Assembly (NCBI GenBank): GCA_963823965.1
Contig: CAWGNO010000014.1
Span: 44,698 to 108,697, forward strand
DNA length: 64,000 nt
Direction of reading: 5' to 3'
From: an uncultured Actinomycetota bacterium
Lineage (GTDB): Bacteria > Actinomycetota > Actinomycetes > Propionibacteriales > Nocardioidaceae
A model generated the notes under the pieces. That model was not told the DNA's origin, searched no databases, and saw only the letters and a program-made list of their open reading frames with translations. The position numbers and the translations under genes were made by a program. Shown in pieces: positions 1 through 64,000 of this stretch (positions are counted from its first letter, which is position 1; each line of letters opens with the position of its first letter).

Positions 1-473
1 AGGAGATCGAGGTCGCCCCGGAGGACCGCCAGGACCCGACCTGGCTGCGCGGCGGTGGGGTGGGCCGCGACGGATGCCGGGTGCCGATCCCTTGGTCCGG
101 CGACGAGCCGCCCTTCGGCTTCGGCCCCGGCGAGGGCCAGCCGTGGCTCCCGCAGCCGGCGGAGTGGTCGTCGGCGTCGGTGGCCGCCCAGGAGGGCGAC
201 CCGGACTCGACCCTGAGCTTCTACCGTCTCGCGCTGCGCACGCGCCGGGAGGTCACCGACGACCTGCCCGACGAGGTCACCATCCTCGACAGCGCCCCGG
301 ACACGCTGGCGTTCTCGCGGGGCGGCGAGCTGGTCTGCTTCGTCAACTGCGGCGAGGCGTCCGCTCCGGTCCCGGCCGAGGCGGGCGAGCTGGTCGTGTC
401 GAGCGCGCCGCTCGAGGACGGGCGCCTGCCGGCGGACGCGGCAGCCTGGTTCCGCAGCGGACAGGGCCGCTGA
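1..473 (+). CDS. Alpha-glucosidase / GH13 glycoside hydrolase, C-terminal part (5'-truncated by window edge)
   Basis: Frame open from base 3: EIEVAPEDRQDPTWLRGGGVGRDGCRVPIPW...QEGDPDSTLSFYR, typical GH13 alpha-glucosidase C-terminal motifs. Confidence 0.85.
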   Translation, partial: EIEVAPEDRQDPTWLRGGGVGRDGCRVPIPWSGDEPPFGFGPGEGQPWLPQPAEWSSASVAAQEGDPDSTLSFYRLALRTRREVTDDLPDEVTILDSAPDTLAFSRGGELVCFVNCGEASAPVPAEAGELVVSSAPLEDGRLPADAAAWFRSGQGR

Positions 474-490
474 CCCGAGGCCGGCCGGGG

Positions 491-524
491 TGACCCGGGG
501 CCGGATCCGTCCGGTCCCGGGTCA
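491..524. terminator. GC-rich hairpin between convergent genes (probable bidirectional terminator)
   Basis: tgacccggg-g-ccgga/tccg loop/tccgg-t-cccgggtca: 15-bp stem with one G-U pair. Confidence 0.6.
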
Positions 525-535
525 GCCTTCCCGGC

Positions 536-976
536 TCAGCTCTCCAGGGAGGCGTTGTAGCGGCCGAGCTGCTCGGCGAGTCCCGCGAGCTCCTCGGCGG
601 TCCACTCGCCCAGCCGACCCGCCACGTCGCGGCGGCGGAGCGCTCTCAACGTCTCCACGCGCTCGCGAGCGAGGTCGGTCGGGACCAGGATCTGCGCCCG
701 CCGGTCCTCGGGGTCGCAGGACCTCGCGATCAGTCCCAGGGCCTCGAGGTGCACGACGTGGCGACTGACCGCGCCCTTGTCGATCCCGAAGTGCTCGGCG
801 ACCTCCCGCGCGTGTACCCCCTCGTGCTCGACCACGAACGACAGCACGGGTAGCGCGGCAGGCTGGAGCTCGGGGTGGATGCACGAGGCAAACTCGGAGG
901 ACCGCCGGCGCACCCGGTGCACCAGCACGCCGAGCTCCCGCTCGATCCGCAGCAGCGACTCCGTCTTGGTGACCAT
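536..976 (-). CDS. MarR family transcriptional regulator
   Basis: MVTKTESLLRIERELGVL...AREVAEHFGIDKGAVSRHVVHLEALGLIARSCDPEDRRA winged HTH; lies just downstream of the MFS gene on the same strand. Confidence 0.9.
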   Translation of the reverse strand: MVTKTESLLRIERELGVLVHRVRRRSSEFASCIHPELQPAALPVLSFVVEHEGVHAREVAEHFGIDKGAVSRHVVHLEALGLIARSCDPEDRRAQILVPTDLARERVETLRALRRRDVAGRLGEWTAEELAGLAEQLGRYNASLES

Positions 977-992
977 GATGGACCGGAGTCTC

Positions 993-2600
993 TCAGGCAC
1001 CGACCGGCTGCGCCTCGGCCTCGGCCGGGGCGGTCCGTGTCTCGTCGATCTCGTCGGCACGCGCGATGGTCGTGCGCAGCGGCACCTCCCGGATCATCAG
1101 GACCGCGACCAGTGCCAGGACGGCGAACGGGGTGGCCAGCCAGAAGATGTGGCCGGTCGCGTCGGCGAACGCGGTCTGGAACACCTCGCGCACGGGCGCC
1201 GGGAGGGTCGCCAGGTCGGGGACGGACGTGCCGGTCCCCTCGGCACTCGGCGCGATCCCCAGGGCGACGAGTCCGGCGGCGACCCCCGCGCTCACCTTGT
1301 GCCCCAGCGCGGTGCCCATCGCCGAGACCCCGACCGAGCCGCCCATCGTGCGGAAGAAGGCGGCCAGGGAGCTCGCGGCGCCCATGTCGGCCTGGGCTGC
1401 GTTGTTCTGCACCACCAGGACGAGGTTCTGGTTCACCGCCCCGATCCCGATGCCCAGGACGGCCATGAAGGCGCCGACCTCGAACAGGCCGATCGTGGCG
1501 TCGATGGTGCTGAGCAGGGCCAGCCCCGTCACCATCAGGACGGCGCCGCCGACGATGTAGCGCTTCCAGGTGCCGGTCCGGGCGATCAACCGGCCGGTCA
1601 CGATGCTGGAGACGAGCAGGCCTCCGACCATGGCCAGGGACATCAGGCCGGCCCGGGTCGGGGACATGCCGCGGGCGAGCTGGAAGTACTGCGAGAGGAA
1701 GACCGTGGCCCCGAACATCGAGACCCCCACCATGACGGAGGCGAAGACGGCCAGGCTCGTGGTGCGGTCCCGGAAGAGCCGGAGCGGGATGATCGGCTCG
1801 GCGACCCGGGTCTCGACGTACACGAACGCGAGCAGGAGCGCGAAGCCCAGGCCGAGCATCCAGGCGGTCGTCGGCGACTGCCAGGCGAACCGGGTGCCGG
1901 CGAGGGAGACCCAGAGCAGGAGCACCGAGACGCCCGAGGCGACGAGGGCGGCGCCGAGGTAGTCGATCGAGACCTGCCGCTTCACGGTGGGCAGGTGCAG
2001 GGTCTTCTGGAGGACGACGAACGCCAGGGCGGCGAAGGGGACGCCGACGAAGAACGTCCAGCGCCAGCCCAGCCAGGAGGTGTCCACGATGAGCCCGCCG
2101 ATGAGAGGTCCGCTGACCGTGGCGATCGCGAAGACCGCACCGAGGTAGCCGAAGTACCGGCCACGCTCGCGGGGGGAGACGATCGTCGCGATCACGATCT
2201 GGACCAGCGCGGTCAGGCCGCCGACACCGACGCCCTGGACCGCGCGGGCGCCGATGAGGAACCCCATGCTGGGGGCGAGCCCGGCCATCAGCGACCCGGC
2301 CAGGTAGATCACGAGGGCCACCTGCACCAGCACCTTCTTGCTGAACAGGTCGGCCAGCTTGCCCCAGATCGGGGTCGTGGCGGTGAGCGCCAGGAGGGTC
2401 GCCACCACCACCCAGGTGTAGCCCGACTCGCTGCCCTCGAGGTCGGCGACGATGCGCGGGAGCGCGTTCGACACGACCGTCGAGGAGAGCATCGCGACGA
2501 ACATGGCGATCAGGAGGCCGGAGAGGGCTTCCAGCACCTCACGGTGCGACATGGGCTCCGCCGTGTGGGCGGGGGCCGGGGAGTGGGGGGTGCGGGTCAC
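993..2600 (-). CDS. DHA2 (EmrB/QacA-type) 14-TM MFS efflux transporter
   Basis: MLSSTVVSNALPRI, WGKLADLFSKK, ARAVQGVGVGG, RERGRYFG motifs; GTG at 2600 preceded by GAGGA. Confidence 0.92.
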   Translation of the reverse strand: MTRTPHSPAPAHTAEPMSHREVLEALSGLLIAMFVAMLSSTVVSNALPRIVADLEGSESGYTWVVVATLLALTATTPIWGKLADLFSKKVLVQVALVIYLAGSLMAGLAPSMGFLIGARAVQGVGVGGLTALVQIVIATIVSPRERGRYFGYLGAVFAIATVSGPLIGGLIVDTSWLGWRWTFFVGVPFAALAFVVLQKTLHLPTVKRQVSIDYLGAALVASGVSVLLLWVSLAGTRFAWQSPTTAWMLGLGFALLLAFVYVETRVAEPIIPLRLFRDRTTSLAVFASVMVGVSMFGATVFLSQYFQLARGMSPTRAGLMSLAMVGGLLVSSIVTGRLIARTGTWKRYIVGGAVLMVTGLALLSTIDATIGLFEVGAFMAVLGIGIGAVNQNLVLVVQNNAAQADMGAASSLAAFFRTMGGSVGVSAMGTALGHKVSAGVAAGLVALGIAPSAEGTGTSVPDLATLPAPVREVFQTAFADATGHIFWLATPFAVLALVAVLMIREVPLRTTIARADEIDETRTAPAEAEAQPVGA

Positions 2601-2628
2601 GTACGTGGTCCTCGTGGCTCTGGCGGGA

Positions 2629-2677
2629 ATAGTTGCTGTCCGCAACTATAGCTCCGGACGGTTGCCGACGACAACTA
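2629..2677. promoter_or_regulatory. Paired inverted repeats (probable MarR operators) over the MFS promoter
   Basis: ATAGTTGC-tgtcc-GCAACTAT (2629-2649) plus degenerate copy GGTTGC-cgacg-ACAACTA (2660-2677); minus-strand TTGTCG-N18-TATAGT promoter overlaps both. Confidence 0.65.
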
Positions 2678-2699
2678 ATTTCACCTGCCGGAAATGTTC

Positions 2700-2729
2700 T
2701 TGTCGCGCTCACCAGGGCCGTCGTACCGT
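2700..2729 (+). promoter_or_regulatory. Principal-sigma-type promoter for the small ORF/RNA locus
   Basis: TTGTCG (2700-2705)-N18-TACCGT (2724-2729). Confidence 0.5.
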
Positions 2730-2760
2730 GGAGGGACACGAGGAAGGAGGTGGTCCAGAA

Positions 2761-2799
2761 GTGAATTCTTTACGGACTCGTGAGGTGGCTGCTAGCTAG
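2761..2799 (+). CDS. Candidate 12-aa small peptide (VNSLRTREVAAS)
   Basis: Perfect SD AAGGAGGT at 2744-2751, 9 nt before GTG; upstream promoter; stop codon lies in a 16-bp palindrome. Confidence 0.45.
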   Translation: MNSLRTREVAAS

Positions 2800-2872
2800 C
2801 AGCACACCGGCCAGCACGACTGTGCCCTTCGGCATGAGACCGGTGGGCAGCTGGCAATACCGAGCAGTCACC

Positions 2873-2952
2873 CGACCCGCAGGTGCTCCGGGACGTCCGC
2901 CCGGAGAGCGACCGTCCTCGTCGAGGACGGAGCCGCACACGCCTGCGGGTCG
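2873..2952 (+). ncRNA. Structured RNA element (three-way junction), family unassigned
   Basis: Perfect 11-bp closing stem 2873-2883/2942-2952 enclosing perfect hairpins 2886-2906 (7 bp) and 2912-2930 (8 bp). Confidence 0.5.
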
Positions 2953-2970
2953 TCTGCGTTCCGAGGGCCG

Positions 2971-5058
2971 TCAGGACACGGCCGGCGCAGCGAACTGCGC
3001 GCCGTGGAGCGCGGCGTACGCCCCTTCTGCCGCCAGCAGCTCCGCGTGGGTGCCCCGCTCGACGATCCGGCCCTCCTCCATCACGAGGATCAGGTCCGCG
3101 TCGCGGATCGTCGAGAGCCGGTGCGCGATGACGAAGCTGGTCCGGTCGGTCCGCAGCGCCGCCATGGCGTGCTGGACCAGCAGCTCGGTGCGGGTGTCCA
3201 CCGAGCTGGTCGCCTCGTCCAGGATCAGCAGGGCGGGGTCGGACAGGAACGCCCGGGCGATCGTGACCAGCTGCCGCTCCCCTGCGCTGATGTTGCCGCC
3301 CTCCTCGTCGATGACGGTGTCGTAGCCGCCCGGAAGCGCGTGCACGAACCGGTCGACGAAGGCCGCCTGCGCCGCCTCGACGATCTCCTCCTCCGTGGCG
3401 TCCGGCCTGCCGTAGGCGATGTTGTCGCGGATGGTGCCGCCGAACAGCCACGTGTCCTGGAGCACCATCCCGATCTGCGACCGCAGCTCGGCCCGCGGCA
3501 TCCGCGCGATGTCGACGCCGTCCAGCGTGATCCGGCCCTCGTCGACGTCGTAGAACCGCATCACCAGGTTCACCAGGGTCGTCTTGCCCGCGCCCGTGGG
3601 ACCCACGATGGCCACCGTCTGCCCCGGCCGCGCGACCAGCGACAGGTCCTCGATCAGGGGCGTGTCCTCCTCGTAGCGGAAGGAGACGTGCTCGAGGGCC
3701 ACCTCGCCGCGCTGCTCGGGAGCCGCACCTTCGCGGGCGACCTCGACCGGCTCCTCCTCGGCGTCGAGCAGCTCGAAGACGCGCTCGGCCGAGGCGACGC
3801 CGGACTGCAGCAGGTTCACCATGGACGCCACCTGCGTCAGCGGCTGGGTGAACTGCCGGGAGTACTGGATGAACGCTTGCACGTCCCCGAGCGACATCGT
3901 GCCGCCGGCGACCCGCAACCCGCCGAGGACCGCGATCACCACGTAGTTGAGGTTCCCGATGAACATCATCGTCGGCATGATCACGCCGGAGACGAACTGC
4001 GCTCCGAAGCTGGCCTTGAACAGCTCCTCGTTCTCCTCGTCGAAGACCTGCTCCACCTCGCGCTGGCGGCCGAACACCTTGACCAGGGCATGCCCGGTGT
4101 AGGCCTCCTCGACGTGTGCGTTGAGCCGGCCGGTGCGCCGCCACTGCGCGACGAAGAGCTTCTGGCTGCGCCTCATGATCGCGCCGGTGACCAGGATGCT
4201 CACCGGGATCGTGACCAGGGCGACCAGCGCCAGGACCGGCGAGATCCAGAACATCATCGCCACCACGCCCACGACGGTCAGCAGCGAGGTCACCAGCTGG
4301 CTCATCGTCTGCTGCAGGGTCTGGCTGACGTTGTCGATGTCGTTGGTGACCCGGCTGAGCAGCTCGCCGCGGGGCTGCTTGTCGAAGTAGCGCAATGGCA
4401 GCCGGTTGATCTTCTCCTCCACGTCGGCGCGCATCCGGAAGACCGTGGCCTGCACGACGTCGTTGAGCAGGAAGCCCTGCAGCCACCCGAGTGCGGCGGA
4501 CGCGACGTACACACCCAGCGCCAGCAGGAGGACCTGCCCGACGGCGGAGAAGTCCACCCCCTGCCCCGGGACCAGGTGGTCGACCCCGGACAGCAGCTCG
4601 GCGATCTGGTCCTCGCCGCGTGCCCGCGCGGCGGCGACGGCCTGCTGCTGCGTGATGCCCGGCGGCATCTGCTTGCCGAGCACGCCGGCGAAGATCAGGT
4701 CCGTCGCGCGGCCGAGGATCTTGGGCCCGACCACGGCGAGGGCCACGCTGAGCACGCCGAGGGAGAGGACGGTGAGCACCTTCGCGCGCTGCGGCCGGAG
4801 CCGCCCGATGAGCCGGCGCGCGGACGGCCCGAAGTTCTCGGACTTCTGGCCCACCATGCCGCCGCCGAAGGGTCCGCGCCCGGGGCCGGGGCCCTGGACG
4901 ACCCGCTCGGTCTCCTTCATCCGCCCCGAGGCAGCCGCTGCAGCCTGGCCGTCGCCCGCCGGGCCCTGCCCGTCGCCCGCACCCGGCCTGTGCCCGTTGG
5001 TCGACAGCGATGCCTGGCCGTCGGTACCGGGCTTCTGCCCGTTGGTCTGCCCGCTCAC
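2971..5058 (-). CDS. ABC exporter subunit (TMD+NBD), heterodimer partner with canonical catalytic residues
   Basis: Walker [10 protein letters not shown], signature ISAGERQL, Walker [10 protein letters not shown]-switch IAHRLST; N-terminal TM domain. Confidence 0.93.
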
Positions 5059-6788
5059 GCCGCACTCTCCGCGGTCAGCTGCGAGGAGACGATCTCCTGG
5101 TAGGTCTCACAGGTCTCCAGCAGCTCCTCGTGGGTGCCCTGCCCCACGACCATCCCGCCCTCCAGGACGAGGATCTGGTCCGCGTGCACGATCGTCGAGA
5201 CCCGCTGCGCCACGATCAGGACCGTCGACTCGGCGGCGACCGGCGCGAGCGCCTGGCGGAGGCGGACGTCGGTGGCGAGGTCCAGCGCCGAGAAGGAGTC
5301 GTCGAACAGGTAGATCCGGGGACGCTTGACCACGGCACGGGCGATCGCGAGCCGCTGCCGCTGTCCGCCCGAGACGTTCGTGCCGCCCTGTGCGATCGGG
5401 GCCTCCAGGCCGCCGGGCATCGCCTCCACGAAGTCACGCGCCTGCGCCACCTCGAGCGCGGCCCACATCTCCTCCTCGGTGGCGTCCGGCTTGCCGTAGC
5501 GCAGGTTGCTGGCGACCGTGCCCGAGAACAGGTACGCCTTCTGCGGCACCAGACCGATGCTGTCCCAGAGCACCTCCGGGTCGATCCGGCGTACGTCCAC
5601 GCCGTCGACGTACACGGCTCCGGAGGTGGCGTCGAAGAGCCGCGGCACCAGGTTGACCAGCGTGGTCTTGCCGGCGCCGGTCGAGCCGATGATGGCCGTC
5701 GTCCGCCCGGGCCGGGCGGCGAAGGTGATCTCGCGCAGCACCGGGTCGTCGGCGCCGGGGTAGCTGAACCCGACGTCGCGCAGCTCCACCTCACCGAGCA
5801 GCGACTCGGGCCGCACCGGGTCGGCGGGAGGCACGACGGAGGACTCGGTGTCGAGGACCTGCTTGATCCGGTCGGCACACACCGCCGCGCGCGGCACCAT
5901 CACCAGCATGAACGTCGCCATCATCACCGACATCAGGATCTGCACCAGGTAGGCCAGGAAGGCCGTCAGAGACCCCACCTGCATCGACCCGGCGTCGACC
6001 CGGTGGCCGCCGAACCACAGCACCGCCACGCTGGAGACGTTGAGGATCAGCATGACCGCGGGGAACATCGTCGCCATCCAGCGCCCGACGGTGATCGCCA
6101 CCCCGGTGAGCTCGGCGTTGGCGTCCTCGAAGCGGCGGGTCTCGTAGGGCTCGCGGACGAAGGCGCGGACGACCCGGATGCCGGTGATCTGCTCGCGCAG
6201 GATCCGGTTCACCGCGTCGATGCGCTCCTGCATCACGCGGAAGCCGGGGAGCATGCGGGAGGCGATGAAGCCGACCGTCACCACCAGCGCGGGCACTGCC
6301 ACCACCAGCAGCCACGACAGCCCGAGGTCCTGGCGCATCGCCATCACCACGCCGCCGACCATCATGATCGGCGCCGTCGCCATCATCGTGCAGCCGAGCA
6401 GCACCAGCATCTGCACCTGCTGCACGTCGTTGGTGTTGCGCGTGATCAGCGACGGCGCACCGAACTGGTCGACCTCGCGCCCGGAGAACGACCCGACCCG
6501 GTGGAAGATCCCCGCGCGCACGTCGCGGCCGAACGCCATCGCCGTGCGGGCGCCGAACCAGACCGCGGTGATCGTGCAGGTGATCTGCACCAGCGCGACG
6601 GCCAGCATGACCGCGCCGATGCGGACGATGTAGCCGGTGTCGCCGCGGGCCACGCCGTTGTCGATGATGTCGGCGTTGAGCGTCGGCAGGTACAGCGCCG
6701 CCATCGTCCCGAGGAACTGGAGAGCGACGACGGCGGTGAGCTCACGCCGGTAGGCGTCGAGGTAGGTGGTGAGGAGGCGGACCAGCAT
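5055..6788 (-). CDS. ABC exporter subunit (TMD+NBD), degenerate-site partner
   Basis: [37 protein letters not shown]; 4-nt overlap with the partner gene. Confidence 0.93.
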
Positions 6789-6811
6789 CAGCGGTCCTCG
6801 ACAAGCGGCAT
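6788..6811 (-). CDS. Candidate leaderless uORF MPLVEDR coupled (TGATG) to the ABC operon
   Basis: TACGCT -10 lies 6 nt before the ATG; the stop overlaps the ABC start codon. Confidence 0.35.
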   Translation of the reverse strand: MPLVEDR

Positions 6812-6833
6812 GAGCCCAGCGTAGTGAGCCGGG

Positions 6834-7490
6834 TCAGGGCGCAAGGCGATCCGTGACCCAGGGCGCGCCGTCCTGGTCCGACGTACGGCGGTAACGGAGC
6901 CGGTCGTGCATGCGCCCGAGCCGCCCCTGCCAGAACTCCACCACGTCCGGTACGACGCAGAACCCGCCCCAGTTGGGGGGCCGGGGAACCTCGCCGTCGC
7001 TGAAGCGGGCCGCTGCCTCGGCATACCGGGCGTCGAGCTCGTCGCGCCCCGCCACGACCTCCGACTGCGGCGACGCCCACGCCCCGAGCTGGGACGCGTG
7101 CGGGCGGCTGGAGAAGTACGCGTCGTTCTCCGTGTCGGTCAGACGGACCGCCTCCCCCTCGACCCGCACCTGTCGCTCGAGCGGGTGCCAGGGGAACAGC
7201 AGGGAGCACCGCGGGTTGGCGGTCAGCTCGCCGCCCTTCCGAGAGTCGTAGTTGGTGAAGAAGACGAAGCCACGCTGGTCGAGTCCCTTGAGCAGCACGA
7301 TCCGCGAGGCCGGCGTACCGTCGCGACCGACCGTGGCCAGCACGAACGCGTTGGGCTCGTGCAGCCCGGCCCGGACCGCGTCGTGCATCCAGTGCCGGAA
7401 CATGGCCACCGGGTCCGCCTCCAGGTCGGACTCGTGGAGCCCCCCGGCGGCGTACTCCCGCCTCAGATCACTGAGCTCTCGCGCATCCAC
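6834..7490 (-). CDS. pdxH: Pyridoxine/pyridoxamine 5'-phosphate oxidase
   Basis: LRREY, EPNAFVLATV, RIVLLKG, FFTNYDSRKG, YFSSRPHASQLGAWASPQS, EFWQGRLGRMHDR; GTG 7490 with TACATT 7 nt upstream (leaderless). Confidence 0.96.
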   Translation of the reverse strand: MDARELSDLRREYAAGGLHESDLEADPVAMFRHWMHDAVRAGLHEPNAFVLATVGRDGTPASRIVLLKGLDQRGFVFFTNYDSRKGGELTANPRCSLLFPWHPLERQVRVEGEAVRLTDTENDAYFSSRPHASQLGAWASPQSEVVAGRDELDARYAEAAARFSDGEVPRPPNWGGFCVVPDVVEFWQGRLGRMHDRLRYRRTSDQDGAPWVTDRLAP

Positions 7491-7592
7491 GGAGTTGAAT
7501 GTAGTAGTCCGAGCCGCGTACCGGCGTGACTCCGTCACACCGGGCGGGGCAGAATGCCGAGTCGGACATCAAAGTGGACAAAAGGAGTCGAC

Positions 7593-8693
7593 ATGAGCGA
7601 GGTACGGCCCGGACTCGAAGGCGTCGTGGCGTTCGAGACCGAGATCGCCGAGCCGGACAAGGAGGGCTCAGCCCTCCGGTACCGCGGCGTCGACATCGAG
7701 GAGCTGGTCGGCCGCGTCCCGTTCGAGAAGGTCTGGGGCCTCCTCGTCGACGGCGGCTACGAGCCCGGCCTCCCGCCCGCGGAGCCCTTCCCGCTCCCGG
7801 TGCACTCGGGTGACATCCGCGTCGACGTGCAGAGCGCGGTCGCGCTGCTTGCGCCGGCCTGGGGGATGCGCCCGCTGTACGACATCGACGACGCCCAGGC
7901 GCGCGAGGACCTCGGCCGCGCCGCGGTGATGGTGCTCTCCTACGTCGCCCAGGCCGCGCGCGGCCTCGGCCAGCCGATGGTCCCCCAGAGCGAGGTGGAC
8001 AAGGCCGGCTCGATCACCGAGCGCTTCATGATCCGGTGGCGCGGCGAGCCCGACCCGGCCCACGTCAAGGCAGTCGACGCCTACTGGGTCTCCGCCGCCG
8101 AGCACGGCATGAACGCCTCCACCTTCACCTCACGCGTGGTTGCCTCCACCGGTGCCGACGTCGGGGCCGCGCTCTCCGCCGCGGTCGGGGCGATGAGCGG
8201 CCCGCTGCACGGTGGCGCCCCCTCCCGCGTCCTGCACATGATCGAGGAGGTCGAGCGCCGCGGGGACGCCCGCTCCTACGTCAAGGAGCTGCTCGACAAC
8301 CACGAGCGCCTGATGGGCTTCGGACACCGCGTCTACCGCGCCGAGGACCCGCGGGCCCGCACCCTCCGCCGTACCGCCAAGGAGCTCAACGCGCCGCGGG
8401 CCGAGGTGGCCGAGGCTCTGGAGCAGGCCGCCCTCGCCGAGCTGCGCGAGCGCCGGCCCGACCGGGTCCTCGAGACCAACGTGGAGTTCTGGGCCGCGAT
8501 CGTCCTCGACTTCGCCCAGGTGCCGCCGCACATGTTCACCTCGATGTTCACCTGCGCCCGCACCGCGGGATGGTCGGCCCACATCATGGAGCAGAAGCGG
8601 ACCGGCCGGCTGATCCGGCCGTCCGCGAAGTACGTCGGGCCGAGCGAGCGGAAGGCCGAGGACGTCACCGGGTGGAACCCGGCCTGGGCGTGA
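7593..8693 (+). CDS. citA: Citrate synthase 2 (actinobacterial CitA type)
   Basis: GLEGVVAFETEI, AEHGMNASTFT, SGPLHGGAP, LMGFGHRVY, ETNVEFW; SD AAAGGAG. Confidence 0.95.
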   Translation: MSEVRPGLEGVVAFETEIAEPDKEGSALRYRGVDIEELVGRVPFEKVWGLLVDGGYEPGLPPAEPFPLPVHSGDIRVDVQSAVALLAPAWGMRPLYDIDDAQAREDLGRAAVMVLSYVAQAARGLGQPMVPQSEVDKAGSITERFMIRWRGEPDPAHVKAVDAYWVSAAEHGMNASTFTSRVVASTGADVGAALSAAVGAMSGPLHGGAPSRVLHMIEEVERRGDARSYVKELLDNHERLMGFGHRVYRAEDPRARTLRRTAKELNAPRAEVAEALEQAALAELRERRPDRVLETNVEFWAAIVLDFAQVPPHMFTSMFTCARTAGWSAHIMEQKRTGRLIRPSAKYVGPSERKAEDVTGWNPAWA

Positions 8694-9304
8694 GCTCGCC
8701 GGAGCGCGCCCGCCTCGATGCGGTCCGGGCCGAGTGGGACGGCTACGCCGCGGCGTTCGACGACGAGCCGGACCACGGCCTCCGTGACCCCGAGGTGAGA
8801 GCCGCCTGGCGCGAGCTGCTGCTGCGGCACCTGCCGGCCGCGCCCGCCCGGGTGGCCGACCTCGGGTGCGGGACCGGCAGCCTCTCGGTGCTGCTCGCCG
8901 GAGAGGACTACGCCGTGCACGGGCTCGACCTGTCCGACGAGATGGTCGCTCGCGCCCGGCGCAAGGCCGCCGACGCCGAGGTGGACGTGACGTTCTCCCA
9001 GGGAGACGCCTCGGCCCCGACCCTCGAGCCCGGCACGTACGACGTGGTGCTCTGCCGACACGTCCTCTGGGCGCTTCCCGACCCGTCGGCCGCCCTCGGT
9101 CGCTGGGTCGACCTGCTCTTGCCTGGTGGCCGGCTCCTGCTCGTCGAGGGTCGCTGGAGCACGGGGGCAGGGATCGCTGCGGACACCGCCGAAGCCCTGG
9201 TGCGCGCGCACCGCTCGGAGGTGGTGGTGCAGCGCCTTCCGGAGCCCGATTACTGGGGCGCCGAGATCGATGACGACCGCTATCTCCTGGTGAGCACCCG
9301 CTGA
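8690..9304 (+). CDS. Class I SAM-dependent methyltransferase
   Basis: VADLGCGTG motif I, GLDLSDEM, DVVLCRHVLW; GTGA overlap with citA stop. Confidence 0.85.
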   Translation: MSSPERARLDAVRAEWDGYAAAFDDEPDHGLRDPEVRAAWRELLLRHLPAAPARVADLGCGTGSLSVLLAGEDYAVHGLDLSDEMVARARRKAADAEVDVTFSQGDASAPTLEPGTYDVVLCRHVLWALPDPSAALGRWVDLLLPGGRLLLVEGRWSTGAGIAADTAEALVRAHRSEVVVQRLPEPDYWGAEIDDDRYLLVSTR

Positions 9305-9391
9305 GGCGAGGATGCCAGGCACGGGCGGGCGTCGGGCCCCTCAGCGTCCGACCGTAGGGCACGTCGGACCCAGGAACACCTCGACGACCCG

Positions 9392-10003
9392 TCAGTGTGG
9401 CGCGGGACGGCCGTTCGGCTGGACCACGAGCCACAGCGCCCCGAACTGCTCCACGTCGTGGCAGAGCACCTCGCCCTTGTCCTCATGGGCGTAGTAGTAG
9501 AGCGGGTGGCCGGCGTACGTGACCTGATGTGAGCCGTCCTTCCGCGTGGTCGTGCCCAGCAGTCCCTGTCGAGCACCGCCGACCGCGCGTGGCTGGCCCT
9601 TGGTGAGCACCGGCGGCCACGCCTCGGCGCAGGGGCCGTAGCAGGCGGCTCGTGGCCCGGCCTCCTTCTCGAAGAGGTAGATCGCCTGTCCGGAGCGGTC
9701 GAAGAGCATCTTCCCGAAGGCGCTGCCGCCGGTCCTGATCGCCAGCCCGGTCGGTCTTGTCTGCTCCGTCGGGGACGGTGACGGCTCGTCGCTCGGGCTC
9801 GGGGCGTTGGTGCCCCCGCTCGACGTCGGCGAGCCCCCGGCGGTCGAGGAAGACTCCGGAGCCTCGACCGTGGGCGAGGCAGACCCCTCGCTGTCACCGC
9901 TCGCACAGGCGCTGAGGCCCGCGAGAAGGGCGGTCCCGGCAGCCGTCACCGAGAGCCGCGGTCCCGTTCGGGCAGCCACTACTCCCGGTCGCCATGTCCG
10001 CAT
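9392..10003 (-). CDS. Secreted lipoprotein with 'secreted repeat' (Lipoprotein_15 / COG4315-like) domain
   Basis: Lipobox LSA-C; S/T/P linker; GQAIYLFEKE...CYGPCAEAWPP and QVTYAGHPLYYYA...GALW motifs. Confidence 0.8.
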   Translation of the reverse strand: MRTWRPGVVAARTGPRLSVTAAGTALLAGLSACASGDSEGSASPTVEAPESSSTAGGSPTSSGGTNAPSPSDEPSPSPTEQTRPTGLAIRTGGSAFGKMLFDRSGQAIYLFEKEAGPRAACYGPCAEAWPPVLTKGQPRAVGGARQGLLGTTTRKDGSHQVTYAGHPLYYYAHEDKGEVLCHDVEQFGALWLVVQPNGRPAPH

Positions 10004-10052
10004 GTGACCGAGGCTATGCGCACTGCCCTTCCGCCGCGAGGAACCCGGGCGG

Positions 10053-10208
10053 TCAGAGTCGTCGGTGGTGCGCGAGGTCGCGGGTGCCGGCGGGCCCGAA
10101 GGCCTGCTCGAGCTCACGGTTCCAGGAGACGATCCGGTGGCGTCGGTACACCGTGGTCACAGCGATGGCCGCGAGAAGCAGTGCGGTCAGCAAGAGAAAC
10201 AGCTCCAT
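10053..10208 (-). CDS. Small membrane protein (51 aa)
   Basis: MELFLLLTALLLAAIAVTTVYRRHR: one TM segment then a basic/amphipathic tail; GAGG upstream. Confidence 0.6.
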   Translation of the reverse strand: MELFLLLTALLLAAIAVTTVYRRHRIVSWNRELEQAFGPAGTRDLAHHRRL

Positions 10209-10356
10209 CTGGGTCGAACCTCGTCGTACGTCTGCCGGGCGAGCAAGAAGGGAGCCCGGCGTTCCCCCCACGCCTCGACGGTACGGGGGAGCCGCGGGGT
10301 CGGGCAGCGGAATGCACAGATGTGACCCGGCTCTCCCGGAATGTCGGACGGAACCG

Positions 10357-11049
10357 CTAGACCGACGGGGAGGCGAACCACACCGTCCGCTTCTCCCACA
10401 CGCCGGGGGCCAGGCGGCGCCCGGAGCACACCACGATGGCAAGCTGCGAGGGTCCCTTCTTGGTGTAGTACCGGAAGAACGGGCGGTCCCCGGGAACCTG
10501 GATCCGCTCCGTGACGCGGTAGCACAGCCGCGACCGCTCTCCGCGCACCACGATCCGGTCGCCCCGGTGGAGACCGTCGAGGAGCCAGTTGCCGAGCGCT
10601 GTGCCGTCCGGCCAGGTGTGGGCGTTGAGCAGCACGTTGCCCCGGGCGCCTCCGGGACGGGTGCCCTGCTCGCGATCCCAGGCGAACACCGTCTTCCCCG
10701 CGTCGGTGAGTGGCGGGACCCCCGGGAGTCCGTAGCCGTCGCGCGGCGGCGTCACCACGTCGGCGCTCAACGTGACCCCGGGGACGGCGATCGTCCGGGG
10801 CGCGAAGGAGCGCCGCACCTCGTCGCAGGCAGGCGCCGCGGTCACCGACGGCGAGGGCGACGGCGCAGCGGTGGACGGCGTCGGGTTTGGCGACGGGCTC
10901 CGGTCAGCCTGCGCGTCGGCAGTCGGCGGCGCGGCAAGATCCTGCGAGCCGTCGATCGAACGCGACATCCAGAGCACACCGGCGAAGAGGACCATGGTCA
11001 CGATCACGGCCGCGGCCACGCCCGCCACGATCGTCCGCGTGCGATCCAT
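10357..11049 (-). CDS. Class F sortase
   Basis: N-terminal TM; GNVLLNAHTW (His), LAIVVCSG (Cys), EKRTVWFA (Arg). Confidence 0.85.
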   Translation of the reverse strand: MDRTRTIVAGVAAAVIVTMVLFAGVLWMSRSIDGSQDLAAPPTADAQADRSPSPNPTPSTAAPSPSPSVTAAPACDEVRRSFAPRTIAVPGVTLSADVVTPPRDGYGLPGVPPLTDAGKTVFAWDREQGTRPGGARGNVLLNAHTWPDGTALGNWLLDGLHRGDRIVVRGERSRLCYRVTERIQVPGDRPFFRYYTKKGPSQLAIVVCSGRRLAPGVWEKRTVWFASPSV

Positions 11050-11151
11050 CGTCGCCTCCCGAGTCTTCGGCACGATCTTGGTCCTGGCCCAGGAATCCTC
11101 TCCCGGATCCCTGCCCGCTGTCGCCGCCTCGAGGGATTCAGCCCAGGCGGG

Positions 11152-11628
11152 TCACAGGACTTTCCCGTAATAGCGCGACTTCGGGGACCACTTGTAGTGC
11201 CCGAAGCCCTCGACCGGGCTGTACCCCGAGGAGAGGTACAGCGCGATCGCCTGCGGCTGCTCGATCCCGGTCTCCAGGACCATGACGGGCCACCCGGCGG
11301 AACGAGCGGTGCCCTCGAGGTGGGCGAGGATCGCCCGGGCCAGGCCGTGGCGACGCCAGCCGGGCGCGACGTACATGCGCTTGATCTCCGCCACCGTCGC
11401 GGCTCCGAAGGCGGCGACGTCGTCGCGGACCCGCCAGCCACCCATGGCTTGCGGACGCCCCTCGACGTACCCGACGAAGAACTCGCCGCGGGGCGGGTCG
11501 AACATGCCCGGGTCGATGGGGGTCTCGTCGGGCCCGCCGTACAGGCGTACGTACTCCGCCTGCACCTGGTCCACCAGGTCGAGGGCGTCGGGGTGGGTGA
11601 AGGCGACGCGCCGTACCTGCATCGCCAT
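11152..11628 (-). CDS. GNAT family N-acetyltransferase
   Basis: AEIKRMYVAPGWRRHGLARAIL, LETGIEQPQAIALYLSSGY. Confidence 0.9.
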   Translation of the reverse strand: MAMQVRRVAFTHPDALDLVDQVQAEYVRLYGGPDETPIDPGMFDPPRGEFFVGYVEGRPQAMGGWRVRDDVAAFGAATVAEIKRMYVAPGWRRHGLARAILAHLEGTARSAGWPVMVLETGIEQPQAIALYLSSGYSPVEGFGHYKWSPKSRYYGKVL

Positions 11629-11653
11629 CGCGTGGTCCCCGTCCTGGATCCTT

Positions 11654-13852
<2,199 letters not shown>

Positions 13853-13869
<17 letters not shown>

Positions 13870-15106
13870 CGAGCCGGGAGTCCAGCCGCTCCGCGAGCAG
13901 GTCCGCCAGTCGCGGGTGGACGTTCCAGGTGCGCACCAGGTCGTCGAGCTCGTGGCGTACGGCGTCGGAGGGCGCCGCGCCGGTGCGCGTGGCACGCAGG
14001 AGCGTGTTGCGCGGCGTGTGCTGGCTCTCCACGAACTCGATCACGTCGACACGGTAGCCAAGCAGGCGCAGCACGCCCGCGCGCAACGCGTCGGTCAGAG
14101 TGTCGGCGAAGCGCTCGCGCAGGATGCCGTGCCGGGTGAGCAGGGTGTACGGAGCGGGAGTGGGTGTACGCCGCAGCTGGGCGGCGACGTCGTGGTGGCA
14201 GCACGGCGCGGCGAGCACCAGGCCGGCGTCCCAGAGCACCGCGCGCGCCAGGGCGTCGTCGGTGGCGGTGTCGCAGGCATGCAGCGCGAGCACGACATCG
14301 GGTGCCTTGTCGAGCGTGGCCGTCTCGATGTCGCCCTGGACGAACCGCATCGAGTCACCGATGCCGAGCCGTTCGGCGATCTCGGTGTTGTGCCGGTAGG
14401 ACTGCTCCTTCACGTCGACCCCGACCATGCGCACCGGCAGCTCCTTCACCCGGGTGAGGTAGCTGTGCGCTGCGAAGGTCAGGTAGGCGTTGCCGCAGCC
14501 GAGGTCGACCACGCGCAGCGGGTCCTCGGGCGCGGGGGTGCGCAGCCGCCCGGAGGAGAGCGCGTCGTCCAGGGTGGGCCCCAGGCTGCGCAGGAACTCC
14601 TCCACCTGCCGGAACTTCGCCTGCCGGTTCCGGCGCACGCGGCCCTTCTCGTCGGAGATGCCCACGGCGACGAGCGCCGGGTCGTCCTCCGGCAGCAGCC
14701 GCGGCTTGGGGCGGTCGTGCTCGCGCTGCGGGCTGACCGGAGCGTCCTGGTCGGCCTGCCGCTTGCTGGTGTGGACCAAGGCCTCGAGCTTCTTCGTCAC
14801 CCGGACCTGGTGCGTCTCCTCCACGGTGTCGACGTGCCAGTTGCCGAACGGCTCGTCGAGCAGGTCGTCCACCGCCTGCTTCGCCGCGTCGCCCACGGCG
14901 TGGTTGGAGGTGTGCGCCTGCGTCTCGTCGTACGCCGTGACCTGGAGGTGGCGGCCGGCCTTGAGGTCGACGTAGCGCATCTCGACCCGACGCCACCGGG
15001 CCGTCTGGCCGCGTCGCCGCCCGGAGCCGACCGCCCGCACGAGGCTCCGGTCGTCGAGGATCAGGGAGCGCATCCGGGTGAGGACGCGCAGGAGGGGCTC
15101 GGCCAT
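13853..15106 (-). CDS. SAM-dependent methyltransferase (Methyltransf_32-like)
   Basis: VVDLGCGNAYLTF, GVDVK, ALHACDTATD, APCCHH, HTPRN. Confidence 0.88.
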
Positions 15107-15107
15107 G

Positions 15108-15197
15108 TCAGCCCCGTGCCAGGGCGGCGATCACCACGAGCAGCATGAGCGCCGCGAGGGCACCCGGGATCACCATGCGTCGGTAGCGGGGGTTCAT
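15108..15197 (-). CDS. Small membrane peptide (29 aa) leading the methyltransferase operon
   Basis: MNPRYRRMVIPGALAALMLLVVIAALARG; TAAACT -10 8 nt upstream; stop 1 nt before the MTase ATG. Confidence 0.6.
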   Translation of the reverse strand: MNPRYRRMVIPGALAALMLLVVIAALARG

Positions 15198-15340
15198 GAT
15201 CGTCGAGTTTATCCAAGGGTGCCTTGGCCCCATCGGGCTATGGAGCCCACCCGGGTGCGGGAATAGCGTCGCGAGAGTACGAGGGGGAAGAGCACAGGCC
15301 ACTTCGAGCGAAGCGGCCTGCACTGACAAGGAGGTCAGCA

Positions 15341-15964
15341 GTGTTCATCCAGGTCATCCAGGGCAAGTGCACCGATCAGGACAAGCTCCACGAGCTCACC
15401 GAGAAGTGGGGCCGTGAGGTAGCCCCCGGCTCGATCGGCTGGCTCGGCGGAACCTACGGCATCACCGAGGACGGCACGTTCGTCGGCGTGATCCGCTTCG
15501 AGGACCGGGACAAGGCCATGCAGAACTCCCAGCGCCCCGAGCAGTCCGCCTGGTGGGCCGAGGTCGAGCGGTGCTTCGAGGGCCCGGTGACGTTCCACGA
15601 CGCCGACAAGGTCATGCTCATGATGGAGGGCGGCTCCGACGACGCCGAGTTCGTCCAGGTGATCCAGGGCAAGGTCGACGACCCCAGCCGGCTCGAGGCG
15701 CACATGGACCGCATGAGCGCGGTGCTGCACGATGCACGCCCCGAGATCCTCGGCGCCACCATCGCTGTCGAGCCCGACGGCACCTTCACCGAGACGGTCG
15801 CCTTCACCAACGAGAGCGCCGCCCGCGAGGGCGAGAGGCACGAGATGCCGATCCAGGGCGAGGCCAGCGAGCTCCTGAGGGAGTTCGACGAGCTCACCCA
15901 CGACCTCAGCTACTACGACCTGCGGCAACCCTGGTTCGCCGCACCCGGAGCGGCCGGTCGTTGA
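15341..15964 (+). CDS. Conserved hypothetical protein with two tandem copies of a small alpha/beta domain
   Basis: SD AAGGAGG plus GTG; internal repeat FIQVIQGK / FVQVIQGK and EDGTFVGVIRF / PDGTFTETVAF. Confidence 0.8.
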   Translation: MFIQVIQGKCTDQDKLHELTEKWGREVAPGSIGWLGGTYGITEDGTFVGVIRFEDRDKAMQNSQRPEQSAWWAEVERCFEGPVTFHDADKVMLMMEGGSDDAEFVQVIQGKVDDPSRLEAHMDRMSAVLHDARPEILGATIAVEPDGTFTETVAFTNESAAREGERHEMPIQGEASELLREFDELTHDLSYYDLRQPWFAAPGAAGR

Positions 15965-17192
15965 TCTCCGGGTCGAGCAGGCCCTGGGTCCGGCTGAAGA
16001 CGGCGACGGCCAGCAGCGTGCCGGCGATGGTCATCGCGCCACCGCCGACGAGGGTCCAGCGCGCTCCGAACACCTCGCCGACCCAGCCGACGATCGGGGA
16101 GCCGACGGGCGTGCCGCCCATGAAGATCATCAGGTAGAGCGCCATCACCCGGCCGCGCAGCTGCGGCGAGACGCTGAGCTGGATGGTGGTGTTCGCCGCG
16201 GTGATCATGGTCAGGGCGGTGAGCCCGATGACGGGTGTCCACAGGGCGAAGGTCAGGTACGACGGGAGCGACCCGGCGACGATCTCGGCGAGGCCGAAGG
16301 CGAGCGCCGCCAGGATGACCAGGCGGTGACGCACGACGCCACGCCGGGCGGCCAGCAGCGCGCCGGAGAGCGAGCCGACGGCCATGGTGGTGCCGAGGAT
16401 GCCGTACTCCGAGGCACCCTTGTCGAACACCTCGGTGGCCATCAGCGCGGAGGTCATCTGGAAGTTGAGGCCGAAGGTGCCGGCGAAGAAGACGATCGCG
16501 AGCACCATCATGATGTCCGGGCGGCTACGGATGTAGCGCATGCCGTCGCGGATCATCCCCTTCTCGCGCCCCTGCGGCGAGGGCGTGTCGAGCTCCCAGG
16601 TCCGCATCATCTGGAGAACGACCACGACCGCGCCGTAGGAGAGCGCGTTGACCGCGATCACCCAGCCGGTCGCCTGCGCGCCGCCACCGAGCCACGCGAT
16701 CATGAAGCCGGCGAGCGCCGGGCCGACGATGCGCGCGACGTTGAACGAGGCGGAGTTGAGGCCCACCGCGTTGCTCAGGTCGTCCTTGCCGACCATCTCG
16801 CTGACGAACGACTGCCGGGCCGGCGCGTCGAAGGCGGTGCCGATCCCGAAGACGAAGGCCAGCGCGTAGACGTGCCAGGTCTCGACGACTCCCGTGACGG
16901 CGAGCAGCCCCAGCACGAGCGCGGGAGCGGCCATCATCAGCTGGGTGACCTGGAGCAGCCGGCGCTTGGGGAAGCGGTCCGCGACGAGCCCGGCGTACGG
17001 GGAGAGCAGCAGGATGGGCAGGAACTGCAGGCCCGTGGTGATGCCGACCGCCGTGCCGGAGTTGCCGCTCAGCTGGAGGACGAGCCAGTCCTGGGCGACC
17101 CGCTGCATCCACGTTCCGGTGTTCGACACGACACCACCGGCTGCGTAGAGCCGGTAGTTGTAGTTCGACAGGGCACGGAACGTGGGGCTCAA
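15906..17192 (-). CDS. MFS transporter (12 TM)
   Basis: FRALSNYNYRLY, NTGTWMQRVAQDWLV, GLVADRFPKRR, NAVGLNSASFN, RGRVMALY. Confidence 0.92.
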   Translation of the reverse strand: MSPTFRALSNYNYRLYAAGGVVSNTGTWMQRVAQDWLVLQLSGNSGTAVGITTGLQFLPILLLSPYAGLVADRFPKRRLLQVTQLMMAAPALVLGLLAVTGVVETWHVYALAFVFGIGTAFDAPARQSFVSEMVGKDDLSNAVGLNSASFNVARIVGPALAGFMIAWLGGGAQATGWVIAVNALSYGAVVVVLQMMRTWELDTPSPQGREKGMIRDGMRYIRSRPDIMMVLAIVFFAGTFGLNFQMTSALMATEVFDKGASEYGILGTTMAVGSLSGALLAARRGVVRHRLVILAALAFGLAEIVAGSLPSYLTFALWTPVIGLTALTMITAANTTIQLSVSPQLRGRVMALYLMIFMGGTPVGSPIVGWVGEVFGARWTLVGGGAMTIAGTLLAVAVFSRTQGLLDPEINDRPLRVRRTRVAAGRSS

Positions 17193-17638
17193 GCGTGGGC
17201 CAACCTCTCCAGGATCGGGGCTGCCTGACGCAGCACGGAACGTTCTTCGGGCGTGAGCTCGCGCAGCCGCCGGGCCAGCCAGGCGTCGCGGCGGCGACGG
17301 TCGGCCTCCAGGGTCGTGGTGCCCTTGTCGGCGAGCTCGATGACGACCTGCCGGCGGTCGGTCTCGTGGGCCCGGCGGACGACGTACCCCTCCTCCTCGA
17401 GGCAGTTGACCGTCCGGGTCATCGACGGCGGCCGCACGCGCTCGTGGGAGGCGAGCTCGCCGATCGAGCAGGCGCCGTTGCGGTAGAGCGCGCCGAGCAC
17501 GGACAGCTGGCCGATGCTCAGCTCGTTGTCGGGGTCGCGCTCGCTGCGCAGTCGCCGGGTGAGACGGGCCACCGAGATGCGGAGTGCGGCCGCGAGACCG
17601 GCGTCCGTGCGAGCCATCTTCTCGATCGTCGGAGCCAT
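17189..17638 (-). CDS. MarR family transcriptional regulator
   Basis: LRISVARLTRRLR...IGELASHERVRPPSMTRTVNCLEEEGYV...ETDRRQ; 4-nt overlap with the MFS. Confidence 0.92.
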   Translation of the reverse strand: MAPTIEKMARTDAGLAAALRISVARLTRRLRSERDPDNELSIGQLSVLGALYRNGACSIGELASHERVRPPSMTRTVNCLEEEGYVVRRAHETDRRQVVIELADKGTTTLEADRRRRDAWLARRLRELTPEERSVLRQAAPILERLAHA

Positions 17639-17640
17639 GT

Positions 17641-17672
17641 TACTTAGCGTAACTCATTACCTGCGCTAAGTA
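17641..17672. promoter_or_regulatory. Inverted repeat at the marR promoter (candidate operator)
   Basis: TACTTAGCG-N14-CGCTAAGTA, perfect 9-bp arms immediately upstream of the ATG. Confidence 0.55.
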
Positions 17673-17719
17673 TTGCCGCTTCAACCAAATGCGATGCGGC
17701 TCACGCCGAAGGCGACCCC

Positions 17720-19300
17720 TCAGCCGATGTCGCGCCGCCGGAAGCCGGCCCACCCCACGACGAGGGCCACGGCAGTCACGGCGAGCAGCACGACGAGCGG
17801 GCCGGCGGTGACGTCCGCCGCGGGCACCTGCGGCACGTGCGTGAACGGCGAGAGGTCCGCCATCCACTGCGGCGGGGAGAGCAGCCCGCCGAGCCAGCCG
17901 ATCACGAAGCAGTAGGCCATCAGGGACCAGGCCGCCGCCGAGGCGCGGGGCAGCCACCCGAAGAGGAGGACGGCCACCGCAGCCAGCAGCAGCACCGGAG
18001 GCAGGTACACCAGCGAGTACGCCGTCATCCGACCGATGTCGGACGTGCCGCCCGCCGTGGCGGCGTAGGCAACCCCCACACCCACTCCCCCGGCGACCAT
18101 CACCGCGACGCTCCCGGCAAGCGTGACCAGCAGGTTGCCGAACAGCCAGCGCGTGCGGGACACGGCAGTGGCGAGCACCGGCTCCAGCCTGATCGCGCTC
18201 TCCTCACCCCGCGTGCGCAGCGCGGACGCCACGGCGAACCCCGCCGTGCCGAGGGCGAGCAGGAGCAGCGCCGTGGCGAAGAACGCGTCGACCACGCTCG
18301 TCCCCGAGGCGAGGAAGTACTTCGCGAGCGTCGGGTTGTCCTCGACCATGTTCTTGATGGACTCGCTGAACGACCCGAACAGCAGCCCCATCGTGAAGAG
18401 GCCGACCGCCCAGCCGAGCACCGAGCCTCGCTGCAGCCGCCAGGCCAGGCCAAAGACCCCCGACAGCGCGCGGCTCGCCTTGGCCGGGCCTGGCCGCGCG
18501 ACCACGATGCCCGCGCCCAGGTCGCGCCGCGACTCGAACCAGACCGTGCCGAGCAGGAGCAGCCCGGTCAGCACGAGCGAGAGGGCCAGCGGCCACCAGC
18601 GGTTGTCGGCGTACACGCGCACCTGCTGGGACCAGCCCATCGGCGACAGCCAGCTCCACGAGCTCTCCTGCACGTCGCCGAGGGCGCGCAGCCCGAACGC
18701 GACGCCGAGGAACGCCAGGGAGAGACCCACCGCCCCGCGCGCGTGGCTCATCACCTGGGCGGCGCACGCGGCGACGGCGGTGAACACGACGCCGAAGGCC
18801 GCGACGGAGGCGCCGTAGAGCAACGACTCCGCCCAGGGCTGCGCCTCGGCGACGAACGCCAAGGTCACGCCGGCTCCCACCAGGACCGAGGCCCCGGCGG
18901 CGACCAGGACGGCCGCCGTGATGACCGCGTGCGGCGAGACCACCGTCGAGCCGAGGAGCTCGACGCGTCCGGCGTCCTCCTCCCGTCGGGTGTGACGGAT
19001 GACGGAGAAGACCGCCATCAGCGCCACGCCCAGGAGCGCGGTGAGGCTGGTCTCGTAGATCAGGATGCCGCCGATCTGGGTGAGCGCCACCGGCGGACCG
19101 GCCATGGCGATCGACGCCGGTGAGCCGCCGATGTTCACGGCGTACGACGCGATCTCCACCGGGGTGTCGTAGGTACGCCGTACCGCCGCGGCCGACGCGT
19201 ACGTCACCACGACGATCGCCAGGATCCAGACCGGGAGGAAGACCCGGTCACGCCGAAGCACGAAGGAGATGAGGGGCCCTACCCCGGTGAACGCGGTCAT
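17720..19300 (-). CDS. ABC-2 type permease (TnrB3/NarB-like, duplicated membrane domain)
   Basis: [19 protein letters not shown]; [14 protein letters not shown] and its repeat [14 protein letters not shown]; WLSPMGW; DLSPFTH. Confidence 0.85.
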
Positions 19301-20223
19301 CGCGCAGCCCCCTCGCTGCTCACCGCCTCTTCCTCGGGCACCTGTTCGCCGAACTGGCGGAGGAAGAGCTCCTCGAGGGTCGGCGGGTGGCTGACCAGCG
19401 ACCTGATCCGCAGCGGCGTGAGGTAGTCCATGGCGTCGTCGAGGTGGTCGGTGTCGACGTCGAAGGAGACGCGGCCGTCCTCGTGGACGACGTGGGCGAC
19501 GCCCGGGACGTCGTGGATCGCCACCGGGGGACGCTCGGTCTCCACGATCACCGTCGTGCGGGTGAGGTGGCGCAGCTCCTTGAGCGTGCCGCTCTGGACG
19601 ATCCTGCCGGCGCGGATGATGCTCACCCGGTCGGAGAGGGCCTCGGCCTCGGCGAGGATGTGGCTGGACAGCAGCACCGTGCGGCCGCGGGCACGCTCCT
19701 CGCCGATGCACTCGCGGAAGGCCGCCTCCATGATCGGGTCGAGGCCCGAGGTCGGCTCGTCGAGGAGCAGCAGCTCGACGTCGGAGGCCAGCGCCGCAAC
19801 CAGGGCCACCTTCTGCCGGTTGCCCTTCGAGTAGCTCCGGGTCTTCTTGGTCGGGTCGAGGTCGAACCGCTCCAGCAGGCGGGCGCGCCGCTGGGGGTCG
19901 ATGCCGCCGCGCAGCCGTGAGAGCAGGTCGATGACCTCTCCCCCGGTCAGGTTCGGCCACAGCGCGACCTCACCGGGGACGTACGCCAGCCGTCGGTGCA
20001 GCGCGGCCGCCTCGCGCCAGGGGTCGCCGCCCAGCAGCGACACCTGGCCGGAGTCGGCGCGGAGCAGTCCGAGCAGGAGCCGGATGGTGGTGGACTTGCC
20101 TGCCCCGTTGGGGCCCAGGAAGCCGTGCACCTCCCCGGTCCTGACCTCGAGGTCGAGACCGTCGAGGGCGACTGTCGGACCGAACGTCTTGACCAGGCCC
20201 GAGACGGAGATCGCGGTGCTCAT
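19297..20223 (-). CDS. ABC transporter ATP-binding protein (TnrB2/NarA-like)
   Basis: [33 protein letters not shown]. Confidence 0.92.
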
Positions 20224-20291
20224 GCCCCCACTGTGGCACCAGGGGGAGCGCTAAGGCAGGGACTTCCGCCCCGGCACGCCGGGACGGGGAC

Positions 20292-21783
20292 TCAGGCCCC
20301 CAGGAACTGGCGGACGGGCTCGATCCCGAAGTAGAGCACGAACAGCACGGTGACCACCCACATGAGCGGGTGGATCTGCGCCACCTTGCCGCGCACCACC
20401 TTCACGAGCACGTAGGTGATGAAGCCGGCGCCGATGCCCACCGAGATGGAGTAGGTGAACGGCATCAGCACGATCGTGAGGAACGCCGGGAGGGCGATCT
20501 CGATGTCGTCCCAGTCGATGTTCTTCACCTGCTGCATCATCAGGAAGCCCACCAGGACGAGCGCCGGCACGGCCGCCTCGTTGGGGATGATCTCGACGAC
20601 CGGCGCGAACACCGTGGCGAGCAGGAACAGCAGGCCGGTGACGACGCTGGCGAGGCCGGTGCGGGCACCCTCACCGACACCCGAGGCCGACTCGATGTAC
20701 GAGGTGTTGCTGGAGACACCGGCGGCACCACCCGTGGCGGCGGCCACCGAGTCCACGACCAGGATGCGCTTGGCGTTCGGGGGCGAGCCCTCCTCGTCGA
20801 GCAGGTCGGCCTCCGCACCGATCGCGGTCATCGTGCCCATGGTGTCGAAGAAGTCGGCGAGGAGCAGCGTGAAGACGAACAAGCGCTGCGGTGACGAACC
20901 CGGCCCGCTCGAAGGAGCCGAACAGCGAGACCTGGCCGAGCAGGGAGAAGTCCGGGAGGTCGACGATGTTGTCGGGGATCGCCGGGACGTTGAGGTTCCA
21001 GCCCTTCGGGTTCCTGTCGCCGTTGGCGAGCACGGTCGGGCCGACCTGGGCGATGGTCTCCACGATCACCGCGAGGGCGGTGGTGGCCAGGATCGAGATC
21101 AGGATCGCTCCCTTGACCTGGCGCACGTAGAGCGCGATCACCAGGACCAGGCCCACGGCGAAGACGAGGACAGGCCAGCCCTGGAGCGAGCCGTTGATGC
21201 CGAAGCCGACCGGGACCGTGGTGTTGGCCGCGTCGGGGAGGCGACGGACCCAGCCCGCGTCGACGAGGCCGATGAGTGCGATGAACAGGCCGATGCCGAC
21301 GCTGATCGCGACCTTCAGCTGGGCAGGTACGGCGTGGAACACCGCCGTGCGGAAGTTCGTCAGGACCAGGACCAGGATGATCAGGCCCTCGAGGACCACC
21401 AGGCCCATCGCGTCGGCCCAGCTCATCCCGGAGGCGATCGTGAACGCGACGAACGCGTTCAGTCCGAGACCGGTGGCCAGCGCGAGCGGGAAGTTCGCCA
21501 CGACGCCCATGAGGATGGTCAGCAGGCCGGCCACCAGGGCCGTGGCCGCCGCGATCGCCGCGAGGTTCGGGGCGTCGCCGCCGCCGAGGAACGACCCGTC
21601 CGCGTCCTGCGCGAACCCGAGGATCAGCGGGTTCAGCACGATGATGTAGGCCATCGTGAAGAAGGTGACGAACCCGCCGCGCACCTCGCGGCCGATCGTC
21701 GATCCCCGCTCGGAGATCTTGAAGAACGAGTCGAGCAGGTTCGACGAAGTCGTCGTGCGCTCGGTGGTGGTCAGCTTGCTCAC
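20292..21783 (-). pseudogene. NCS2/AzgA-type purine permease, split by a +1 indel at ~20881 (possible sequencing error)
   Basis: FFTMAYIIVLNP, LATGLGLNAF in one frame; FVFTLLLADFFDTMGT, YIESASGVGEGARTGL, PFTYSI in the next; deleting one A restores AALFVF. Confidence 0.85.
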
Positions 21784-21916
21784 TGGGTCCCTCGCTGGTG
21801 TGCGGCGCCGGTACGTGGGTACGTCGGACGGCCGTGATCGGGCAGGCCGCCCATATCATCCCAGAACGGACCCGTCGCCGCGCACGCGGTGCCAGGGCGT
21901 GGGCTAGGTTGGTGGG

Positions 21917-22210
21917 GTGGAGCACGAGCCCCGGCCTTCCCGGCCCACCGAGAACGTCCAGGTCCACGAGATCGGCAAGCGCCGGTTCGTGGTGGCCGAC
22001 GTCGAGCCGCTCGACGTCGACGGGGTGCGGACCGTGGCTGTCGGCACCGCCTTGTGGGCGGTCGCCTTCGTCCTGCTGCTCCCCTTCTACGACCGGCTGC
22101 AGGCCAGCGGCCGCGTGTGGTGGCTGTGGACCTGCGTGGCCGGGTTCGGGCTCGGCATCATCGGCTGGGACTACTGCCGCCGGCGTCGCCGCCGGGGCGC
22201 GAGCGACTAG
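21917..22210 (+). CDS. DUF2530-like small membrane protein
   Basis: VEPLDVDGVRTVAVGTALWAV...WLWTCVAGFGLG; leaderless TAGGTT-6nt-GTG. Confidence 0.8.
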   Translation: MEHEPRPSRPTENVQVHEIGKRRFVVADVEPLDVDGVRTVAVGTALWAVAFVLLLPFYDRLQASGRVWWLWTCVAGFGLGIIGWDYCRRRRRRGASD

Positions 22211-22977
22211 AACTGCTCGAGGTCGTCCCAGGTGAGCGTGTCGAGCACCGGGTCGGGCAGCGGCGCGGGCAGGTTGCGCTTGTGCAGCTGCGCCTCGCTG
22301 TGCGCACCGCAGCCGTGGTCGAGGGAGACCACCCGGCCGTCGTCGTTGGCGTAGGCGTTGGCACAGACGCCGAAGACCTGGGACAGCGGCCCGGCAAGGC
22401 GGACCAGGAAGCCACAGGAGCCGCAGTGGTCGGGGGCCGACTGGGCGATCGGGGCCTCGGGACCGTGGCTGCCGTCGTACCAGCGCTGCGCGGCGAGGTC
22501 GCGGCCCTCGAGGGACAGGACGCGCGGGCGTCCGAGACCGACCTCGTCGGAGACCTCGCGCACCGTCTCGGCGTCGATCACCTCGTCGTCGGCGAGGTAG
22601 CCGGGCACGAGGCGCGCGTCGTCCTCCTCCGCGGGGAGCAGGTCGCCGGGGCTCAGGTCGCCGGGCTGGATGCGCTCACGCCACGGGACCCAGGCCGGCG
22701 CCACCAGCGCGTCGTCGCCGGGGAGGAGGACAGCCTCGTCCACGGTGACGTGCCGCTGGCGTGCGGCTCGGGCGACCGTCACCGACCAGCGCCAGCCCCG
22801 GTAGCCCGCACGGGTGCAGGCGAAGTAGTGCGTGGTGACGCGCTCGTCCTCGCTCGCGTGCCCCAGGTGCTCCCCCACGTCGGCGGGGTCTGCGAGCTGT
22901 AGGAGGGCCTCGCGGGCAAGGTCGACCGCCCGCACACCCACGGTGTCCGGCTTGTACGTCCGAGCGGCTGCCATCAC
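22207..22977 (-). CDS. DUF3027 domain protein
   Basis: GYRGWRWSVTV, VDEAVLLPG, WVPWRERIQPGDLSPGDLL, CGSCGF...FGVCAN...DGRVVSLDHGCGAHSE. Confidence 0.88.
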   Translation of the reverse strand: MMAAARTYKPDTVGVRAVDLAREALLQLADPADVGEHLGHASEDERVTTHYFACTRAGYRGWRWSVTVARAARQRHVTVDEAVLLPGDDALVAPAWVPWRERIQPGDLSPGDLLPAEEDDARLVPGYLADDEVIDAETVREVSDEVGLGRPRVLSLEGRDLAAQRWYDGSHGPEAPIAQSAPDHCGSCGFLVRLAGPLSQVFGVCANAYANDDGRVVSLDHGCGAHSEAQLHKRNLPAPLPDPVLDTLTWDDLEQF

Positions 22978-23057
22978 CGGGCGATTGTCTCCCATCGGCT
23001 TGGATCGTGTCTCGCCGGGTGCCACATTTCGCCGGCGGGGACCGGCAGGATGGTCCC

Positions 23058-24446
23058 ATGGCGCGCGACGAGGCGACCGGAAACACGCGGCGGCGGACCC
23101 ACCCCGTCTCCGGCGCGGCCCGGCGCGCGGGTGCGGCGACCGGGCGGGCCGCCGGCTACACCTACCGACAGGCCCGGCGCGCCGCCGGGGCGGAGGGGGC
23201 GCGAGAGACCGGGCTCAACCGGCTCATCGAGCTGCACGCGTTCAACGCCGCGGGGGACGCAGCGGTCGCTATCGCGCTGGCCGGCACGCTGTTCTTCCAG
23301 GTCCCCACCGGCGAGGCCCGGCTCCAGGTCGCTCAGTTCCTGGCGCTCACCATGCTCCCCTTCGCGATCGTGGCCCCGGTGATCGGCCCCTTCCTCGACC
23401 GCTTCGGCCACGGCCGTCGCTGGGCCTTCGGCAGCACCATGGCACTGCGCGCCTTCCTGGCCTGGGTCCTCGCGGACGCGGTGACGACCGGGTCGACGGC
23501 CCTCTTCCCGGCTGCCCTGGGTGTGCTGGTGGCCTCGAAGGCGTACCACGTCACGCGCGGCGCCGCCGTACCTCGCCTGCTGCCGGACGGGCTCACCCTG
23601 GTCAAGGCCAATGCCCGGGTCTCCCTCGCGGGTGCCCTCGGCGGTGCGGTGTCCGCGCCGATCGCGCTCCTGGCGAACACCTTCGGGCCGGAGTGGTCGC
23701 TGCGCTACGCGTTCGCGGTCTTCGTGAGCGCGACGATCCTGGCCATCCTGCTGCCCGCCCGGGTCGACTCCGCGCAGGGTGAGGAGCACATCGCGCTCAC
23801 CGCTCCGACCGGGGGCACGGCCACGCCCACTCGCCGGTCGCTCCGGCGCGTGGTCACCGGCGCCGACGTCCCGCCCGTCGTGGTCGTCGGGCTGCTCAGC
23901 AACGCGGGCCTGCGCCTGCTGTCGGGGTTCCTGATCATGTTCATGGCTTTCCTGCTGCGGGAGAAGCCGTTCCCCGGGTGGGAGGACCGGGCGGACGTCC
24001 TGGTCGGCACCGTGATCGGCGCCGCCACGCTGGGCGGGACGATCGGCATCGTCCTCGGCTCGCTGCTGCGCAGGACGGTCCGTCCCGAGCGCACCACGGT
24101 CGCCGCACTCCTCCTGGACGCGGCTGCGGCCGTGGTCGTCGCGGTCTTCTTCGGACTTCCGACGGCCGTGCTGCTGGGCATCGTGGCCGGGCTGGCGCAG
24201 ACCGCGGGCAAGCTCTCGCTCGACGCGCTCATCCAGCGGGAGATCCCCGACCGCAGCAGGGCGAGTGCCTTCGCCCGCTCCGAGACCCTGCTCCAGCTCT
24301 CCTGGGTGCTCGGCGGCTTCCTGGGCATCGCGCTGCCGCTCGTGCCGCAGCTCGGGCTGGGCGTCGCCGCCGGGATCCTGGTGTCCTGGAGCGCCTTCGT
24401 CCTCTACACGGGACGCCGGTCGCGTGCCGGCGTCCCCGGAGCCTGA
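23058..24446 (+). CDS. MFS-type membrane transporter (actinobacterial conserved, Rv0876c-like)
   Basis: GDAAVAIALAGTLFF, PFLDRFGHGRR, KLSLDALIQ, AFARSETLLQLSWVLGG; synteny between DUF3027 and cspB. Confidence 0.85.
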   Translation: MARDEATGNTRRRTHPVSGAARRAGAATGRAAGYTYRQARRAAGAEGARETGLNRLIELHAFNAAGDAAVAIALAGTLFFQVPTGEARLQVAQFLALTMLPFAIVAPVIGPFLDRFGHGRRWAFGSTMALRAFLAWVLADAVTTGSTALFPAALGVLVASKAYHVTRGAAVPRLLPDGLTLVKANARVSLAGALGGAVSAPIALLANTFGPEWSLRYAFAVFVSATILAILLPARVDSAQGEEHIALTAPTGGTATPTRRSLRRVVTGADVPPVVVVGLLSNAGLRLLSGFLIMFMAFLLREKPFPGWEDRADVLVGTVIGAATLGGTIGIVLGSLLRRTVRPERTTVAALLLDAAAAVVVAVFFGLPTAVLLGIVAGLAQTAGKLSLDALIQREIPDRSRASAFARSETLLQLSWVLGGFLGIALPLVPQLGLGVAAGILVSWSAFVLYTGRRSRAGVPGA

Positions 24447-24447
24447 G

Positions 24448-24831
24448 TCAGAGCTCGAGCTCGTCGGCGAGCGCCCGGAGCAGCATCGCCGTCGGCCTGG
24501 CCGTCTTCGGGTCGGGGTGGCGCCCGTTGCGGTACCCCTTCTCGATGTTCTCCAGGAGGCGGTACAGGTCCTCGATGATGTTGACCATCTCGGCGGGCTT
24601 CTTGCGCATCGCCTTCGAGACCGACTGGGCAGGCTCAAGAAGGCGGACCTGCAGGGCCTGGTCGCCCTTGCGGCCCTGGACGACCCCGAACTCGACGCGC
24701 TGGCCGGCCTTCAGACCGGCGACACCGGCGGGCAGTGCGGCGGCCCGGACGTAGACGTCGCCACCCTCGTCCTTGGAGAGGAAGCCGAAGCCCTTCTCGG
24801 CGTCGTACCACTTGACCTTGCCAGTAGGCAC
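24448..24831 (-). CDS. cspB: Cold-shock domain protein with C-terminal extension
   Basis: PTGKVKWYDAEKGFGFL (RNP1), GQRVEFGV. Confidence 0.9.
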   Translation of the reverse strand: MPTGKVKWYDAEKGFGFLSKDEGGDVYVRAAALPAGVAGLKAGQRVEFGVVQGRKGDQALQVRLLEPAQSVSKAMRKKPAEMVNIIEDLYRLLENIEKGYRNGRHPDPKTARPTAMLLRALADELEL

Positions 24832-24920
24832 CGGATGACCTCTTCTTCTACTCGACCACGAGAACCGGGGATGGGACCGGTTTCCAGGATATGGCTGCGT
24901 GCCCCGTCAGCACGAACCGG

Positions 24921-25772
24921 TCAGCGAAAGCGCTCGGGCTCGGCCAGGCGCTCGTTCATCGATCCGGACCGGAAGCCCTTCCGGTCCAGCCGCGCCTGGG
25001 GGAAGCCCGCGCCCCGCGCTGCTTCTACCACGGAGGGCAGCCTCACGGCCTGCTCGAGCAGGTCGGCGTCTATCTCGATGCTCGCCACGTCGTCGAGGTC
25101 ACGGACGCGCAGGTTGCGGACCTGCAGCCCGCTTTCGTCCAAGGCGGCCCGCACGGCGACCTCCGCCCGTTCGATGCGTCCGAGCCGGAAGGGGCTCACC
25201 TCGATGCCGTAGGCGACCCGCGAGGACAGGCAGGCCGCGGCGGGCTTGTCCCAGGTCGGCAGCCCCCACTCGCGGGAGGCCTCCCGGACCTGCTGCTTGG
25301 TCAGGCGGGCGTCGCTCAGCGGGGTGATTGCGCCGCGCTCGGCGGCCGCCCGGATCCCGGGACGGAAGCCCGCCACCGTGTCGTCGGCGTTGGTTCCGGT
25401 CGCGACGTGCTCGATGCCGTGCTCGCGCGCGAGCGGCCCGAGGACGTCGAGCAGCTCGGCCTTGCAGAAGTAGCAGCGATCGCCGGCGTTGGCGCGGTAG
25501 CCCTCGCGCTCCATCTCATGGGTCCGCGGGGTCAGGATGCGGACGCCGAGGGACTCGGCGAAGTCGCGGGCCGGGGACCGCTCGTGCTGCGGCAGGGAGT
25601 CGGAGTACGCCGTGGCGGCCGCGACCCTGCCGGGACCGAGCGCCCGAACGGCGGCGGCGAGCAGGAAGGCGCTGTCGGCACCCCCGCTGAAGGCGACCAT
25701 GACCGACCCGCGCGAGAGCAGGTCTGCCTCCAGCGCGGCGAGGCGCTCGGAGAGGCTGTCGGACTCGGTCAC
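24921..25772 (-). CDS. larE: ATP-dependent sulfur transferase LarE (PP-loop)
   Basis: AFSGGADS PP-loop, RCYFCK, GTNADD...RPG, WDKPAAACLSSR. Confidence 0.9.
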   Translation of the reverse strand: MTESDSLSERLAALEADLLSRGSVMVAFSGGADSAFLLAAAVRALGPGRVAAATAYSDSLPQHERSPARDFAESLGVRILTPRTHEMEREGYRANAGDRCYFCKAELLDVLGPLAREHGIEHVATGTNADDTVAGFRPGIRAAAERGAITPLSDARLTKQQVREASREWGLPTWDKPAAACLSSRVAYGIEVSPFRLGRIERAEVAVRAALDESGLQVRNLRVRDLDDVASIEIDADLLEQAVRLPSVVEAARGAGFPQARLDRKGFRSGSMNERLAEPERFR

Positions 25773-25893
25773 CGAACCACCTTATGTACGCATTCTCATT
25801 GAAACCAACCGACCACCCTGGGAGCATGGGGGGTCCTGAACGGCCGGATGAGCCGAGGATCCGCCTCGGGCGACTGGAAGGGAAGGGAGTCCG

Positions 25894-28674
25894 TTGGGCA
25901 CGTTGACACGCGTTCGGCGGGCCTGTGCGCTCCTCGCCGCAGGAGGGCTCCTGCTCGCCGGTACGCCGGAGCTGGCGGCCGCCGCGCCCGCACCGACGGA
26001 GGTCTCCGCGCCCGGCCTCTACATCGTCTCCCTCGACTCCCCGCCGCGCCCCGACGCCGAGCGGGGCGCCGACAGGCTTCGCCGCGCGCAGGACCGGCTG
26101 CTCGACGCGCTCGGCCGGCCGACCGTGCTGTACCGCTTCACCTCCGCTCTCAACGGGTTCGCGGCGGAGCTCACCCGCGCCCAGGTCAAGCAGCTGCGGT
26201 CCGACCCGCGCGTCGCTCTCGTGGAGCGAAGCACGGTCCAGCACCTCGACTCCTCGAGTTCGGCCGACTACCTGGGGGCCGACCAGGCCTGGCGCTCGAC
26301 CGGGGGTCCGGACGGCGCCGGTCGTGGCACGGTCGTGGGGGTCGTCGACAGCGGCATCTGGCCCGAGAACCCGAGCTTCGCGGCACTCCCCGACGCGCGG
26401 GGTCGCGGCCCTGCCCGGTTCCGGAACGCGTGCGTCTCCGGGGAGCAGTGGGACCGGTCCGACTGCAACAGCAAGGTCGTCGCCGCCCGCTACTTCGTGA
26501 AGGGCTTCGGCAAGGAGAAGCTCGCCGCGGCGGAGTTCCTCTCCCCCCGTGACGGCAGCGGGCACGGCACCCACACGGCCGCGCTCGCCGCGGGCAACGA
26601 CCAGGTGCGCGTCCGCGTCGAGGGCCAGGACTTCGGCTACACCTCGGGCATGGCGCCGGGCGCGCGCATCGCCTCGTACAAGGCCTGCTGGACCGCGCCG
26701 GACCCGGCGGACGACGGCTGCACCACCGCCGACACGGTCGCCGCGATCGACCGCGCGGTGGCCGACGGGGTCGACGTGATCAGCTACGCCGTCTCGGGAC
26801 CGGCAGGGGTCGACTCGGACTCGGTGGAGACGGCCTTCCTCAACGCGACGGCGGCCGGGGTCTTCGTCGCCGCCTCGGCCGGCAACCGCGGACCCGCCGC
26901 CGGCACGGTGGCGCACGCCAGCCCGTGGGTGACGACCGTCGGCGCCAGCACGTCCCACGCCTTCCAGGGAGCGCTCGTCCTCGGCGGCAGGCGCACCCAC
27001 GTCGGCGCGATGGTCTCCGACGAGAGGGTCCGCAGCACCGACCTGGTGCTCGCGAAGGACGTCGCGGCGCCGGGGAGCAGCCGCGAGGACGCCCGGCTCT
27101 GCCGGCCCGGGGCGCTCGACGCCTCCGCGGTGGAGGGAGCGATCGTCCTGTGCGACCGCGGCACGGTCCCCCGCGTCGAGAAGTCCGCGGCCGTGGCCCG
27201 CGCCGGTGGCGTCGGGATGGTGCTGGCCAACGTCCGCCCGGACGCCGTGTACTCCGACTTCCACTCCGTCCCCACCGTCCACCTCGACGCGGCCGCGGCC
27301 GCAGCGGTCAAGCGCTACGTCGCCCAGGCCGACCGCGCCACGGCGTCGATCGACCCGACCGGGGCCGACGACGTGGTGGTCCCCCAGATCGCGCCGTTCT
27401 CCTCCCGTGGCCCCGTGCAGCGTGACGGTGGAAGCCTGCTCAAGCCCGACGTGACCGCACCGGGCGTCGGCGTCCTCTCGGCGGTGGCCCCGGCCTCGGA
27501 CAACAACCGGATGTGGGACCTGCGCTCGGGTACGTCGATGAGCACCGCCCACGTGGCCGGTGTGGCCGCCCTCGTCATGGGCAAGCACCGCCGGTGGACG
27601 CCGGCCATGGTGAAGTCGGCGATGGCCACCACGGCCGACCAGCTCGAGGGGCCGAACGGTCCTCTCGCCGCCGGCGCCGGCCAGATCGACCCCGCCGAGG
27701 CGCTCGACCCCGGTCTCGTGCTGGACGCGTCGATCGGGCGGTACCGCTCGTGGCTCTCCGGCCGCGTACCGACGCGGAAGCTCAACCTTCCCTCGATCGC
27801 GGTCGGCGACCTGACCGGTCGCACCCGGGTGGTCCGCCGGGTCACCAACGTCTCCTCCGGGACCGAGACCTACACCGCACGCGTGGTGGGCCTCGAGGGC
27901 CTGGACGTGCAGGTGCGCCCGCAGTCCCTCGAGCTGGCCCCCGGGGAGACCAAGAAGTTCGCCGTGATCCTCGACCGCGACACCGCCCAGCTGGAGGCTC
28001 CGGCGAGCGGGTACGTCGTGTGGACCGGCCTGAGCCACCAGGCCAGGTTGCCGGTCGTGGCGACCCCCCGGACCGTCGCGGCTCCCGACGAGGCGACCGC
28101 CTCAGGTACACGTGGGCAGCTCTCGTTCGAGGCCGTCGCCGGAACCAGTGGTGAGCTCGACCTCTCGCTGGCCGGGCTCGCGTCCGCGCAGCCGGTCGGG
28201 TTCACGCTCGAGCCGGGTGCGTTCGACCCGGAGAACCCCGAGACCGACGCGGACACGGCGATGTTCCCGATCGACGTGCCGGTCGGCGCGGAGGCGTTGC
28301 GGGTGGCGCTCGAGGGGCGCGACAGCGACGACCTCGACCTCCACCTGTACCGCGGCGACGAGCTGGTCGCCTCGGCCACCGGCAGCGGGGCGGACGAGAT
28401 CCTCACCCAGGCCGCTCCCGAACCGGGGAGCTACCGGCTCTTCGTGTCCGCCGCGGTGGCAGGCAACCGGTCGACCACGACCGCCCAGCTCTACACGTGG
28501 GTGCTGCGGCGCGACGACGCCGGCAACCTCGCCCTGCCGGGCTCCGTCCCCGTGGTGGCCGGCGAGCCGTTCGAGGTGGACCTCGGCTGGGACGGCCTCG
28601 ACGCGACGGCCCGCTGGTTCGGCGCGATCCGCTACGGCGCCTCCGGCGAGCGCACCTACCTCACGCTCAACTGA
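25894..28674 (+). CDS. Secreted S8 subtilase (I9 prodomain, PA domain, Fn3-like and PPC-like C-terminus)
   Basis: Signal peptide; Asp VGVVDSGIWP, His GHGTHTA, Asn SAGNRG, Ser GTSMS; KPDVTAPG; NLPSI. Confidence 0.92.
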   Translation: MGTLTRVRRACALLAAGGLLLAGTPELAAAAPAPTEVSAPGLYIVSLDSPPRPDAERGADRLRRAQDRLLDALGRPTVLYRFTSALNGFAAELTRAQVKQLRSDPRVALVERSTVQHLDSSSSADYLGADQAWRSTGGPDGAGRGTVVGVVDSGIWPENPSFAALPDARGRGPARFRNACVSGEQWDRSDCNSKVVAARYFVKGFGKEKLAAAEFLSPRDGSGHGTHTAALAAGNDQVRVRVEGQDFGYTSGMAPGARIASYKACWTAPDPADDGCTTADTVAAIDRAVADGVDVISYAVSGPAGVDSDSVETAFLNATAAGVFVAASAGNRGPAAGTVAHASPWVTTVGASTSHAFQGALVLGGRRTHVGAMVSDERVRSTDLVLAKDVAAPGSSREDARLCRPGALDASAVEGAIVLCDRGTVPRVEKSAAVARAGGVGMVLANVRPDAVYSDFHSVPTVHLDAAAAAAVKRYVAQADRATASIDPTGADDVVVPQIAPFSSRGPVQRDGGSLLKPDVTAPGVGVLSAVAPASDNNRMWDLRSGTSMSTAHVAGVAALVMGKHRRWTPAMVKSAMATTADQLEGPNGPLAAGAGQIDPAEALDPGLVLDASIGRYRSWLSGRVPTRKLNLPSIAVGDLTGRTRVVRRVTNVSSGTETYTARVVGLEGLDVQVRPQSLELAPGETKKFAVILDRDTAQLEAPASGYVVWTGLSHQARLPVVATPRTVAAPDEATASGTRGQLSFEAVAGTSGELDLSLAGLASAQPVGFTLEPGAFDPENPETDADTAMFPIDVPVGAEALRVALEGRDSDDLDLHLYRGDELVASATGSGADEILTQAAPEPGSYRLFVSAAVAGNRSTTTAQLYTWVLRRDDAGNLALPGSVPVVAGEPFEVDLGWDGLDATARWFGAIRYGASGERTYLTLN

Positions 28675-28680
28675 GGAGGC

Positions 28681-30297
28681 TCAGGACAGGCCCAGCCGAC
28701 GGGCCGCCTCCTCGCGCATCTCGACCTTGCGGATCTTGCCGGTCACCGTCATGGGGAACTCGTCGACCACCATCACGTAGCGCGGGATCTTGTAGTGGGC
28801 GAGCTTGCCCGTCGCGAACTCCCGCACCTGTTCGGCGTCGAGCGGCCTGGCCCCGTCACGCATGCGCACCCAGGCGCACAGCTCCTCGCCGTACTTCTCG
28901 TCGGGGACGCCGATGACCTGCACGTCCTCGATGTCGGGGTGGGTGTAGAGGAACTCCTCGATCTCGCGCGGGTAGATGTTCTCCCCGCCGCGGATCACCA
29001 TGTCCTTGATCCGGCCGACGATGTTGCAGTAGCCGTCCTCGCGCATGACGGCCAGGTCGCCGGTGTGCATCCAGCCGTCCGCGTCGATCGCCTCGTCGGT
29101 CTTCTCCGGGTTGTCCCAGTAGCCGAGCATCACCGAGTAGCCGCGGGTGCAGAGCTCCCCGGGCTCCCCGCGCTCGAGGGTCTCCCCCGACAAGGCGTCC
29201 ACGATCTTGACCTCGACGTGCGGGTGCACCCTCCCGATGGTGGCCGTCCGGCGCTCCAGGTCGTCGTCGCTGCGGGTCTGGCAGGAGACCGGCGAGGTCT
29301 CGGTCATGCCGTAGGCGATCGAGACCCCGGCCATGTGCATGTCGTCGATGCAGCGCTTCATCACCTCGACCGGGCAGATCGACCCCGCCATCACGCCGGT
29401 GCGCAGCGAGGACAGGTCGAAGGAGGCGAAGTCGGGGTGGTTCTGCATCGCGATGAACATCGTCGGTACGCCGTACAGGCCCGTGCACCGCTCGTCCTGC
29501 ACCGCCTCGAGCGTCACGCCAGGCTCGAAGCCGGGCGCCGGGATCACCATGGTCGCTCCGTGGGTCGTGCACCCGAGGTTGCCCATGACCATGCCGAAGC
29601 AGTGGTAGAAGGGCACCGGTATGCAGAGCCGGTCCTCGTGGGTGAACTCGATGGTCTCCGTGGTGAAGAACCCGTTGTTGAGGATGTTGCGGTGCGAGAG
29701 CGTGGCGCCCTTCGGGAACCCGGTCGTGCCCGAGGTGTACTGGATGTTGATCGGGTCGTTGTTCTCGAGGACCGCCAACCGCTGGGCGACGGCGTCGGAG
29801 GGGAGGCCCTCCCCCTGGGCCAGCAGGTCCGCCCAGTCCGACGTACCGATGAAGACGACGCGGTCGAGGGCGTGGCAGTCGTGCCGCACCTCCTCGACCA
29901 TGGCGCGGTAGTCGCTGGTCTTGAACTCGGTGGCCGAGATCAGCATGCGCAGGCCGGACTGGTTGAGGGCGTAGGCGAGCTCGTGGGTGCGGTACGACGG
30001 GTTGACGTTGACCAGGATCGCGCCGATCTTCGCGGTGGCGTACTGCACGAGCGTCCACTCCGCGCAGTTCGGCGACCAGATGCCGACCCGGTCGCCCTTG
30101 GCGATCCCCGCGCCGATCAGGCCGCGTGCGAGCGCGTCCACGTCACGGTCGAGCTCTGCGTAGGTCCAGCGGCGCCCGGTGGCCACCTCCACCAGCGCCT
30201 CCCGCTCGCCGTGCTCGCGCACGATCCGCTCGAAGTTCTCGCCGATCGTCTCCTCGATGAGCGGCGGTGTGGTCTCCCCGGCTGCATAGGACTCCAT
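28681..30297 (-). CDS. AMP-binding acyl-CoA synthetase
   Basis: [44 protein letters not shown]. Confidence 0.93.
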
Positions 30298-30343
30298 GGA
30301 GCGACCCTAGTGACCCTCGACGGGATGACGATAGGTTTCGCGG

Positions 30344-31159
30344 GTGGAACTCAGCGGACGCACAGCATTGGTCACCGGGGCGTCCAGCGGAATCGGCGCA
30401 GCCGTCGCCCGGGAGCTGGCGGCCCGCGGCGCCTCGGTCGTCCTGGTGGCCCGCAGCCGCGTGCCGCTGGAGCGCGTGGCGGACGGGATCCGTGAGGCAG
30501 GAGGGCAGGCGCGGGTCGAGACCGCCGACCTGTCCGAGGTCGCCGAGGTGGAGGACCTCGCCGCCCGCGTCCTGCGTGAGGGAGCCCCGGACGTCCTGGT
30601 GAACAACGCCGGCGCCGGGAGGTGGCTCGCGGTCGACGAGACGCCCGCGGGCGAAGCGGCCTCGATGACGGCGCTGCCCTACCTCGCCGCGTTCGAGCTC
30701 ACCCGGGCCCTGCTGCCCGCGATGATCGAGCGCGGCAGCGGGCGGGTGGTCTGCATGACCTCGGCCGCGGCGTACATGCACGTCCCGGGCGCCGCGGGGT
30801 ACGCCGTGGCGCGCTGGGCGATGCGGGCCTTCGCGGGACAGCTCCGGGCGGACCTGCGAGGCACCGGGGTCGGCGTGACCCTCGTGGCTCCCGCCGAGGT
30901 CGACTCGCCGTACTTCGACCACAACCCGGGCTCACGGGACCGGATCCCGAAGGTGTCGGCCGCTCTCGGGGGCGCGATCACGCCCGACGACGTGGCGCGC
31001 GAGCTGGTGCGTGCGGTGGAGCGCGATGCCCGGGAGACGATCATCCCCCGGCGGGCGGCGGTGCTGATCAGGGCGACCCCGCGCCCGGTCCTCGGCTGGC
31101 TGGTGACCCGGACGGGCTGGCGGCGGTCCCGTCAGCGGCGGGTGAGCCGCTCGAAGTAG
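30344..31159 (+). CDS. SDR family oxidoreductase
   Basis: TGASSGIG, VNNAG, YAVAR (Arg in place of Lys in YxxxK). Confidence 0.88.
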   Translation: MELSGRTALVTGASSGIGAAVARELAARGASVVLVARSRVPLERVADGIREAGGQARVETADLSEVAEVEDLAARVLREGAPDVLVNNAGAGRWLAVDETPAGEAASMTALPYLAAFELTRALLPAMIERGSGRVVCMTSAAAYMHVPGAAGYAVARWAMRAFAGQLRADLRGTGVGVTLVAPAEVDSPYFDHNPGSRDRIPKVSAALGGAITPDDVARELVRAVERDARETIIPRRAAVLIRATPRPVLGWLVTRTGWRRSRQRRVSRSK

Positions 31160-31761
31160 CGGGCGATCTGCGGCACGTCCCAGCCATGCGCCTCGGTCAG
31201 CCCGGTGCCGAGCATGGCGAGGTACTCCGCGCTGGGCTCGGTGTGCTCGACGTGGTCGACCCCGTGCGGGGCGGTGAAGGTCAGCATCGGCGCGCCGGCC
31301 AGACGGCCGATCTCGACGAGCGTCTCGTAGTGCCCGGGCCCGACGTGGTGCCGGCCGTCCAACTCGGGGTCGAGGCCGCCGAGGACGATCTCCTCGATGG
31401 GGTCCTCGGGGTCGGGGACGCGGTGCATCTCCTGCGCAGCGATGTCGGCGAACTGCTGCGCGGTCACCAGGTAGGCGACACCGACCGACGGACCGGGGGT
31501 CTCGTGGTCGTAGAACGCGACGCCGCCACCCCACTGCGTGGACTGCCCGGCGAAGTAGACCGACCCGGGCAGGTCGACGGCGATCCGGTGCCGCGGCGGG
31601 CGAGGATCGCGTGCTCCCGGGTTGGCGCGGTTTCCGCCGACGGGGACACCGCCCTCGATGTAGCAGGCCAGACGGTCCGCCGACATGTTGGACCCGTAGC
31701 TGACGTACCAGACCTCACCATCGTGCGGAAGGGGACTTACGTGCTCTTCTGCTTCAATCAT
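31132..31761 (-). CDS. Gamma-glutamylcyclotransferase-like fold protein (start uncertain)
   Basis: WYVSYGSNM motif; YFAGQSTQWGGG; QQFADIAAQEMHR; PSAEYL. Confidence 0.7.
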   Translation of the reverse strand: MIEAEEHVSPLPHDGEVWYVSYGSNMSADRLACYIEGGVPVGGNRANPGARDPRPPRHRIAVDLPGSVYFAGQSTQWGGGVAFYDHETPGPSVGVAYLVTAQQFADIAAQEMHRVPDPEDPIEEIVLGGLDPELDGRHHVGPGHYETLVEIGRLAGAPMLTFTAPHGVDHVEHTEPSAEYLAMLGTGLTEAHGWDVPQIARYFERLTRR

Positions 31762-31880
31762 GGCTGGCAGGCAACTTACCCACGTTCCGGCCGGGCCGAA
31801 CCTCGACCCGGACGTGAAGTGGCTCTCCCATCGGGCCGTCACGCGCGCCGCTGGGCAGGCTCGCTAGTACCGTGGAGCGG

Positions 31881-34271
31881 ATGGCCGAGAGCAGATCCCC
31901 GCGCACCCTGGCCGACCAGTTCCGCTCCTGGTCGGACGAGGATCTCGCGCACCTGCTCCGGGCCCGGCCCGACCTCGCCGTGCCCGCCCCGCAGGACTCC
32001 ACGCAGCTCGCCTCCCGCGCCGGCACGCGTGCCTCGGTGCTGCGGGCGGTGGACCAGCTCGACGTGCTCGGGCTCGCGGTGCTCGACGCCGTGGTCGCAC
32101 TGGGTGGCCGGGTGTCCCTCGCCGACCTGGAGCGCCACGTCAACGCTGCGGCGGACTCGATCGCCCCGACGGTCGACGACCTCCTGTCCAAGGCCCTGCT
32201 GTGGGGGACGCACGACGACCTGCGGGCCCTGAGCGTGGTCACGGAGGTCGTCGGTACGACGGTCAGCGGGCTCGGCCCGGCGGCGGAGCAGCTGCTCACG
32301 TCGTACGGACCGGCGCGGGTCTCCGCGCTCGCGCGCGACCTGGGACTGGAGGTGTCCGGGGACCGGCACACCGACGCGGTGCGGGTCGCCCACCACCTCG
32401 GCGACCGGGAGGTCGTGGAGGAGCTCGTCGGCGAGGTCGACGAGCGCGCCCGCGCGATCCTGGACCACCTCGAGCGGGACAACGCACCGGGCACCGTGGA
32501 GGACACCGGCCGACCGACGAGCCGGGAGGACGCGCAGTCACCGGCCGACCAGCTCCTCTCCCGGGGCCTGGTGGTCGCCCGGGACCGCACCCACGTCGTG
32601 GTGCCGCGCGAGGTGGCGATCTGCCTGCGCGGCGGACGCACCACCCGCCACCGCGTCGACGAGCCGCCGGAGCTCGCGACGTCGAGCCGCGCCCAGGACC
32701 TCGTGGACCGGGCGGCCGGAGGCGCGGCCTTCGACCTGGTCCGACACGTCGAGCTGCTCCTGGAGCACTGGGGCACCCACCCGCCGGCAGCGCTGCGCGG
32801 CGGCGGGCTGGGGGTGCGCGACCTCCGGGCGGCCGCCGGGCTGCTCCACGTCGACGAGCGGACCGCGGCGCTGCACGTCGAGCTCGCCTCGGCCGCGGGG
32901 CTGGTCGCGGTCGGGGACACCGACGACCAGGACGCCGCGTGGCTGCCGACCGACGCCTTCGACGTGTGGAGCAGCGGCGCCGCCGCGCAGCGCTGGGCGG
33001 CCCTGGCGCTGGCCTGGCTGGAGAGCCCGCGGGTGATGAGCCTGGTCGGCAGCCGCGACCAGAGCCGCAAGACGATCAACGCCCTGGTCGGCGACCTCGA
33101 ACGCTCCTGGGCCGTCGAGACACGACGCAGCACTCTCGAGCTGATGGCGTCCGTGCCCGAGGGCGAGGTGCTGGCGCCCGGCACCGGGATCCCCTCGGTC
33201 GTGGAGCGGCTGCGCTGGCTGCGCCCCCGCCGTCCGACGGAACGCGCGGAGGCAGTGGCCTGGACCGTGGAGGAGTCGGCTGTGCTGGGGGTCACCGCCC
33301 TCGGCGGACTGTCCACGCACGGCCGGTCACTGCTGGAGTCCGAGGAACCGCGACGCGACGCGGCGAAGCTGCTCGAGCCGCTGCTCCCCTCCCCCGTGGA
33401 CCACGTGCTGCTCCAGGCGGACCTGACCGCCGTCGCGCCCGGACCCCTCGAGCACGAGCTCGCCCACAACCTCGCGATGATGGCCGACATCGAGTCCCGC
33501 GGCGGCGCGACCGTCTACCGCTTCACGGCCACCTCGGTACGCCGCGCCTTCGACTCGGGGTGGTCGTCGGCGGAGGTGCACGGGTTCATCGCGAGCTCGT
33601 CGCGCACGCCCGTGCCGCAGCCGCTGGTGTACCTCGTCGACGACGTCGCCCGCCGCTTCGGGACGGTCCGTGTCGGGGCGGCGGGCTCGTTCCTCCGCAG
33701 CGACGACGAGTCCGCGCTCACCGAGCTGGTGCACAACCCCCAGGCTTCCGGGCTGCGCCTGCGCCGGATCGCGCCGACGGTCGTGGTGAGCGACATGCCC
33801 GTCGACGTCCTCCTGCCCCGGCTGCGCGAGCTCGGGGTGGCGCCCGTGGTCGAGGCCCCCGACGGCACGGTCCGCCTGGCCCGCAAGGACAGCCACCGCG
33901 CTCGTCCCCCGAGGCAGCGGGCACCGAGCCCCGGCCTGGGGGCGGCCCGGTCGGCCGCACGCGTGGCGTCGACGGTCGGTGCGATCCGGGCCGGCGACCG
34001 TGCCGCGGAGAGCCGACCTCGCCGGGCCGAGGCGGCGAGCCTCTCCGGTGGAGGCCCGATGGCGACGATGGCGGCGCTGCGGGAGGCCGTGGAGACGAAG
34101 GCGACGGTCTGGATCGCCTACCTCGACAACCACGGCTCGACCGTGGAGCGCGTGGTGGACCCGGCGAAGGTCGAGGCCGGGTGGCTCACAGCCTTCGACC
34201 ACCGCGCTGACGACGTGCGCTCGTTCGCGGTGCACCGGATCAGCAGCGTCCACGCCGTGAGCGAGGACTGA
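31881..34271 (+). CDS. Helicase-associated (Helicase_C_3) protein with C-terminal WYL-like domain (Rv0862c-like)
   Basis: LLRARPDLAVP, VLLQADLTAVAPGPL, ADIESRGGATVYRFTATSVRRAFD; C-terminal WIAYLD...RVVDP...RSFAVHRI; adjacent to XPB. Confidence 0.87.
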   Translation: MAESRSPRTLADQFRSWSDEDLAHLLRARPDLAVPAPQDSTQLASRAGTRASVLRAVDQLDVLGLAVLDAVVALGGRVSLADLERHVNAAADSIAPTVDDLLSKALLWGTHDDLRALSVVTEVVGTTVSGLGPAAEQLLTSYGPARVSALARDLGLEVSGDRHTDAVRVAHHLGDREVVEELVGEVDERARAILDHLERDNAPGTVEDTGRPTSREDAQSPADQLLSRGLVVARDRTHVVVPREVAICLRGGRTTRHRVDEPPELATSSRAQDLVDRAAGGAAFDLVRHVELLLEHWGTHPPAALRGGGLGVRDLRAAAGLLHVDERTAALHVELASAAGLVAVGDTDDQDAAWLPTDAFDVWSSGAAAQRWAALALAWLESPRVMSLVGSRDQSRKTINALVGDLERSWAVETRRSTLELMASVPEGEVLAPGTGIPSVVERLRWLRPRRPTERAEAVAWTVEESAVLGVTALGGLSTHGRSLLESEEPRRDAAKLLEPLLPSPVDHVLLQADLTAVAPGPLEHELAHNLAMMADIESRGGATVYRFTATSVRRAFDSGWSSAEVHGFIASSSRTPVPQPLVYLVDDVARRFGTVRVGAAGSFLRSDDESALTELVHNPQASGLRLRRIAPTVVVSDMPVDVLLPRLRELGVAPVVEAPDGTVRLARKDSHRARPPRQRAPSPGLGAARSAARVASTVGAIRAGDRAAESRPRRAEAASLSGGGPMATMAALREAVETKATVWIAYLDNHGSTVERVVDPAKVEAGWLTAFDHRADDVRSFAVHRISSVHAVSED

Positions 34272-34318
34272 GCCCCTTACCCGATCAGTGGCTTGGCACA
34301 GGTCGGTAAGGTGCTGGC

Positions 34319-34855
34319 ATGGATTTCGTCCGTTACGCCGAACGCTCGGCGGACCTCGTGAACGCCGAGATCGACGATGCCGAGTCACTCGTCGGCTTCC
34401 TCGGTGACCGCGCCTGGCTGCACGACAAGGTCGTCGAGCGCGACGCGACGGCCCTGCGCCGCTTCCAGCGGGAGCTCCGCCCCGTGTTCGAGGCCTCGAA
34501 CGAGCGCGACGAGCAGGGGGTCGTCGACCAGCTCAACACGCTGCTCGCGAAGCACCCCGTCACGCCGTACATCGCCGGCCACGAGAGCGGCAACTGGCAC
34601 ATGCACGTCGCCGACCGCAGCTCCTCGGTCGCCGAGCTCCTCGTCGCCGAGTCGCTGATGGGCCTGTCCACCCTGGTGTGCGACCTCGGGGCCACCCGGC
34701 TCGGCGTCTGCGACGCGAGCCCCTGCACCAACGTGTTCGTCGACACCTCGCCGAACCAGTCCCGGCGCTACTGCTCCGACCGGTGCTCCTCACGCGCGAA
34801 CGTCGCGGCCTACCGGGCCCGCCAGAGGGCCCACGCCGCGGGAGCCGCGTCATGA
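34319..34855 (+). CDS. ABATE/CGNR zinc-finger protein
   Basis: GVCDASPCTNVFVDTSPNQSRRYCSDRCSSRANVAAYRAR; leaderless TAAGGT-6nt-ATG. Confidence 0.88.
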   Translation: MDFVRYAERSADLVNAEIDDAESLVGFLGDRAWLHDKVVERDATALRRFQRELRPVFEASNERDEQGVVDQLNTLLAKHPVTPYIAGHESGNWHMHVADRSSSVAELLVAESLMGLSTLVCDLGATRLGVCDASPCTNVFVDTSPNQSRRYCSDRCSSRANVAAYRARQRAHAAGAAS

Positions 34856-36498
34856 CCGACGGACCCCTGATCGTCCAGTCCGACAAGACCCTCCTGCTCG
34901 AGGTCGAGCACGCCAAGGCCGACGACTGCCGCAAGGCCATCGCGCCGTTCGCCGAGCTCGAGCGATCCCCCGAGCACGTCCACACCTACCGGCTCACGCC
35001 CCTCGGCCTCTGGAACGCCCGGGCCGCCGGCCACGACGCCGAGCAGGTCGTCGACACGCTGCTCACCTACTCCCGCTACTCGGTCCCGCACGCCCTGCTC
35101 GTCGACATCGCCGAGACGATGGCCCGCTACGGCCGGCTGCGCCTGGAGAAGCACCCGGTGCACGGCCTGGTCCTCGCCTCCATCGACCGGCCGGTCCTCG
35201 AGGAGGTGCTGCGCGCCAAGAAGGTCAAGCCGATGCTCGGTGAGCGCCTCGACGACGAGACGGTCGCGGTGCACCCGTCGGAGCGCGGGAACCTCAAGCA
35301 GGCGCTGCTCAAGCTCGGCTGGCCCGCCGAGGACTTCGCCGGGTACGTCGACGGGGAGGCGCACTCGATCGACCTCGACGAGCGCGAATGGCAGCTGCGC
35401 TCCTACCAGCGCGAGGCCGCGGAGTCGTTCTGGCACGGGGGGTCCGGGGTCGTCGTACTCCCGTGCGGTGCGGGCAAGACGCTCGTCGGGGCCGCAGCCA
35501 TGGCGCACGCCAAGGCCACCACGCTCATCCTCGTCACCAACACCGTCTCCGCACGGCAGTGGAAGGAGGAGCTCGTACGGCGCACCTCGCTGACCGAGGA
35601 CGAGATCGGCGAGTACTCCGGCACGAAGAAGGAGATCCGCCCGGTCACGATCGCCACCTACCAGGTGATGACGACCCGGCGGAAGGGCGTCTACACCCAC
35701 CTCGAGCTGTTCGACGCCCGCGACTGGGGCCTCGTGATCTACGACGAGGTCCACCTGCTGCCCGCGCCGATCTTCCGGATGACCGCCGACCTGCAGGCGC
35801 GCCGCCGCGTCGGGCTGACCGCGACGCTCGTGCGCGAGGACGGCCGCGAGGGCGACGTGTTCTCGCTGATCGGCCCGAAGCGGTACGACGCACCGTGGAA
35901 GGACATCGAGGCGCAGGGCTGGATCGCGCCGGCCGACTGCGTCGAGGTGCGCGTGACGATGCCGGAGAGCCACCGGTTCACCTACGCCACGGCGGAGCCG
36001 GAGGAGCGCTACCGGATGGCCGCCTGCACCCCGGTGAAGACCGACATCGTGCAGCAGCTGGTGGAGAAGCACGCCGGCGAGCCGACCCTGGTGATCGGCC
36101 AGTACATCGACCAGCTCGACGAGATCGGTGAGCGCGTCGGAGCACCCGTGATCAAGGGCGAGACCACCGTGAAGGAGCGGGAGCGGCTGTTCAACGCGTT
36201 CCGCTCCGGCGAGATCGACCTGCTCGTGGTCTCGAAGGTCGCGAACTTCTCCATCGACCTGCCCTCGGCGGCCGTGGCGATCCAGGTCTCCGGCTCGTTC
36301 GGGTCCCGGCAGGAGGAGGCGCAGCGGCTCGGGCGGCTGCTGCGCCCGAAGGAGGACGGCCGGTCGGCACGCTTCTACGCGATCGTCGCCCGGGACACGG
36401 TCGACGCGGACTTCGCGCAGCACCGGCAGCGGTTCCTCGCCGAGCAGGGGTACGCCTACCGGATCATGGACGCCGACGACATCGCCGCGGACTCCTGA
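34852..36498 (+). CDS. xpb: XPB/Ssl2-like SF2 DNA helicase
   Basis: DGPLIVQSDKT, LPCGAGKT, YDEVH, GLTAT, SKVANFSIDLP, QRLGRLLR. Confidence 0.95.
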   Translation: MTDGPLIVQSDKTLLLEVEHAKADDCRKAIAPFAELERSPEHVHTYRLTPLGLWNARAAGHDAEQVVDTLLTYSRYSVPHALLVDIAETMARYGRLRLEKHPVHGLVLASIDRPVLEEVLRAKKVKPMLGERLDDETVAVHPSERGNLKQALLKLGWPAEDFAGYVDGEAHSIDLDEREWQLRSYQREAAESFWHGGSGVVVLPCGAGKTLVGAAAMAHAKATTLILVTNTVSARQWKEELVRRTSLTEDEIGEYSGTKKEIRPVTIATYQVMTTRRKGVYTHLELFDARDWGLVIYDEVHLLPAPIFRMTADLQARRRVGLTATLVREDGREGDVFSLIGPKRYDAPWKDIEAQGWIAPADCVEVRVTMPESHRFTYATAEPEERYRMAACTPVKTDIVQQLVEKHAGEPTLVIGQYIDQLDEIGERVGAPVIKGETTVKERERLFNAFRSGEIDLLVVSKVANFSIDLPSAAVAIQVSGSFGSRQEEAQRLGRLLRPKEDGRSARFYAIVARDTVDADFAQHRQRFLAEQGYAYRIMDADDIAADS

Positions 36499-36551
36499 CG
36501 GCACCACCGGAAACCCGGGCGTGGCTGTCCCCGTTCTGCGAGGCTCACGAC

Positions 36552-37436
36552 GTGCCCGCTCCCCTGTACCGCAGCTCGGACTCCCAGCGCCGGATTCGCG
36601 ACTGGTGCACGGACCGACTCGCGACCTGGACGGTGCCGCACGAGAGGAGCGTCCTCCCCACGTCGTTGGGGCCGACGCACCTGGTCACCGCCGGCGAGGG
36701 CGAGGGCGGAACAGTCTGCGTCTACCTGCCCGGGACCAGCTTCAACGCCGCGACGAGCCTGCCCCTGCTCACGGCGCTCGCGTCGCACTGCACGGTCGTC
36801 TGCGCCGACCTGCCGGGACAGCCGGGTCTGAGCGGTCCGGACCGGCCGGCCAAGGAGACCGAGGGGTACGCCGCCTGGCTGCGGGCACTCGTCGCGCACG
36901 TGCAAGCCGAGCACCCCGGTCGGCGGCTCCTCCTGGCCGGACACTCGCGTGGAGCCGCGGTGGCGTTGACCGGCCCGACCGACGTCGACGCACTGGTGCT
37001 GATCTCGCCCGCGGGGCTGGTGCGCGTGCGTGTCGGAGCGTCCGTGCTGCGCGCCTCCGTTCCCTGGGCGCTGCGACCCACGGAGCAGCGCTCGAGGGCC
37101 TTGCTGGAGCTGATGAGCGGCCCGGGTGCGTCGGTGGACCCGGCGCTGGACTCGACGCTCGTGGAGTGGATGACGCTGGTCAGCCGCGAGAGCCGAACGA
37201 CGGGGGCGCCGGGCCCGCTTCCTGACGCCCTCGTCTCCCGCTGGTGGGGTCGAGGTGTGCGGGTGCTCGTCGGCGAGCACGACTGCTTCTTCCCCGCCCG
37301 CCGCGTGACCAGCGCCGCCCGCGAGCGACTGGGGGTGGACACGGAGGAGCTCGCCGGGCTGGGGCACCTCGTCGTCGACGAGGCGCCCCTGCGGGTCGCC
37401 GAGAGGGTCCTCCTCACGCCGCCGGGGTCGCCCTGA
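36552..37436 (+). CDS. Alpha/beta fold hydrolase
   Basis: GHSRG nucleophile elbow, DLPGQPG, GEHDCFF, GLGHL. Confidence 0.85.
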   Translation: MPAPLYRSSDSQRRIRDWCTDRLATWTVPHERSVLPTSLGPTHLVTAGEGEGGTVCVYLPGTSFNAATSLPLLTALASHCTVVCADLPGQPGLSGPDRPAKETEGYAAWLRALVAHVQAEHPGRRLLLAGHSRGAAVALTGPTDVDALVLISPAGLVRVRVGASVLRASVPWALRPTEQRSRALLELMSGPGASVDPALDSTLVEWMTLVSRESRTTGAPGPLPDALVSRWWGRGVRVLVGEHDCFFPARRVTSAARERLGVDTEELAGLGHLVVDEAPLRVAERVLLTPPGSP

Positions 37437-38871
37437 CCGGCCGGAGGACCGTCGCGACCACGACAAGGGTGGTGGCCAGGAGCAGCGCCCCGACCATGAA
37501 GGCGGCGTCCGCGCCGGCCACGAACATCTCGTGGGCGCGCGCCACCGGGCTCGTCGCGGTCACGTCGGCCGCGCGAGAAGCGCTCCCGAAGACCGTCACG
37601 AGGGCAGCGAGGCCCAGTGCGGCACCGATCTGCTGCGACACGTTGGTGAGGCCGGCCGCGGCACCGGCCTCGTGCGGCTGCACCGCGTGCAGTCCGGCGC
37701 CGGTGAGGGGCACGAAGGTGAGGCCGTTCCCGACACCGATGAGCAGCAGCGACACGAGCACCACGAGGTAGCCGCTGGAGGTCGAGAGCTGGGTCAGCAC
37801 GACGAGCGAGAGGGTGCTGAGCGTCGCGCCGACCATCATCACGCGACGTCCTCCGAACCGTGCCACCAGCACTCGCGCACTCAGCTGAGAGGCCGCGAAG
37901 AGCGCGATCGTGGTGGGGAGGAACCCCAGGCCGGTCCGGATCGGGCTGTAACCGAGCACGTCCTGGAGGAAGAGGGTGAGGAAGAAGAACATCCCTGTCA
38001 TGCCGGCGAACATGAACATCCGCGCGACGTAGGCGCCGCTGCGGGTGCGGTCGGCGAACAGCGACAGCGGCGTGATCGGCTCGGCAGCCCGACGCTCGAC
38101 CGCCACGAACGCGGCGAGCAGGACGGCTCCGGCGACGAAGGAGAGCACCGTCCCCGCGCTGCCCCAGCCGTCGCTCGCGGCGTGCACGAAGCCGTAGACG
38201 AGCGCGGACATGCCGGCGGTCGAGGTGACGGCCCCGCCCAGGTCGAAGCGCCCGCTCCTGCGCGGGACGTGCGGCACGACCATCCACGCCGCGACGGCCA
38301 CCCCGATGCCGATCGGCACGTTGACGAGCATGACCCATCGCCAGGACGCGAGCTCGGTGAGGAGGCCGCCGGCGACGAGCCCGAGCGATCCGCCCCCGAT
38401 CGAGACCGCCGTGTAGAGCCCCAGGGCGCGGGTGCGTTCCCTTCCCTCGGGGAACATCGTGGTCAGCAACGACAGGGTGGCGGGTGCCGCGAACGCCGCG
38501 CCGACGCCTTGGACAGCGCGGGCGGCGACCATCGTCCCGGCGGAGGTCGCCAGGCCGCCCGCGAGCGACGCGAGCGTGAAGACCAGGATGCCGGCGATCA
38601 GGGTGGGTCGCCTGCCCAGCAGGTCTCCCACCCTCGCGCCCAGGAGCAGGAGGCCTCCGAAGGCGAGGCTGTAGGCGTTGAGCACCCAGGAGAGTCCGCT
38701 GGCCGAGAAGCCGAGGGCTCCCTGGATGTGCGGCAGCGCGACGTTGACGATGGTCAGGTCGAGGATGACCATCAGCTGCGCCGTCAGGATCGTCGCGAGC
38801 ACGAGGCTCCGTCGCCCGGGTGCTCTCCCGCGGGTGGGCGGCGCGGCCAGAGTGGTGGCTTGATCGGACAT
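37414..38871 (-). CDS. DHA2 MFS efflux transporter
   Basis: ILDLTIVNVALP, SWVLNAYSLAFGG, GDLLGRR, ARAVQGVG, WRWVMLVNVPIG. Confidence 0.92.
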   Translation of the reverse strand: MSDQATTLAAPPTRGRAPGRRSLVLATILTAQLMVILDLTIVNVALPHIQGALGFSASGLSWVLNAYSLAFGGLLLLGARVGDLLGRRPTLIAGILVFTLASLAGGLATSAGTMVAARAVQGVGAAFAAPATLSLLTTMFPEGRERTRALGLYTAVSIGGGSLGLVAGGLLTELASWRWVMLVNVPIGIGVAVAAWMVVPHVPRRSGRFDLGGAVTSTAGMSALVYGFVHAASDGWGSAGTVLSFVAGAVLLAAFVAVERRAAEPITPLSLFADRTRSGAYVARMFMFAGMTGMFFFLTLFLQDVLGYSPIRTGLGFLPTTIALFAASQLSARVLVARFGGRRVMMVGATLSTLSLVVLTQLSTSSGYLVVLVSLLLIGVGNGLTFVPLTGAGLHAVQPHEAGAAAGLTNVSQQIGAALGLAALVTVFGSASRAADVTATSPVARAHEMFVAGADAAFMVGALLLATTLVVVATVLRPVRATPAA

Positions 38872-38904
38872 GGCTCGTGCTCCATCCTGGGAGTGCGGGT
38901 GAAT

Positions 38905-38947
38905 CGGAGGGCGCCTCCGCTTCACGATACGGAGGGTGCCTCCGCTT
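38905..38947. promoter_or_regulatory. Tandem palindromic TetR operators
   Basis: CGGAGG-gcg-CCTCCGctt (38905-38922) and CGGAGG-gtg-CCTCCGctt (38930-38947) between divergent MFS and tetR. Confidence 0.7.
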
Positions 38948-38975
38948 ATGCAAGACGTTCTTCCGAGGAGTTGAC

Positions 38976-39548
38976 GTGACGTCACGGACCGAGCCGGCCG
39001 CGCCTCGCATGCGTGCCGACGCCGCCCGCAACCGCGCTCGTCTCGTCGCGACCGCCCAGGAGGCGCTCCACGCCGCCGACGACCCCGGCTCCGTGACGAT
39101 GGAGGCCGTGGCCAAGCGCGCAGGTGTCGGCATCGGCACCCTGTACCGCCACTTCCCCACGCGCCTGGAGCTGCTCGAGGCGGTCTACCGCGAGGACGTC
39201 GACGACCTGGCGGAGCGCGCGGAGTCCCTGATCCGGACCGAGACGCCCTGGGACGCCCTCGCCGGCTGGCTGGAGGTCTTCATCGCGTTCGCGTCCACCA
39301 AGCGCGCCATCTTCTCCGAGCTGATCGAGGCGATCGGCCGCGACTCGGCGCTCGTGACGCACTCGCGGCAGGTGCTGATGGAGACGGCCACGGACCTGCT
39401 GAACCGCGCGCAGGAGGCCGGCCAGGCTCGCACGGACGTGTCCGCAGCCGACGTGATCAGCCTGGTGGGCGGTTGCTCGATGATGCACCTGGCCGGGGAC
39501 CAGGCACGGCGCGTCCTGCGCGTCATCCTCGACGGGCTGCGCACCTGA
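38976..39548 (+). CDS. TetR/AcrR family regulator
   Basis: MRADAARNRARL...MEAVAKRAGVGIGTLYRHFPTR. Confidence 0.92.
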   Translation: MTSRTEPAAPRMRADAARNRARLVATAQEALHAADDPGSVTMEAVAKRAGVGIGTLYRHFPTRLELLEAVYREDVDDLAERAESLIRTETPWDALAGWLEVFIAFASTKRAIFSELIEAIGRDSALVTHSRQVLMETATDLLNRAQEAGQARTDVSAADVISLVGGCSMMHLAGDQARRVLRVILDGLRT

Positions 39549-39648
39549 GGCGGGAAGGCCCTCCCCCGAAAACCCGGTGACGGAGGCCCCGGCCGCTGGT
39601 AGCGTCCATCGCCCCCACCGACCGAGCCGCGCCCGCGGAGGCCTTCGC

Positions 39649-41735
39649 ATGTCCACGCCCGCCACGCCCGACGACGACGTTGCCGACCCTGGCGCCGACG
39701 ACCCGATCGCCGCCGAGCGCGACCACTTGGACCGCTCCCGCGCGGCCCTGGCCCGGATGCGGGCCCGCACGTCCGCGCTCGACACCTCGGCGGCCGGCGA
39801 CTGGGTGAGCCAGCAGATCCTCGAGTCCGCGATCTACCGGCGGATGAAGGCTCTGGAGGACGACCCGACCGTCCCACTCTTCTTCGGCAGGCTCGACTAC
39901 GACGAGGCGCACGAGGACGCCCGCGGAGAGCGGTTCTACATCGGCCGCCGCCACGTGACCGACGAGTCGGGTGACCCGATGGTGGTCGACTGGCGGGCAC
40001 GGATCAGCGGCCCGTTCTACCGGGCGAGCAAGGCCGACCCGCTGGGGGTGCGACTGCGTCGCCGCTTCGGGTTCCAGCAGGGCGCGATGACCGCCTTCGA
40101 GGACGAGCGGCTGCTCGACGGGGTCGAGGAGGCGCACAGCGAGATCCTGGAGGCCGAGATCGAGCGGCCCCGCGTCGGGCCGATGCGCGACATCGTGGCC
40201 ACCATCCAGCCGGAGCAGGACCTGATCGTGCGGTCGGACCTCGCCCGGTCGGTGTGCGTCCAAGGCGCACCCGGCACCGGCAAGACCGCGGTCGGGCTGC
40301 ACCGCGCGGCGTACCTCCTCTACGCGCACCGTGACCAGCTCTCCCGGCAGGGCGTTCTCGTGGTGGGGCCGAACGCGTCGTTCCTTCGCTACATCGGTGA
40401 CGTGCTGCCGGCCCTCGGCGAGATCGACGCCCAGCAGACGACGATCGAGGAGATGGTCGGCAAGACCCTCGCCGGCCCAACGCGCGCTACACGATCCGGG
40501 GCGAGGACGCGCCGGAGGTCGCGACCCTCAAGGGCGACGCCCGCATGGCGACCGTGCTGCACCGGGCGCTGTGGTCCCACCTCCAGGCCCCGGACGAGGG
40601 ACTGGTCGTGCCGCGCGGCGCGCGCCGGTGGCGGGTGGCGACGTACGAGGCCGAGGAGATCGTCGAGGCGCTGCGCGAGCGCGGGGTCCGCTACGGCGCG
40701 GCTCGCGGCATGCTCCAGCAGCGGCTCGCGCACGCCGTCCTGGTGAAGATGGAGATGGCCGGGGACTCCCCGGACGACCGGGTGCAGGACGCCGTGGCGC
40801 GCAGCCGCCCGGTCAAGCAGTACGCCGACCGGCTCTGGCCCACCGTCGACCCCGCGCGCCTGGTGATGCGGCTGCTGAGCGACCCCGCGCTCCTCGCCGC
40901 GGCGGCGGAGGGTGTGCTGAGCCAGGACGAGCAGGCGCTGCTGCTGTGGGCGAAGCCGGCGAAGGGGCCGGCATCCGTCCGCTGGTCGGTCGCGGACGCG
41001 GTGCTGGTGGACGAGGCCGCCGACCTGGTCGCGCGCACGCCCAGCCTGGGTCACGTGGTCGCCGACGAGGCACAGGACCTCTCCCCGATGATGCTGCGCG
41101 CCGTGGGCCGGCGTTGCACGACGGGTTCGACGACTGTCCTCGGCGACCTGGCGCAGGCCACGACCCCGTGGGGCAGCCGCTCGTGGGACGAGGCGCTGGA
41201 CCACCTCGGCAAGCCGCAGGCGCACGTCGAGCAGCTGACCCGCGGCTTCCGGGTGCCGGGTGAGGTGATCGAGTACGCCGCCCAGCTGCTTCCCGCGATC
41301 GCTCCCGACCTCGAGCCCCCGACCTCGGTACGCCGGACCCGCGGCGACCTCGAGGTGCTCAGGGTGCACGACCTCGTGGCCGCCGCGGTGGAGCAGGCCG
41401 GGCGGGCCACGACCCGGGTCGGCTCGGTCGGGCTGATCGCGCCGGACGTCGACGTGCCGCGGCTGTCGGCCGCCCTGGACGGAGCCGGCGTGGCCCACGC
41501 CGTCCTGGGTGAGGAGCCGGACGCGGTCGAGGCCGCCCTGGAGCTGGTGCCGGCCTCCCTGGCGAAGGGCCTGGAGTTCGACCACGTCGTGCTGCTCGAG
41601 CCGAGCGGGCTGGTCGCGGGTGAGGCGGACCGCGTCACCGGTCTGCGCCGGCTCTACGTCTGCCTCACCCGCGCCGTCACGTCACTGGTCGTGCTGCACG
41701 AGCAGGACCTGCCCGGGGAGCTGACCCGGGGCTGA
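39649..41735 (+). pseudogene. helD: HelD-like SF1 helicase-fold ATPase, split by a 1-nt deletion at ~40477 (possible sequencing error)
   Basis: FYIGRRH...VVDWRA...FYRA, MRDIVATIQPEQD, GAPGTGKT; second frame DEAQDLSP, LGDLAQ, KGLEFD, YVCLTRA; adding one C to CCC restores the frame. Confidence 0.8.
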
Positions 41736-41754
41736 CGGGGGAGCTGACGGGGGA
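41731..41754. repeat. 12-bp tandem duplication at a convergent gene junction
   Basis: gctgacggggga x2, containing the TGA stop of the HelD-like gene. Confidence 0.6.
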
Positions 41755-41756
41755 CC

Positions 41757-42911
41757 TCAGGCCCCTCCCCGCACCGCCTGGTCGATGAGGTCGGCTGCGG
41801 GGTGGATGTCCCGCAGCTCGTCACGTCCGTGCAGGAGTGCGATGAGCGGGGCGGTGATCTCGCCCATCGCGGGGCGGCTGCGCCGGGACCGGCCGCGGTC
41901 GGCCTCGGCGACACCTCTCAGGGGGATGGTGTACCTGGTCAGGCCGTCGCAGACGCTGACCCGGGCTCGGAGACCGGCGCGGCGGATGGTCGTCAGCGCG
42001 GCGTCGTTGTCGGGCTGGACCAGGCAGGTGAGGGTGTCCAGGCCCAGCAGTGCGGCCTCGACGGCGAGTGCGTGGAGCAACCGGGTACCCAGGCCCTGAC
42101 GCTGCCACCGGTCCTCGACCATGATGCCGACCTCGGCGCCGTCGGGACCGGCGGCGAGCACACCCGTGGCGACGATGTCGTCCCCGACGGTGAGCACCAG
42201 GCAGATCCCGGCGGGCGGGTCGAGCAGGCCACGCGCGAGCCGCGGCGTCACGTGCGGCATCGGCACGTGGTACCGGCGGTAGACGGTCTCCTCCGAGCAG
42301 CGGCGGTGCATCGCCACCAGCGCGTTCACGTCCTCCCCGGTGGCCGGTCGAAGGACGACCTGCTCCGGGTCGAAGGACTCGTCCACCGCCTCTGCCCGCA
42401 GGAGCCGAGGGTCGGCGGCGGCGCCCATCATCGACCCGGCCAGCCTGCGCAGCTCGGCGGCGCGGGCGAGCTCGGTGTCGGTGAACGGTGTACGCCGCTG
42501 GAGCCTGACCGACGGCCCGTGGTCGTCGTCGAGCACCAGCGTGTCGAGGCCGGGCAGCCCGTCGGCGGGGAAGGCGTCGAGCAGCCGGCAGAGCTGCTCC
42601 TCGAGACGGTGCGGCTCGTCGGCCAGGACGTGCATCGCGCGCAGGTAGCGCACGGGCTGGTCCTCCAGCGCCTTGGCGGAACAGGCGTCGACGGTGACGT
42701 CCCCGATGCCCGCGAGCTCGAAGAGCTGCTCGACGTCCTGGGCGGTCCAGCCGCCGGGTGAGTGCAGCACGAGCTCGTCGACCACGCGGCCGTCCGGTGC
42801 CGGGAAGACCTGCAGGTTGAGGATGTTGACCCGCTGGTCGCCGAAGCTGACCGCGAGGGCGGCCAGGGCGCCGGGCCTGTCCTCGAGCAGTGCGCGAACC
42901 TGCCACATCAT
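41757..42911 (-). CDS. ACT domain + GNAT N-acetyltransferase
   Basis: N-terminal VRALLEDRPGALAAL (ACT); C-terminal EVGIMVEDRWQRQGLGTRLL (GNAT acetyl-CoA motif). Confidence 0.85.
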   Translation of the reverse strand: MMWQVRALLEDRPGALAALAVSFGDQRVNILNLQVFPAPDGRVVDELVLHSPGGWTAQDVEQLFELAGIGDVTVDACSAKALEDQPVRYLRAMHVLADEPHRLEEQLCRLLDAFPADGLPGLDTLVLDDDHGPSVRLQRRTPFTDTELARAAELRRLAGSMMGAAADPRLLRAEAVDESFDPEQVVLRPATGEDVNALVAMHRRCSEETVYRRYHVPMPHVTPRLARGLLDPPAGICLVLTVGDDIVATGVLAAGPDGAEVGIMVEDRWQRQGLGTRLLHALAVEAALLGLDTLTCLVQPDNDAALTTIRRAGLRARVSVCDGLTRYTIPLRGVAEADRGRSRRSRPAMGEITAPLIALLHGRDELRDIHPAADLIDQAVRGGA

Positions 42912-43028
42912 GGGCGTCTCCTTCTACTCGATGGGTGCACCAAAAGACTCGCCCCGTCTCCTTGCCGGACGAATACGCCGGTGTTTCCGGGCCGTAAATG
43001 TTCGGAAGGTCTTGACGACGGACGGGTT

Positions 43029-43060
43029 TTGAGAGTTACTCTCAAGTGGGAGTAACTTTC
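43029..43060. promoter_or_regulatory. Palindromic operator plus degenerate copy upstream of tetR
   Basis: TTGAGAGT-t-ACTCTCAA (43029-43045), then GTGGGAGTAACTTTC next to the SD. Confidence 0.65.
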
Positions 43061-43071
43061 GAGGAGATGTG

Positions 43072-43656
43072 ATGGCCGGTCTGCGAGAGCTGAAGAAGGA
43101 GCGGACCCGCGAGGCGATCCAGCGCGAGGCGCTGCGGCTCGTCGCCGACCAGGGGTACGACGCCACCACCTGCGAGCAGATCGCCGAGGCGGCGGAGGTC
43201 TCCCCCGCCACGCTCTTCCGCTACTTCGCGACCAAGGAGGACATCGTCCTCCACGACGTCTACGACCCGCTCATCGCCGAGCTGGTCCGGGCGCGCCCGG
43301 CCGACGAGGGACCCCTGACCGCGGTACGCCGAGGGTTCGCCGACGCGTTCGCCGCCGTCTACGAGGCCGACCTCGAGTCGATCCGGCAGCGGACCGCGCT
43401 GATCCTCTCCGTCCCGGCGCTCCGCGCCCGCTCCCAGCAGCAGCAGGAGAGCCTCGTGACGGTCCTGGCCGACGTCCTGGCCGCACGCTCCGGGCGCACC
43501 GACGATCAGCTTGGCATCCGGGTGAGCGCCGCCGCCGTGGCCGCCTCCGTCGCCACCGCCGTCGAGCACTGGGCGGTGACCGGCGGCGACCTCCCCGCCC
43601 ACGTCGACACCGCCCTCGAGGCCCTCGGCTCCCTCGGCAGGAGGTCCCCGGCATGA
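43072..43656 (+). CDS. TetR family regulator
   Basis: LRELKKERTREAI...TTCEQIAEAAEVSPATLFRYFATKEDI. Confidence 0.92.
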   Translation: MAGLRELKKERTREAIQREALRLVADQGYDATTCEQIAEAAEVSPATLFRYFATKEDIVLHDVYDPLIAELVRARPADEGPLTAVRRGFADAFAAVYEADLESIRQRTALILSVPALRARSQQQQESLVTVLADVLAARSGRTDDQLGIRVSAAAVAASVATAVEHWAVTGGDLPAHVDTALEALGSLGRRSPA

Positions 43657-44591
43657 GCACGCCCGCCGTCCACGCACAGCAGGTCACCAAGCACTACGGC
43701 GACGTCGTCGCCCTCGACGGGGTCGACCTCGAGGTCCGCCCCGGCGAGATCTACGCCCTCCTCGGCCTCAACGGCGCCGGGAAGACCACGCTGATCCGGA
43801 TCCTGCTCGGCATGGTCCACCCCGACGCAGGCAGCGTCTCGCTCGGCGGCGTGCCGGTCGGCGACCGGGCGGCCTGGGGGCGGGTGGGGTATCTCGTGGA
43901 GAGCCCTTCGGCGTACCCGGAGCTGACGGTGCGCGAGAACCTCGAGGTGGTACGTCGGCTCCGCCGGCTGCCCGACCGCCGTACCGTCGAGGAGGCCGTC
44001 GACCGGTTCGGGCTCCGTCCGTACGCCGACCGGCGGGCCCGCGCGCTCTCCCTGGGCAACCTGCAGCGGCTCGGCCTCGCCAAGGCGCTCCTGCACCGGC
44101 CCGACCTGGTGATTCTGGACGAGCCCGTCAACGGCCTCGACCCGGCCGGCGTCGTCGAGATCCGCACCCTGCTGCGCGACCTGGCGCACGAGCGCGGGAT
44201 GACCGTGCTCCTGTCCAGCCACCTGCTCGCGGAGGTCGCGAGGCTGGCCGACCGCATCGGCGTGCTCCACGAGGGGCGCATGGTCGACGAGCTCGACGCA
44301 TCGGCGCTGGCCTCGCGCACGCAACGGCGCCTCGAGGTCGGCGCTCGCGACCTCGACCGCGCCGCGCGCATCCTCCAGGACGAGGGCCTGCACCCCCGTC
44401 GCACTGCGGAGGGTCTCGTCGTACAGGACCCCCTCGCCCTGGACCGGCCCGACAGCGTCGCCTCCGCGCTCGTCCTGGGCGGGGAGCCCCCGACCCACGT
44501 CGCCGTCACGGAGGAGGACCTCGAGACCTACTTCCTCCGCCTGGTCGGGTCGGTCCACGACGAGTCCCCGGAGGTCAGCCGTGTTGCGTGA
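43653..44591 (+). CDS. ABC ATP-binding protein (BcrA / lantibiotic-immunity type)
   Basis: GLNGAGKTT, LSLGNLQRLG, LDEPVNGLDPAG, SSHLLAE. Confidence 0.9.
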   Translation: MSTPAVHAQQVTKHYGDVVALDGVDLEVRPGEIYALLGLNGAGKTTLIRILLGMVHPDAGSVSLGGVPVGDRAAWGRVGYLVESPSAYPELTVRENLEVVRRLRRLPDRRTVEEAVDRFGLRPYADRRARALSLGNLQRLGLAKALLHRPDLVILDEPVNGLDPAGVVEIRTLLRDLAHERGMTVLLSSHLLAEVARLADRIGVLHEGRMVDELDASALASRTQRRLEVGARDLDRAARILQDEGLHPRRTAEGLVVQDPLALDRPDSVASALVLGGEPPTHVAVTEEDLETYFLRLVGSVHDESPEVSRVA

Positions 44592-45372
44592 CGTCGCCAC
44601 CGCCCTGGGCGCGGAGCTGCTGAAGGTGCGCCGTTCCCTCGTGCCCTGGGTGACGCTCGGGGCGTTCACCCTCGGCGGGCTCGTGGGCGGGCTCTTCATG
44701 TTCGTGATGCAGGACCAGGACCGCGCCCGATCCCTCGGCCTCCTGGGCAGCAAGGCCCAGCTGTTCGGCGGGACGGCCGACTGGGCCGGGTACCTCTCGC
44801 TGACCGCCCAGATCGTCGCGGTCGGCGGCGCCATGGTGTTCGGCATGGTGATGATCTGGCTGTTCGGCCGCGAGTTCTCCGACCGGACCGCCAAGGACCT
44901 GCTCGCCCTCCCCACCCGCCGCAGTGCCCTCGTCGTCGCCAAGCTCGTCCTGGCTCTGGCGTGGTGCCTGCTGCTCACGGCGTACGTCACCGCCCTGACC
45001 CTCGCCCTCGGCACCGCACTCGGGCTGGGTGGCTGGTCGGGCGAGGCTGCGCTCCGGGGTCTCGGGACGATCCTCGCCGTCGCCACCCTCACGACGGTCC
45101 TGGCCGCGGGGTACGCGCTCGTCGCCAGCGTCGCCCGGGGCTACCTCGCCGCGGTGGGCGCGGTGTTCCTGGCCCTGCTCGCCTCGCAGGTGGTGGCCGC
45201 CCTGGGCTTCGGCCGGTGGTTCCCCTGGTCCGTGCCCGGGCTGCTCAGCGGAGCGGCGGGACCCGACGCGGCACTCCCCGGCGCGGGTGGCGTGACCGCC
45301 GTGCTCGCCGTCGGCGCAGCGTCCGTGGCTGCGACGCTGCTGTGGTGGGAGCGCGCCGACCACGATCGGTGA
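44581..45372 (+). CDS. ABC-2 type permease (BcrB-like)
   Basis: ELLKVRRS, WLFGREFSDRTAKDLLALP, WFPWSVP; six TM segments. Confidence 0.85.
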   Translation: MLRDVATALGAELLKVRRSLVPWVTLGAFTLGGLVGGLFMFVMQDQDRARSLGLLGSKAQLFGGTADWAGYLSLTAQIVAVGGAMVFGMVMIWLFGREFSDRTAKDLLALPTRRSALVVAKLVLALAWCLLLTAYVTALTLALGTALGLGGWSGEAALRGLGTILAVATLTTVLAAGYALVASVARGYLAAVGAVFLALLASQVVAALGFGRWFPWSVPGLLSGAAGPDAALPGAGGVTAVLAVGAASVAATLLWWERADHDR

Positions 45373-45433
45373 CCGCCGGTCGAGCACACGGGTTCGCGGT
45401 GTCGACCCGGACTCCTGGGGGCACCATGTCCGT

Positions 45434-46337
45434 ATGGTCGACAGGCGGGACAGCGCGCGGACGGGCACGCTGACGCGCCTGGCAGCCCTCGCGACGGTCG
45501 ACGCGGCGCTCTTCGCGGTCCTGTACGTCGTCACCGTCCGCACCGTCGACGGCCGGCAGATCGGCGACGCCTCGCTGCGCGGCGCACTCGCCACGAGTCC
45601 AGCCGTCAGGGGCACCGTCGACGCGGTCCTGAACGTCGTGTCGACGGCTTCGCTGCTGGGCGCGGTCGCCGTGGTCGCCCTCATTGCCCTGCTCCGGCTG
45701 GCCCGCGACCAGGGGCTCGCTGCGATCGGCATCCTGGTGGCCGCCAACGTCTCGGCGCTGGTGCTGAAGAACTACCTGCTCCCACGGCCCGACCTCGGGC
45801 TCGACGAGATCGCTCCGGCCACACTGAACAGCCTTCCCAGCGGGCACAGCACGGCCGCGTTCTCCGCGGTGGCGGCACTGCTGTTCGTGCTGCCCCGGCC
45901 CTGGCGTCCGTGGGCGGCCGTCGCGGGAGCCGCCTACGCGACGCGTCACCGGGCTCGCCACCATGTCGGCCGGGTGGCACCGAGCGGCGGACTCCATGGC
46001 GGCCTTCCTCCTGGTCGGTTTCTGGACGACCGTCGCCGCCCTGGTCGTCGTCGTGGCCAGTCCGGCGTCCGGGCGCCCGGCGACCGCCGAGGCCGGGGCG
46101 TCGCCGATCCGTTGGCTGGTCGCGACGGCTGCCGGGTGCCTCACGCTGGGGACCGCTGTCGTCCTGCTGCTGGTGGCCGCGTCACCGGTACGGGAGAGCA
46201 CGGTCGGGACGTGGGTGGCCTTCTTCACCGCAGCGCTGTTCATCACCGGGACGGCGATCGGCGTGCTGATCGGCATCCTGAGAGCCCTCGACCTGATGGA
46301 CGCGTACGGCGGCGTGGAGGCCGTCCGCGAAGGCTAG
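45434..46337 (+). pseudogene. PAP2 family membrane phosphatase, split by an indel at ~45943 (possible sequencing error)
   Basis: LKNYLLPRP (C1), SLPSGHS (C2) in the first frame; GWHRAAD (C3) in the next frame. Confidence 0.75.
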
Positions 46338-47254
46338 GAGAGCAGGCCCTTCTCGACCTCCTCCAGCGCCTCGGCGAGCTCCACGGACGGGGTCCAGCCC
46401 CACCCTCGCGCACGTCGGGTCAGGATGCGCCCGGTCCAGGCGGGTCCGTCGTCCCAGATCGGGTCGACGCCCAGCGCCCCGGTGACCGCCTCGTAGTAGT
46501 CGCGCGCCGTGGCCGGCCCCGCCGCCACGTTGACGACGGTGCAGCCACCCTCCACCGGGCCGCGCTCCGGGTCCGTCGACGTCCTCACCCGGCCCGACCC
46601 CACGTCGGCAGCGAGGGCGGCCAGGTCGTCGACGTGGACCCAGGCGAAGCTCTGATCGGGTACGGCGTGGCGGGCCGCCTCGTCCTCGCGGATCGCGGCC
46701 GGCCGGACGGAGTTCCAGATCGAGCTCTCGCCTTCACCGAGGATGGCCGGCGGACGGAGGATCACGCGGGTCAGCCCGTCGACCGCCGCGAGGGCGGCGT
46801 CGGTGTCGCGCTTGGTCACGGCGTACGCGTTGGCGTCGTCGGCCACCAGCGGGGTGGCCTCGTCGACGTCACCGACCCCGGGTGAACGGTCGTAGACGGC
46901 TGCGGTCGAGATGTGGACCAGACGGGCCACGCCGGCATCCCGGGCCGCACGCGCCAGGACGGGCGTGCCCTCCACGCCGATCCGGTGCTGGGTCTCGAGG
47001 TCCGTGCCCATCGGGTGCACCGTGGTCACGACGGCGTCGGCGCCCTTCACGACAGCGCCCGCGAGGTCGGGGTCGTGGAAGTCGCCCACCCACTCCTCGA
47101 CGCCCGCGAGCGCCGGCGCGGTGCCGGGGCGGCGTACGACGGCACGCACGCTCGCGCCCCGGTCGACCAGAGCCGCGATCGTGCGTGACCCGACGAGGCC
47201 GTTCGCTCCGGTGACCACGACGACAGGTGACGGGGCTGTGCTCGACTCACTCAT
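46334..47254 (-). CDS. NAD(P)-dependent epimerase/dehydratase family protein
   Basis: VTGANGLVG, HISTAAVY, YAVTK, LRPPAILG, WVHVDD. Confidence 0.88.
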   Translation of the reverse strand: MSESSTAPSPVVVVTGANGLVGSRTIAALVDRGASVRAVVRRPGTAPALAGVEEWVGDFHDPDLAGAVVKGADAVVTTVHPMGTDLETQHRIGVEGTPVLARAARDAGVARLVHISTAAVYDRSPGVGDVDEATPLVADDANAYAVTKRDTDAALAAVDGLTRVILRPPAILGEGESSIWNSVRPAAIREDEAARHAVPDQSFAWVHVDDLAALAADVGSGRVRTSTDPERGPVEGGCTVVNVAAGPATARDYYEAVTGALGVDPIWDDGPAWTGRILTRRARGWGWTPSVELAEALEEVEKGLLS

Positions 47255-47290
47255 GCCCGCCACTGTGGCACGGTCCCCCACACGCGCCGT

Positions 47291-47323
47291 CGTCCCGGGC
47301 GGCGCGCACCGCCGTCCGGGACG
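47291..47323 (-). terminator. GC-rich hairpin downstream of the DHFR-like gene
   Basis: cgtcccgg...ccgggacg stem extended to about 14 bp. Confidence 0.5.
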
Positions 47324-47324
47324 C

Positions 47325-47936
47325 TCAGTCCTGGGGCAGGTCCGCCCTGGCCTCCTCGTAGGATCCCGTCGGCGGGTGCGGCTCCGAGGCGTACACCAGG
47401 TGCACGACACCTGTCTCGAACGGCTCAGCCGAGAGCAGCCTGAGGTGTCGAGCAGGCCCGCCCTCCTCGAAGAGCCTCAGCCCCGAGCCGGCGGTGGCCG
47501 GGTGGACGAACAGGTGCAGCTCGTCGAGCAGACCTGCGTCGAGCAGCTGCCGGACGACCGAGACCGATCCGCTCAAGGCGATGCGTCCGATCCCCGGGTC
47601 GTCCTTCAGCTTCCTGACGGCGTCGACGAGGTCCCCCTGCAGCTGCTCGGAGTTCCGCCAGGTGAAGTCCAGCGGACTGCGCGAGGCGACGATCTTGCGC
47701 ATGTCGCCCAGCCGCTTGGCGAACGGTGCGTCGTCCTCGCCGGCGGCCTCCCGTCCGGGCCAGGCTCCGGCGAAGCTGTCGTAGGTCACGCGGCCGAAGA
47801 GCATGACGTCGGCGTCGTGCGTGCGCTCCACAGCGCTTCCCATCTCCTCGTTGAAGTAGGGGAAGTGCCAGTTGCCGACGCCGGGGTCGACGACGCCGTC
47901 GAGGGCCGCGAAGAGGCTGGCAGAGATCGTGGTCAT
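47325..47936 (-). CDS. Dihydrofolate reductase / RibD C-terminal family protein
   Basis: ALDGVV, MLFGRVTY, KIVASRS, SGSVSVVRQLL, DELHLFVHP..GSGLRLF. Confidence 0.88.
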   Translation of the reverse strand: MTTISASLFAALDGVVDPGVGNWHFPYFNEEMGSAVERTHDADVMLFGRVTYDSFAGAWPGREAAGEDDAPFAKRLGDMRKIVASRSPLDFTWRNSEQLQGDLVDAVRKLKDDPGIGRIALSGSVSVVRQLLDAGLLDELHLFVHPATAGSGLRLFEEGGPARHLRLLSAEPFETGVVHLVYASEPHPPTGSYEEARADLPQD

Positions 47937-47951
47937 GGAAGTCTCCTGTCG

Positions 47952-48308
47952 TCAGTCCACGCAAAGGCAGAACGGGTGGCCGGCCGGGTCGAGGAACACT
48001 CGGAACGTCGTACCGGGCTGGTGCTCGTGCTTGGTCGCCCCGAGCTCGAGCACCGCTGCCTCGGCGGCGTCGAGGTCGTCGACGATCACGTCGAGATGCA
48101 TCTGCTGGGGCACCTCCTGGGTCGGCCACACCGGCGGGGTGTAGTCCTGCACCGGCTGGAACGAGATGCACTGACCGTAGTCCGCGCGGACGTCCGCCCA
48201 GTCGGAGGAGATGTCGGCCTTCCAGTCGAGCAGGGCGGCGTAGAACGTGGCGAGAGCGCCCGGGTCCGGACAGTCGATGACGATGCTGGGAAAGCGTGCG
48301 ATGGCCAT
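47952..48308 (-). CDS. VOC (glyoxalase/bleomycin resistance) family protein
   Basis: IVIDCPDPGALATFY, QQMHLD, VFLDPAGHPFC. Confidence 0.9.
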   Translation of the reverse strand: MAIARFPSIVIDCPDPGALATFYAALLDWKADISSDWADVRADYGQCISFQPVQDYTPPVWPTQEVPQQMHLDVIVDDLDAAEAAVLELGATKHEHQPGTTFRVFLDPAGHPFCLCVD

Positions 48309-48370
48309 GCGCGGCACGCTACTCGCGGCCACCGACGACTGCCGCCGGAACGGCTAGGTCGACCTGCACC

Positions 48371-50893
48371 TCAGCCCCGGTCGCGGTGGCGCCGCCAGGT
48401 TCGCTCGACCGCGATCAGGAGTCCTGGGACGACGCTGAGGCCCAGCAGCGTCAGGAACACCTGCCCTGTCACGGGCTCGGTTCCGAGCAGGTCACGCAGC
48501 CACGGCACCAGCACGCCGCCGACCTGGAGCAGGGCGGCCCCCGCGACGGCGAGCTCGAGACCCCTGCCTCGCCACCCGACGCCCTTGCGGGGCGCCCGCA
48601 GCGACAGCGCTACGCCGAGCTGGGACAGGCCGAGGGTGAGGAACACCCACGTCTGCACGTCCTCGCCGCGCGAGAGCGCGAGCAGGCCCGCGACCAGGGA
48701 GACCAGGCCGATCACGATGCCCGAGCCGACGACCTGGCGGCCGAGGCCCTCCCCCAGCACCGACTTCGACGGCGACAGCGACGGCCGCCTCATCACCGCC
48801 CTGTTGATCGGCTCGCCGCCGAAGGCCACGCCGGGCAGGCCGTGGGTGAGCATGTTGATCCACAGGATCTGGGCGGCGTTCAGCGGGAGCGGCATCCCGA
48901 GGAACGGCCCGGCCACGATCACCGCGACCTCCGCGAACCCGCCGGAGAGGCCGTAGCGCAGGAAGGTGCGGATGTTGGAGAAGATGCGGCGCCCCTCGGC
49001 GACGGCGACCACGACGGTCCGCAGGTCGTCGTCGGCGAGCACGAGGTCGGCGGCCTGGCGAGCGACCTCGGTGCCGCGCTGACCCATCGCCACCCCGATG
49101 TCCGCGCTGCGCAGCGCCGGGGCGTCGTTCACGCCGTCCCCGGTCATCGCGACGACGTGGCCGTGGTCCTGCCAGGCCTTGACGATGTCGACCTTCTGCT
49201 CCGGCTTCGTCCGCGCGTACACCCCGATGTCCTCGACCCGGTCGACGTGCTCGCCGCGCGCCACCGAGTCGCCGAGCGCCACCTCCGGCGCCGCGGCGGT
49301 GATCCCGAGGTCGTCGGCGACGGCCCTCGCGGTCGCCGGGTGGTCACCGGTGATGAGCACCAGGTGCACCCCGGCGTCCTGGCAGTCGGCCACGACCTGG
49401 GCGGCCGTCTCGCGCGCGGGGTCGGCGATCGCGGTGAGCCCGACCAGCGACAGCCCTGTCTCGAGTACGTCGGACGCAGGACGTGCCGCGTGGGTGGCCT
49501 CGGCGACCGCGATCACCCGGAAGCCCTGGGCGGCGAGGTCGTGAGCGACGCGACGCGCCTCGTCGACGCCCGTGCCCGGGGCGACGAGCCCGAGGACCAC
49601 CTCGGGAGCACCCTTGCACACCACCAGCCACTGCCCGGAGGACGAGCGGTCGAGCGTGGTCATCCGCTGCCCCTCGCTGTCGAAGGGCACCTCCTCGACG
49701 CGCTCCCACTCCCGCCGTACGTCCGTGGGGTCCACGCCTCCCTTGGTGGCCGCCACGAGCAGGGCTGCCTCCATCGGGTCACCGACGATCCGCCACTCAC
49801 CGTCCTCGGGGCCGTCGAGGTGGGCGTCGTTGCACAGCACGAGGTCACGCAGCAGGTCGTCGCCGGTCCGCGGCTCGATCTCCCCGGCCGTGCCGTACCC
49901 ACGTCCGCTCACCCGGGACTCGCGCCCCGGCGTCCAGAGCCGCTGGACGACCATGCGTCCCTCGGTGAGGGTGCCGGTCTTGTCGGAGGCCAGGACGGTC
50001 ACCGAGCCCAGCGTCTCGACGGCCGGCAGCCAGCGCACGACGGCGGACCTCTGCGCCATCCGGTAGGCGCCGAGAGCCAGCGAGATGGAGACCACCGCCG
50101 GCAACGACTCGGGGATCGCGGCGACCGCAAGGCTGACCGCGAGGATCAGCATCTGCGTCGCCGGCTCCCCGCGGGCGACGCCGAGGGCGAACACGAGCAG
50201 GCACAGCGCCACGACGAGGGCCACGAGCGTGTGCGAGAGCCGCTTGAGGCGCTGCTGCAGCGGGGTAGGCCGAACTCCGGCCCCGGCGATGAGGGCGGCG
50301 ATCTGGCCCAGCCCGCTCCGGACTCCGGTGCGGGTCACCGTCGCCACGGCCCGCCCCTTGGTGAGCACCGTCCCGGCGAGCACCTGGTCACCCACACCGC
50401 GCGTGACGGGGACCGACTCGCCGGTCATCGCCGACTCGTCGATCTGGAGGGCGAACGCCTCGTCCAGGTCCGCATCGGCCGGGACGACGTCGCCCGCCTC
50501 GAGTCGCAGGAGGTCCCCGGGCACCAGGTCCTCGGCGGGTACGACCGAGAGCCTGCCGTCGCGGTAGACCTGGGCGTGCGGGGCGGCCATCCGACCCAGG
50601 GCGGCGATGGCGTGCTCTGCCCGGACCTCCTGGAAGACCCCGATCGAGGTGTTGAGCACGACTACCGCCCCGATGATGGCGGCGTCCGGGTAGTCGCCGA
50701 TCGCGGTCGTGACCACCAGCGCCGCGAGGAGCAGCATGATCATCGGGTCCCGCAGCTGGTCCAGCACCCGCCGGGACCAACCACGAGGGGGCGACTCCGG
50801 AGGGCGGTTCGGGCCGTGCTCGGCCAGCCGGCGAGCCGCCTCGTCCGCGGTCAGGCCGGCGTGCTCGAGGCGAGTGCCCGAGGCCGTGTCCAC
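48371..50893 (-). CDS. Cation-transporting P-type ATPase (P2A-like; start approximate)
   Basis: LAEHGPN, MTGES, AIPESLP, DKTGTLT, PFDS, KGAPE, MTGDGVNDAPAL, LWINM. Confidence 0.93.
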   Translation of the reverse strand: MDTASGTRLEHAGLTADEAARRLAEHGPNRPPESPPRGWSRRVLDQLRDPMIMLLLAALVVTTAIGDYPDAAIIGAVVVLNTSIGVFQEVRAEHAIAALGRMAAPHAQVYRDGRLSVVPAEDLVPGDLLRLEAGDVVPADADLDEAFALQIDESAMTGESVPVTRGVGDQVLAGTVLTKGRAVATVTRTGVRSGLGQIAALIAGAGVRPTPLQQRLKRLSHTLVALVVALCLLVFALGVARGEPATQMLILAVSLAVAAIPESLPAVVSISLALGAYRMAQRSAVVRWLPAVETLGSVTVLASDKTGTLTEGRMVVQRLWTPGRESRVSGRGYGTAGEIEPRTGDDLLRDLVLCNDAHLDGPEDGEWRIVGDPMEAALLVAATKGGVDPTDVRREWERVEEVPFDSEGQRMTTLDRSSSGQWLVVCKGAPEVVLGLVAPGTGVDEARRVAHDLAAQGFRVIAVAEATHAARPASDVLETGLSLVGLTAIADPARETAAQVVADCQDAGVHLVLITGDHPATARAVADDLGITAAAPEVALGDSVARGEHVDRVEDIGVYARTKPEQKVDIVKAWQDHGHVVAMTGDGVNDAPALRSADIGVAMGQRGTEVARQAADLVLADDDLRTVVVAVAEGRRIFSNIRTFLRYGLSGGFAEVAVIVAGPFLGMPLPLNAAQILWINMLTHGLPGVAFGGEPINRAVMRRPSLSPSKSVLGEGLGRQVVGSGIVIGLVSLVAGLLALSRGEDVQTWVFLTLGLSQLGVALSLRAPRKGVGWRGRGLELAVAGAALLQVGGVLVPWLRDLLGTEPVTGQVFLTLLGLSVVPGLLIAVERTWRRHRDRG

Positions 50894-50961
50894 TCCTCCA
50901 TCATCACGACCGGCGGCCTCGGGTCCGAGGGTCTTCCGGCCCGAGATGTCAGACTCGCCGG

Positions 50962-51592
50962 GTGAGCGACCTCGCCCGGTACTGGCCCTCGCTGCTGGCC
51001 GCGCATCCCGATCTGCGCGACGACCTCCTCGGCCGGTACGCCGACCCGCGCCGCGGCTACCACGACGTACGCCACCTGCGTGAGGTGCTCGAGCGCCTGG
51101 AGGAGCTGCTCGGAGACCCTGAGGCGTCCGCAGCCGACCGGGACGCGGTGGTGCTCGCCGCCTGGTTCCACGACGCGGTCTACGACGGCCTTCCCGACGA
51201 CGTGGAGCGCTCCGCAGCCCTGGCCGAGACCGAGCTCGCCGCTCTCGGCGTACCAAAGTCAGTCGTCTCCGAGGTCGCCCGGCTGGTCCGGCTCACCCTC
51301 GACCACCGGCCCGGCGAGGGTGACGTCTCCGGGCAGGTGCTGTGCGACGCCGACCTTGCGATCCTGGCGTCCGACGCAGGAGCGCTACCGGGACTACGTC
51401 GCAGGCGTCCGCCGCGAGTACGCCCACCTCGACGACGCGACGTTCCGCGAGGGCCGGGCCGAGATCCTGCGCGCGCTGCTCGCCAAGCCCACGCTGTTCC
51501 ACACGCGCCATGCCCGCGAGGCGTGGGAGGCGGCCGCCCGCGCCAACCTGGAGCGCGAGGTGGCCGAGCTCAGCGCTCCAGGAGCGCCTTGA
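50962..51592 (+). pseudogene. HD-superfamily metal-dependent phosphohydrolase (COG4339-like), split by a +1 indel at ~51379 (possible sequencing error)
   Basis: RGYHDVRHL, AAWFHDAVY, LCDADLAIL, then in the next frame YVAGVRREY...GRAEIL...ARANLERE. Confidence 0.8.
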
Positions 51593-52007
51593 GCCGCTGC
51601 AGGTCCTTCTGGTTCGCGCGGCGCATGGCGCCGGCCATCATCGGCGCACCGATCTTCGCGAACCCTGAGGGCTCGCCGGCGTTGCGCAGTGTCATGCGGG
51701 TTCCGCCGCTTCCGGTGTCCTCCCAGGTGTAGGTGGTGGTCATCGGGAAGGGCCCTTCGGCGGTGCTCATCACCAGCCGCTCCTGCGGCACCAGCTCGAG
51801 GACCTCGTAGGTGTAGGCGAGCCGGCGGCCGAGGAACTGGGCCACGAAGGCCATGCGCGAGCCCACCCGGACCGGGGGCTCGGTCTCCCAGTCGACCGAC
51901 TTGATGTTGACGTACCACGCGGTGACGTTGGTCGGGTCGCCGGCGAAGGCCGCGACATCCGCGCGGGGGCGGTCGATCTCGATGGTGGTGACGACGTCGA
52001 CGGGCAT
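51570..52007 (-). CDS. SRPBCC (polyketide cyclase/START-like) family protein
   Basis: IEIDRPRADVAAFAGDPTNVTAWY, FLGRRLAYTYEV, GPFPMTTTYTW; leaderless TAGGGT-7nt-ATG. Confidence 0.88.
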   Translation of the reverse strand: MPVDVVTTIEIDRPRADVAAFAGDPTNVTAWYVNIKSVDWETEPPVRVGSRMAFVAQFLGRRLAYTYEVLELVPQERLVMSTAEGPFPMTTTYTWEDTGSGGTRMTLRNAGEPSGFAKIGAPMMAGAMRRANQKDLQRLKALLER

Positions 52008-52050
52008 GACACCGACCCTAGACCGGCGCACCCCACCCGGGAGTCGCCGC

Positions 52051-53253
52051 TCAGAGCAGCGCCGGCTCGCGCAGGGTGAGCAAGCCTGCGTCCGCGTCGA
52101 GCACGGCAGGAACGCCCATCGGGAAGGCGAGGTTGCGGTCCACGTGGCCGACGGGCAGCCCGAACAGCGTCGGTACGCCGAGCGGCGCGATCCGGTCCTC
52201 GACGAGCCTGCGCAGCGACTCCTCCGGGCCGCACCCGCTGAACTTCCCCACCGCCACCCCCCGCACGCGGTCGAACCAGCCGGACCGCACGAGCTGGGTG
52301 AGCATCCGGTCGACCCGGTACAGGTCCTCGTCGACGTCCTCGAGCACCGCGATCCCGCCGGCCGCGGGCTGGGCCAGGGGGCTGCCGACCTCCGCCGCGA
52401 GCAGGGCGACGTTGCCGCCGACGAGCACCCCCTCTGCCCTGCCGCCCATCAGGCCCTCGACCGGCGCGGGCGTGAGGACGGTCGCCGTCTCGGGCGCGAA
52501 GAGCATCCTGCGGAGGTGCTCCCGGGCCACCTCGTCCGTGGCGTCCCCCAGGCTGGTCACCACGGGCCCGTGGAGGGTGGCGAGCCCGAGCCGGGACGCG
52601 AACGCCTGGTGCAGGCCGGTGACGTCGGAGAAGCCGAGGAGGAGCTTGGGCCCGGCCGCGGCCAGGGCGTCCCAGTCGAGGAGGTCGGCCATCCGCTGGA
52701 CGCCGTAGCCGCCCCGGGCGCAGACCACGCCCGCGACGGCCGGGTCGCGCCAGGCGGCCATGAGGTCGGCCGCCCGCTCCTCGTCCGAGGCGGCCAGGTA
52801 GTCGAAGCCGTCGTGGCGACCGCGCACGTGCGGCATCTCGCGCACGTCGATGTCCCACGACCTCAGGACCGCGAGGCCGGCGTCGAGGCGGTGGTCGGGG
52901 ACAGGGCCGGCGGGGGCGACCACGGCGACGGTGTCTCCGGGCGAGAGCCGCCGGGCGCGCACGAGGGGCTGTCCCGGGTCGCGCGGGCGCAGCACCCCGG
53001 TCTTGCGGCGGCGCAGCCCTGCCTCGGTCAGTCGGCGGATCAGGTCCCGGCTGGACACGGGTACGGCGCCCGCCGCCACGACGTCGTCGTACCGCTCGGC
53101 AGGGATGTCGTAGTGGTCCCGGTCGAAGCCACGGCGCGGGATGCCCAGGCCACCGGCGAAGCGGTGCAGCTCGTCGTACGACTCGTCGCTGACCAGGTGC
53201 GACCAGAGCCGGCCGTGCCCGGGCGAGTTGGGCGGGTCGATGAGCAGGGTCAC
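52051..53253 (-). CDS. DUF4031 domain fused to S66 LD-carboxypeptidase
   Basis: N-terminal LIDPP...WSHLVSD.SYDELHRFA...FDRDHYD (DUF4031); then VAVVAPAG, RGGYG, GFSDVT (Ser), LEDVDE (Glu), PVGH (His). Confidence 0.85.
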   Translation of the reverse strand: MTLLIDPPNSPGHGRLWSHLVSDESYDELHRFAGGLGIPRRGFDRDHYDIPAERYDDVVAAGAVPVSSRDLIRRLTEAGLRRRKTGVLRPRDPGQPLVRARRLSPGDTVAVVAPAGPVPDHRLDAGLAVLRSWDIDVREMPHVRGRHDGFDYLAASDEERAADLMAAWRDPAVAGVVCARGGYGVQRMADLLDWDALAAAGPKLLLGFSDVTGLHQAFASRLGLATLHGPVVTSLGDATDEVAREHLRRMLFAPETATVLTPAPVEGLMGGRAEGVLVGGNVALLAAEVGSPLAQPAAGGIAVLEDVDEDLYRVDRMLTQLVRSGWFDRVRGVAVGKFSGCGPEESLRRLVEDRIAPLGVPTLFGLPVGHVDRNLAFPMGVPAVLDADAGLLTLREPALL

Positions 53254-54020
53254 GCGCCGGGTCCCACGGCTGCCGCGCGCGCCGCGGCATCGGCGTGCTC
53301 CACGGCGTCGTCGAGCAGCATCCGCCAGGAGCGGACGTGGGCCGGGTCGACGAACGACTTCGTCCAGGAGCCGCCGGGCCGCACGGTGGAACCGACGTGG
53401 TACTGCCGGACACCGGCCCGGGCGAGCCAGGGAACGTGCTCGCCGCGCAGCCCACCGCCGACCATCATCAGCCGGGCCACCTCCGCGTCGGCCTTGGCCC
53501 GGTCGACGAGCTCGTCGCATCCCGCGTCGACGCCACGCGGAGACCCGGCCGACAGCACGGCGTCCAGACCCGGGAGGCCGACGAGCCGGCGCCACGCCCG
53601 GTCGGTGCTGAGCGCGGAGTCGACCGCGCGGTGGAACGTCCACGGCGCCACGGGCAGACGGTCCGCGAGATGGGCGCAGACCTCCCGGTCTATCTCGAGG
53701 TCCGCGGTGAGGAACCCGAAGGCGAACCCCTCGGCTCCCACGGAGAGGAAGTCCTCGGCGAGGCCCACGAGGCGACTCAGCTCGCCACCGGTGGTGCTGA
53801 GCCCGTCGTTGAGGCGCAGCATCACCCGCACGGGAACCTCGGTCTCCCGGCAGACCGCGGAGACGGTGGCGGGCTCCGGCGACCGGCCACCGAGCTCGAC
53901 GTCCGCGACGACGAACAGCCGGTCGGCCCCACCCTCGTCGGCACCCGGCACGTCACGGGGGTGCTGCACGACGACCTCGAGGAACGCGGTCGCCCCCCGG
54001 ATTTCACCGTCTGTGTTCAC
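53250..54020 (-). CDS. cutC: CutC family TIM-barrel protein
   Basis: LEVVV...GGADRL, GGRSP, VRVMLR, FAFGFLT, TFHRAVD, VLSAGS; GTGA-coupled to the fusion gene. Confidence 0.88.
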   Translation of the reverse strand: MNTDGEIRGATAFLEVVVQHPRDVPGADEGGADRLFVVADVELGGRSPEPATVSAVCRETEVPVRVMLRLNDGLSTTGGELSRLVGLAEDFLSVGAEGFAFGFLTADLEIDREVCAHLADRLPVAPWTFHRAVDSALSTDRAWRRLVGLPGLDAVLSAGSPRGVDAGCDELVDRAKADAEVARLMMVGGGLRGEHVPWLARAGVRQYHVGSTVRPGGSWTKSFVDPAHVRSWRMLLDDAVEHADAAARAAAVGPGA

Positions 54021-54033
54021 AATGGACATCGTG
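54018..54033. promoter_or_regulatory. Symmetric bidirectional promoter for two leaderless divergent genes
   Basis: Plus strand CACAAT-7nt-GTG(54031); minus strand CACGAT-7nt-GTG(54020). Confidence 0.55.
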
Positions 54034-54399
54034 ACATCCCACGACGCCCTGATGACGGCACGCGCACTCGTGTTGCACGACCTCGAGGCGACCCGGGCAG
54101 CCGACCCCGCGACGGTCTCGGCGCTCGAGGAGGCGGTGACGACGCGACGCTGGTGGGCGTCGCAGTGGGAGGAGGGCAAGCAGTACGTCGCCGGCCTCGT
54201 CGCCCAGGATGTGCAAGATGCCCTGCTCGAGCGGATCGGCCGATGGCCGCTGTGCCACTCCTGCGACCACCTCGACCCGCATGCCCTCTACATCCACCCC
54301 GAGCTCGGCGGCCCCGAACCCACCTGGGTCTGTGAGACCTCCGGCATAGCGGTGGCGCGTTTGGGCTGTCTCCCGGCGTGGCATCCTGAGGACCGATAA
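54031..54399 (+). CDS. Hypothetical protein with probable C-terminal Zn site
   Basis: RRWWASQW...VAQDVQDALL...RWPLCHSC...HALYIHPELG.PEPTWVC. Confidence 0.7.
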   Translation: MTSHDALMTARALVLHDLEATRAADPATVSALEEAVTTRRWWASQWEEGKQYVAGLVAQDVQDALLERIGRWPLCHSCDHLDPHALYIHPELGGPEPTWVCETSGIAVARLGCLPAWHPEDR

Positions 54400-54415
54400 C
54401 CAGCTCGACAAGACC

Positions 54416-54431
54416 GGGCGGCAAACCGCCC
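54416..54431 (+). terminator. Short GC hairpin after the hypothetical gene
   Basis: gggcgg-caaa-ccgccc followed by ccttc. Confidence 0.4.
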
Positions 54432-54455
54432 CCTTCACCCCGCAGAGGCATCGCA

Positions 54456-55190
54456 GTGACCGCGCTGAACGATCCCCGTGACTGGAGCAGCGACGAGGAA
54501 GAGGGCCCCGGCCCCGTCTTCCGTGAGCTCGCCCGTCTCGTCTACACCGGTGACGACTACACCGCGATGTACCAGGCGATCTGCGACTCCGCAGTACGTC
54601 TCGTGGACGGATGTGACCATGCCAGCCTCATGCTCGAGCAGCGAGGTCGCATGACCACGGCGGCGGCCAGCGACGAGGTCGCCCGGCACGTCGACAAGCT
54701 GGAGCGGCAGTCCGGGGAGGGGCCCTGCCTCGACGCGATCCACGAGGAGTCGGTCCAGCTCGACTCCGACCTGACCGTGTCCTCGACGTGGCCCCTGCTG
54801 CGGGAGGGGGTCGTCACGGAGACGCCGGTGCGCGGCCTGGCCGGATTCCGGCTGATCGTCGACGACCGCAAGGTGGGCGCGCTCAACCTCTTCAGCGACA
54901 CCCCCGGCGCCCTGTCCGAGCACTCGGTGGACCAGGCGGTCGTGCTGGCGGCGTTCACCTCGGTGGTGCTCATCGCCGCCTCGCACGAGGAGCAGGCGCG
55001 CACCCTGCGCGAGGGCCTCGCCAGCAACCGCGAGATCGGGAAGGCGATCGGTCTGATGATGGCCTTCCACAAGGTCGACGACGACCAGGCCTTCGAGGTC
55101 CTGCGCCGGGCGTCGCAGGACATGAACCTCAAGCTCACCGACGTCGCCGGACAGATCATCGACCACCACAACCGGGGCGCCACGGCCTGA
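54456..55190 (+). CDS. GAF and ANTAR domain RNA-binding regulator
   Basis: GEGPCLDA, GALNLFS (GAF); LASNREIGKAIGLMMAFHKVDDDQAFEVLRRASQDMNLKL (ANTAR). Confidence 0.9.
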   Translation: MTALNDPRDWSSDEEEGPGPVFRELARLVYTGDDYTAMYQAICDSAVRLVDGCDHASLMLEQRGRMTTAAASDEVARHVDKLERQSGEGPCLDAIHEESVQLDSDLTVSSTWPLLREGVVTETPVRGLAGFRLIVDDRKVGALNLFSDTPGALSEHSVDQAVVLAAFTSVVLIAASHEEQARTLREGLASNREIGKAIGLMMAFHKVDDDQAFEVLRRASQDMNLKLTDVAGQIIDHHNRGATA

Positions 55191-55208
55191 CCGGTCGTCG
55201 CCCGGGCC

Positions 55209-55232
55209 GGCCGCGGGTCAGGCCGCGGGTCA
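55209..55232. repeat. 12-bp tandem duplication at a convergent gene junction
   Basis: ggccgcgggtca x2, containing the coxG stop. Confidence 0.6.
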
Positions 55233-56051
55233 GGCCTGGGCGTCAGCCACGTCCTCGGCGGCTTCCAGGAGATCCACCTCCGGGACGGCCACGGGCGCGA
55301 CGGCCACCTCGAGAACGGGCCCGTCCCGGCGGGCGCGGCGACGCTTCCGGCGGCGTCGCAGGAGCCGCCACAGGACGAACAGCACGAGGGCACCCGCAGC
55401 CGCCTGGCGCCAGTACGCCTTGGCCACCACCGGCAGGACCGTGGCGCCGAGGTCGAGCGCCTCTACCTGAGCGGGGGCCTCGCGCGGCGGAGGCGCCTCC
55501 GCCCGGGGGGCCGCGGCCCGCGGCGGTGCCGGTGCTGCCGCCGGCGCCTCCTCGGACGGGGGCGCCGGCGCAGCAGCGGACACGGCCTCCGGCGGCGCTT
55601 CCTCGGCTCCGCTCAGCTTCGCCTCCAGGCACTCGACGAACTGGCCGAGGATCTTGTCCGAGACGTCCTGGATGACGCCACGACCGAACTGCGCCGGCTT
55701 GCCGGTGATCGTGAGGTCGGTGACCACCTCGGCGGAGGTCGCGTCGGCCCCTGCATCGGCGAGGGCGACGGTCACCGTGGCTCCCGCCGTCCCGTTGCCG
55801 CGCTTGTCCTTCCCCTTCGCCTCCAGGACGAACCGGTGCGCCGCGTCGTCCTTCTCGACGAAGCTGCCGGCGCCGGCGTACTGCAGGGACACCGGGCCGA
55901 GCTTCACCTTGGCCGTTCCCTTGAAGCTGTCCCCCTCGACCGACGACAGCGCCGCCCCCGGGAAGCACCCGGCGACCATCTCCAGGTCGGTGAACGCCGT
56001 CCACGTGTCCTCGAGGGAGGCGGGCACGGTGAACGAGTGCGTGAGCTCCAT
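55230..56051 (-). CDS. coxG: CoxG-like SRPBCC protein with C-terminal membrane anchor
   Basis: HSFTVPA, VAGCFPGA, KVKLGP, GKPAQFGRG, A/P linker, C-terminal TM. Confidence 0.88.
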   Translation of the reverse strand: MELTHSFTVPASLEDTWTAFTDLEMVAGCFPGAALSSVEGDSFKGTAKVKLGPVSLQYAGAGSFVEKDDAAHRFVLEAKGKDKRGNGTAGATVTVALADAGADATSAEVVTDLTITGKPAQFGRGVIQDVSDKILGQFVECLEAKLSGAEEAPPEAVSAAAPAPPSEEAPAAAPAPPRAAAPRAEAPPPREAPAQVEALDLGATVLPVVAKAYWRQAAAGALVLFVLWRLLRRRRKRRRARRDGPVLEVAVAPVAVPEVDLLEAAEDVADAQA

Positions 56052-56055
56052 GCCC

Positions 56056-56910
56056 TCACGCCCCCGCAGCTGCGAGCACAGCGCGTCGGGTCAGCACGGT
56101 GGCCAGGTGCCTTCGGTAGTCCGCGTCGCCGTTGAGGTCCGAGGGCGGTTCGGTGCCCTCGGCCGCCGAGGCCGCCGCAGCCCGCACGGCCTCGTCGGTC
56201 GCGGGCTGCCCGGCCAGCGCCTGCTCCACCGAACGTGCCCGCAGGGGCGTCGAGCCCATGTTGGTCAGGCCCACGCGCGCCTCGGCGATCGTGCCCGCGT
56301 CGGTCCGGACCGCCGCGGCGACGGCCACGATCGGCCACTGGTGGGCGACCCGGACGAACTTCTCGTAGTGGCCACCCCACCCCGTGAACTTCGGGATGCG
56401 CACCTCGGTGAGGAGCTCACCGTCGCCGATCGCGGTGGTGAACAGGTCCTCGAAGAAGTCCTCGGCCTCCACCGTCCGACTCCCGTCGCGTCCGGTGATC
56501 GTGAACGTCGCACCGAGCGCGAGCGCCGGGGCTCCGAGGTCGCCGGCCGGGTCGGCGTGCGCGAGGGCACCGCCGAACGTCCCGCGGTGACGGACCTGAG
56601 GATCGGCGAGCTGCTCGATCGCCGCGACCAGGAGCGTGGTGTGCTCCCGCACGAGCGGGTCGTGGAAGACGTCGGAGTGCGTGGTCATCGCACCGATGAC
56701 GATCGCGTCGCCGTCGTCGCGGACCCCGCGCAGCCCCGGGATGCGGCCGAGGTCGACGACCACGGACGGGGCGTTGAGACGCATCCGCAGGACGGGGAGC
56801 AGGCTCTGTCCGCCTGCCAGGACCTTGGCGTCCTCGCCTCCCTCGGCCAGGGCCGCCAGGGCGTCCTCGACGGTGGTGGGGGCGACGTACTCGAACTGTG
56901 CGGGGATCAC
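56056..56910 (-). CDS. coxM: Molybdoenzyme FAD-binding medium subunit (CoxM-like)
   Basis: LAGGQSLLP, QVRHRGTFGGALAHADPAGD, YEKF. Confidence 0.9.
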   Translation of the reverse strand: MIPAQFEYVAPTTVEDALAALAEGGEDAKVLAGGQSLLPVLRMRLNAPSVVVDLGRIPGLRGVRDDGDAIVIGAMTTHSDVFHDPLVREHTTLLVAAIEQLADPQVRHRGTFGGALAHADPAGDLGAPALALGATFTITGRDGSRTVEAEDFFEDLFTTAIGDGELLTEVRIPKFTGWGGHYEKFVRVAHQWPIVAVAAAVRTDAGTIAEARVGLTNMGSTPLRARSVEQALAGQPATDEAVRAAAASAAEGTEPPSDLNGDADYRRHLATVLTRRAVLAAAGA

Positions 56911-59378
56911 TGTGCCGCTCCTTCGCTCCGGTCGGCCACGTCCTTCTCGTCGAAGTGCGGCATCGCACCGCCCTCGGTCGGGTCGGCACCTCCTGCACCC
57001 TGGCCGTGGATCGCCTTCCAGATCCGCTCCGGGGTGCACGGCATGTGGATGTCCTTGACCCCGAACGGCCGGACCGCGTCGAGGACGGCGTTCACCACGG
57101 CCGGGGTCGAGGCGATGGCCCCTGTCTCCCCCACCCCCTTCGTGCCCAGCTTGGTGAGCGTCGACGGCGTGGTGGTGTGGGCGATGTCGAAGCTGATCGT
57201 GTCCGCCGCGGTCGGCACCAGGTAGTCGACGAACGAGGCCGACACCAGCGTGCCGGCATCGTCGAAGACCGCCTCCTCCCACAGCGCCTGGGCGATGCCC
57301 TGCACGACGCCACCGTGGACCTGGCCGTCCACGATCAGCGGGTTCACGATGTTGCCGACGTCGTCGACCGCGACGTACTTGCGCATCTTCACGCCGCCGG
57401 TCTCGGTGTCGATCTCCACAGCGCACAGGTGGGTGCCGTGCGGGTAGGAGAACGTGTCCGGGTCGAAGGTGGCCTCGGCGTCGAGACCGGGCTCGATGCC
57501 GTCGGGCGTGTCGTGCGAGGCGAACGCCGCCATGGCCACGTCGCCGATGCTGGTGCTGCGGTCGGTGCCGCGGACCTGGAAGTGCCCGCCGGTGAACTCG
57601 ATGTCGTCCACCGACGCCTCGAGCATGTGCGCGGCGTACGGCTTGGCCCGCTCCACGACCTTGTCGGCCGCCCGGACGACGGCCTCGGCACCCACGACCA
57701 GCGACCGCGAGCCGTAGGTGTCGAGTCCCTTGTGGGAGACCTGCGTGTCGCCGTGCAGGACCATGACGTTGTCGAACGGCACACCGAGACGGTCGGCCAC
57801 GATCTGCGACCAGGCGGTCTCGTGTCCCTGCCCGTGCGGGCTGACGCCGGTGACCACCTCGACGTGTCCGGTCGGCAGCATCCGCACCGAGGCGTGCTCC
57901 CACCCACCAGCGCCGTAGTTCAGCTGGCCCAGGATCCGCGACGGCGCCAGGCCGCACATCTCCGTGAACGTCGAGATGCCGATGCCCAGCTGCACGGGGT
58001 CCTTGCTCTCCCGGCGACGTTGCTGCTCGGCCCGGAGCTCGTCGTAGCCGAACATCTCCTTGGCCTTCGCGGTCGCGGCCTCGTAGTTGCCGGTGTCGTA
58101 CTCCAGCCCCGAGGTCGTCGCGTAGGGGAACTCGTCGTGCTTGATCCAGTTCTTCTCGCGCAGCTCGAGCGGGTCGACGCCCAGCTCGGCGGCCAGGTCG
58201 TCCATCAGCCGCTCGATGGCGAACGTCGCCTCCGGTCGGCCGGCACCGCGGTAGGCGTCGGTCCACGTCTTGTTCGTGTACACCGGCGTCAGGTTGAACT
58301 GGTAGGCACGGAACTTGTAGATGCCGTTGAACATGAACGCGCCGAGTGCCGGGGTGCCGCCGGCCAGCAGCGAGGCGTACGAGCCCAGGTCCGTCAGGAG
58401 CTCGACCTTGATGCCGGTGACGATGCCGTCCTTGGTCGCGGCGAGGGTGAGCTCCTGCCACTGGTCACGGCCGTGGTGGCCGCTCATCATCGACTCCGAG
58501 CGGGTCTCGGTGTACTTGCACGGGCGACCGGTACGCCGGGCCGCCAGGATCGTGATGAACTCCTCCGGCGTGACCTGGAGCTTGCCGCCGAAGCCGCCGC
58601 CCACGTCAGGGGCGATGACGCGCATCTTGCTCTCGGGGATGCCGAGGATCACCGCGGCGAAGAACCGGACGATGTGCGGGATCTGCGTCGCCGACCAGAG
58701 CGTGACCTGCTCGCCGGTCGGGTCGCAGACGAACGAGCGGGGCTCCATGAACGCCGGGATCAGGCGCTGCTGGCGGTACTCCCGCTCCAGCACGATGCCG
58801 TTCTCCCGCGCCTCCGCGATCTCGTCGTCGACCGACGTGCCGGAGCCCGCGGCCGCCGAGTCGAGCTGCCAGTTGACCGCGATGTTGGTGCCGAGGTCCG
58901 GGTGGACGAGGACCCGGTCCGTGAGGGCCTCCTTGAGGTCGAGGACGGCCGGGAGCTCCTCGTAGTCCACGTCGACCAGCTCGGCGGCGTCGCGAGCCTC
59001 GGCGGCGGACCGGGCCACCACGACGGCGACCACCTCGCCGGCGAAGGTCACCCTGTCGACCGCGATCGAGGGATGCGGCGGGTTCTTCTGCTCGGGCGTC
59101 AGCGGCCAGACGTTCGGCAGGCTGCCCTGCTCGTCCGCGACGTCCTGGCCGGTGATGACGGTGACGACGTTCGGCGACTCCTTCGCCGCCGTGGTGTCGA
59201 CGGAGGTGATGCGCGCGTGCGCGAACGGGCTGCGCACCATGGCGAGGTGCAGCATCCCGGGCATCACGATGTTGTCGGTCCAGCGGGTGCGCCCGGTGAT
59301 GAGGCGGGCGTCCTCCTTGCGCGTCCGCGCCCGGCCGATCTCGTGGGCCTGGTCGGCCTTGTTCTCGGTGACCGTCAC
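56907..59378 (-). CDS. coxL: Molybdopterin-binding large subunit, form II CoxL-like
   Basis: [15 protein letters not shown] (form II loop), [27 protein letters not shown]. Confidence 0.9.
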
Positions 59379-59851
59379 GACGACGCCCCCGTCCCCTCCG
59401 AGGCCGCCTGCTGCACGGCCCGGACGATGTTGTGGTAGCCGGTGCACCGGCACAGGTTGCCCTCGAGGCCGAGGCGGATCTCCTCCTCGGACGGGTCGGG
59501 GTTCTCGTTGAGCAGGTCGACCGTCTGCATGATCATGCCCGGCGTGCAGTAGCCGCACTGCAGGCCGTGGCACTCGTGGAAGGCCCGCTGCACGGGGTGC
59601 AGCTCGCCGTCCGTGGCGAGGCCCTCGATCGTGGTGACCTCGTGGCCGTCCGCCTGGACCGCGAGCATGTTGCACGACTTCACGCTGTGCCCGTCGAGGA
59701 GGACCGTGCAGGCGCCGCAGTTGCTGGTGTCGCAGCCCACGACCGTCCCGACCTTGCCCAAGCGTTCTCGCAGGTAGTGCACGAGGAGCATGCGGGGCTC
59801 GACGTCGTCGGTGTAGGCGGTTCCGTCGACCGTCACGTTGATGCGGGTCAT
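59375..59851 (-). CDS. coxS: 2x[2Fe-2S] small subunit (CoxS-like)
   Basis: [12 protein letters not shown]...SC; QCGYCTPG...NLCRCTGY. Confidence 0.93.
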
Positions 59852-59908
59852 GGGCAACTCCCGAAGGCCGTGGGTGCTCGAGAGTCGATCGTTACGATTT
59901 TCGTCGGA

Positions 59909-59924
59909 TGTGACAAGGGTCACG
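59909..59924. promoter_or_regulatory. CRP/FNR-family binding site upstream of coxS
   Basis: TGTGA-caaggg-TCACG, 9/10 match to TGTGA-N6-TCACA. Confidence 0.6.
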
Positions 59925-59951
59925 TCGGGCTATCTGTGGGGCCCTTCTACG

Positions 59952-61091
59952 TCATCGCGCCACACCGTGGTGGATCCGCCCCTTCTCGTCCGCGAGGCGA
60001 CGCCCGCTTCCTCCCCATTGCGCCGCGACGATCTCCGCGGCGATGCTGACCGCGGTCTCCTCCGGCGTACGAGCGCCGAGGTCGAGGCCGATCGGCGACG
60101 ACAGCCGTGCGATCTCGTCCTCGGTCATCCCCGCGTCCCGCAGCCGCTCCTCCCGGTCCTCGTGGGTACGCCGCGAGCCCATCGCCCCGACGTAGCCCAC
60201 CTCGGGCAGGCGCAGCGCCACCTCGAGCAGGGGTACGTCGAACTTCGGGTCGTGCGTGAGGACGCAGAGCACCGTCCGCCCGTCGATCCGACCGGCCGCG
60301 GCCTCTGCCTTCAGGTAGCGGTGCGGCCACTCCACGACGACCTCGTCGGCTCCGGGGAAGCGCGAGGCCGTGGCGAACACCGGCCGGGCGTCGCACACCG
60401 TCACCCGGTACCCGAGGAAGCCGCCGATGCGTGCCACGGCGGCGGCGAAGTCGATGGCGCCGAAGACGAGCATCCGCGGCGGCGGCGCGAACGCCCAGAC
60501 GAAGACGCGCATGCCCTCGCCACGGCGCTCCCCGTCGGGTCCGTAGGTCAGCGTGGCGTTGTGGCCCGAGGCGAGCAGCCCCAGCACGTCGTCGGCCACC
60601 GCGTCGTCTGCCCGGTCGCTGCCGATGCTCCCCGCGCGCGGCTCCGAGGCGTCCCCCGGACGGACCACGAGACGGCGTCCCACCCGGCTCGGATCCGGGT
60701 GGTCGATGACCGTCGCCACGGCGACCGGCCGCCCCTGCTCGATGTCCTCGGCGATCTCGCGGAGCTCGGGGAACGTCGTGCGGTCCACCTTCTCGACGTA
60801 CACGTCGAGGATCCCGCCGCAGGTCAGGCCGACGGCGAAGGCGTCGTCGTCGCTCACGCCGTACCTCTCCAGGACGGGGACGCCCGACTCGACGACCTCC
60901 TCGGCGAGCTCGTAGACCGCGCCCTCGACGCACCCGCCGGAGACGGACCCGACGGCCTCACCGTGTGGTCCCACGATCATGGACGCACCGGCGGGCCGGG
61001 GCGCGGACCGGAAGGTCGCCACGACCGTGCCCACCCCGACGGTCTCTCCCGCCTCCCACCAGCGCAGCAGGTCCGTCATCACCTCACGCAT
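59952..61091 (-). CDS. xdhC: XdhC/CoxF-CoxI family molybdoenzyme maturation factor
   Basis: SAPRPAGA, GSVSGGCVE, GLTCGG, LTHDPKFD, GAMGSRR, PIGLDLGARTPEETAVSI. Confidence 0.92.
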   Translation of the reverse strand: MREVMTDLLRWWEAGETVGVGTVVATFRSAPRPAGASMIVGPHGEAVGSVSGGCVEGAVYELAEEVVESGVPVLERYGVSDDDAFAVGLTCGGILDVYVEKVDRTTFPELREIAEDIEQGRPVAVATVIDHPDPSRVGRRLVVRPGDASEPRAGSIGSDRADDAVADDVLGLLASGHNATLTYGPDGERRGEGMRVFVWAFAPPPRMLVFGAIDFAAAVARIGGFLGYRVTVCDARPVFATASRFPGADEVVVEWPHRYLKAEAAAGRIDGRTVLCVLTHDPKFDVPLLEVALRLPEVGYVGAMGSRRTHEDREERLRDAGMTEDEIARLSSPIGLDLGARTPEETAVSIAAEIVAAQWGGSGRRLADEKGRIHHGVAR

Positions 61092-62220
61092 GGGCGACCA
61101 CCTCGATCAGCTCCTCGAACGTGGCCATCGAGTGCCCGGCCACAAAATCGTCAACGTACGGCAGCGCGGCCACGATTCCCTGCTGGACCGGAAGGTAGCC
61201 CGGCTTGCCGCGGTGCGGGTTCACCCAGACCACGCGGTGCGCCAGCCGCCGCAGCCGCATCATCTGCTCGGTGAGCAGGTCGACGTCGCCGCGCTCCCAC
61301 CCGTCGCTGAAGACGACGACCACCGCACCGCGCGCCATGCCGCGCTGACCCCAGCGGTCGAGGAAGACCTTGAGCGTCTCCCCGAGCCTGGTGCCGCCCG
61401 ACCAGTCGGGAACGGTCTCGGAGGCGGCGACGATCGCCCGGTCGGGGTCGCGCTGCCGCATCGCGCGGGTGAGGTGCGTCAGCCGGGTGCCCACGGTGAA
61501 GACCTCCACCGCCTCGCTGCCCCGGGGTGAGTCCGACCGGGTCACGAAGGTGTGCGCCAGCCTGAGCAGCGCGTCGGCGTAGGGGCTCATCGACCCCGAG
61601 ACGTCCACGAGCAGCACCAGCCGTCGTGCCCGCGTTCCACGCCGGCGCCAGGCGATCTCGGCCGGCTCGCCCATGCGCGCGAGCATGAGCCGGCGGGTGC
61701 GGGCGGCGTCGACGTCGCCGCGGTGCCACGGCGAGCGCCGTGTAGCGCTGCGTCGCGGGGCGCGCGGCCGCAGCACGGAGAACAGGGTGGCCAGCCGCGC
61801 CTTCTCGTCCGCGCTGAGATCGCCCACGTCACGGTGGCGCAGGACCTCCGTCGGGCTCGCCATGGCGTTCATGTCCTCGGAGTCCTCGGCGGCCCCGTGG
61901 ACGCTCTGCTCCTCCAGGCCCGCCTGCACCCGGGTGCGGGCGGACGACGCCGCGCGCGCGACCGGATGCTCCTGCCCGAGGAACCAGGCGTCGAAGACCT
62001 GGTCGTAGCGGTCGAGGTCCTGCGGGTCGGAGCACAGGGTCGTGCGCCCGGCCCAGTAGGTGGCGCGACGGTCGTCGAGGCCGACGATCGCGGTGGCCTC
62101 GAGGAAGCTCTTCGCGCGGTCCGGTGAGATCGGGACCCCGGAGGCTCGAAGGGCACGGGTGAAGCCCAGCAGCAGCTCGTCGGGCTCCTGCCGCAGCACC
62201 ACGCCGTCCATCGCGGGCAC
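61084..62220 (-). CDS. coxE: CoxE-like VWA domain protein
   Basis: MIDAS LLVDVSGSM, DWSGGTRLG, VFSDGWE, WVNP. Confidence 0.9.
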   Translation of the reverse strand: MPAMDGVVLRQEPDELLLGFTRALRASGVPISPDRAKSFLEATAIVGLDDRRATYWAGRTTLCSDPQDLDRYDQVFDAWFLGQEHPVARAASSARTRVQAGLEEQSVHGAAEDSEDMNAMASPTEVLRHRDVGDLSADEKARLATLFSVLRPRAPRRSATRRSPWHRGDVDAARTRRLMLARMGEPAEIAWRRRGTRARRLVLLVDVSGSMSPYADALLRLAHTFVTRSDSPRGSEAVEVFTVGTRLTHLTRAMRQRDPDRAIVAASETVPDWSGGTRLGETLKVFLDRWGQRGMARGAVVVVFSDGWERGDVDLLTEQMMRLRRLAHRVVWVNPHRGKPGYLPVQQGIVAALPYVDDFVAGHSMATFEELIEVVAHA

Positions 62221-62223
62221 GGG

Positions 62224-63114
62224 TCAGCCCGCCAGCATCCGGTCCAGCGCGGATCGCACCCGCTCGGCGTCCTCGCGGTACTTCACGACCGTGCCCAGCG
62301 TGGTCGCCGCGGCCTCGACGTCCAGCTTCTCGGTCCCGAGCCGCTGGAGGGCACGCGCCCAGTCCAGGGTCTCGGCCACCCCCGGCGGCTTGACCAGGTC
62401 CGAGCGGGACCGGAGCTGCTGGACGAGGGTGACGACCTGGCGGGTCAGCGCGTCGGAGACCTCCGGAGCCCGCGTCCGCACGATCGCCACCTCGCGCTCG
62501 AGACCGGGGTGCTCGATCCAGTGGTAGAGGCAGCGCCGCTTCAGCGCGTCGTGGATCTCGCGGGTCCGGTTCGAGGTCAGCACCACGATGGGCGGGGTGG
62601 CCGCGCGCACGGTCCCCAGCTCGGGGATCGTCACCTGGTACGTCGAGAGCACCTCGAGCAGGAACGCCTCGAACTCGTCGTCGGCCCGGTCCACCTCGTC
62701 GACGAGCAGCACTGCCGGGCTCTCGCGAAGCGCCCTCAGGATCGGGCGGGCGAGCAGGAACCTCTCGTCGAACAGCGACTGCTCCGCCTTCTCCGGGTCG
62801 ACCACGGACCCGCCCCCGGCGGCCTCGAGCGCACGCAGGTGCAGGATCTGGCGGGGGAAGTCCCAGTCGTAGAGCGCCTGGGTCGCGTCGATCCCCTCGT
62901 AGCACTGCAGCCGGATCAGCGGCAGGCCCAGCGCCTCCGCGAGCCCTTCTGCCAGGGCCGTCTTGCCCGTGCCCGGCTCCCCCTCGAGCAGCAGCGGTCG
63001 CTGCATCGAGATCGCGAGGTAGCCGATCGTCGCGAGCGCCTCGTCGCACAGGTAGCCCGTGGCGCCGAGACGGTCGGCGAGGTCGGGTGCCGAGGTGATC
63101 GTGGCGGGGTCCAT
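62224..63114 (-). CDS. coxD: CoxD-like MoxR AAA+ ATPase
   Basis: LLEGEPGTGKT, IRLQCYEG, LLVDEVDRAD, TSNRTRE...ALKRRC. Confidence 0.92.
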   Translation of the reverse strand: MDPATITSAPDLADRLGATGYLCDEALATIGYLAISMQRPLLLEGEPGTGKTALAEGLAEALGLPLIRLQCYEGIDATQALYDWDFPRQILHLRALEAAGGGSVVDPEKAEQSLFDERFLLARPILRALRESPAVLLVDEVDRADDEFEAFLLEVLSTYQVTIPELGTVRAATPPIVVLTSNRTREIHDALKRRCLYHWIEHPGLEREVAIVRTRAPEVSDALTRQVVTLVQQLRSRSDLVKPPGVAETLDWARALQRLGTEKLDVEAAATTLGTVVKYREDAERVRSALDRMLAG

Positions 63115-63124
63115 GCCCCCAGCA

Positions 63125-63787
63125 TCACCTATCGCGCAACCCCGTGCGCATCTCCTCGGGTGTGTCCATGTCCCGTCCGGTCGCGAGGTCCCCGCACTCC
63201 ACCAGCAGGGGCGGGTGGGCCCGCAGGTAGTCCCGCGCCCCACGGTCGCCCCGGGCCGACGCGACGACGCCCTCCCAGTGGTCGCGCCCGATCAGGACCG
63301 GGTGCCCCGGCACGCCGTCGTACGACGCCCGCGCGAGCACGTCCGGCCCCAGCTCCAGGGCGCTGGCGGCGGCCTCGGCCAGGACCCGGCGTACGACGTC
63401 GGCTCCCACGTCGGCCAGGTCGACCAGGCTGACCAGGGCGGCGACGGCATCGCCCTGCTGTGCAGCACGCAGCCCGGCCCGCAACGAGGCCCCCATGCCC
63501 TCGTCCCAGTCGGTGGCCACCACGACGTCGGCGCCCCCCGTCACCTCCCGCGCAGCCTCGTCGGCGCGGGCGCCGAGCACCACCTGGAGGCGGTCGCACC
63601 CGCCCTCGCGCAGCGCCGCGACGGAACGGTCCACGAGGGAGCGTCCCGCCGCGTCACGCAGCAGCGCCTTCGGCGTACCCATCCGCCGACCCGCACCTGC
63701 CGCGAGCAGCAGGCCGAGGACGGCGGTGTCGTGGTCGGCGCTCAGCGGTGCCGCACCGGCTGGTTCGGACGGCAGATCGGCACCCAC
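63125..63787 (-). CDS. mocA: Molybdenum cofactor cytidylyltransferase-like nucleotidyltransferase (start uncertain)
   Basis: LLAAGAGRRMGTPKALL, GMGASL, LVDL, GHPVL, GDRGAR, DMDTPE. Confidence 0.85.
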   Translation of the reverse strand: MGADLPSEPAGAAPLSADHDTAVLGLLLAAGAGRRMGTPKALLRDAAGRSLVDRSVAALREGGCDRLQVVLGARADEAAREVTGGADVVVATDWDEGMGASLRAGLRAAQQGDAVAALVSLVDLADVGADVVRRVLAEAAASALELGPDVLARASYDGVPGHPVLIGRDHWEGVVASARGDRGARDYLRAHPPLLVECGDLATGRDMDTPEEMRTGLRDR

Positions 63788-64000
63788 AGCGTGTAGCGGT
63801 CTGCCCGGTACGTGGACCGCGAGACCTCCACCGCGATGTTGCCCGCGAAGGCCCGGCGCGCGATGCGCAGCACCGGCGCCCCGGCGTCGATACCGAGGAG
63901 CTCGGCCTCGTCCGGTTTCGCGAGGTCCGCGTCGACCGAGTCCTCCCCCCATGTGGGCAGCATGTCGCGCCGCTTGAACTCGGCGTACAGGCTCTCGGGC
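63742..64000 (-). CDS. GntR/HutC-family regulator, UTRA domain (5'-truncated by window edge)
   Basis: SLYAEF...EAELLGI..GAPVLRIARRAF...VEVSRSTYRADRY. Confidence 0.85.
   Translation of the reverse strand, partial: PESLYAEFKRRDMLPTWGEDSVDADLAKPDEAELLGIDAGAPVLRIARRAFAGNIAVEVSRSTYRADRYTLWVPICRPNQPVRHR

What the first reader, a model, noticed from the sequence alone, without database searches (positions are those of the whole stretch)
2700..2803. Stand-alone 12-codon ORF with its own promoter, perfect SD and a folded translation start
Seen: TTGTCG-N18-TACCGT promoter, then AAGGAGGT (2744-2751) 9 nt before GTG AAT TCT TTA CGG ACT CGT GAG GTG GCT GCT AGC TAG (VNSLRTREVAAS). The stop sits in a perfect 16-bp palindrome GCTGCTAGCTAGCAGC (2788-2803). 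The start region can fold: CACGAG 2737-2742 with CTCGTG 2777-2782, GTCC with GGAC, and AGAA/TTCT with GTG in the loop. No longer gene follows on this strand. Inference: one of the best SDs in the window serves only this tiny ORF, suggesting a real micropeptide or a dual-function sRNA with a regulated translation start. This is my best candidate for an undescribed system.
Basis: partly seen in the sequence, partly recalled or inferred. Interest (0 to 1): 0.72.

Follow-up and report, generated by a model that had tools for sequence, protein, structure and literature searches.

The report
Translated mini-gene RNA, antibiotic-stress promoter
The 12-codon reading frame is real, but it sits inside a known, function-unknown actinobacterial small RNA (Ms_IGR-5); the tiny frame is conserved across the phylum, and the promoter looks like those switched on by ribosome-targeting antibiotics.

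Summary
The locus is not undescribed. Window 2736-2958 (+) is a full-length member of Rfam RF02471, Ms_IGR-5 (110.5 bits, cut-off 45). This sRNA is single-copy, widespread in Actinomycetota, and has no known function.

Three results go beyond the database entry.

1. The mini-ORF is conserved as a frame. In 200 distinct homologues the first ATG/GTG/TTG after the SD lies in the frame of the conserved stop in 178, against 7 in the other two frames. A stop (TAG, TGA or TAA) sits exactly three codons after an invariant GAG GTG in 239 of 239. In-frame stops are almost absent.

2. Residue identity follows RNA structure and the codons are atypical. The conserved thing is therefore probably translation itself, not the peptide.

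3. The promoter matches the WblC/WhiB7 consensus. Only six places in this genome match it loosely, and one is whiB7's own promoter.

Published M. abscessus data show the homologue is the only ncRNA induced by erythromycin, with ribosome footprints about 53 times its RNA level.

Best reading: a WhiB7-type, translation-stress RNA that works by being translated. The mechanism is inferred. No transcript data for this organism could be obtained.

The parts
2691..2696 (+). AT-rich GAAATG motif 3 bp upstream of the -35 element (WblC/WhiB7-type activator site, consensus GAAAWY)
   Evidence: Sequence. The consensus GAAAWY-N3-(-35) comes from PMC7157823. Across 165 distinct homologous promoters, A is 85-88% at -7 and -6, and A/T is 92% at -5, in genomes of about 70% GC.
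2700..2729 (+). Promoter: -35 TTGTCG (2700-2705), 18-nt spacer, -10 TACCGT (2724-2729)
   Evidence: Conserved in all 30 close relatives. TTG-N16-19-[T]ANNNT is found in 174 of 239 homologues, mostly with a 17-nt spacer.
2736..2958 (+). Ms_IGR-5 small RNA (Rfam RF02471), full length
   Evidence: cmscan gives 110.5 bits (gathering 45), E 6e-26, model positions 1-184 of 184. Single copy in the genome. MFE -113 kcal/mol, z -4.6. The predicted TSS at about 2736 is 7 nt after the -10 element.
2737..2782 (+). 5' hairpin. H1 pairs CACGA 2737-2741 with TCGTG 2778-2782. H2 pairs GTCC 2753-2756 with GGAC 2774-2777. The SD lies in the 5' bulge and the start codon in the loop.
   Evidence: MFE. (150 sequences): H1 pairs show 42, 21 and 27 double changes, and 0 of 500 shuffles reach the observed score. 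(RNAalifold).
2744..2756 (+). Extended Shine-Dalgarno AAGGAGGTGGTCC. By my own knowledge of the 16S tail, it has 13 nt of complementarity (one G-U) to the 3' end GGAUCACCUCCUU.
   Evidence: GGAGGTG is invariant or nearly so in 150 sequences.
2761..2799 (+). 12-codon mini-ORF, GTG AAT TCT TTA CGG ACT CGT GAG GTG GCT GCT AGC TAG (VNSLRTREVAAS)
   Evidence: Frame, start and stop are conserved. In 178 of 200 sequences the first start codon is in frame, against 4 and 3 in the other frames. In-frame stops are 3 of 1787, against 268 of 1889 and 154 of 1839.
2782..2787 (+). Second SD-like box GAGGTG, invariant, ending exactly 9 nt before the stop codon
   Evidence: Invariant columns. A stop lies 3 codons after GAG GTG in 239 of 239 sequences.
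2784..2872 (+). Middle domain. A long-range helix pairs GGTGGCTGCT 2784-2793 with AGCAGTCACC 2863-2872. It encloses the hairpin 2795-2810/2840-2855. The stop codon and the 16-nt palindrome 2788-2803 lie inside this domain.
   Evidence: MFE. RNAalifold consensus with compensatory changes: 6 at one pair and 12 at another. Examples include GGTGGCTACG/CGTAGCCACC and GGTGACGGTC/GGCCGTCACC. Arm I2.
2873..2952 (+). 3' domain. The closing stem pairs CGACCCGCAGG 2873-2883 with CCTGCGGGTCG 2942-2952, over two hairpins (2886-2906 and 2912-2930). It is the probable terminator.
   Evidence: (I6, I7). Each pair of the closing stem shows 5-11 double changes. No U-tail terminator was found by the scan.
2645..2681 (-). 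Divergent promoter of the MFS exporter gene (993-2552, -): AAAT-TAG-TTGTCG-N18-TATAGT. It is also of WblC/WhiB7 type and lies back to back with the sRNA promoter.
   Evidence: promoter scan; with strict 3-nt spacing it is one of only 2 hits in the genome, the other being whiB7's own promoter. Pfam MFS_1.

Best explanation
Window 2736-2958 is the organism's single copy of the actinobacterial small RNA Ms_IGR-5.

Proposed mechanism, with shown and inferred steps marked:

1. Transcription. It starts from a SigA-type promoter carrying the AT-rich WblC/WhiB7 activator motif. The RNA would therefore be made mainly when translation is inhibited. The motif and its conservation are shown. Dependence on WhiB7 is inferred, with support from published data on homologues.

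2. Initiation. The 5' third of the RNA is a mini-cistron. An unusually long SD sits in a bulge of a conserved hairpin and would capture a 30S subunit. Initiation is at GTG 2761, in the hairpin loop.

3. Elongation. The ribosome reads 12 codons. To do so it must melt the 3' arm of the 5' hairpin and then the 5' arm of a long-range helix. In that helix a second SD-like box (GAGGUG) is masked by a downstream anti-SD-like GUCACC.

4. Termination. It occurs at a stop held exactly 9 nt after that second box. The structure and frame conservation are shown. Ribosome transit is inferred, and is supported by published ribosome profiling in mycobacteria.

5. What selection keeps. It keeps the act of translation, meaning start, frame, stop and spacing. 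It does not keep the peptide sequence.

6. Likely function. The RNA most likely reports on, or acts on, ribosomes during antibiotic stress through a translation-coupled refolding that frees the GCAGUCACC strand. The downstream output is unknown.
For: Family membership:
- 110.5 bits against a cut-off of 45, full model.
- One copy per genome in 40 of 41 relatives and in 83 of 301 genomes sampled across the phylum.

Translation:
- Start, frame and stop are conserved in 239 loci, using ATG, GTG and TTG starts and all three stop codons.
- The SD-to-start gap varies from 6 to 12 nt in nearly all in-frame cases, while ORF length changes only by whole codons (12-15).
- Out-of-frame stops are 50-90 times more frequent than in-frame stops.
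- M. abscessus homologue: TSS mapped, 70 RPKM by RNA-seq but 3737 RPKM by ribosome profiling. No other ncRNA listed in the part of the table that was read exceeds a ratio of about 2.

Structure:
- H1 covaries.
- The long-range helix and the 3' stem are in the RNAalifold consensus with compensatory changes.
- z-score -4.6.

Peptide not selected:
- The codon before GAG follows the helix.
- GAG GTG is invariant at wobble positions.
- AAT, TCT, TTA and ACT occur 0 times in 1216 flanking codons.

WhiB7 link:
- GAAATG-TTC-TTGTCG-N18-TACCGT against the published consensus GAAAWY-N3-TKGMNN-N16-19-TANNNT.
- The motif is conserved across several actinobacterial genera, including Mycobacterium-like, Streptomyces-like and the window's own genus.
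- Only 6 relaxed matches exist in 4.2 Mb. They include whiB7's own promoter and both divergent promoters of this intergenic region.
- The genome encodes a WhiB7 with an AT-hook.
- The homologue is the only ncRNA induced by erythromycin in M. abscessus, at +2.67 log2.
- S. coelicolor has a 21.6-fold WblC ChIP peak for an 'antisense RNA' over citA2 (SCO4388). That is the gene lying convergent to the sRNA in Streptomyces-like loci.
Against: - No transcript, TSS or ribosome data exist for this organism.
- In one family of another class (f17) and parts of another, the in-frame start is CTG. A few sequences have only ATC, ATT, ATA or ACG, so translation may not be universal.
- The high footprint density could reflect a bound, non-translating ribosome or a co-sedimenting RNP. 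The authors of PMC4974804 raise this themselves.
- The window's activator motif and -35 element each match the consensus at 5 of 6 positions.
- The identity of the S. coelicolor peak with this RNA is inferred from synteny and approximate coordinates, not from sequence.
- Notes from other agents in this scan place relatives in phyla that have no WhiB7. WhiB7 control would then be a lineage-specific overlay.
- The refolding model rests on predicted structures only.
Confidence: 0.6

Rival explanations
1. Ribosome or anti-SD decoy. The RNA acts by holding 30S or 70S particles through its 13-nt SD and the second GAGGUG box. This would titrate or mark ribosomes, or free leaderless mRNAs from competition. 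The ORF would serve only to load and release the particle.
For: - SD complementarity extends far beyond normal.
- There are two invariant SD-like boxes.
- Footprints are about 53 times RNA abundance in M. abscessus.
- Induction accompanies ribosomal-protein genes under erythromycin.
Against: - A pure decoy needs no start codon, fixed frame or stop, yet all three are under selection.
- A single-copy sRNA at 70 RPKM uninduced is small next to the ribosome pool.
- The second box is base-paired in the predicted ground state.
Confidence: 0.15
2. Ordinary non-coding, base-pairing sRNA. The SD-like and C-rich motifs are seeds or internal structure, and the ORF is a by-product of nucleotide conservation.
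For: - Nucleotide-level conservation exceeds what coding needs.
- Codon usage is atypical.
- The family is filed as an sRNA and was first recovered by Hfq co-immunoprecipitation.
- Some lineages lack a canonical start.
Against: - Starts interchange among ATG, GTG and TTG, and stops among TAG, TGA and TAA, at fixed positions.
- Indels inside the ORF are whole codons, while the spacer upstream varies freely.
- In-frame stops are strongly depleted in an A/T-rich stretch full of out-of-frame stops.
- There is heavy ribosome occupancy.
Confidence: 0.1
3. Functional micropeptide. The 12-residue product (motif T-x-E-V-A/T-A/G-x) is the effector, for example acting on the ribosome that makes it.
For: - The C-terminal half T-x-E-V-[AT]-x-x is widely kept.
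- Peptides made from mini-genes can act in cis on macrolide-bound ribosomes. This rests on my own knowledge of the E. coli 23S rRNA pentapeptide work and was not checked here.
Against: - Each conserved residue is encoded by an RNA motif: GGAC of a helix, the GAGGUG box, a helix strand.
- No synonymous variation occurs at E or V in 239 sequences.
- The residue before E changes freely along with its pairing partner.
- The N-terminal half is unconserved.
Confidence: 0.08
4. Cis-acting element of a neighbour. It would be a leader or attenuator, or the source of an antisense transcript that silences the convergent gene (the ABC exporter here, citA2 in Streptomyces).
For: - Lee et al. list the S. 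coelicolor transcript as an antisense RNA of SCO4385/6/8.
- The window's RNA points into the 3' end of a convergent ABC exporter gene, 12 nt beyond the Rfam match.
- No U-tail terminator was detected.
Against: - Neighbours differ between lineages: ABC exporter, pdxH, citrate synthase, methyltransferase-like gene, ygfZ/pabC. The RNA itself stays constant.
- No same-strand downstream gene is conserved.
- Discrete sRNAs of 164-179 nt were mapped in M. abscessus and M. smegmatis, and S. avermitilis has a transcription unit with mapped start and end.
Confidence: 0.07

Closest known systems
Ms_IGR-5 sRNA (Rfam RF02471; M. smegmatis IGR-5 = ncMSMEG15794c; M. abscessus ncMab10731; S. lividans SLIV_16488)
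   Same: Full-length covariance-model match well above the gathering score. It shares the three structural domains, is intergenic, is single-copy and occurs in actinobacteria.
   Different: Nothing in the locus itself differs. The papers held in the library do not mention the mini-ORF's conservation or a WhiB7/WblC-type promoter for this family. No function has been assigned to the family.
whiB7 5' leader with its uORF (ribosome-stalling attenuator of the WhiB7 antibiotic-stress regulator)
   Same: Same promoter type (AAAT-N3-TTG...TANNNT). A strong SD of the GAAGGAGGTG type is followed by a short ORF. Both are induced by ribosome-targeting drugs. Both elements exist in this genome.
   Different: The whiB7 uORF here is about 90 codons long and Ala-rich. 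It is followed by a U-tailed terminator and by the whiB7 gene that it controls. Ms_IGR-5 has 12 codons and controls no downstream gene in cis.
Macrolide-sensing leader peptides of erm genes (ErmCL, ErmDL and others)
   Same: A tiny ORF with a good SD whose translation remodels RNA hairpins. The window's peptide contains R-T-R, which resembles the +X+ macrolide arrest motif (my own knowledge).
   Different: No regulated downstream cistron exists. R-T-R is not conserved: mycobacteria have W-T-C and others have G-T-L or G-P-R.
Dual-function sRNAs (SgrS/SgrT, RNAIII/hld, SR1/SR1P)
   Same: A stand-alone small RNA that also carries a translated short ORF.
   Different: In those cases the peptide is conserved as a protein and acts on its own. 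Here residue identity is dictated by RNA motifs. A base-pairing target has not been shown.
Caulobacter sRNA CC2171 (Rfam RF01867)
   Same: It shares the 5' motif GAAAGGAGGUGAUCCAG, a long complement of the 16S 3' tail (alignment).
   Different: The match scores only 17.6 bits against a cut-off of 75. It is limited to that motif plus a terminal hairpin and is not a family match.

Membership tests
Ms_IGR-5 (Rfam RF02471) | Covariance-model score at or above the curated gathering score, over the whole model | tested here: met
   110.5 bits against 45, E 6e-26, model 1-184 of 184, not truncated. The whole-genome search gives the same result.
Ms_IGR-5 (Rfam RF02471) | Conserved secondary structure supported by covariation | tested here: met
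   The 5' helix has 42, 21 and 27 double changes, and 0 of 500 shuffles reach it. The long-range helix and the 3' closing stem are in the RNAalifold consensus, with up to 12 and 11 double changes per pair.
Ms_IGR-5 (Rfam RF02471) | Independent intergenic transcript in an actinobacterium | tested here: inconclusive
   The locus is intergenic with its own conserved promoter. Named relatives carrying the same 5' domain are Nocardioides, Marmoricola, Mycobacterium and others. Homologues are transcribed.
WblC/WhiB7-activated promoter | AT-rich GAAAWY motif 3 bp upstream of the -35 element | tested here: met
   GAAATG at 2691-2696, then TTC, then TTGTCG. This is 5 of 6 with exact spacing. The motif is conserved across 165 homologous promoters.
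WblC/WhiB7-activated promoter | -35 TKGMNN, spacer 16-19 (best 17-18), -10 TANNNT | tested here: met
   TTGTCG (5 of 6), an 18-nt spacer and TACCGT.
WblC/WhiB7-activated promoter | A WhiB7 orthologue with a C-terminal AT-hook in the genome, and the same motif at its own autoregulated promoter | tested here: met
   C16:82398-82682 encodes ...EPWGVWGG...RKRPRGRPRK. Its promoter is TTAAAT-GGT-TTGCCG-N17-TAAGTT, with a uORF leader and terminator. It is one of only 2 strict or 6 relaxed motif hits in the genome.
WblC/WhiB7-activated promoter | WhiB7-dependent induction by translation inhibitors | not testable with these tools
   Only indirect evidence exists. The homologue is induced by erythromycin in M. 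abscessus. A WblC ChIP peak lies at the probable S. coelicolor locus.
Antibiotic-sensing leader peptide / attenuator (erm, whiB7 uORF type) | The short ORF controls a downstream gene on the same transcript | tested here: not met
   No same-strand downstream gene is present in the window, and none is conserved among 59 loci with flanks.
Antibiotic-sensing leader peptide / attenuator (erm, whiB7 uORF type) | A conserved arrest motif in the peptide | tested here: not met
   R-T-R is present here and in many relatives, but it is replaced by W-T-C, G-T-R, G-P-R, G-T-L or E-T-L elsewhere.
Dual-function sRNA with a functional small protein | Selection on the amino-acid sequence (synonymous variation, conserved residues not explained by RNA) | tested here: not met
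   GAG GTG is invariant at wobble positions. The variable residues follow helix covariation. Rare codons are used.

The most novel reading that the evidence does not exclude
Ms_IGR-5 is a conserved effector of the WhiB7/WblC intrinsic-resistance programme that acts directly on ribosomes. When translation is poisoned it is switched on. It would then use its 13-nt SD, 12-codon frame and stop-proximal second SD to run ribosomes through a very short initiation-termination cycle. Possible outcomes are clearing or testing drug-bound ribosomes, parking them, or occupying anti-SD tails so that leaderless mRNAs are favoured. This would be a new kind of RNA-based antibiotic-stress device, distinct from both base-pairing sRNAs and cis attenuators.
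Probability: 0.15. Interest if true: 0.9.

Novelty: new member of a known kind. Interest (0 to 1): 0.62.

Why it matters
Ms_IGR-5 is one of the most widely conserved actinobacterial small RNAs, yet it has no assigned function. This analysis gives it two concrete, testable properties.

- Its mini-ORF is kept as a frame across the phylum, which argues that translation is part of how it works.
- Its promoter carries the signature of the WhiB7/WblC regulon, which governs intrinsic resistance to ribosome-targeting antibiotics in mycobacteria and streptomycetes.

Published data already show erythromycin induction and extreme ribosome loading of a homologue.

If confirmed, the RNA would be a conserved, previously overlooked member of that regulon. 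It would also be a tractable model for RNAs that act by being translated. Deletion, start-codon and recoding mutants in M. smegmatis or S. coelicolor would settle the question.

Tried and rejected
- tRNA or tmRNA: none in 2000-3500.
- Intrinsic terminator with a U-tail: none found by the scan.
- Other Rfam families: only sub-threshold chance hits (CC2171 at 17.6 of 75 bits, sucA-II, two miRNAs).
- Cis leader of a downstream gene: rejected, because the flanks differ between lineages.
- Literature search for the peptide strings (TCEVAA, TREVAA, WTCEV): no hits. The fourth term, RTREV, matched only unrelated words.
- Search for Mtb-style names (ncRv0812 and similar): nothing.
- The M. tuberculosis Ribo-RET supplement, which is truncated in the library, does not list the peptide. 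Presence and translation in M. tuberculosis therefore remain open.
- Li et al. 2013, the original description, is not held.
No read-level evidence could be obtained for this organism.
- The local palindrome hairpin 2788-2803 as a conserved element: its columns do not line up in other lineages, so it was not tested further. The conserved structure there is the long-range helix.
- My ungapped search for the partner of the second SD box is biased towards finding pairs. Its control was weak: 76% of own partners reach 9 of 10 pairs, against 60% of foreign partners. I rely on RNAalifold for that helix.
Full report
**1. The observation**

- Promoter: TTGTCG 2700-2705, an 18-nt spacer, TACCGT 2724-2729.
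- SD: AAGGAGGT 2744-2751, then nine bases.
- ORF: GTG AAT TCT TTA CGG ACT CGT GAG GTG GCT GCT AGC TAG, at 2761-2799.
- Palindrome: the stop lies in the perfect 16-nt GCTGCTAGCTAGCAGC at 2788-2803.

CACGAG 2737-2742 pairs with CTCGTG 2777-2782 in the minimum-free-energy fold. The region is the 418-bp spacer between two minus-strand genes. One is an MFS exporter (993-2552) and the other an ABC exporter (2971-5058). No longer + strand gene follows.

The octamer AAGGAGGT occurs twice in the window, against 0.49 expected. Ten of 100 shuffles reach two, so it is not remarkable by itself.

**2. What it is**

A scan against Rfam places window 2736-2958 (+) in RF02471, Ms_IGR-5, "Actinobacteria sRNA". 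The score is 110.5 bits against a gathering score of 45, with E 6e-26, and the whole model is matched.

Distribution:
- It is single-copy in the 4.2-Mb genome.
- It is present once in 40 of 41 relatives, including 24 of 24 genomes of the same genus.
- It is present in 83 of 301 genomes sampled across the phylum, including other classes.
- Named genomes with the same 5' domain include Nocardioides, Marmoricola, Mycobacterium (fast and slow growers), Mycolicibacterium, Mycobacteroides, Rhodococcus, Kineococcus, Cellulomonas, Catellatospora and Pseudonocardiales.
- The window's peptide variant (VNSLRTREVAA-S/R) is the Nocardioidaceae type.

The literature held knows the RNA only as an expressed sRNA of unknown function:
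- M. smegmatis IGR-5 = ncMSMEG15794c, 179 nt.
- S. lividans SLIV_16488, validated by RNA-seq.
- An S. avermitilis sRNA unit with mapped start and end.
- M. abscessus ncMab10731 with a mapped TSS.

**3. The mini-ORF is conserved as a frame**

I collected 239 homologous loci. I anchored them on the invariant GAG GTG. A stop codon lies exactly three codons later in 239 of 239. Among the 200 distinct sequences the stops are TAG 165, TGA 19 and TAA 16.

Among those 200 distinct sequences:
- The first ATG, GTG or TTG at least 4 nt after GGAGGT is in the frame of that stop in 178.
- It is in the other two frames in 4 and 3.
- No canonical start is present in 15, mostly lineages with CTG at the homologous position.

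The distance from SD to start is 6-12 nt in nearly all in-frame cases. The ORF changes only by whole codons (12, 13, 14 or 15).

Between the SD and the anchor there are 3 in-frame stop triplets in 1787 positions. The other two frames have 268 of 1889 and 154 of 1839.

The 120 loci from the public-genome scan were selected with a pattern that specified neither start nor stop. All 120 have both. The sequences are related, so these are not independent counts. Even so, the many combinations of start type, stop type, spacer length and ORF length show repeated maintenance of the frame.

**4. The peptide itself does not look selected**

- The conserved residues are all spelled by RNA motifs. R/G/W-T comes from NGG-ACN, the GGAC strand of a helix. 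E-V comes from the GAGGUG box. The last residues come from a helix strand.
- GAG and GTG never vary at the third position.
- The residue before E is R, C, L, E, Y, H or P, changing together with its pairing partner in the 5' arm. Examples are CACGAG/CUCGUG, CACAAG/CUUGUG, CUUC/GAAG, CGUA/UACG, CCAG/CUGG and CGUGAG/CUCACG.
- In the window, AAT, TCT, TTA and ACT are absent from 1216 codons of the two flanking genes. The ORF is 51% GC in a 72% GC window. A tRNA-Leu(UAA) does exist.

**5. Structure**

Three helices are supported.
- **H1** (2737-2741 with 2778-2782). It closes a hairpin that carries the SD in a 5' bulge and the start codon in the loop. Three of its pairs show 42, 21 and 27 double compensatory changes in 150 sequences, and no shuffle of 500 reaches the observed covariation. 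H2 (GUCC/GGAC) is conserved but nearly invariant.
- **A long-range helix.** It pairs GGUGGCUGCU (2784-2793: the second SD-like box plus codons 9-11) with AGCAGUCACC (2863-2872). It is in the MFE fold and in the RNAalifold consensus of 30 class-level sequences, with compensatory changes at five pairs (examples).
- **The closing stem of the 3' domain** (2873-2883 with 2942-2952). It covaries strongly, with 5-11 double changes per pair.

The whole RNA folds at -113 kcal/mol, z -4.6. The ORF therefore runs along the 3' strand of the first domain and the 5' strand of the second. A ribosome reading it must open both.

**6. The promoter is of the WhiB7/WblC type**

Homologous promoters share an A-rich block just upstream of the -35 TTG. 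A is 85-88% at -7 and -6, A/T is 92% at -5, and C/T is 69% at -4. G is the commonest base at -9. This is in genomes of about 70% GC.

Lee et al. 2020 define WblC-activated promoters as GAAAWY, 3 bp, TKGMNN, 16-19 bp (best 17-18), TANNNT, with the TSS 7-8 bp further on (PMC7157823). Burian et al. 2013 show that the AT-rich motif next to the -35 element is what WhiB7's AT-hook needs (PMC3905903).

The window reads GAAATG-TTC-TTGTCG-N18-TACCGT. The Rfam match begins 7 nt after the -10 element.

The genome encodes a WhiB7 orthologue with the RGRP AT-hook (C16:82398-82682). Its own promoter is TTAAAT-GGT-TTGCCG-N17-TAAGTT. That is followed by a uORF with a GAAGGAGGTG SD and by a U-tailed terminator.

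- A strict search of the genome (AAA[AT]-N3-TTG-N3-N16-18-TANNNT) finds two sites. They are the whiB7 promoter and the minus-strand promoter of the MFS gene that diverges from the sRNA.
- A relaxed search finds six sites, with the sRNA promoter among them.

**7. Published expression data fit**

In M. abscessus (PMC4974804, supplementary tables) the homologue has 70 RPKM by RNA-seq and 3737 RPKM by ribosome profiling. For comparison, 6C has 10836 and 865, and SRP RNA has 1794 and 490. No other ncRNA in the part of the table that was read exceeds a ratio of about 2. The text lists it among sRNAs with significant ribosomal reads in both M. abscessus and M. smegmatis.

It is the single ncRNA among 287 erythromycin-responsive genes, at +2.67 log2, alongside ribosomal-protein genes. 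It appears again at +1.14 in a later sheet. From its position in the file that sheet is most probably kanamycin. In that study whiB7 and 7 of 8 regulon homologues respond to erythromycin.

In S. coelicolor, WblC ChIP-seq gives a 21.6-fold peak at 4,805,770. It is assigned to an "antisense RNA with independent promoter" over SCO4385/6/8. SCO4388 is the citrate synthase citA2. In Streptomyces-like loci of my sample a citrate synthase gene lies convergent, directly after the sRNA (L040 and L043). I infer that this peak is the Ms_IGR-5 promoter. I could not align the S. coelicolor sequence itself.

**8. Mechanism**

Shown:
- family membership;
- the three helices;
- conservation of start, frame, stop and SD-to-stop spacing;
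- the promoter motif and its rarity in the genome.

Taken from the literature on homologues:
- transcription;
- erythromycin induction;
- heavy ribosome occupancy.

Inferred:
- WhiB7 activates the promoter under translation stress.
- A 30S subunit is captured by the 13-nt SD, which by my own knowledge of the 16S tail is complementary to GGAUCACCUCCUU.
- The ribosome initiates in the hairpin loop and melts H1 and the long-range helix.
- It terminates with the second SD-like box 9 nt behind the stop.
- The GCAGUCACC strand is thereby released.

What the released strand, or the engaged ribosome, then does is unknown. I put 0.6 on this composite. My estimates for its parts are about 0.97 for membership, about 0.8 for translation being selected, about 0.65 for WhiB7 control and about 0.35 for the refolding output.

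**9. Rivals**

- A ribosome or anti-SD decoy (0.15).
- A purely non-coding sRNA (0.10).
- A functional micropeptide (0.08).
- A cis or antisense element of a neighbour (0.07).

These are discussed in their own sections. The main weaknesses of my reading are:
- some lineages have non-canonical starts;
- footprints might come from bound rather than translating ribosomes;
- notes from other agents of this scan place relatives of the family in phyla without WhiB7 (not checked here).

**10. Novelty**

The locus is a new member of a known family. What appears not to be in the papers I could search is the phylum-wide conservation of the mini-ORF and the WhiB7/WblC-type promoter. Other agents of this scan had already reached the "translated micro-ORF RNA" reading for relatives.

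Noticed in passing
window 2629-2681 (- strand promoter of the MFS gene 993-2552): The divergent MFS exporter gene has its own WblC/WhiB7-type promoter, AAAT-TAG-TTGTCG-N18-TATAGT. With strict spacing it is one of only two such sites in the genome; the other is whiB7 itself. A 21-bp palindrome, ATAGTTGC-TGTCC-GCAACTAT (2629-2649), lies just downstream of its -10 element and looks like a repressor operator. The two activator motifs are only about 10 bp apart, back to back.
   Followed up: partly
genome contig C16:81932-82682 (outside the window): This is the whiB7 orthologue, with a C-terminal RGRP AT-hook. Its roughly 430-nt leader holds a uORF of about 90 codons, Ala-rich, behind a GAAGGAGGTG SD. 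A GC-rich hairpin with a T-run follows. This is the classical whiB7 attenuator layout.
   Followed up: partly
L156 (contig labelled Zixibacteria MAG) and L196 (contig labelled Gammaproteobacteria MAG): Both carry the RNA's 5' domain. L196 has the mycobacterial-type peptide LVDLWTCEVAAS, so the contig is probably mis-binned. L156 is AT-rich and divergent (LINTELSEVAAT), so it may be a true relative outside the phylum.
   Followed up: no
loci L002, L008, L011, L014, L015, L016, L017, L019, L023 (same genus): In these relatives the gene diverging from the sRNA is a different exporter, an MFS_3 (EntS-like) family member, instead of the window's MFS_1 gene. An efflux gene next to the sRNA promoter therefore recurs, but with different families.
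   Followed up: partly
genome contigs C2:2581 and C12:2583 (- strand): Identical promoter-like sequences, AATACTCCTTGGTGACCGATAGCGGACAAGTACCGT, sit at the same distance from two contig ends. They are probably part of a repeated element such as an rRNA operon flank.
   Followed up: no
loci L053-L059, L071-L085 (family f17 of another class): The homologous start position holds CTG, with TTG in sister lineages carrying the same following codons CAT AAA CCG. The upstream neighbour is a divergent ygfZ-like folate-binding gene. The same gene family lies one gene further upstream in the mycobacterial loci.
   Followed up: partly

Follow-up and report, generated by a model that had tools for sequence, protein, structure and literature searches.

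A stand-alone Ms_IGR-5 small RNA of Actinomycetota with a micro-ORF embedded in its fold and a possible role in ribosome engagement

Identity and distribution of the structured RNA

What is the compact, highly structured element that lies between two transporter loci in the genome of an uncultured member of the Actinomycetota? In the window (the whole 64-kb stretch of DNA that was analysed, with coordinates counted from its first nucleotide), the first-pass annotation had described an elaborate three-way junction at 2804-2952 and had proposed that it forms the 3' domain of a plus-strand transcript of roughly 215 nt, acting either as an sRNA or as an mRNA protective or processing element. A permissive Infernal scan of 2400-3200, the Rfam search that the annotation had itself recommended, identified the Rfam family RF02471 (Ms_IGR-5, "Actinobacteria sRNA") at 2736-2958 on the plus strand, with 110.5 bits against a gathering score of 45 bits and an E-value of 6e-26. 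The match is full length (model positions 1-184 of 184), not truncated and restricted to the plus strand, and the transcript of about 2736-2952 outlined earlier is therefore essentially a member of this Rfam family. It is also the sole gathering-level Rfam match within the 64 kb. The earlier statement that no hammerhead or riboswitch motif is recognizable agrees with the scan, in which no riboswitch or self-cleaving ribozyme family matched 2400-3200 up to E = 10 and no other Rfam family scored at the gathering level. Judged from the sequence, it is almost certain that 2736-2958 (+) belongs to the Ms_IGR-5 family and constitutes an independent sRNA gene. The family is already known and catalogued, and the window copy adds one member to it.

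The family is widespread and nearly always present in single copy. In a sample of 401 genomes drawn evenly across Actinomycetota, Ms_IGR-5 was detected in 101 genomes at E <= 0.001, with 41 exceeding the cut-off, and 100 of the 101 positive genomes carry one copy, as does the 4.2-Mb genome containing the window. Within the window's own class, 24 of 31 genomes are positive at the same threshold. From this sample, 90 homologous loci were fetched, of which 88-90 entered the comparisons described below. A second set was collected with the pattern AGGAGGTGRTCC-N15-40-GAGGTGRCYG, taking one genome per species, and comprises at least 120 loci. Among the pattern matches listed are Nocardioides, Marmoricola, Streptomyces, Micromonospora, Mycobacterium, Acidimicrobiia and Solirubrobacterales, together with matches outside Actinomycetota on contigs labelled Ignavibacteria, Terriglobales, Blastocatellia, Pyrinomonadaceae and Syntrophobacter. 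The closest relatives of the window copy among the matches listed belong to Nocardioidaceae (L127, L100 and L133).

The window copy and the Ms_IGR-5 consensus share the order of their elements, namely a 5' ACAC, GGAAGGAGGUGGUCC, GUGAGGUGGCUGC, the GCUAGC stem, AAUCC and CAGUCACCC, and both end in a GC-rich 3' stem with a GUCC loop. The family and the window copy also have in common a single gene copy, an own promoter, which is a predicted one in the window, and an A as the first base.

Several members of the family have been detected as transcripts. In Streptomyces lividans TK24, Ms_IGR-5 is an RNA-seq-validated sRNA (PMC8079986), and in S. avermitilis only two sRNA transcription units that match Rfam have had both their transcription start site (5' end) and their 3' end mapped, and Ms_IGR-5 is one of these (PMC8780764). 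The Mycobacterium smegmatis IGR-5 corresponds to ncMSMEG15794c, according to Li et al. (2013) as cited in PMC10454040. Its gene is flanked by MSMEG_5794 and MSMEG_5795; the RNA starts with a +1A, carries an NAD cap and has been termed "validated but yet uncharacterized" (bioRxiv 10.1101/2021.12.14.472595). Ribosome-protected reads have been reported on the Ms_IGR-5 homologues of M. abscessus and M. smegmatis, with the reservation that true non-coding RNAs can also give ribosome-protected fragments (PMC4974804). No function of Ms_IGR-5 is reported in the literature found. The M. tuberculosis RNA ncRv10810c (bioRxiv 10.64898/2026.08.18.745482) was considered as a homologue and rejected, being at a different locus, and names of the ncRv10812 type gave no literature match.

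Genomic setting and promoter

The Ms_IGR-5 gene is intergenic, with an MFS transporter gene (993-2552, minus strand) on its upstream flank and convergent ABC exporter half-transporter genes (2971-5058 and 5055-6788, minus strand) on the other side. The ABC pair shows fused TMD-NBD proteins, a 4-nt overlap and the typical layout of a heterodimeric exporter. All-against-all clustering of flanking ORFs across the homologous loci revealed no conserved fixed neighbour of Ms_IGR-5. A divergent YgfZ/GcvT-like neighbour at 26 loci was dropped from consideration, because in the mycobacterial loci it consists of ORFs antisense to a class-IV aminotransferase gene.

No co-oriented gene follows the sRNA at the window locus, the next gene being the convergent ABC gene, and the proposed mRNA protective or processing element is therefore unsupported. 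The same setting bears on the idea of a leader-peptide attenuator or riboswitch-like cis leader for a downstream gene. Translation of a short ORF within the RNA would indeed remodel downstream helices in an attenuator-like manner, but the neighbouring genes vary by lineage, the gene that follows here is on the opposite strand and no riboswitch family matches, leaving a cis-leader function extremely improbable.

A promoter-like sequence can be read upstream of the RNA, with TTGTCG at 2700-2705, an 18-nt spacer and TACCGT at 2724-2729 (+), the latter ending 6 nt before the first base of the RNA, an A at 2736. The first base is A in 89 of 90 homologues. TAnnnT occurs 5-8 nt upstream of the RNA start in 56 of 90 homologous loci, and 27 of 90 have TTGnnn in addition; across the 90 loci, the -35/-10 pattern is less uniform than the impression gained by eye.

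The flanks of the gene contain further palindromic elements. A perfect 8-5-8 palindrome, ATAGTTGC-TGTCC-GCAACTAT, occupies 2629-2649 and is adjoined by a weaker related site, GGTTGCCGACGACAACTA (2661-2678). It overlaps the -10 element of TTGTCG-18-TATAGT (2674 to 2645, minus strand), the only sigma-70-like minus-strand promoter found, which faces the MFS gene, and the palindrome is probably the operator for a putative repressor of that gene. At the opposite end, the hairpin GGCCGT-CAGGAC-ACGGCC (2966-2983) sits between the convergent ABC gene and the sRNA 3' end and overlaps the ABC stop codon (2971-2973, minus strand).

Ribosome-binding site and micro-ORF

Close to its 5' end, the RNA carries AGGAAGGAGGUGGUCCAG (2741-2758, +; GGAGG core at 2746-2750), a complement of the 16S rRNA 3' tail. 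The 16S rRNA of the same organism, read from the genome, ends in ...GGUGCGGCUGGAUCACCUCCUUUCU-3', and 2741-2758 can pair with each of the 18 nt of its single-stranded tail, 16 of them by Watson-Crick and 2 by G.U pairing. All 19,264 GGAGG sites of the genome, counted over both strands, were scanned for pairing with this tail. The full 18 nt is matched only in the sRNA and antisense to the two 16S genes, and the next-best site reaches 15 nt. The G residues of the Shine-Dalgarno (SD) core and the UG are invariant in 88 homologues.

The consensus of the Caulobacter sRNA CC2171 (RF01867) likewise begins with a sequence complementary to the entire 16S 3' tail, GAAAGGAGGUGAUCCAG, which accounts for a sub-threshold match of this family at 2734-2808 (+; 17.6 bits against a cut-off of 75, E 0.23). 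Membership of the window RNA in CC2171 is not supported, as the score is below 75 bits and the rest of the model is unaligned. By analogy, CC2171 may be a comparable RNA in Alphaproteobacteria.

A micro-ORF of 12 codons (MNSLRTREVAAS; GTG to TAG, 2761-2799, +) begins 10 nt after GGAGG and ends with the stop codon at 2797-2799. In the homologues, the stop lies exactly five codons past an invariant GAG in 88 of 90 loci, and TAG, TGA and TAA all occur. A canonical in-frame start is present 5-14 nt past GGAGG in 53 of 90 homologues, and in 80 of 90 when CUG is counted, compared with 3-4 of 90 for each of the other two frames; in the window's class, all 25 of 25 loci have an in-frame start. Many lineages outside Actinomycetes use CUG or some other non-canonical codon as the in-frame start. 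The distance from the SD to the GAG ranges from 24 to 40 nt, yet the frame is kept. The comparison of homologues thus finds the SD, the start, the open frame and the stop all conserved, and on these grounds, together with the published ribosome-protected reads on homologues, the micro-ORF is likely to be translated.

These observations also weigh on the possibility that Ms_IGR-5 is a conventional trans-acting base-pairing sRNA, in which the ORF-like features would be by-products and the single-stranded segments would be seeds for mRNAs. The family was discovered and filed as an sRNA in Rfam, and its stand-alone gene without fixed neighbours is in keeping with such a role. However, strong conservation among the single-stranded segments is confined to a perfect SD extension, for which the 16S tail is the best cellular complement, a frame kept across indels is unexpected for a pure riboregulator, and no target is known. 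A purely base-pairing function is accordingly rated unlikely.

A second SD-like sequence, GAGGUGG (2782-2788), lies within the micro-ORF, 5 nt upstream of its last sense codon, and would have an SD-like spacing from the P site when UAG (2797-2799) occupies the A site. Its distance to the stop is fixed in 88 of 90 homologues. This sequence may be a mere consequence of the helices P2 and P3 described below, or it may retain the terminating ribosome.

Predicted secondary structure

The modelled transcript (2736-2958, +; RF02471) folds with -113.1 kcal/mol and a z-score of -4.58, and its minimum free energy (MFE) and centroid structures agree on three adjacent helices, P1, P2 (enclosing P3) and P4. 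P1 pairs CACGAG (2737-2742) with CUCGUG (2777-2782), a pairing found in the MFE and centroid structures and in the covariation analysis, and its 3' strand coincides with codons 6-8 of the micro-ORF. The apical loop of P1 is 34 nt long and AU-rich and holds the SD, the GUG start and codons 1-5; the linker with the start and first codons has 43% GC, compared with 68% for the rest of the RNA. P2 joins GGUGGCUGCU (2784-2793, codons 8-11) to AGCAGUCACC (2863-2872), the former seen in the MFE structure and the latter, which includes an anti-SD-like UCACC, in both the MFE structure and the alignment. An AAUACC junction motif (2856-2861) precedes the P2 3' strand.

The middle domain, P3 (2795-2855), matches the second helix of the Rfam model. 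Its base, GCUAGC (2795-2800) with GCUGGC (2850-2855), pairs the stop codon UAG, and its inner stem, CACCGG (2805-2810) with CCGGTG (2840-2845), encloses TGCC (2823-2826) and GGCA (2831-2834). The 3' domain (2873-2952) is a three-way junction closed by the 11-bp stem P4 (CGACCCGCAGG, 2873-2883, with CCTGCGGGTCG, 2942-2952), which is evident both in the sequence and in the RNAfold structure. It contains the hairpin P4a (CTCCGGG, 2886-2892, with CCCGGAG, 2900-2906, and the loop ACGTCCG at 2893-2899) and the hairpin P4b (CCGTCCTC, 2912-2919, with GAGGACGG, 2923-2930, and a GTC loop), the latter an insert in the cmscan alignment. The 11-bp stem, the two hairpins and the CACCGG/CCGGTG and TGCC/GGCA pairings were thus all correctly placed by the first-pass annotation, and RNAfold of 2804-2952 (+) reproduces its three-way junction with -81.2 kcal/mol and a z-score of -4.98 (0 of 200 shuffles as good). 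The closing stem and the GUCC-loop hairpin recur in homologues throughout the phylum, and therefore the junction is beyond chance. The middle stem and the 3' stem-loop of the Rfam model are both present in the window fold, whereas P4b is an extra hairpin inside the 3' stem relative to the mycobacterial-type Rfam consensus.

Covariation and a contact between the 3' loop and the ORF

The homologues were compared in two alignments: A1, a MAFFT alignment of 88 homologues with 402 columns, and A2, consisting of gapless motif-anchored excerpts from 79 distinct sequences rather than a full structural alignment. Since A1 contains register shifts in P2a and P4, A2 was used for covariation. The formal counts cover P1, P2b (the distal half of P2), a pairing between the P4a loop and the ORF, the first helix of the Rfam model and a GGUCC:GGAC hairpin, with shuffles and slid partners as controls, which remove phylogenetic relatedness only in part.

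In the 34-nt apical loop of P1, CGGAC (2773-2777, +; codons 5-6) is complementary to GUCCG in the P4a loop (2895-2899, +), allowing a kissing, or pseudoknot (PK), interaction between the ORF and the 3' domain. P1, the PK and P2b together give a covariation value of 0.344 in A2, compared with 0.120 +/- 0.008 in shuffles, of which 0 of 500 reach the observed value, and with no more than 0.096 when the partners are slid. The three core pairs of P1 are exchanged as AU35/GC29/CG9, CG57/AU13 and GC58/AU11, and two pairs of P2b as UA56/CG22 and CG26/GC25/AU7/UA4 (A2). The PK alone reaches 0.247, against 0.075 in shuffles (again 0 of 500 reach it), and slid partners do not exceed 0.073; over its six pairs, 89.7% of cells are paired and double changes occupy 51 cells, with 16.5 +/- 4.1 expected (A2).

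The GUC of the P4a loop is invariant in A1. Across homologues the contact comprises 5-6 bp, with an invariant GAC/GUC core and flanking pairs that change on both sides, as in AGUCCGG/CCGGACU, CGUCCGG/CCGGACG, GGUCCG/CGGACC and UGUCCG/UGGACA, and further in GGUCGA/UCGACC, GGUCUC/GAGACC and AUCCG/CGGAU. An alignment-free replication was carried out on independently fetched pattern-match loci, of which 87 of 117 were analysable. The complementarity of each loop to its own ORF averaged 4.87 nt, compared with 4.16 +/- 0.08 after permutation (maximum 4.37 in 200 permutations), and the set added the pair variants GGAUG/CAUCC and GUGAC/GUCAC. The kissing contact between the P4a loop and codons 5-6 is very probably real.

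The first helix of the Rfam model, in which the SD segment GGUGGU pairs with GCUGCC, shows no double-sided change (0.183, compared with 0.184 in shuffles). The first-pass annotation had made its reading depend on compensatory changes in homologues; these are found in P1, P2b and the loop-ORF contact and are lacking in the first Rfam helix. P1, P2 and the loop-ORF contact, all covarying, are absent from the cmscan structure line, which suggests that the published Ms_IGR-5 consensus structure should be revised. A 5' hairpin near the start, formed by GGUCC after the SD and GGAC, was tried and rejected: it is formable in most sequences, with a covariation of 0.093 compared with 0.102 in shuffles. 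Possibly it competes transiently with the kissing contact.

Constraint on the micro-ORF

The micro-ORF was compared at the level of its residues as well as its frame. No conserved peptide was found in the homologue alignment, the sequence varying except where the RNA is invariant or paired. GAGG and the following G (2782-2785 and 2787) are invariant in A1, U2786 is conserved in at least 90%, and the third positions of the GAG and GUG codons are constant in its 88 sequences. Codons 5-7 change radically (R/W/G, T/P and R/C/E/L), exactly where base pairs covary, and the N-termini of the micro-ORF are unrelated from lineage to lineage. With start, stop and frame fixed while residues vary, it is the frame that is under selection and not obviously the peptide, a pattern that suggests constraint at the RNA level rather than the peptide level.

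This bears directly on the view that the peptide is the product, so that the locus would be a gene for 12-14 amino acids with a strong ribosome-binding site, whose structure only tunes expression or stabilizes the mRNA. Such a gene would agree with the conserved frame, start and fixed stop, with a C-terminal consensus of x-E-V-[AT]-[AGV]-x and with a few synonymous changes in the N-terminal HKP-type codons (CAU/CAC, CCG/CCC). However, GAG and GUG are never replaced synonymously among 88 sequences across the phylum, residues 5-7 follow the covariation of base pairs in their radical changes, the N-termini bear no relation to one another between lineages, and about 160 nt of conserved structure extend past the stop. 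A peptide-coding function is therefore considered distinctly unlikely.

Variation of the junction and termination

The 3' domain could also be no more than a terminator, possibly bidirectional, for the convergent ABC operon, the sRNA or both. In accord with this, a GC-rich stem stands at the sRNA 3' end, 19 nt from the stop of the ABC gene (2971-5058), and relatives in other phyla have a plain U-tract terminator at the equivalent place. However, no intrinsic terminator was detected, with 0 terminator-like sites in 2500-3100 on either strand and no U-tract on either strand, the tail reading UCUGCGUUCC. The minus strand of 2804-2952 folds less well in the shuffle control (z -2.48), G.U pairs are strand-specific, and the conserved P4a loop covaries with the ORF. 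The absence of a U-tract and the covarying loop bear out the first-pass view that the element is more elaborate than a simple terminator of the ABC gene.

In one actinobacterial lineage, an additional perfect GC hairpin with a U-run (e.g., ACCGGCCCCCGGCUCGGGGGCCGGUUUUUUU) stands apart from P4, about 10-20 nt beyond it. This arrangement occurs at L038, L041, L045, L054, L058, L079, L086 and L088, and the canonical terminators of L038, L041 and L088 in particular speak against the terminator reading. P4 is therefore more than a terminator and termination is separable from it, and a role of the junction in termination only is very unlikely. Inside the closing stem, two hairpins are present in 57 of 88 homologues and one in 29 of 88, the one-hairpin form being the mycobacterial type that underlies the Rfam consensus.

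The more distant relatives dispense with the junction. L093, L112, L135, L145, L146 and L164, on contigs labelled Ignavibacteria, Terriglobales, Syntrophobacter, Blastocatellia and Pyrinomonadaceae, share the promoter, the super-SD, an AUG micro-ORF, GUGAGGUGGCUG and AAUCC..CAGUCCACC, and have a plain U-tract terminator without the GGAC/GUCC pair. Relatives in other phyla retain the SD, an ORF or ORF-like region, P1, P2, P3 and the AAUCC motif. L087 and L089 are reduced actinobacterial variants of about 140-165 nt that keep the SD, an ORF-like region, P1- and P2-like elements, P3 and AAUCC; they have a plain terminator and lack a stop at the fixed position, the GGAC and the GUCC-loop hairpin. 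As both the relatives outside Actinomycetota and L087 and L089 are without the junction, the junction and the kissing contact are accessory to the core function. From these sequence comparisons, the two are best described as an Actinomycetota elaboration of an older core.

A proposed model of ribosome engagement

Collectively, the best overall explanation, which we favour with moderate confidence from the sequence evidence, is a stand-alone Ms_IGR-5 sRNA that engages ribosomes and whose fold would be unzipped by translation. That its function is exerted through ribosome engagement is rated somewhat below an even chance. The RNA would be transcribed from its own promoter, end at the three-way junction and form a rod of three stacked helices, in which the apical loop of P1 would display the complement of the 16S tail, the GUG and the first four codons. 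In the predicted fold, codons 5-6 are in the kissing contact, codons 6-8 in P1, codons 8-11 in P2 and the stop in P3, and nearly everything from codon 5 to the stop is paired, save single-nucleotide junctions.

A 30S subunit would dock on the super-SD and start region exposed in the AU-rich loop. The kissing contact and P1 would begin 12-16 nt past the start, about at the mRNA entry of the ribosome, and initiation and the first elongation steps would therefore have to open both. A translating ribosome would have to disrupt first the kissing contact and then P1, P2 and P3, complete translation unzipping the rod as far as P3, and the RNA would thereby switch from a closed fold to an open one and back. 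In such a mechanism, the act of translation or the capture of a ribosome would matter and the peptide would be incidental. The output could be titration or sensing of ribosomes, stability of the RNA, or exposure of the anti-SD-like UCACC in P2.

More tentatively, and by analogy, Ms_IGR-5 could be a ribosome-acting housekeeping RNA common to several phyla, which captures the 30S subunit and in which, in Actinomycetota, the junction latches the first codons. This extension is doubtful. If it were true, the kissing latch would either keep a ribosome at the initiation stage or control its entry, and the RNA would act as a decoy or store for free, anti-SD-competent ribosomes, or as a sensor of such ribosomes or of the unwinding that they perform.

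Routine annotation with Rfam would already pick up the element in the window. The analysis adds for the family a revised secondary structure, a quantified case for translation and, through the loop-ORF contact, a role for the junction. Few structured RNAs are both single-copy and conserved throughout Actinomycetota; Ms_IGR-5 is one of them, being present in mycobacteria and streptomycetes alike, and it has relatives in other phyla. Its architecture offers inexpensive mutational tests, directed at the longest genomic SD, the frame, the burying helices and the covarying junction contact.

Comparison with known systems

Dual-function sRNAs such as SgrS/SgrT, RNAIII/hld and SR1/SR1P are small stand-alone RNAs with a short translated frame. 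The window RNA differs from sRNAs of the SgrS/SgrT type in that its frame is built into the conserved fold and encodes a peptide that lacks conservation, and translation itself, rather than the peptide, appears to be selected. In leader-peptide attenuators, including trpL, the erm leaders and the mycobacterial polycysteine uORFs, the passage of a ribosome through a mini-ORF melts helices. The window RNA resembles them in that ribosome passage through its mini-ORF would melt defined helices; however, no gene lies downstream in cis, and the RNA ends at its own 3' domain. 6S RNA and the mycobacterial Ms1 are sequestering RNAs (PMC4191392). By analogy only, Ms_IGR-5 would be like them an abundant-type housekeeping sRNA mimicking a ligand of a core machine, whereas its target machine would be the ribosome and it would be a putative mimic of an ideal mRNA start site. 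If the housekeeping role across several phyla were true, the role of Ms_IGR-5 toward ribosomes would resemble that of 6S and Ms1 toward RNA polymerase.
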